Shown in pieces: positions 1 to 14,449 of a stretch of DNA of 14,449 nt. Position 1 is the first letter of the stretch. The number at the start of each line of letters is the position of its first letter. Position numbers and translations under genes: made by a program. Origin of the DNA: a virus (taxonomy: Duplodnaviria > Heunggongvirae > Uroviricota > Caudoviricetes); the IMG/VR virus record IMGVR_UViG_2875713109_000007; one strand, written 5' to 3'. The notes under the pieces are model-generated. The model had not been told where the DNA came from, did not search any database, and saw only the letters and a list, made by a program, of their open reading frames with translations.

Positions 1-750
1 TCAGTCAATTGTTTTGTTTATTCCATCTGTGACGCCGATTATTTTCTCAAAATAATGAGATGGCGTGACACCATAATAATCTTTAAATGCACATATGAAA
101 TATGAAGTACTGTTATAGCCACATTTCTGGGCTACGACATTGATAGAATAAGAGTTTGAAGTTATGAGTTTTTTTGCATACCTCATCCTAGTATCTCTCA
201 ATATTTCAGTAAATGACGTTCCTTCATCCCTTAATCTTTTTTTTATTAAACTTTCACTCGTATAAATCAATTCCGCAATATCTTTTAAATGCCATTGCCG
301 CTCAATATTAAAACTGATTATTCCAGTAATTTTACAGGTAAATGTATTTATATTTGTTAGTATAAAAGAATTTACACTTTCGCGTTTTTTGAACATGGCA
401 AGTAAGGATATACATAGTCTTTCTTTTAACCAAAGGGAGTGTGAGTCTGCTATTTTAATCCCTTCAAACAGAGAAAAAACAAGCGATAATGGAGGTTCCT
501 CTTCAGCAATATAGCCATTCTTATCAAGAGTAAATTTGCCAGGCAGCTCATTATTCACGTCGATAAAAAAGGATAAACAAGTTTTCTTATCTATATCAAC
601 AATTCTTAGTTTAGAGGGGCATACTGGTAACTCCCTTCTAATTTTGTCGCTTACAATAAACAATGAATTTTTTTTGAACGAGATAACTCTCCTGTTTATA
701 ATTAAATCAAATGATTGACAGATGAAAACTACGGAGCAAACATAATCCAT
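1..750 (-). CDS. appY: AraC/XylS-family transcriptional activator, AppY-like, 249 aa
   Basis: Complete minus-strand ORF, ATG at 750-748 and TGA at 3-1. C-terminal AraC-type HTH region (…[29 protein letters not shown]). Length and N-terminus ([14 protein letters not shown]…) match my recollection of AppY; adjacent to tfaX/ybcY as in DLP12. Confidence 0.8.
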
Positions 751-1340
751 CTTGCACCTATCATAAAATTAAAACAAGTTGATAGCAGTCAAATAACAAC
801 CAATTAAATACACAATCATAATCAGGATGATGTGCATTTATATTTTTATACACAAAATTATAGTTTGCAAATTTTAATAAATTTCATTTAAGATTAAATT
901 ATTATATGTATATTGTTTTTTATTCTAACGTATTTCAAAGTTACATTTTTCAACGCTTACTATACTTTTTATTAACATAAACTCACTACAACGCACCTGA
1001 AACCTCTTGCTATATATATGTCAACCGTTTGAATTTAAAATAAAAAGAGTATCATTTTTACTTGCATTTCTTATCAAGTCACATTCAACAACAGTAAAAA
1101 AACATTATTAGAACCATTCAATTAACAAAAAAACCAACATCCAGCTTGCTTAATTTTTCTTTATTAAACGATATTGAAAATCAATTGATAAAATACATCT
1201 AAACAACCTTTTGGGGCGCAAAAGCATAACATCAAACAAATAACACACCGAAAAAACTCACAATTAATAACCTATGATATACATACTGTTTATTATGGTT
1301 GAATAAGCCACTCGATATCTGGTGCTACGGAAGTGTCCAC

Positions 1341-1450
1341 ACGGTTTAGCAGCACCCGATACTTTTTTCAGGCTTCCAGCAACGATCTTTCTTCCTCCGT
1401 TGCGATTTCCAGATCTACAGCATCCTGCAGTGGCGCAATATACTCACTGA
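1341..1450. repeat. Direct repeat copy 1 (tfa 3' region), about 88% identical to 4112-4221
   Basis: Hand alignment of 110 bp gives about 13 mismatches and no gaps; same orientation as copy 2. Confidence 0.8.
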
Positions 1451-1553
1451 ATTCCTGGATGTAGAACTGTGTGGTGACGGTCTTCCAGCTATTCGGCTCC
1501 TGCTGTATTGAAGCATACCAGGCTATTTCAATATCGCTATGCTGCGGCAGCAT
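1368..1553 (-). pseudogene. tfaX: Tail fiber assembly protein remnant, 61 aa, ended by an in-frame TGA
   Basis: ATG at 1553-1551 preceded by AAGGGG. The C-terminal part (…[23 protein letters not shown]) is homologous to the Tfa C-terminus encoded at 4064-4639. TGA at 1370-1368 replaces the TGG (Trp) of the paralog, and the frame continues [24 protein letters not shown] to a TAA near 1294-1292. Confidence 0.65.
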
Positions 1554-1609
1554 TTAACCCCTTGTAATTCATTGCCATAATTGATCTAATTCACAAATAA
1601 AACTATAAC

Positions 1610-2278
1610 ATGGTGAAATTAATGAAAAAAAACACAGATGATGGGGCTAAAATTTACACACCACTTACCCTAAAGCTTTATGACTGGTGGGTTTTGGGAG
1701 TATCAAATCGGCTTGCATGGGGATGTCCTACAAAGGAACACCTTCTTCCACACTTTCTGGAACATTTAGGTAACAACCATCTGGATATTGGTGTTGGAAC
1801 TGGGTTTTACCTTACTCACGTACCTGAGAGTAGTCTGATATCTTTAATGGATTTGAACGAAGCTAGCCTGAACGCGGCATCTACAAGGGCTGGGGAATCA
1901 AAAATTAAACATAAAATTAACCATGATGTTTTTGAACCTTATCCCGCGGCGTTACATGGTCAATTTGATTCCATTTCCATGTTTTACCTTCTTCACTGCC
2001 TGCCTGGAAATATATCTACAAAAAGCTGTGTAATACGCAATGCGGCGCAGGCCTTAACTGACGATGGAACTCTATACGGAGCCACAATTCTTGGCGATGG
2101 AGTTGTGCACAATAGCTTCGGTCAAAAACTGATGCGCATTTACAATCAGAAAGGCATCTTTTCAAACACAAAAGATTCCGAAGAAGGCTTAACACATATA
2201 CTCTCAGAGCATTTCGAGAATGTTAAAACCAAGGTTCAAGGTACTGTAGTAATGTTTTCCGCTTCAGGGAAAAAATAG
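1610..2278 (+). CDS. ybcY: Class I SAM-dependent methyltransferase, 222 aa
   Basis: ATG at 1610, TAG at 2276-2278. Glycine-rich SAM-binding motif I (LDIGVGTGF) followed by an acidic residue motif (LMDLNE). Position between tfaX and the tail module matches DLP12 ybcY as I recall it. Confidence 0.75.
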   Translation: MVKLMKKNTDDGAKIYTPLTLKLYDWWVLGVSNRLAWGCPTKEHLLPHFLEHLGNNHLDIGVGTGFYLTHVPESSLISLMDLNEASLNAASTRAGESKIKHKINHDVFEPYPAALHGQFDSISMFYLLHCLPGNISTKSCVIRNAAQALTDDGTLYGATILGDGVVHNSFGQKLMRIYNQKGIFSNTKDSEEGLTHILSEHFENVKTKVQGTVVMFSASGKK

Positions 2279-2285
2279 CATCCAA

Positions 2286-2324
2286 CCGCAGCACGTTCTT
2301 GCATAAGGCGTGTCTGCGGTTTTT
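2286..2324 (+). terminator. Rho-independent terminator downstream of ybcY
   Basis: Stem CCGCAGCACG (2286-2295) pairs with CGTG-T-CTGCGG (2309-2319), followed by TTTTT (2320-2324). Confidence 0.6.
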
Positions 2325-2643
2325 CAACTATTCAGATACATCACTCCCATCACATTCATTCCTCCGCATCATAGGCATATAGGCTATATCACCTTGATAT
2401 TTTTCTTCTTCAGATAAAAACTGTTATCTATGTATACTTTTAAACCCAATCCGTGTAGAGTCTCTGCATAAGATAGTTTGCAGTTGCCACTTCAGCTTGC
2501 GCCATAAACCGCCTGATTTTTGCTGCCACCTGTTAGCATTCCTGTATACCTGAAACGACAATGTTTATCTACGAACTTTAAGAACCCCCAGGATAAAAAT
2601 TGTCAACTATATCATATATAACACATTACTAATTCGAGGCTAT

Positions 2644-2757
2644 ATGAACAGCATACTGATAATCACTTCGCTCCTTATCATATTCAGCATTTTTAGTCAT
2701 GCGCTAATAAAATTAGGGATTGGCATATCCAATAACCCAGACAAAACCGATGTATAA
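2644..2757 (+). CDS. Hypothetical 37-aa hydrophobic (single-TM-like) small protein
   Basis: ATG at 2644 preceded by GAGG (2636-2639). Translation [37 protein letters not shown] is a hydrophobic stretch of about 23 residues with a polar tail; TAA at 2755-2757. Too short for the ORF track, so no homology support. Confidence 0.35.
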
Positions 2758-2825
2758 GTCAACATATCCTGAATCAGACATACAATATCGCAATGAAAAT
2801 CAATAATATTTTAAGGAATATCTTC

Positions 2826-3059
2826 ATGAAATCAAAAGACACCCTAAAGTGGTTCCCTGCGCAGCTTCCTGAAGTAAGAATTATCCTAGGGGATGCTGTA
2901 GTGGAAGTAGCAAAACAGGGAAGACCTATCAATACCAGAACATTGCTTGATTACATTGAAGGAAACATAAAGAAAAAATCATGGCTGGATAACAAAGAAT
3001 TATTACAAACAGCGATATCAGTTCTTAAAGACAACCAAAATTTAAATGGTAAAATGTAA
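2826..3059 (+). CDS. Small hypothetical protein, 77 aa, possibly YdfK/YnaE-family (tentative)
   Basis: ATG at 2826 with AAGGA SD (2813-2817) at 8-nt spacing; the track's upstream start at 2793 lacks an SD. Lies immediately upstream of the Pin invertase on the same strand, as ydfK does relative to pinQ and ynaE to pinR in my recollection. Family assignment is from context and length, not verified sequence identity. Confidence 0.5.
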   Translation: MKSKDTLKWFPAQLPEVRIILGDAVVEVAKQGRPINTRTLLDYIEGNIKKKSWLDNKELLQTAISVLKDNQNLNGKM

Positions 3060-3375
3060 TATAATAAACTTACTTTTTTATCATTTTTCCACTTTAACAA
3101 CATTTTGCTCCACTTTTCCACGACCAAACAACTTGAAATCTGGTTAAAATAACACGCAACACTATTCTTCTTCCTTGAGTCCGCCCGGAACTCGAAAAAC
3201 AAACCGAGTTAAAGCCATTTTTCACAAAATCGATTTTGGGTCTCACCAAAATTACGGGGTTGCATACGCATTCGTTTATTTTCGAACGTGTACATACAAA
3301 TATGCACAAAAATAATCATAATTATTTTCTGAGATGCATTATGATATGAACACCAATTTCGTATAGAGTCTCACT

Positions 3376-3966
3376 ATGTCTCAAATTTTTGCTTACTGTC
3401 GGATATCAACGCTGGATCAGACCACCGAAAATCAACGCCGGGAAATCGAAAGTGCAGGTTTTAAAATCAAACCTCAGCAAATAATCGAAGAACACATTAG
3501 CGGCTCAGCAGCAACCAGTGAGCGTCCTGGTTTTAACCGGTTGCTTGCTCGCCTGAAATGTGGTGATCAATTGATTGTGACAAAACTGGATCGCCTTGGT
3601 TGTAATGCAATGGATATCAGGAAAACAGTGGAACAACTGACCGAAACAGGTATCAGAGTGCATTGCTTAGCATTGGGGGGCATTGACCTGACCAGTCCAA
3701 CAGGAAAAATGATGATGCAAGTAATTTCAGCAGTCGCTGAATTTGAACGAGACCTTTTACTTGAACGCACTCATTCCGGGATAGTAAGAGCCCGCGGCGC
3801 AGGGAAACGTTTTGGTCGACCACCTGTGTTAAATGAAGAACAGAAACAGGCGGTATTCGAACGAATTAAGTCAGGTGTAAGTATAAGTGCCATTGCCCGG
3901 GAATTCAAAACCTCGCGGCAAACCATTTTAAGAGCCAAAGCAAAACTTCAGACACCTGACATATAA
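3376..3966 (+). CDS. pin: Pin-family serine DNA invertase (PinQ/PinR-like), 196 aa
   Basis: ATG at 3376, TAA at 3964-3966. N-terminal serine-recombinase catalytic domain (YCRISTLDQ with the catalytic Ser; [18 protein letters not shown]) and C-terminal HTH ([20 protein letters not shown]). Convergent with a tfa/tail-fiber remnant, as in Qin/Rac. Confidence 0.85.
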
Positions 3967-4063
3967 AAAATAATCTCGGTGTGAGATGCTTTACGTCTTC
4001 CAAGCCCCCTTCCTTGCCGTAAATGGAAAGATACATCTAATTATAGAATTTATATGTTTTACC

Positions 4064-4639
4064 CTACGGCAGTGCTGGCCATTCAATATCCTGTGCAGTT
4101 GACGTATCAACACGGTTCAGCAATACCCGATACTTTTTCCATGCTTCCAGCAACGAGATTTCTTCCTCCGTTGCAATTTCCAGATCTGCAGCATCCTGAA
4201 GCGGCGCAATATGCTCACTGGCTACCTGCATCAGGTTGTTTTTTGTTTCTTCCGCCTCCCGGATCCGGAACAGTTTTTCTGCTTCCGTATCCTTCACCCA
4301 GGCTGTGCCGTTCCACTTCTGAAACTCCCCTTCCGGCGATAACCAGGTAACATTTTTCGGTAACGGACCGAGTTCAGAAATAAATAACGCGTCGCCGGAA
4401 GCCACGTCATAAACCGTTTTACCCCGATGATCTTCAACGAGATGCCACGATGCCTCATCACTGTTGAAAACAGCCACAAAGCCAGCAGGAATATCTGGTG
4501 GTGCAATATCGGTACTGTTTGCTGGCAGACCTGTATGAGGCGGAATATATGCGTCACCTTCACCAATAAATTCATTAGTTCCGGCCAGCAGATTATAAAT
4601 TTTTATGGTCCGTGGTTGTTCACTCATTCTGAATGCCAT
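4064..4639 (-). CDS. tfa: Tail fiber assembly protein (Tfa), 191 aa
   Basis: ATG at 4639-4637 ([20 protein letters not shown]…), TAG at 4066-4064. Strongly resembles lambda/e14 Tfa as I recall it. Confidence 0.8.
4112..4221. repeat. Direct repeat copy 2 (tfa 3' region), paired with 1341-1450
   Basis: See copy 1. Confidence 0.8.
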
Positions 4640-4897
4640 TATGCAAGCCGCGATGTTTTTGACGGTGTTTTCCGCGTTACCAGCAGCGTTAACGGTGATG
4701 GTGTGTCCATGTGAACCAATCGCAACGGAGTGCGTATGAGCACCAATACCGACAGTATGCGCGTGTGCACCTGCAGATGCTGCTGTGCCGGACAGTGAAT
4801 GGCTATGATTACCATCTGTACTGGTATTCGCTAACCACCCCGTAGACATACCTACTGAGCCTTGTACACCCGTTGTTAACTTATCCATGGATTTCAT
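4640..4897 (-). pseudogene. Side tail fiber C-terminal tip fragment, fused in frame to tfa
   Basis: Encodes …[55 protein letters not shown], a His-box tail-fiber tip like the lambda Stf C-terminus. No stop before the tfa ATG. Possible own start at ATG 4897-4895 with GAGGTG SD. The 5' constant part of the fiber gene is absent; the N-terminal boundary is uncertain, and the track's 4942 start is a TTG. Confidence 0.55.
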
Positions 4898-5032
4898 AAC
4901 CCCACCTCGCAGACAAAGCGGGTGTAAATTGAGGGAATACAACGTATCGCAAAAAAGCAGAAACGTAACAGACTCGGAGTCAGTGAATAACTCAGGTATT
5001 GGGTTATCAGCTAATATCGAGACTCAAAAAAT

Positions 5033-5058
5033 GGAAAAACCCGCTCGACGGCGGGTTT
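5033..5058 (-). terminator. Putative rho-independent terminator, minus-strand orientation
   Basis: GC stem CCCGC (5040-5044) pairs with GCGGG (5051-5055), extended by A-T pairs. On the minus-strand RNA the stem is followed by UUUUUCC; on the plus strand only UUU follows. Confidence 0.45.
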
Positions 5059-5392
5059 AAGCTGTGTGACGAAGTAACCACTCTTAACAGCATAACCAAT
5101 TTTTTACGTACGTAAACCACAAAATGATATTTGCGAGAATGCTACCGAGTATTGAAAACACCACTACAAATACATAAGCAAATCTCAACAAATAACCAAC
5201 AAATAATTTCCAGTGTTATTTTTAGCCGATTTAAATTGAACCTTCAAATTACAGAGCACTTATAAATAACAGCCGTTAATATAAATTGGCTAATAGATTT
5301 ATTTTTATTCAGCCAAGATCCATGAATAGGATTCGATAGAAAAAAGTTCAGATAAAAATAGAGATCTACTTCACAAATCAAACGAGAAACCA

Positions 5393-5412
5393 AAACTTAC
5401 ATCTTGAAATAA
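5393..5412 (+). promoter_or_regulatory. OmpR-box-like motif upstream of the porin gene (tentative)
   Basis: ACTTACATCTTGAAAT resembles the ompC OmpR site TTTACATTTTGAAAC that I recall. It lies about 85 bp upstream of the nmpC ATG in an AT-rich leader. Confidence 0.25.
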
Positions 5413-5486
5413 TCACATTGATTAGATGAATATTTATCGCGCAGTGACATCATTTTTTAATAATAGTTCAAAAAAAAGGGCTCACG

Positions 5487-6569
5487 ATGAAAAAATTAAC
5501 AGTGGCAATTTCTGCTGTAGCTGCATCAGTACTGATGGCGATGTCTGCTCAGGCAGCTGAAATTTATAATAAAGACAGTAACAAGCTGGATCTATATGGG
5601 AAAGTTAATGCCAAGCACTACTTCTCCTCTAATGATGCAGATGATGGTGATACTACTTATGCCCGTCTTGGCTTCAAAGGTGAAACCCAAATCAACGATC
5701 AACTGACTGGTTTCGGTCAGTGGGAATATGAATTCAAAGGCAACCGCGCTGAATCTCAAGGCTCCTCCAAAGACAAAACCCGTCTTGCATTTGCAGGCCT
5801 GAAATTCGGGGACTACGGCTCAATCGATTACGGCCGTAACTACGGTGTAGCATATGACATCGGTGCGTGGACTGACGTTCTGCCAGAATTCGGTGGCGAT
5901 ACCTGGACCCAAACAGATGTGTTCATGACTGGTCGCACCACTGGTGTTGCAACTTATCGTAACAACGACTTCTTTGGTCTGGTTGATGGTCTGAACTTTG
6001 CTGCTCAGTATCAGGGTAAAAATGACCGCACTGACGTAACTGAAGCTAATGGTGATGGTTTCGGTTTCTCCACTACTTATGAGTATGAAGGATTCGGTGT
6101 AGGTGCAACCTATGCTAAATCTGACCGCACTAATAATCAGGTTATCTACGGTAACAACAGCCTGAATGCATCTGGTCAAAATGCTGAAGTATGGGCAGCT
6201 GGTCTGAAATATGATGCGAACAACATCTATCTGGCTACCACCTATTCTGAAACCCAGAACATGACTGTTTTTGGTAATAACCATATTGCCAACAAAGCAC
6301 AAAACTTCGAAGTAGTTGCACAATATCAGTTCGACTTCGGTCTGCGTCCGTCCGTTGCTTACCTGCAATCTAAAGGAAAAGACTTGGGTGCGTGGGGTGA
6401 TCAGGACCTGGTTGAATATATTGATGTAGGTGCAACCTATTACTTCAACAAAAATATGTCCACTTTTGTTGATTACAAAATCAACCTGATTGATAAGAGC
6501 GATTTCACGAAAGCATCTGGCGTTGCTACCGATGATATCGTTGCTGTAGGTATGGTTTACCAGTTCTAA
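5487..6569 (+). CDS. nmpC: Outer membrane general porin (OmpC/OmpF/NmpC family), 360 aa, intact
   Basis: ATG at 5487 with AAGGG SD; signal peptide [29 protein letters not shown]; porin hallmarks and C-terminal …VGMVYQF; TAA at 6567-6569. Uninterrupted, with no IS sequence. Confidence 0.9.
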
Positions 6570-6584
6570 TTTGATTACTAAAAG

Positions 6585-6640
6585 ATATGTTGCGGGAGGC
6601 TTTGCCTCCCCAACATATAAGTGGCTCCCTCAAGCCACTT
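6585..6640. repeat. Two adjacent stem-loops just downstream of the porin gene
   Basis: Hairpin 1: ATATGTTGCGGGAGGC-TTT-GCCTCCCCAACATAT (6585-6618). Hairpin 2: AAGTGGCT-CCCTCA-AGCCACTT (6619-6640). No U-run follows either. Confidence 0.5.
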
Positions 6641-6700
6641 CCTTTAGGAGCACAACCTTGCTTCTAACTATATAAACCTTCTGTTATATATTACCCTTTA

Positions 6701-6730
6701 TTTTTGGGGGCGTTGCAACGCCCCATTTTT
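6701..6730 (+). terminator. Rho-independent terminator for nmpC
   Basis: Perfect palindrome GGGGCGTTG/CAACGCCCC (6706-6724) followed by ATTTTT (6725-6730). On the minus strand the stem is flanked by A-runs, so it is plus-oriented. Confidence 0.65.
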
Positions 6731-6757
6731 AATAATTTTTAGTAAACAATTGGCATA

Positions 6758-7141
6758 TTAATTAGAGTTATTAACAACGATATCCATCTCTAACCGGATA
6801 TCTAATGCCATTAACATCCCTTCAATTATGCCCTCAGCCTTCTGTAACCTTTTCCCGATATAACCATCAGAGCAGCAATGCTTACCTGCCAGTGACATGA
6901 ATGTCATACCGACTACATAATAATCTACTAATAAATCGTGCAAATCGCTGTTGTTCTTTTTCAGACGGGCCATGCACCCGCAAATAATCATCGCGTCATC
7001 GTCACAACATTGCGGGCGAGATTTTACTTTTGAAGTAATTAATCCCTTAAAACCGGCGGCAATGGACGACCAGGTCACATCTTCATGATTATTAGCCGCC
7101 CACGCTCCCCAACGCTCAAGAACCATCTGAATATCACGCAT
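6758..7141 (-). CDS. quuD: Lambdoid late-gene antiterminator Q homolog, 127 aa
   Basis: ATG at 7141-7139 ([18 protein letters not shown]…) with GGAG SD; the track's upstream start at 7156 is a TTG. TAA at 6760-6758. Cys-rich region [16 protein letters not shown]. Matches my recollection of DLP12 QuuD. Confidence 0.8.
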
Positions 7142-7226
7142 CAACTTACTCCACAAAAATCAGACCAGAACGCCAATTACAAGCAAAAATCAACAAAACA
7201 GTATTAGTTGATTGTTATCTCTGACT

Positions 7227-7349
7227 TCATACTCCTGCTCCTGTCAGGGTTTTGGCGTAATTCTTCAGTATTCGGTAATCGGTCAAAACAGAACCGGGGA
7301 AACGATATAAGCGCAGATGCCCCCAGCGGTGGCGAAGAAGTTCTGCCAT
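7227..7349 (-). CDS. Small basic hypothetical ORF, 40 aa, in the position of ylcG (tentative)
   Basis: ATG at 7349-7347, 14 nt after the rusA stop; translation MAELLRHRWGHLRLYRFPGSVLTDYRILKNYAKTLTGAGV; TGA at 7229-7227. No clear SD. Supported only by position between rusA and the Q gene. Confidence 0.25.
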   Translation of the reverse strand: MAELLRHRWGHLRLYRFPGSVLTDYRILKNYAKTLTGAGV

Positions 7350-7363
7350 ATAAAACTCAAACA

Positions 7364-7726
7364 TCATTCATTCCCCATTTCGGTGATGGTCAGTTCCAGC
7401 CTCCCACCTTTGGTAACAGGCATCTTCACAACGCGGTAATCAACGACCTGAGCATCATCCAGCCAGAAACCTGCTTTGGTGAGTGCGTCAAAAGCGGCTT
7501 TTTGCAGATTATCCAGGTCACGGCGACGGCGATCCGGCATGTGGCACTCAATGCGGATTTTCACAGGCATAGCCAGGCCGATATCCAGCATTGCGTTTTT
7601 AATGATTCGGGCGACGTTATCGCGGTATGCCTGCCCCTCTGCACTGACGTGCGTGCGCCCGCGATTATGGCGGTAATAGCGATTATTGCTCGGAGGCCAG
7701 GGTAATGTGATACTGTAGGTATTCAC
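7364..7726 (-). CDS. rusA: Holliday junction resolvase RusA, 120 aa
   Basis: GTG start at 7726-7724 with [27 protein letters not shown]… matches RusA as I recall it; TGA at 7366-7364. Confidence 0.9.

Positions 7727-14449: not shown

Follow-up and report, generated by a model that had tools for sequence, protein, structure and literature searches.

The two small open reading frames upstream of the pin-type invertase gene, at positions 2279 to 3375 of the window (the whole 14,449-nucleotide stretch of viral DNA analysed here, IMGVR_UViG_2875713109_000007), are the ynaM (ynfT)-ydfK gene pair of lambdoid prophages, as carried by Rac and Qin of E. coli K-12. Comparison with homologous loci across the Enterobacterales indicates, at the level of sequence, that the 37-aa membrane peptide YnaM is a functional partner of the 77-aa protein YdfK, which is itself probably a remote homologue of the YmgB/AriR connector proteins. 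A cold-induced connector module carried by phages is the reading of the pair that we tentatively put forward.

The identity of both genes is settled. The 37-aa peptide is identical to K-12 YnaM (Rac) and to YnfT, formerly YnfQ (Qin). It matches the Pfam family PF23676 (YnaM) over residues 1-37 of 37 with a score of 96.2 bits (curated cut-off, 27 bits) and the NCBIfam family NF041477 with 63.9 bits (cut-off, 35 bits). The 77-aa protein is 100% identical to K-12 YdfK (NP_416062.2 / WP_000836768.1) and a single residue (K51T) apart from YnaE of Rac, and a precomputed match to PF27475 is found on every YdfK homologue. The corresponding PHROG families, phrog_35882 for YnaM and phrog_2718 for YdfK, both lack an assigned function. 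On identical DNA, RefSeq places a 'YnaM/YnfT family protein' and a 'cold shock protein YdfK'. The latter label describes induction only: CspA-type cold-shock proteins carry a cold-shock domain, whereas the 77-aa protein has no Pfam match to such a domain (OB fold) at E ≤ 0.1 and its structural model is all-helical.

The K-12 copies lie in the order ynfT-ydfK-pinQ-tfaQ-stfQ in Qin and ynaM-ynaE-pinR-tfaR-stfR in Rac. They share with the window the 37-aa sequence, the location ahead of ydfK/ynaE and flanking DNA of about 99% identity; the chromosomal site alone differs, the window site being that of a DLP12-type prophage, beside appY and a methyltransferase gene. The preliminary description of this DNA, made from the sequence alone, had guessed that the 77-aa ORF may belong to the ydfK/ynaE family and that the 37-aa ORF encodes a probable single-pass membrane peptide. 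Both guesses were right: the 77-aa ORF is ydfK/ynaE, and the 37-aa ORF encodes a real hydrophobic peptide of the single-pass type with a conserved reading frame. The same description had presented the cassette as unexplained and the peptide as falling below usual annotation thresholds. Both genes, in fact, already had names in K-12. The peptide has been called YnaM/YnfQ (now YnfT) since 2018, when it was detected by SPA tagging (PMC6001520), and it has families in Pfam, NCBIfam and PHROG as well as a PGAP annotation.

Neither ORF has arisen by chance; both are real genes. The exact 37-aa sequence is tabulated under the names YnaM and YnfQ by VanOrsdel et al. (2018), who saw SPA-tagged versions of both by immunoblot in LB at 37°C and list the two among the positives of a tetracycline ribosome-profiling screen (PMC6001520). 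The 37-codon ORF therefore stands as a gene, since its frame is conserved and a signal of its translation is published. For YdfK and YnaE, top-down mass spectrometry after refrigeration gave intact masses of 8772.78 and 8745.75 Da, respectively (PMC5594050), and the masses that we calculated for the 77-residue products with Met retained are 8772.80 and 8745.75 Da. Because the published masses equal those of the 77-residue products, we place the start codon of ydfK at 2826 and not at the 88-codon alternative at 2793. Both genes are thus already known, carry names and annotations and have been detected by experiment in E. coli K-12, and as the product of a sequence scan the cassette is ordinary, with nothing new hidden at these coordinates.

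Our ORF and family survey of the window recovered all the features of the preliminary description at the positions given there (Table 1), and its account of both ORFs, their Shine-Dalgarno sites, the 68-bp gap and the location of pin proved accurate on recheck. The motif GAGG stands 4 nt ahead of the ynaM ATG and AAGGA 8 nt ahead of the ydfK ATG, the latter being separated by 68 nt from the ynaM stop codon. The genes of the window follow each other in the order appY, tfa fragment, methyltransferase, cassette, pin, tfa and truncated stf, with an nmpC-like porin gene, ybcK/L/M and intD on the 3' side of the truncated stf. The window is a decayed DLP12-type prophage.

Table 1. Features in and around the ynaM-ydfK cassette, with positions in the window.
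Feature	Position	Strand	Basis
Class I SAM-methyltransferase ORF, ybcY-like	1610-2278	+	
Conserved hairpin, stem CCGCAGCACG / CGTG-CTGCGG, loop UUCUUGCAUAAGG, plus T5	2284-2326	+	
Candidate sigma-70 promoter for ynaM-ydfK, TTCAGA-18-TATACT	2409-2438	+	Consensus match
Non-coding 5' leader, about 200 nt	2445-2643	+	
ynaM/ynfT, 37 codons, single-pass membrane peptide with conserved C-terminal tail	2644-2757	+	
ynaM-ydfK spacer, 68 nt, with ydfK Shine-Dalgarno AAGGA at 2813-2817	2758-2825	+	
ydfK, 77 codons, basic cold-shock-induced protein of the YnaE family (PF27475) with three predicted helices and a predicted YmgB/AriR-like fold	2826-3059	+	
ydfK-pin spacer, 316 nt, with predicted pin promoter	3060-3375	+	
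pin-type serine DNA invertase, PinQ/PinR-like, Resolvase and HTH_7 domains	3376-3966	+	

A megablast search with positions 2279-3375 found the region at a coverage of at least 80% in 2781 of 5426 complete E. coli genomes, and the module occupies up to three places within one genome. Homology between the window, Qin and Rac begins exactly at the hairpin and runs at about 99% identity through pin. Sequenced lambdoid phages, most of them inducible, carry the module as well (2H10, PhiR63_1, Kati, Turner, Tritos and mEp460_ev081); it is flanked there by int/att on one side, often with a dinI-like gene in front of it, and by pin-tfa-stf on the other. The hairpin is present and the cassette absent in HK97 and mEp460. 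In HK97, the hairpin lies between sib/attP and tfa and is directly followed by tfa, so the leader, ynaM, ydfK and pin make up one insertion at this site. These comparisons show that the cassette is an accessory module ('moron') inserted between the conserved hairpin and the genes for the tail fibres.

The hairpin is the left edge of the shared module. Its stem and loop (2284-2321, followed by T5) have a folding energy of -20.7 kcal/mol, with z = -5.0 relative to shuffled sequences, and in one homologous locus (L084) two stem positions are changed compensatorily while the loop is kept. It is probably a terminator that insulates the module from upstream transcription. On the minus strand, the region scores 28.5 bits against Rfam CssrB (cut-off, 76 bits), aligning to the 3' hairpin of that family; because the match is essentially the shared hairpin only, we did not file the region as CssrB. 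The layout as a whole resembles that of the lambdoid morons bor and lom, which are likewise autonomous units in the late/b region with a terminator hairpin at the border, are expressed in lysogens and, like ynaM-ydfK in the case of HK97 and mEp460, are missing from otherwise similar phages. The products differ, those of bor and lom being outer-membrane proteins and those of the cassette, by prediction, a cytoplasmic regulator-like protein and a tiny inner-membrane peptide.

The idea that the cassette is a conserved companion of pin holds for the Escherichia/Shigella-type copies and fails elsewhere. In every one of roughly 16 Escherichia/Shigella-type loci and phages, the invertase gene lies next to the pair. 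It is missing beside ynaM-ydfK in 6 Salmonella loci, and no pin homologue lies beside the ydfK homologues in about 57 loci of other Enterobacterales genera; two Raoultella loci have a distant resolvase (37-38%) more than 1 kb upstream. The Salmonella ynaM-ydfK prophages carry Mu-like baseplate genes, a second YnaE paralogue and a 137-aa ORF upstream. We conclude that pin is a neighbour of ynaM-ydfK and not its universal partner. A search for the Gin/Hin-type crossover site AAACCNNGGTTT, allowing up to 2 mismatches, gave no match in 3060-3375, and across the window the matches do not exceed the frequency expected by chance. The arms of the longest inverted repeat (3133-3166 / 5202-5235) are 74% complementary. 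Owing to the truncation of stf in this prophage, the second arm falls within the promoter region of the nmpC-like porin gene, and the repeat is probably a chance occurrence.

The preliminary description saw no convincing ORF in the DNA upstream of ynaM (2325-2640) and thought that it could carry a promoter or sRNA; we likewise found no ORF of note there and take it as non-coding leader and promoter DNA. The candidate promoter, from which transcription is predicted to begin near 2445, is kept in the 86%-identical leader of the 2H10 type. The leader is about 86% conserved among E. coli types, and in Salmonella and in the loci L084 and L086 conservation is limited to roughly 60 nt before ynaM. 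No Rfam family reached its gathering score anywhere in the region, and the cspA thermosensor (RF01766) gave no covariance-model match at E ≤ 5 between 2200 and 3450. Whole-leader folding is weakly better than that of shuffled sequences (z = -1.85), and the variation of the leader amounts to two main haplotypes, too little for covariation, so that we put forward no structure for it.

Genomic SELEX has located sigma-70 RNA polymerase binding upstream of ydfK/ynaE and also between ydfK/ynaE and pinQ/pinR; the published pinQ/pinR promoter hexamers are TGTACA-16-AATAAT, with an H-NS flag on the pinQ (Qin) entry (PMC3946193). We found the same hexamers at 3289-3316, within a ydfK-pin spacer that is 100% identical among the window, Qin and Rac. 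The genes ynaM and ydfK are probably co-transcribed. In published RNA-seq data, ynfT is up 5.7-fold and ydfK 5.3-fold, together with cspB/G/I and deaD. The transcripts and proteins of ydfK/ynaE are strongly cold-induced, and YdfK and YnaE appear after refrigeration (PMC5594050).

Prematurely terminated ynaE and ydfK leader transcripts are reported to co-immunoprecipitate with Hfq (Raghavan et al., 2011, in the passages quoted in PMC5089854 and PMC4152368). Since this leader-transcript work predates the annotation of ynaM, the short leader RNAs reported there may include the ynaM message. The same observations could be read as evidence for a regulatory upstream ORF, in which translation of ynaM, not its product, sets ydfK expression, for example through cold-dependent attenuation: ynaM lies within the described ydfK/ynaE 5' leader, where the quoted passages place the short transcripts and the Hfq binding, and the spacer to ydfK is short. 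On this explanation, the 'prematurely terminated leader transcripts' would be the ynaM message. It appears very unlikely to us in view of how the peptide itself has evolved.

On our reading of the alignment, the ynaM copies of the window, Qin and Rac differ by synonymous changes only. The dN/dS ratio of ynaM is 0.05-0.11 (0.05 relative to the 2H10 type and 0.09 relative to the Salmonella copy), in the same range as that of ydfK (0.05 and 0.08 in the same two comparisons), and the 37-aa frame is kept. These values show that ynaM is under strong purifying selection, which speaks against an ORF that matters mainly through its translation.

We then scanned 94 sequences (93 loci and the window; 607 kb in six frames) for YnaM using relaxed tblastn, motif and HMM searches. 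The scans found YnaM-like small ORFs of 37-39 aa, most of them with a Shine-Dalgarno motif, and all strong HMM matches adjoin a ydfK homologue on the same strand. Beyond E. coli/Shigella, seven lineages have such an ORF, five of them upstream and two downstream of the ydfK homologue. The upstream arrangement of E. coli/Shigella recurs in Salmonella prophages (where the peptide has 37 aa), L084/L085 (YdfK identity, 72%), L086 (67%), Superficieibacter (55%) and Pantoea eucrina (60%), with a spacer of 22-80 nt between peptide and ydfK homologue; the downstream arrangement is that of Raoultella and L063. The peptides have a common plan consisting of one hydrophobic helix, usually a basic residue, the motif (G/A/S)(I/V)SNNxD and an acidic end. 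In YnaM, the hydropathy of 19-residue windows reaches a maximum of 2.5. Peptides of different genera, at 35-80% identity, retain the C-terminal motif, and the most conserved part of YnaM is the polar SNNPD tail, not the hydrophobic helix.

The retention of this motif between genera also speaks against a regulatory ORF, and the small ORF of Raoultella and L063, being downstream of the ydfK-like gene, is not in a position to serve as a leader. A regulatory side-effect of ynaM may nevertheless exist in E. coli. Together, the preserved polar tail and a gene order that occurs either way round favour a shared function over a mere leader ORF, and the repeated linkage of YnaM-like peptides and YdfK homologues across lineages indicates, from the sequences compared, that YnaM is a functional partner of YdfK. 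A YnaM-like small ORF is absent near ydfK in about 50 Enterobacter-type loci (YdfK about 62% identical), which often adjoin ynfU and a GH94 giant gene. Because most YdfK homologues have no YnaM-like ORF nearby, YdfK can work alone and does not strictly need the peptide.

The preliminary description had raised a different role for the peptide, that of a type I toxin, a holin-like protein or a superinfection-exclusion factor. In the form considered here, YnaM would be a membrane-damaging peptide of one of these kinds (or antiholin-like), silenced by an antisense RNA or by structure in the leader. YnaM does resemble type I toxins such as Hok, Ldr, Ibs and TisB, in being a short, very hydrophobic single helix that is borne on a prophage and preceded by a long leader, and a weak promoter-like site on the minus strand (2835-2808, 9 of 12 consensus positions) could give rise to an antisense transcript across ynaM. 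No antisense RNA gene was found for YnaM, the search of Rfam having returned neither an antisense nor a toxin-antitoxin RNA match, and a PADLOC search gave no family match. The tagged peptide is detectable in cells growing in LB at 37°C (PMC6001520), and half of all E. coli genomes contain the module, some of them at as many as three sites. Moreover, YnaM always adjoins a co-oriented ydfK homologue, even from the downstream side, which is not a type I layout, and it is the polar tail rather than the helix that selection has preserved most. A toxin, holin or exclusion function is accordingly unsupported and very unlikely.

For YdfK itself, the family comprises 94 clusters at 90% identity and 31 representatives at 50%, and every member comes from the Enterobacterales or from one of their phages. 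Searches of Pfam and of PDB sequences with YdfK yielded nothing significant; in a profile search of PDB sequences, 2oxl was reached at E = 0.13. The AF2 model of YdfK, which rests on 18 fairly similar sequences, consists of three helices with a pLDDT of 80.6. Its best Foldseek match is 2oxl_A (TM 0.81), and a Foldseek comparison with viral structures gave nothing useful. The modelling shows a predicted three-helix fold that is YmgB-like.

Profile-to-profile comparison points in the same direction. Aligned with hhalign, YdfK and the YcgZ/YmgA/AriR profile gave a probability of 86%, which is below the usual 95% level, with E = 5.4e-6 over 59 columns; the probability had risen from 32% through 68% to this value as the profiles were deepened. 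Both profiles contain the motif LG-AV-E(I/V)-K-GR-(I/L)(N/S), and the central segments, ILGDAVVEVAKQGRPINTRTLL of YdfK and TLGEIVTEILKDGRNLSRKSLC of YcgZ, can be aligned by eye. Sequence identity between YdfK and the YmgB family is about 15-20%, and none of 18 YdfK-family members matches the PF10798 (YmgB) model at E ≤ 1. YdfK is therefore a probable remote homologue of the YmgB/AriR connectors and not a member of PF10798. In the literature that we searched, we found no paper linking YdfK to this family.

The likeness to YcgZ, YmgA and AriR (YmgB) extends beyond the central motif to size (78-90 aa), the modelled three-helix fold and induction at low temperature. YcgZ and YdfK also have an equal overexpression phenotype: in an ASKA screen of about 40,000 clones, cpdA, ydfK and ycgZ alone lowered ytfK'-lacZ (PMC8600398). 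The products of ycgZ-ymgA-ariR are cold- and blue-light-induced connectors that activate the Rcs phosphorelay via the cytoplasmic side of RcsC/RcsD (PMC11451591), and YmgB binds SpoT, raising ppGpp (PMC10704370). There are differences as well. The similarity is detectable profile-to-profile only, and YdfK is phage-borne, forms a family of its own and is paired with a membrane peptide, whereas YcgZ, YmgA and AriR are paralogues in the ycgZ-ymgABC operon under BluR/BluF.

Alternatively, YdfK could be a nucleic-acid-binding cold factor, such as an RNA chaperone, a degradosome accessory or a DNA-binding regulator, with YnaM functionally unrelated to it. The protein is cold-induced and basic (pI 9.6), it was recovered with NudC/CsdA at 16°C in a published pull-down, and some database entries carry an old annotation as 'DNA-binding transcriptional regulator'. 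We consider this alternative unlikely, although less so than a toxin or a leader ORF. YdfK has no match to a cold-shock domain or a helix-turn-helix family, its sole clear structural and profile match is YmgB/AriR, the pull-down may merely reflect the abundance of YdfK at 16°C, and the recurrent association of YdfK with YnaM-like peptides points to a common function.

We therefore propose, as a tentative reading that falls somewhat short of an even chance, that ynaM-ydfK is a cold-induced, phage-carried connector module in which YdfK binds protein, has YnaM as its partner and alters host signalling. YdfK, as a small three-helix protein distantly related to YcgZ/YmgA/AriR, would act as the connector and would most likely bind a host signalling protein rather than nucleic acid, with precedent for putative targets of the RcsC/RcsD or SpoT type. 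YnaM would be its dedicated partner, built of a single membrane helix that has a basic residue at its cytoplasmic end and of a conserved, acidic SNNPD tail, which probably faces the cytoplasm. With this tail, YnaM could anchor YdfK at the inner membrane or modulate its action at that site; alternatively, the tail could modulate a membrane sensor. The prophage would thereby adjust envelope and stress signalling of its host at low temperature. A more specific version, in which YnaM recruits or controls the YmgB/AriR-like YdfK through the SNNPD tail and the pair rewires Rcs or SpoT/ppGpp in the cold, is doubtful at this stage.

Several observations count against the connector reading. The three-helix fold is simple, the AF2 model draws on few and rather similar sequences, the PF10798 model misses the YdfK family, to which sequence identity is low, most YdfK homologues occur without a YnaM-like ORF, and the recovery of YdfK in the NudC/CsdA pull-down at 16°C would agree with a role connected to RNA.

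The genes ynaM and ydfK are long-standing members of the set of E. coli genes without an assigned function, and they are among the most strongly cold-induced transcripts. The YmgB-like relationship of YdfK and the conserved pairing of peptide and protein are modest but testable leads. If the proposed mechanism is true, it would provide a function for two genes present in about half of E. coli genomes and would extend the connector family to mobile elements.

The region to the right of pin identifies the window as a reduced DLP12-type prophage. An nmpC-like porin gene occupies 5487-6569, and its promoter region adjoins what is left of the tail-fibre gene stf, a truncated gene reduced to its C-terminal part. 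Next on the right are ybcK/L/M and intD-type genes. This prophage no longer has its genes for lysis and packaging, nor most of those for the tail, and has retained the cassette of ynaM and ydfK. Among the genomes of the collection, none matched the whole window in one piece.

The hairpin that borders the module on its left recurs among lambdoid phages. Its loop UUCUUGCAUACGG is conserved and the stem carries compensatory changes. In HK97, the hairpin is placed between sib/attP and the tail-fibre-assembly gene tfa, and the copy in L084, one of the fetched loci, has no T-run. The minus strand of the hairpin resembles the 3' hairpin of CssrB, a Shigella sRNA family, at 28.5 bits, which is below the cut-off of 76.

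Coordinates of the features discussed
Feature	Location	Strand	Remark
Four-gene accessory block, Salmonella prophages	L087/L088 3143-4234; L005 4437-5470
Hairpin, module left edge	window 2284-2326; L084 119-155; L093 2506-2543
stf, C-terminal part	window about 4942-5487		truncated gene
Predicted Fur-site cluster at ydfK start	window about 2826-2840		published information-theory prediction, PMC2189734
Weak sigma-70-like site TTGATT-16-TAAAAT	window 2835-2808	-	consensus match only, 9/12
Direct repeat, 154 nt	window 1307-1460 and 4078-4231		copies 82% identical
Inverted repeat, 34 nt	window 3133-3166 and 5202-5235		74% complementary
IS009 (Rfam)	window 4098-4296	-	full-length, 220.9 bits, cut-off 117

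In Salmonella prophages with Mu-like tails (L087/L088, L005), ynaM and ydfK lie in a block without pin, at the same accessory-gene position, together with genes for a divergent 70-aa YnaE paralogue and a 137-aa protein of unknown function. More distant YdfK homologues (L007-L010, L014-L017, L011-L012; 55-64% identity) adjoin ynfU-like zinc-ribbon, gnsA/B-like, DUF892 and 2860-aa GH94 glucan-synthase-like genes; in Limnobaculum they are found within the prophage lysis region, beside a BON-domain gene. Several genes flanking the distant homologues occur in the Qin prophage of K-12 as well, where they are associated with cold shock.

The sigma-70-like site near the ydfK start is directed leftwards over ynaM. 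At position +8 of the ydfK/ynaE start codon, published information-theory scans place the centre of a predicted 17-bit cluster of Fur sites; from array data, both genes were classed as Fur-activated (PMC2189734). Judged by its sequence, the sigma-70-like site is the sole hint of a possible antisense transcript across ynaM.

The inverted repeat encloses pin, tfa and the stf remnant. The two arms share a loose similarity, written as TTNAAATCNGNTAAAATAACAC, and the arrangement is probably due to chance. The IS009 match falls within the 3' part of tfa, downstream of pin. The left copy of the direct repeat is a tfa pseudogene fragment. It lies upstream of the methyltransferase gene and is oriented like the intact tfa to the right of pin. 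If such copies recombined, the methyltransferase-ynaM-ydfK-pin block could be deleted, a possible reason why DLP12 is shorter in K-12.

Follow-up and report, generated by a model that had tools for sequence, protein, structure and literature searches.

A pin recombinase gene beside tail fiber genes in a DLP12-type prophage of E. coli probably derives from the resolvase end of an ancient Tn3-family transposon

The invertases of the Din family, namely PinE of e14, Gin of phage Mu, Cin, and Hin, are small serine recombinases with a C-terminal HTH domain, and they are encoded in prophages close to tail fiber genes. The annotation of PinQ and PinR, encoded by the cryptic prophages Qin and Rac of E. 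coli K-12, as "DNA invertases" goes back to the publication of the K-12 genome. Annotation pipelines also carry the name PinR onto plasmid resolvases. TnpR, the resolvase of the Tn3 family, autorepresses at an operator overlapping its own promoter. An anti-phage mechanism described in 2025 rests on PinQ as an active invertase (PMC12529663). The overproduction of PinQ raised the inversion of the e14 P segment from approximately 30% to 88%; the resistance to T2 depended on stfP, stfE, and e14, and the pinQ deletion mutant survived less (PMC12529663).

Identity of pin and its prophage context

In this study, a 14,449-nt stretch of viral DNA, hereafter the window, was analyzed. It is a DLP12-type lambdoid prophage of E. 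coli with extensive deletions and the gene order appY, tfaX', ybcY, ynaM, ydfK, pin, tfa, stf tip-essD start, nmpC-like porin, and Q antiterminator. No tRNA was found in the window, and its sole Rfam match, IS009, lies inside tfa. The pin gene (3376-3966, plus strand) is an intact ORF of 196 aa and encodes a tnpR-type small serine recombinase with the Pfam domains Resolvase (E 2.5e-36) and HTH_7 (E 2e-11); it shares the fold, the C-terminal HTH, and the location in a prophage near tail fiber genes with the Din family. An earlier note, made from the sequence of the window, had described an intact serine recombinase gene converging on tfa and the tail fiber tip, and this was confirmed. The gene called Pin is the K-12 PinQ allele. 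Its protein is 100% identical to PinQ of E. coli K-12. The comparison with the pinQ-tfaQ-stfQ region of Qin, which the note had proposed, also gave the same neighbors (in Qin, the order is ynfT, ydfK, pinQ, tfaQ, stfQ).

The pin protein shares 83% amino acid identity with TnpR of a 3.8-kb Tn3-family transposon. Its identity to PinE and Gin was 39% and 36% in the alignment (38% to PinE by BLASTP), far below the 79% identity of PinE and Gin to each other. The best match among solved structures in PDB was Gin (E 1.6e-29). The recognition helix (TSRQTILR versus TTRQTILR) is of the transposon type and unlike that of PinE and Gin.

The tfa gene (4064-4639, minus strand; Pfam Caudo_TAP, E 1.9e-42) is annotated for tail fiber assembly in relatives and is unrelated to pin. 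Positions 4640-4865 (minus strand) were identified, by reference to the full-length stfR of strain S10, as the 3' tip of stf, which comprises its last approximately 77 codons. Owing to a deletion of 17 bp at the stf 3' end, the tip and tfa share a reading frame. A three-way comparison of the window, essD, and stfR showed that the first 11 codons of essD (4866-4897, minus strand) are fused in frame with the stf tip through a further deletion. The junction falls within GGGTGT (4866-4871), a 6-bp microhomology of the two genes (BLAST breakpoints 4871 and 4866), and was found in only 2 of 5,426 genomes. The tip-tfa fusion that the note had proposed is thus real, a single ORF from the ATG at 4897 to 4064. 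The tfaX' fragment is a direct, not an inverted, repeat of tfa.

The stf-tfa-pin-ydfK module with one tail fiber set is carried by the functional phages 2H10 and Kati, and phage Tritos has the same pin-ydfK module beside different tail fiber genes. Among 5,426 complete E. coli genomes, 2,754, approximately half, had a colinear ydfK-pin junction, and no alternative junctions were seen. Set against 2,801 genomes, the same 2,754 were colinear, and no junction variants at the res region were found in these 2,801. In spread samples of matching E. coli genomes, there were no breakpoints in the pin-tfa spacer, only within tfa. Up to 3 copies of pin occur per genome. Between two prophage lineages that are dS 0.21 apart and both have full-length pin ORFs, dN/dS was 0.38 (34 nonsynonymous and 25 synonymous changes; binomial p 0.0009), compared with 0.03-0.1 in the transposon-type resolvases examined. 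A hand estimate from three pairwise distances gave a ratio of approximately 0.7 for the L010-type branch. The data suggest that the pin ORF is still under moderate purifying selection.

Search for Din-type crossover sites

A PWM was built from gix, pix, and hix half-sites; gix and pix were read from Mu and e14, and two hix sequences were added. Real sites scored 18-29 bits (27-29 bits for these gix and pix sites). No gix/pix/hix-type site was found in the window, where the best 26-mer scored 8.7 bits against a mean best score of 11.3 bits in shuffled sequence. With the same PWM, there was none in the full-length relatives (L001 and the phages 2H10, Kati, and Tritos). The sequence AAACCNNGGTTT, allowed up to 2 mismatches, had 5 matches in the window and the full-length relatives against 8.7 expected, which is background. 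The window held no e14 DNA and no pix site. The longest inverted repeats within 2400-5600 were 20-34 nt with 70-80% identity, unrelated to recombinase sites, and none was sensibly placed. The motif search with gix, pix, and hix matrices that the earlier note had recommended thus returned background only, and its claim that there is no convincing pair of crossover sites near Pin was borne out.

The note had named one weak candidate, TTATCCATGGATTTCATAA at 4881-4899, which scored 2.1 bits or less with the PWM. Its reverse complement, ATG AAA TCC ATG GAT AA, opens the holin gene essD. It is not supported as a crossover site: it is the MKSMDK dual start of essD at the microhomology deletion junction, with no inverted partner.

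The layout also differs from that of the known Din systems. In e14, pixR ends 52 bp before pinE, and in Mu, the G boundary lies 67 bp before gin. The invertase of both systems reads away from the segment, whereas pin of the window reads toward tfa. Din systems have two opposed tail fiber cassettes, whereas S10, 2H10, Kati, and Qin have one stf-tfa set only. A further feature of the Din systems is an enhancer that depends on Fis, a protein with a highly degenerate consensus, in the 5' part of the recombinase gene.

Transposon terminus, res remnant, and catalytic residues of pin

The 3.8-kb reference element is a bona fide transposon of the Tn3 family (e.g., pRM10386-2, NZ_CP028124.1 43394-47207) that is common on E. 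coli IncI/IncK/IncF plasmids. It has 38-bp IRs at its ends and a 5-bp target duplication, TTTTA, on both sides, and identical copies are found on several replicons of one strain. TnpR is encoded between the IRs, 160 bp from a divergent DDE_Tn3 transposase. This TnpA (914 aa, frameshifted) matches DDE_Tnp_Tn3, DUF4158, and NCBIfam transpos_Tn3. A relative in genome L009 has only the PGAP name "Tn3 family transposase", and a neighboring copy in a Klebsiella plasmid is named "Tn5403 family".

By blastn, the window at 3320-4011 was 82.6% identical to the transposon, through the stop codon of pin and into the IR, and the homology stopped at the outer GGGG terminus of the right IR. Defined from the inverted-repeat pair of the intact transposon, the decayed 38-bp terminal inverted repeat (IR-R) lies at 3975-4009 (minus strand), with the outer GGGG at 4006-4009. 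It keeps 27 of 38 positions, as counted by hand from the blastn alignment. The left IR of the transposon alone also matched the window at 3962-4005 (E 0.047). No TnpA was detected in the window below E 0.5 by tblastn; the left IR was not found there by blastn, the sole IR-like match being the right end, and no target duplication survives at the prophage locus. The insertion is therefore deduced from the single end that is left. No empty insertion site was found, since tfa genes without pin lose homology at approximately 4073-4077 and not at the IR end. In phage Tritos, the homology runs on to 4175, and the IR end is not the module boundary there. An Erwinia phage and an Arsenophonus plasmid carry stand-alone res/resolvase cassettes, without tnpA, next to packaging genes, so a non-transposon source of pin is conceivable; these cassettes are only approximately 60% identical and lack the IR, and their half-sites are intact. 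No invertible segment was found beside the 60% homolog in Erwinia phage LS-2018a.

When the region upstream of pin was aligned with the tnpA-tnpR spacers from 7 related elements, a decayed res site of a Tn3-family element was recognized at 3263-3365 (plus strand). The 7 relatives share one layout, with 9+8+9 bp in site I and 9+14+9 bp in site II. Each res half-site is matched, at equal spacing, by a decayed counterpart in the window: site I at 3263-3271 and 3280-3288, site II at 3303-3311 and 3326-3334, and the gene-proximal half-site at 3357-3365 (all plus strand). The consensus half-site is TGTACGAAA, with A or C at position 4; the form TGT(A/C)CGAAA presumably resembles the half-site of gamma-delta site I. 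Scored with a half-site PWM whose training sites had a median of 14.9 bits, the window half-sites reached 0.4, 7.7, 6.5, 2.7, and 11.0 bits; the weakest were the left site I half (0.4 bits) and the right site II half (2.7 bits). A -10-like TATGAT (3340-3345, plus strand) lies within the remnant. These half-sites are homologous to those of a three-subsite res, and their function is doubtful. No second res-like cluster was detected elsewhere in the window with this PWM, and the isolated perfect TGACCGAAA at 3638 and 5711 were taken as chance. A 14-bp palindrome, CAAAATCGATTTTG, lies at 3225-3238 in the prophage-only part of the spacer, a part without a counterpart on true plasmids; the palindrome was rejected as a Pin site because there is no second copy.

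The earlier note had named a disrupted catalytic motif in Pin as a finding that would count against its reading, and the alignment showed one. Codon 76 (TGT, 3601-3603, plus strand) encodes Cys where the DRLGR motif has its catalytic Arg, which corresponds to R71 of Tn3 and gamma-delta resolvase. The transposon codon at this position is CGT, and the replacement is a single CGT to TGT change. Every prophage-type Pin compared carries this change (the window, PinQ, the phages 2H10 and Tritos, and the diverged lineage L010/P0009), and none of the transposon-type proteins does. Of the key catalytic set (Tn3 Y6, R8, S10, D36, R68, and R71), Y7, R9, S11, and R73 are kept in pin, and the D36 position is Glu, the same as in the transposon TnpRs; the set is incomplete at Cys76. 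To our knowledge, Cys at the R71 position has been tested in no serine recombinase. R71 is one of the six residues most critical to catalysis by Tn3 resolvase (PMC2794168). The R71A and R71K mutants gave no recombination and cleaved approximately 1000-fold slower, with binding retained, and were described as "not inert" (PMC2794168). Efficient strand exchange by the pin protein seems unlikely.

Origin of pin, competing explanations, and comparison with known systems

We believe that pin and its flanks are, with good probability, the leftover res-tnpR-IR end of an old Tn3-family transposon and not an invertase orphaned from its invertible segment. An ancient transposon of this family would have inserted into the b region of a lambdoid phage. 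The transposase half would then have been lost, leaving the decayed three-part res, the resolvase gene, and the decayed 38-bp IR. The gene would never have had gix/pix-type sites or a functional link to the converging tail fiber genes. Such an origin explains the absence of both the inversion sites and the tail fiber link, and the convergent orientation would be an accident of insertion. Since res site I is degraded and R71 is replaced by Cys across the prophage lineage, pin most likely recombines nothing in cis. The purifying selection and the nearly unchanged recognition helix point to DNA binding as the likeliest present activity, the least certain of our conclusions. This could be autorepression at a res-derived operator overlapping the promoter, or binding to related sites elsewhere. 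More tentatively, PinQ/PinR-type proteins may be exapted Tn3-family resolvases that lack the catalytic Arg and their own res, are kept as DNA-binding proteins, and modulate PinE or its sites in e14 inversion and T2 resistance. An alternative to the exaptation reading would be equally new: a serine recombinase working with Cys in place of the R71-type Arg.

The explanation nearest to the published work is that a PinQ-type protein acts in trans, flipping the e14 P segment at the pix sites and thereby producing a chimeric StfE2 that blocks T2 adsorption (Kirigo et al. 2025). The window protein is PinQ itself, and the reported rise in inversion speaks for some activity related to recombination; the T2 phenotypes also favor this explanation (PMC12529663). 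A hand alignment also placed a CGAAAAC core in the same register in the left half of pixL (CTCTCGAAAACC) and the left half of transposon site I (TGACCGAAAACG). However, the catalytic Arg is Cys and the recognition helix is not that of PinE or Gin, and the P segment is locked when pinE alone is deleted and both pinQ and pinR are left in place (PMC12529663). The strain table contains no pinE-deleted strain carrying the pinQ plasmid, and a text search of the article found no catalytic-mutant or purified-protein assays (PMC12529663); an indirect effect through PinE would therefore fit as well. Inversion of e14 by PinQ in trans is possible, and as an explanation of pin, we consider it rather unlikely. 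The "trans-acting remnant" of the earlier note holds up in part: pin appears to be a remnant, but of the tnpR end of a Tn3-family transposon and never of a Gin/Cin/Pin/Hin system, and the trans-acting part agrees with the 2025 publication, although direct catalysis is not shown there (PMC12529663).

The pin gene could also be a functionless relic, its ORF intact merely through the fast spread of the module with lambdoid phages. The relaxed constraint, the loss of the catalytic residue, and the decay of res and IR are consistent with this, but dN/dS is significantly below 1, separate lineages keep full-length ORFs, and deletion and overexpression phenotypes have been published (PMC12529663). 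We consider it unlikely. A working resolvase, which would resolve phage or prophage dimers at the upstream res-like region or recombine the 2-3 pin copies of a chromosome, is very improbable. The intact and somewhat constrained ORF, its multiple copies, and the cassettes with intact half-sites beside packaging genes in the Erwinia phage and the Arsenophonus plasmid favor it; however, half-sites of 0.4 and 2.7 bits compare with approximately 15 bits in working elements, Cys replaces the catalytic Arg, and the res region has no junction variants. The note had further suggested diverged sites through which a cis-acting invertase would flip the tip-tfa segment (approximately 3970-5000) and so control the fusion ORF. 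Such a switch has in its favor only the adjacency of pin to the tail fiber genes and a partial match at 4881 (TTATCCA). It is scarcely credible given the rarity of the essD junction, the missing inverted partner, the background PWM scores, a layout opposite to real Din systems, the colinear ydfK-pin junctions, and sampled genome matches that break only within tfa.

For the window itself, the transposon origin is mostly deflationary: there would be no hidden inversion switch on the tail fiber fusion. It would account for a long-standing oddity, namely that the Pins of Rac, Qin, and DLP12-type prophages are without an invertible segment; it tells annotators the probable nature of the gene, a Tn3-family resolvase relic, and the claim of inversion in trans becomes sharply testable. 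In the literature covered, which lay outside subscription journals, PinQ or PinR was linked to Tn3 or TnpR only by annotation co-occurrences. Unlike in Qin, the module of the window lies in a DLP12-type prophage adjoining appY, and the stretch from the stf tip to the essD start is deleted. Tn3 and gamma-delta resolvase are more distant relatives of pin. The 3.8-kb transposon shares with the window a nearly identical recognition helix, res half-sites at the same spacing, and an IR directly after the stop codon. The window differs from it in lacking tnpA and the left IR, in its decayed res half-sites, and in the change of the catalytic Arg to Cys.

Relationship of pin to a Tn3-family transposon

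The recombinase gene pin (3376-3966, + strand) is intact, with the Pfam domains Resolvase and HTH_7. It reads toward tfa (4064-4639, - strand), which confirms the convergent orientation described in the earlier note. The Pin protein is 100% identical to PinQ of E. coli K-12. Pin and PinE share 38% identity, and PinE and Gin share 79%. More than 1,800 plasmids of Enterobacterales carry the closest non-prophage relatives of Pin (77-84% identity). On plasmid pRM10386-2, 160 bp separate the relative from a divergent Tn3-type transposase ORF of 914 aa (Pfam DDE_Tnp_Tn3 and DUF4158; NCBIfam transpos_Tn3 at 1,096 bits), which is frameshifted in this copy. Inverted repeats of 38 bp (GGGGTCCGCTTGGAAAACGGAAAATATCCCACGCTAAG) enclose the resolvase–transposase pair, the target duplication is 5 bp long (TTTTA), and identical 3,815-bp copies occur on four replicons of one strain. 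The plasmid element is a live Tn3-family transposon.

In blastn, window 3320-4011 and transposon 3143-3839 are 82.6% identical across 697 nt. The alignment crosses the stop codon into the right terminal repeat (IR-R) and stops at the GGGG of its outer end. In the IR remnant of the window (3975-4009), 27 of 38 positions are retained, among them the GGGG end, GCTTGGAA and the ACGnAAA box, and the left IR of the transposon matches the same place on its own (E 0.047). Seven related elements have a common res plan made up of the half-site TGT(A/C)CGAAA, with 9+8+9 bp in site I, 9+14+9 bp in site II and a gene-proximal half-site at -21. The window has a counterpart for every half-site with unchanged spacing, namely site I left (3263-3271, 0.4 bits) and right (3280-3288, 7.7 bits), site II left (3303-3311, 6.5 bits) and right (3326-3334, 2.7 bits), and the gene-proximal half-site (3357-3365, 11.0 bits); the median half-site score of working elements is 14.9 bits. 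The left half of site I is better kept in phage 2H10 (CATCCGAAT). A transposase remnant and a left IR were looked for in the window, and neither was present. Further upstream, window 3055-3262 has matches in prophage contexts only.

On this sequence evidence, the simplest reading is an old insertion of a Tn3-family element into the b region of a lambdoid phage, after which the tnpA half would have been lost and the cis sites would have decayed. The earlier note correctly observed a known gene. The explanation of this gene as a transposon relic is ordinary in kind and apparently unremarked, and it corrects a widespread annotation. A full-text search, with subscription literature outside its reach, found no paper tying PinQ or PinR to Tn3-family resolvases.

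Pin homologues with 60-63% identity also occur in Erwinia phage LS-2018a (7826-8606 of the database locus) and an Arsenophonus plasmid (3826-4606). The res-type half-sites upstream of them are well kept and have the same spacing (TGTACTAAA or TGTACGAAA). These cassettes adjoin packaging genes, not a transposase (for the phage neighbour, the terminase assignment was made by eye on the translated C-terminal part), and may serve phage-plasmids as stand-alone units for multimer resolution. The ydfK-pin spacer has, in its prophage-only part, a perfect 14-bp palindrome (CAAAATCGATTTTG, 3225-3238) with no second copy within the window. Its counterpart in phage 2H10 (AAAAATCGATTTTT) differs by two symmetric changes that leave the dyad intact, and the palindrome could be a protein-binding site. 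A conserved stretch upstream of pin (TGAGTCCGCCCGGAACTCGAAAAAC, 3176-3200) resembles a fragment of a tRNA T-arm or an imperfect hairpin; no tRNA was found by ARAGORN.

Catalytic arginine and the published activity of PinQ

The catalytic motif of Pin proved to be disrupted on alignment. The arginine of DRLGR (R71 of the Tn3 and gamma-delta resolvases) is Cys76 in the window and PinQ, and Arg in transposon TnpRs, PinE and Gin; the remaining key residues Y, R, S and R68 are all kept. Among the database relatives, Cys occurs here only in prophage-type proteins (P0001, P0002 and the diverged P0009/L010 lineage), and Arg is present in all sampled proteins of the transposon type. A single CGT-to-TGT transition accounts for the change, which is older than the split of the two prophage lineages (dS 0.21 apart). 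In Tn3 resolvase, R71A and R71K abolish recombination and slow cleavage approximately 1000-fold, with site binding retained (PMC2794168). Between the two prophage lineages, dN/dS was 0.38, significantly below neutrality (34 nonsynonymous and 25 synonymous changes, p 0.0009). The window and the transposon gave 0.15, and the transposon-type resolvases that were compared with one another gave 0.03-0.1. By these ratios, Pin appears to be under relaxed constraint, yet still constrained. Because constraint persists and the recognition helix is almost that of the transposon (TSRQTILR in Pin, TTRQTILR in TnpR), we favour a residual DNA-binding role for Pin.

The relatives P0004-P0008 are chimeras that join a transposon-type N-terminal part, which has the Arg, to a C-terminal part of the prophage type; one chimeric recombinase comes from a complete 5.4-Mb genome. 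From these chimeras, the live transposon and the prophage relic seem to recombine with each other. If true, such recombination could give the prophage copy its catalytic Arg back.

The earlier note had considered a trans-acting remnant, which matches a published claim. Overproduction of PinQ is reported to raise inversion of the e14 P segment from about 30% to 88%; inversion was present in T2 survivors, and stfP, stfE and e14 were required for the effect (Kirigo et al., NAR 2025, PMC12529663). However, catalysis of this inversion by PinQ itself is unproven, because PinQ has Cys76 and a transposon-type DNA-binding domain. In the same study, a single deletion of pinE locked the P segment despite the presence of pinQ and pinR. 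Its strain table has no pinE-deleted strain with a pinQ plasmid, a text search found no catalytic mutant or purified-protein assay, and Tn3 is not mentioned (PMC12529663). Alternatively, the effect of PinQ on inversion may be indirect, via PinE. The transposon-relic reading gives a direct test for this recent mechanistic claim.

Decay of the prophage and search for crossover sites

The ORF map, together with alignment to complete E. coli genomes, indicates that the window is a remnant of a DLP12-type lambdoid prophage. It carries appY (1-750, -), the tfa fragment tfaX' (~1293-1460, -), a ybcY-type SAM methyltransferase gene (1610-2278, +), ynaM, ydfK (2826-3059, +), pin, tfa, a tail-fibre tip between tfa and the porin gene, an nmpC-like porin gene (5487-6569, +) and the Q antiterminator gene (6758-7156, -). 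Strain S10 has the left part as in the window, followed by full-length stfR (1,132 aa), lom and J. The junction to the porin region, between essD and stf, is common to the window and only 2 of 5,426 genomes. On the minus strand, window 4897-4866 (ATGAAATCCATGGATAAGTTAACAACGGGTGT) matches the opening 32 nt of the holin gene essD exactly, and from 4871 down the window is identical to stfR (...GGGGTGTACAAGGCTCAG...). GGGTGT at 4866-4871 is common to both genes, and the BLAST breakpoints agree. A microhomology-mediated deletion evidently took out all between the essD start and the stf tip, that is, the lysis, packaging, head and tail genes. By a second deletion of 17 bp (ATTTAACTATATTGTGA in strain S10) at ~4645, at the stf 3' end, the tip is now in frame with tfa. 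The two decay events gave a single ORF from 4897 to 4064, with the first 11 essD codons joined to the stf tip and the stf frame joined to tfa. The tip-tfa fusion proposed in the earlier note is thus a real ORF, but it is a decay product of the 17-bp deletion, and no inversion switch acts on it.

The intact nmpC-like porin gene (360 aa) and the Q gene persist beside the deletion (5487-7156), so the essD'-stf-tfa fusion occupies the expected start of the late operon downstream of Q. tfaX' (1307-1460) is an 82% direct repeat of the tfa 3' part (4077-4231). The two copies flank ybcY-ynaM-ydfK-pin on both sides, which suggests that the whole block entered, or was rearranged, via recombination within tfa. 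An Rfam IS009 match (220.9 bits, 4098-4296, -) lies entirely within the tfa coding sequence and is probably a consequence of the family definition in K-12, not a separate RNA gene.

The half-site weight matrix was made from gix and pix sites taken directly from Mu and e14, together with two hix sequences. Real sites scored 18-29 bits (gix and pix 27-29). Shuffled sequence reached a mean maximum of 11.3 bits, and the best 26-mer of the window scored lower, at 8.7. The same matrix likewise found no Din-type sites in the full-length relatives S10, 2H10, Kati and Tritos. The core AAACCNNGGTTT with up to 2 mismatches was seen 5 times against 8.7 expected, with none near pin. Both searches gave background only, and the absence of recognisable crossover sites first reported from the sequence holds. 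The weak candidate TTATCCATGGATTTCATAA (4881-4899) reached at most 2.1 bits as a Din site. Given the identity to the essD start and, below it, to stfR, the candidate is the holin dual-start region at the microhomology deletion, not a crossover site.

Gene layout compared with inversion systems

Of the 2,801 genomes that have the ydfK-pin junction, with at most 3 copies per genome, 2,754 show it in colinear form, and the pin-IR-tfa junction is kept with at least 80% coverage in 2,051. No inversion isomers were seen in the sampled hits: their breakpoints lie only within tfa and reflect a mosaic of tfa alleles. Kirigo et al. found no inversions in Qin and Rac (PMC12529663).

The genes and site of e14 run stfP, tfaP, inverted tfaE and stfE, pixR, and pinE reading away, and pixR ends 52 bp before the start codon. 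The layout of Mu matches e14, whereas pin of the window points toward tfa. Phages 2H10 and Kati, both functional, have stf-tfa-pin-ydfK with one tail-fibre set, as in the window, and phage Tritos has the same pin-ydfK module with different tail-fibre genes alongside. The Pins of these three phages are 99-100% identical to that of the window. The comparison with Qin of K-12 that the earlier note had proposed revealed the stf-tfa-pin-ydfK arrangement there too. Since functional phages and Qin share it, the "orphan" state of pin did not arise from decay in this window.

Follow-up and report, generated by a model that had tools for sequence, protein, structure and literature searches.

In phage λ and in the Escherichia coli prophages that carry stfR-tfaR, the tail fiber and its assembly chaperone are made as two proteins. 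Tfa-type chaperones have a variable, fiber-binding N-terminal domain and a conserved helical C-terminal domain, an architecture that resembles the intramolecular chaperones of T5, K1F and GA-1 (PMC9608196). In the L-shaped fiber protein pb1 of T5, the K1F endosialidase and GA-1 gp12, client and C-terminal chaperone lie in one polypeptide; these arrangements are conserved and native, and are described as self-cleaving. For the tip of the T4 fiber protein gp37, which has gp38 as its chaperone, a solved structure is available (PDB 2XGF).

We analyzed a 14,449-nucleotide stretch of DNA (IMG/VR virus record IMGVR_UViG_2875713109_000007; hereafter, the window), in which a fiber-derived sequence and tfa are read as one. 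The open reading frame (ORF) concerned is a three-part chimera, consisting of the start of a holin gene, a piece of a fiber gene and a whole chaperone gene. It shares with λ stf-tfa and E. coli stfR-tfaR near-identical junction DNA, the His-x-His C-terminal region and the tfa start, but unlike these it is not divided into two proteins, and it keeps 72 Stf-only residues, compared with 1132 in the StfR of strain S10. Its Stf fragment resembles T4 gp37 at chain residues 174–235 of 2XGF, but amounts to approximately 30% of the solved tip, and folding as a trimeric needle cannot be assumed. With the T5, K1F and GA-1 proteins, the chimera has in common that a client and a C-terminal chaperone are present in one polypeptide; however, it is a private sequence with a truncated client and no fused relative, and a PDB search with the chimera gave no match to intramolecular chaperone domains of the T5/K1F type. 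The 91-amino acid (aa) EssD′-′Stf proteins of E. coli PSS-07 and its relatives (BEB68408.1, SQK30872.1 and others) have the same essD start, GGGTGT junction and flanks as the window, but in this type of remnant 17 nucleotides (nt) that the window lacks are kept, so that the 91-aa ORF reaches its stop codon and Tfa is made as a separate protein. Other “X::tfa” chimeras were found in E. coli assemblies (a 443-aa Stf::Tfa in P0016, Nu1::Tfa, ClpP::Tfa and Lom::Tfa). Like the ORF in the window, they are singletons in which a deletion joins a phage gene in frame to tfa, but their partners and junctions differ, and none has a His-box tip or an Ala-Cys-Ile (ACI) linker.

The window is a DLP12-type defective prophage

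The window contains, in order, appY, a tfaX fragment, a methyltransferase gene, ynaM, ydfK, pin, tfa, an nmpC-like porin gene, quuD, rusA, ybcM, ybcL, ybcK, ren and intD, and is a DLP12-type defective lambdoid prophage at argU of E. coli. No mismatch to E. coli PSS-07 was found over positions 1–12857 and 12852–13999, and the exceptions to this identity were two deletions. One is the 17-nt loss at the stf/tfa junction described below. The second, also private to the window, is a deletion of approximately 1.79 kb relative to PSS-07 at 12857/12858, with a 2-nt microhomology (CA). The lost segment runs from the end of a replication-P fragment through gam, a bet fragment, a DUF1382 gene, a hypothetical gene and a TraR/DksA gene into a DUF4222 gene, and the deletion junction was found neither in any complete E. 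coli genome nor in the related contigs.

An additional scar is shared with other strains. A 437-nt deletion, in which ninE is lost, connects ybcN with ybcO at a 4-nt overlap, generating a 137-aa chimeric ORF at 7777–8190 on the minus strand, with the junction at 7885–7888. This ybcN′-′ybcO scar is common to PSS-07 and most of the related contigs, and is not found in L010, L015 or S10. The related contigs vary in further deletions around the replication genes. Both the ybcN′-′ybcO deletion and the deletion at 12857 fit ongoing decay of the prophage.

Structure of the chimeric ORF

Translation of 4064–4942 on the minus strand showed that 4897 to 4064 is a single ORF of 277 codons with no stop codon at the stf/tfa junction; it starts with the ATG at 4897 and ends with ...EWPALP*. 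Based on this translation and on Pfam, the product consists of EssD residues 1–11, a C-terminal fragment of Stf contributing 72 further residues, an Ala-Cys-Ile linker and Tfa residues 1–191. In the alignment, the essD-derived 5′ end spans 32 nt (4866–4897, minus strand) and includes two in-frame Met codons, M1 and M4. It is followed by the stf-derived fragment (4650–4871, minus strand), which is identical to S10 stfR and comprises 74 codons, including the Gly-Val pair shared with essD, and the His-x-His repeats. A remnant of the last stf codons, GGCTTGCATA, occupies 4640–4649 on the same strand; as judged from sequence comparison, it once encoded (R)LA-stop and is now read out of frame within Ala-Cys-Ile. 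The complete 191-aa tfa then runs from 4639 to 4064. In the other frame, the bases before tfa read A TCG CGG CTT GCA TAA TG, that is, S-R-L-A-stop, with TAATG lying over the tfa ATG at 4639–4637. Therefore tfa is not a separate ORF at the fiber stop: the stf stop is out of frame and is read through.

A 17-nt deletion at the stf/tfa junction

In PSS-07, in S10 stfR-tfa and in λ, the 17-nt sequence ATTTAACTATATTGTGA is situated between ...AACATCGC and GGCTTGCATAATG..., and it is absent from the window. Pairwise BLAST placed the gap between 4649 and 4650, and this placement is unique because the ends of the deletion have no microhomology. The loss runs from the third base of an Ala codon through the codons for F-N-Y-I-V to the first base of an Arg codon. 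The DNA encoding λ Stf (orf-314) reads ...AACATTGCATTTAACTATATTGTGAGGCTTGCATAATGGC before tfa, and in λ, in the intact E. coli prophage and in every relative examined, Stf ends with ...NIAFNYIVRLA* and a TAATG overlap onto tfa. In the chimera, this conserved fiber C-terminus is replaced by ...NIA-ACI-Tfa. Within the 12.9-kb alignment to PSS-07, which is 100% identical elsewhere, the gap is the one discrete difference, and its detection is not a matter of chance.

These features of the junction agree with the original prediction, which had been made from the sequence of the window. It had noted that the tail-fiber end reads into tfa without a stop, as the 277-codon translation confirmed, and that the alternative frame carries SRLA-TAA with TAATG overlapping the tfa ATG, as is seen at 4639–4637. 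It had further proposed a frame-shifting deletion of about 17 nt that took out FNYIV, based on the end of λ Stf and its overlap with tfa. This description of λ was correct according to the λ orf-314/tfa sequence; alignment to the λ stf-tfa junction revealed the gap, and the λ, PSS-07 and S10 alignments together gave a loss of exactly 17 nt.

The deletion also altered the DNA in front of tfa, where the GAGG located 8 nt upstream of the tfa ATG was trimmed to GCGG. As judged from the motif, independent initiation of Tfa would probably be weakened by this change.

The start of the ORF is borrowed from the holin gene essD

A stretch of 631 nt upstream of and into the ORF matched essD loci in 2,355 E. 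coli genomes, and the match ended at 4866. The region 5′ of the ATG was identical to that before the annotated essD in strain 8479. In a three-way alignment, the window followed essD through ATGAAATCCATGGATAAGTTAACAACGGGTGT, and from GGGTGT onwards it followed stf. Homology to S10 stf extended to 4871 and homology to essD to 4866, and the GGGTGT at 4866–4871 on the minus strand is a 6-bp microhomology at the essD/stf deletion junction. Strain S10 has an essentially complete prophage at the same site, in which the essD ATG is 25,029 nt from the stf breakpoint and a distance of 25,003 bp (25,029 minus 26) separates the two GGGTGT sites. Between essD and the stf breakpoint, S10 carries rrrD, rzpD, iss, the terminase, head and tail genes, J and lom. 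A rearrangement mediated by Pin was considered for this 5′ junction and rejected, since no convincing inverted-repeat crossover sites for Pin were found within 1–5600 and a collinear deletion relative to S10 accounts fully for the junction.

S10 EssD belongs to the P21 holin S family (Pfam, PF04971). The chimera retains the translational features of a P21-type holin, namely, the MKSM start, the two in-frame Met codons and the native ribosome-binding site. The two Met starts of S21 yield the holin and antiholin forms. In the Pfam comparison the chimera had no match to PF04971; 11 residues of the holin are kept, and its transmembrane segments are absent. The Shine-Dalgarno sequence GAGGTGGGG (4900–4908, minus strand) is located 2 nt 5′ of the ATG and matches that of essD loci. 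Since the essD match runs through the ATG and the first 11 codons, what had appeared to be an own start of the fusion, GAGGTGGGGTT-ATG, is the ribosome-binding site and start of the holin gene. The signal is thus foreign to stf, and consists of the Shine-Dalgarno sequence, the ATG and the first 11 codons of essD.

Distribution of the unfused parent allele and of the fused junction

The unfused 91-aa EssD′-′Stf ORF, which ends with ...NIAFNYIVRLA, was found in a 15-billion-protein collection as a cluster of 123 on 23 contigs assigned by name to E. coli and Shigella sonnei. At least 24 contigs were seen to encode it, and in all 10 of those shown a separate 191-aa Tfa begins at its stop. All 10 related contigs had the intact 43-nt junction and none had the fused one. 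Strain Z0117EC0133 was considered as a second carrier and rejected, because its locus is built differently: it contains IS5 and a macro-domain gene, and both junctions are missing.

The fused junction was then sought more widely. When 5,426 complete E. coli genomes were searched with a 101-nt junction probe, none of the matches was ungapped; they spanned 118 nt and thus included the 17 nt, and in this search approximately 3,700 E. coli genomes carried the 17 nt and two separate ORFs. The fused junction was likewise absent from phages, with the 17 nt present in 35 phage records, including λ-like ones, and from plasmids, where phage-plasmid records carried the 17 nt. The exact 26-nt junction AAAAACATCGCGGCTTGCATAATGGC had no match in GTDB species-representative genomes, IMG/VR or metagenome contigs. 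At the protein level, the fusion was not found among 15 billion proteins with any of four start choices, and among 5.8 billion protein clusters no homologue covered more than 74% of it and none combined a His-box tip with Tfa at the junction seen in the window.

These data bear on the possibility, raised in the original prediction as one that would refute it, that a fused stf-tfa is the native state of this lineage. The gene would then be comparable with fibers that have a built-in C-terminal chaperone. Such an organization would account for the open reading frame itself, and Tfa-type chaperones do resemble the intramolecular ones of T5 and K1F (PMC9608196). However, the 17 nt and two ORFs were present in 10 of 10 lineage contigs, in the E. 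coli genomes and phage records counted above and in plasmid prophages, the protein clusters yielded no equivalent, and no collection searched contained a native fusion. We consider this explanation to be extremely improbable.

The identity of the window to PSS-07 apart from the deletions implies that the 17-nt loss is either private and very recent or an artifact of assembly. Accordingly, the source is a very close relative of PSS-07 in which two private deletions have occurred, or else artifacts are present in the sequence. If the gap had been introduced during assembly, consensus calling or editing of the sequence, the strain would carry the unfused 91-aa ORF followed by tfa. Several observations point in this direction: the 17-nt loss is seen in one sequence that has no mismatch to PSS-07 over 14 kb apart from the two deletions, the junction is unique among all collections searched, and the deletion is blunt, whereas a lack of microhomology is less typical of spontaneous slippage deletions. 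The first and the last of these count against decay of the prophage as the origin of the gap. Nevertheless, a clean loss of 17 nt from sequence that is neither repetitive nor homopolymeric would be an unusual sequencing error. Moreover, the second private deletion of approximately 1.79 kb, with its 2-nt microhomology, suggests a distinct sister isolate in which real further decay has occurred, and the related contigs carry several different deletions in the same prophage. For these reasons we regard an assembly artifact as possible but unlikely, and we treat the ORF as a pseudogene fusion of an ordinary kind, private to this sequence and resulting from prophage decay.

Fiber-tip and chaperone portions of the chimera

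The Stf-derived part corresponds to chimera residues 12–83. In the PDB search, residues 23–84 matched T4 gp37 at chain residues 174–235 (of 242) of 2XGF, with an E-value of 2.9e-18, and the intact S10 StfR C-terminus aligned to chain residues 26–242, approximately 217 residues, with an E-value of 5.7e-86; domain coverage is given here in 2XGF chain numbering. S10 StfR shares the gp37 C-terminal residues NTVKNIAFNYIVRLA. The His-x-His repeats kept in the chimera are NHSHS, AHAHT, AHTHS and SHGHT. The N-terminal attachment domain (PF08400), the Gp34_trimer shaft and the Collar were detected by Pfam in the 1132-aa S10 StfR, and none of them was detected in the chimera. The complete gp37-like tip region is therefore not present: approximately its last 30% remains, and the final 8 residues are lost. 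The description of this portion as a tail-fiber tip, given in the original prediction, holds in that the sequence is derived from a fiber tip, but the 2XGF alignments show that it is partial, comprising about the last 72 residues and lacking the conserved C-terminus.

In contrast to the fiber fragment, the Tfa part is intact. Its 191 aa were identical to a tail fiber assembly protein encoded on at least 1000 contigs. Chimera residues 158–277 matched the Pfam family Caudo_TAP (PF02413) with 145.1 bits (cut-off, 22.1), and in the PDB search the Tfa C-terminus matched Mu Tfa U (5YVQ).

Two further observations were made on tfa-related sequences. The sole Rfam match, to the candidate E. coli sRNA IS009 (221 bits; 4098–4296, minus strand), lies wholly within the tfa coding sequence, in its 3′ part. 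The IS009 model may represent tfa-derived sequence, such as that of the tfaX pseudogene, rather than an RNA gene, and the match is irrelevant to the fusion. In addition, positions 1307–1460 and 4078–4231 form a direct repeat with 82% identity. The left copy is the tfaX pseudogene fragment adjoining appY, and this fragment is a second, older tfa remnant in the same prophage.

Signals for expression

Upstream of the ATG, as far as the porin gene, a consensus scan revealed no σ70-like promoter on the minus strand, and the route of transcription was therefore taken from the literature on K-12, in which the S-R-Rz operon of DLP12 is reported to be under the control of a Q-type antiterminator, RpoE and Hha (PMC7918800). 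In the window, quuD (6758–7141, minus strand) encodes an intact Q-type antiterminator, according to the annotation of the identical DNA in PSS-07 (WP_001204791.1). By analogy with K-12, the chimera, if transcribed at all, is likely to be under the control of quuD. A pattern scan detected a G+C-rich hairpin followed by a T-run (AAACCCGCCGTCGAGCGGGTTT TTCCATTTTT; 5037–5058, minus strand) in the essD leader, approximately 140 nt upstream of the ATG. This element is a candidate late-operon terminator, possibly a tR′-like target of the Q protein. If the chimera is transcribed, it would be from the late transcript of the prophage that normally serves essD, and translation would begin at the holin start.

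Proposed history of the locus and possible function

Taken together, the alignments make it probable, in our judgment, that the ORF is a scar left as a DLP12-type defective prophage decayed through successive deletions. The first step, which can be followed directly in the comparison with S10, was a deletion of approximately 25.0 kb between the two GGGTGT sequences, removing the region from essD codon 12 to about stf codon 1052 and with it what remained of the lysis cassette. The product was a 91-codon EssD′-′Stf ORF with the ribosome-binding site and start of the holin, followed by an intact, separate tfa with the TAATG overlap, and it is this parent allele that circulates in a small E. coli and Shigella lineage. 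The second step is the blunt 17-nt deletion. The window, and the window only, carries it in its sequence, and if it took place in the bacterium, the frame would from then on have passed the stf stop via Ala-Cys-Ile into tfa. No function would be expected of the product, since it lacks both the transmembrane segment of the holin and the conserved fiber C-terminus and keeps less than a third of the fiber tip, and all of the tail genes are gone. It would be a pseudogene-type fusion in which Tfa is tethered to a client fragment that presumably cannot fold.

We also considered that the chimera might be a functional new protein, acting as a decoy that poisons trimerization of Stf/gp37-type fibers or as a self-chaperoned tip module. 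The ORF does lie behind an intact Q gene and holin translation signals, the strand that it keeps is nearly the same as the needle strand at the C-terminus of T4 gp37, and its Tfa part is whole. However, a private allele without any sign of spread or selection, encoding a fragment that lacks most of the tip domain as well as the conserved C-terminus, is not what such a role would lead one to expect, and singleton X::tfa fusions, whose N-terminal partners are unrelated (terminase, ClpP, Lom and others), form the pattern expected of accidents. A functional protein is accordingly very improbable. The same low credence applies to a more specific scenario, in which the chimera, and perhaps its 91-aa parent, would be made from the holin translation signals once the cryptic late operon is activated, either by the Q protein of a superinfecting lambdoid phage or by QuuD, and the needle strand tethered to Tfa would disturb fiber trimerization of the incoming phage as an accidental dominant-negative decoy. 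A chimera that is expressed and hampers incoming phages in assembling their fibers would rank as a small curiosity of phage defense, and nothing in the present analysis supports this.

As the scar of successive deletions, the locus carries little biological weight, but it offers a reconstructed case of the shrinkage of a cryptic prophage, first by a 25-kb microhomology deletion and then by a 17-nt frameshifting deletion. It illustrates that successive deletions can by chance build a multi-part ORF and leave it with genuine expression signals, in this case those of a holin start preceded by an intact Q gene. It is also a warning for annotation: a strong ribosome-binding site, 277 codons and a Pfam domain look gene-like, yet the ORF is a private pseudogene fusion.

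Other features of the prophage

A gene encoding a Pin-type serine invertase of 196 aa, with Resolvase and HTH_7 domains, is located at 3376–3966 on the plus strand and is convergent with tfa. On the other side of the chimera, an intact gene for a 360-aa porin of the NmpC/Lc type (5487–6569, plus strand; annotated as “ompC” by PGAP) lies antisense between quuD and the essD leader. In K-12, the copy of the nmpC-type porin gene is interrupted by IS5. The emrE gene (approximately 12009–12342, minus strand) carries a frameshift according to the annotation of PSS-07, whose sequence is identical here, and is split into ORFs of 71 aa and 51 aa in the related contigs.

The assembly L012 (GCA_050474305.1) differs from the window in its surroundings. 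At positions 12300–20276 it contains the essD′-′stf/tfa/pin/ydfK/ynaM block, followed by a Usp gene, a porin gene and a pyruvate:ferredoxin oxidoreductase-type gene, and not by the methyltransferase gene and appY. We take this flank to resemble the site of the Rac prophage. The arrangement in L012 suggests recombination between two prophage sites.
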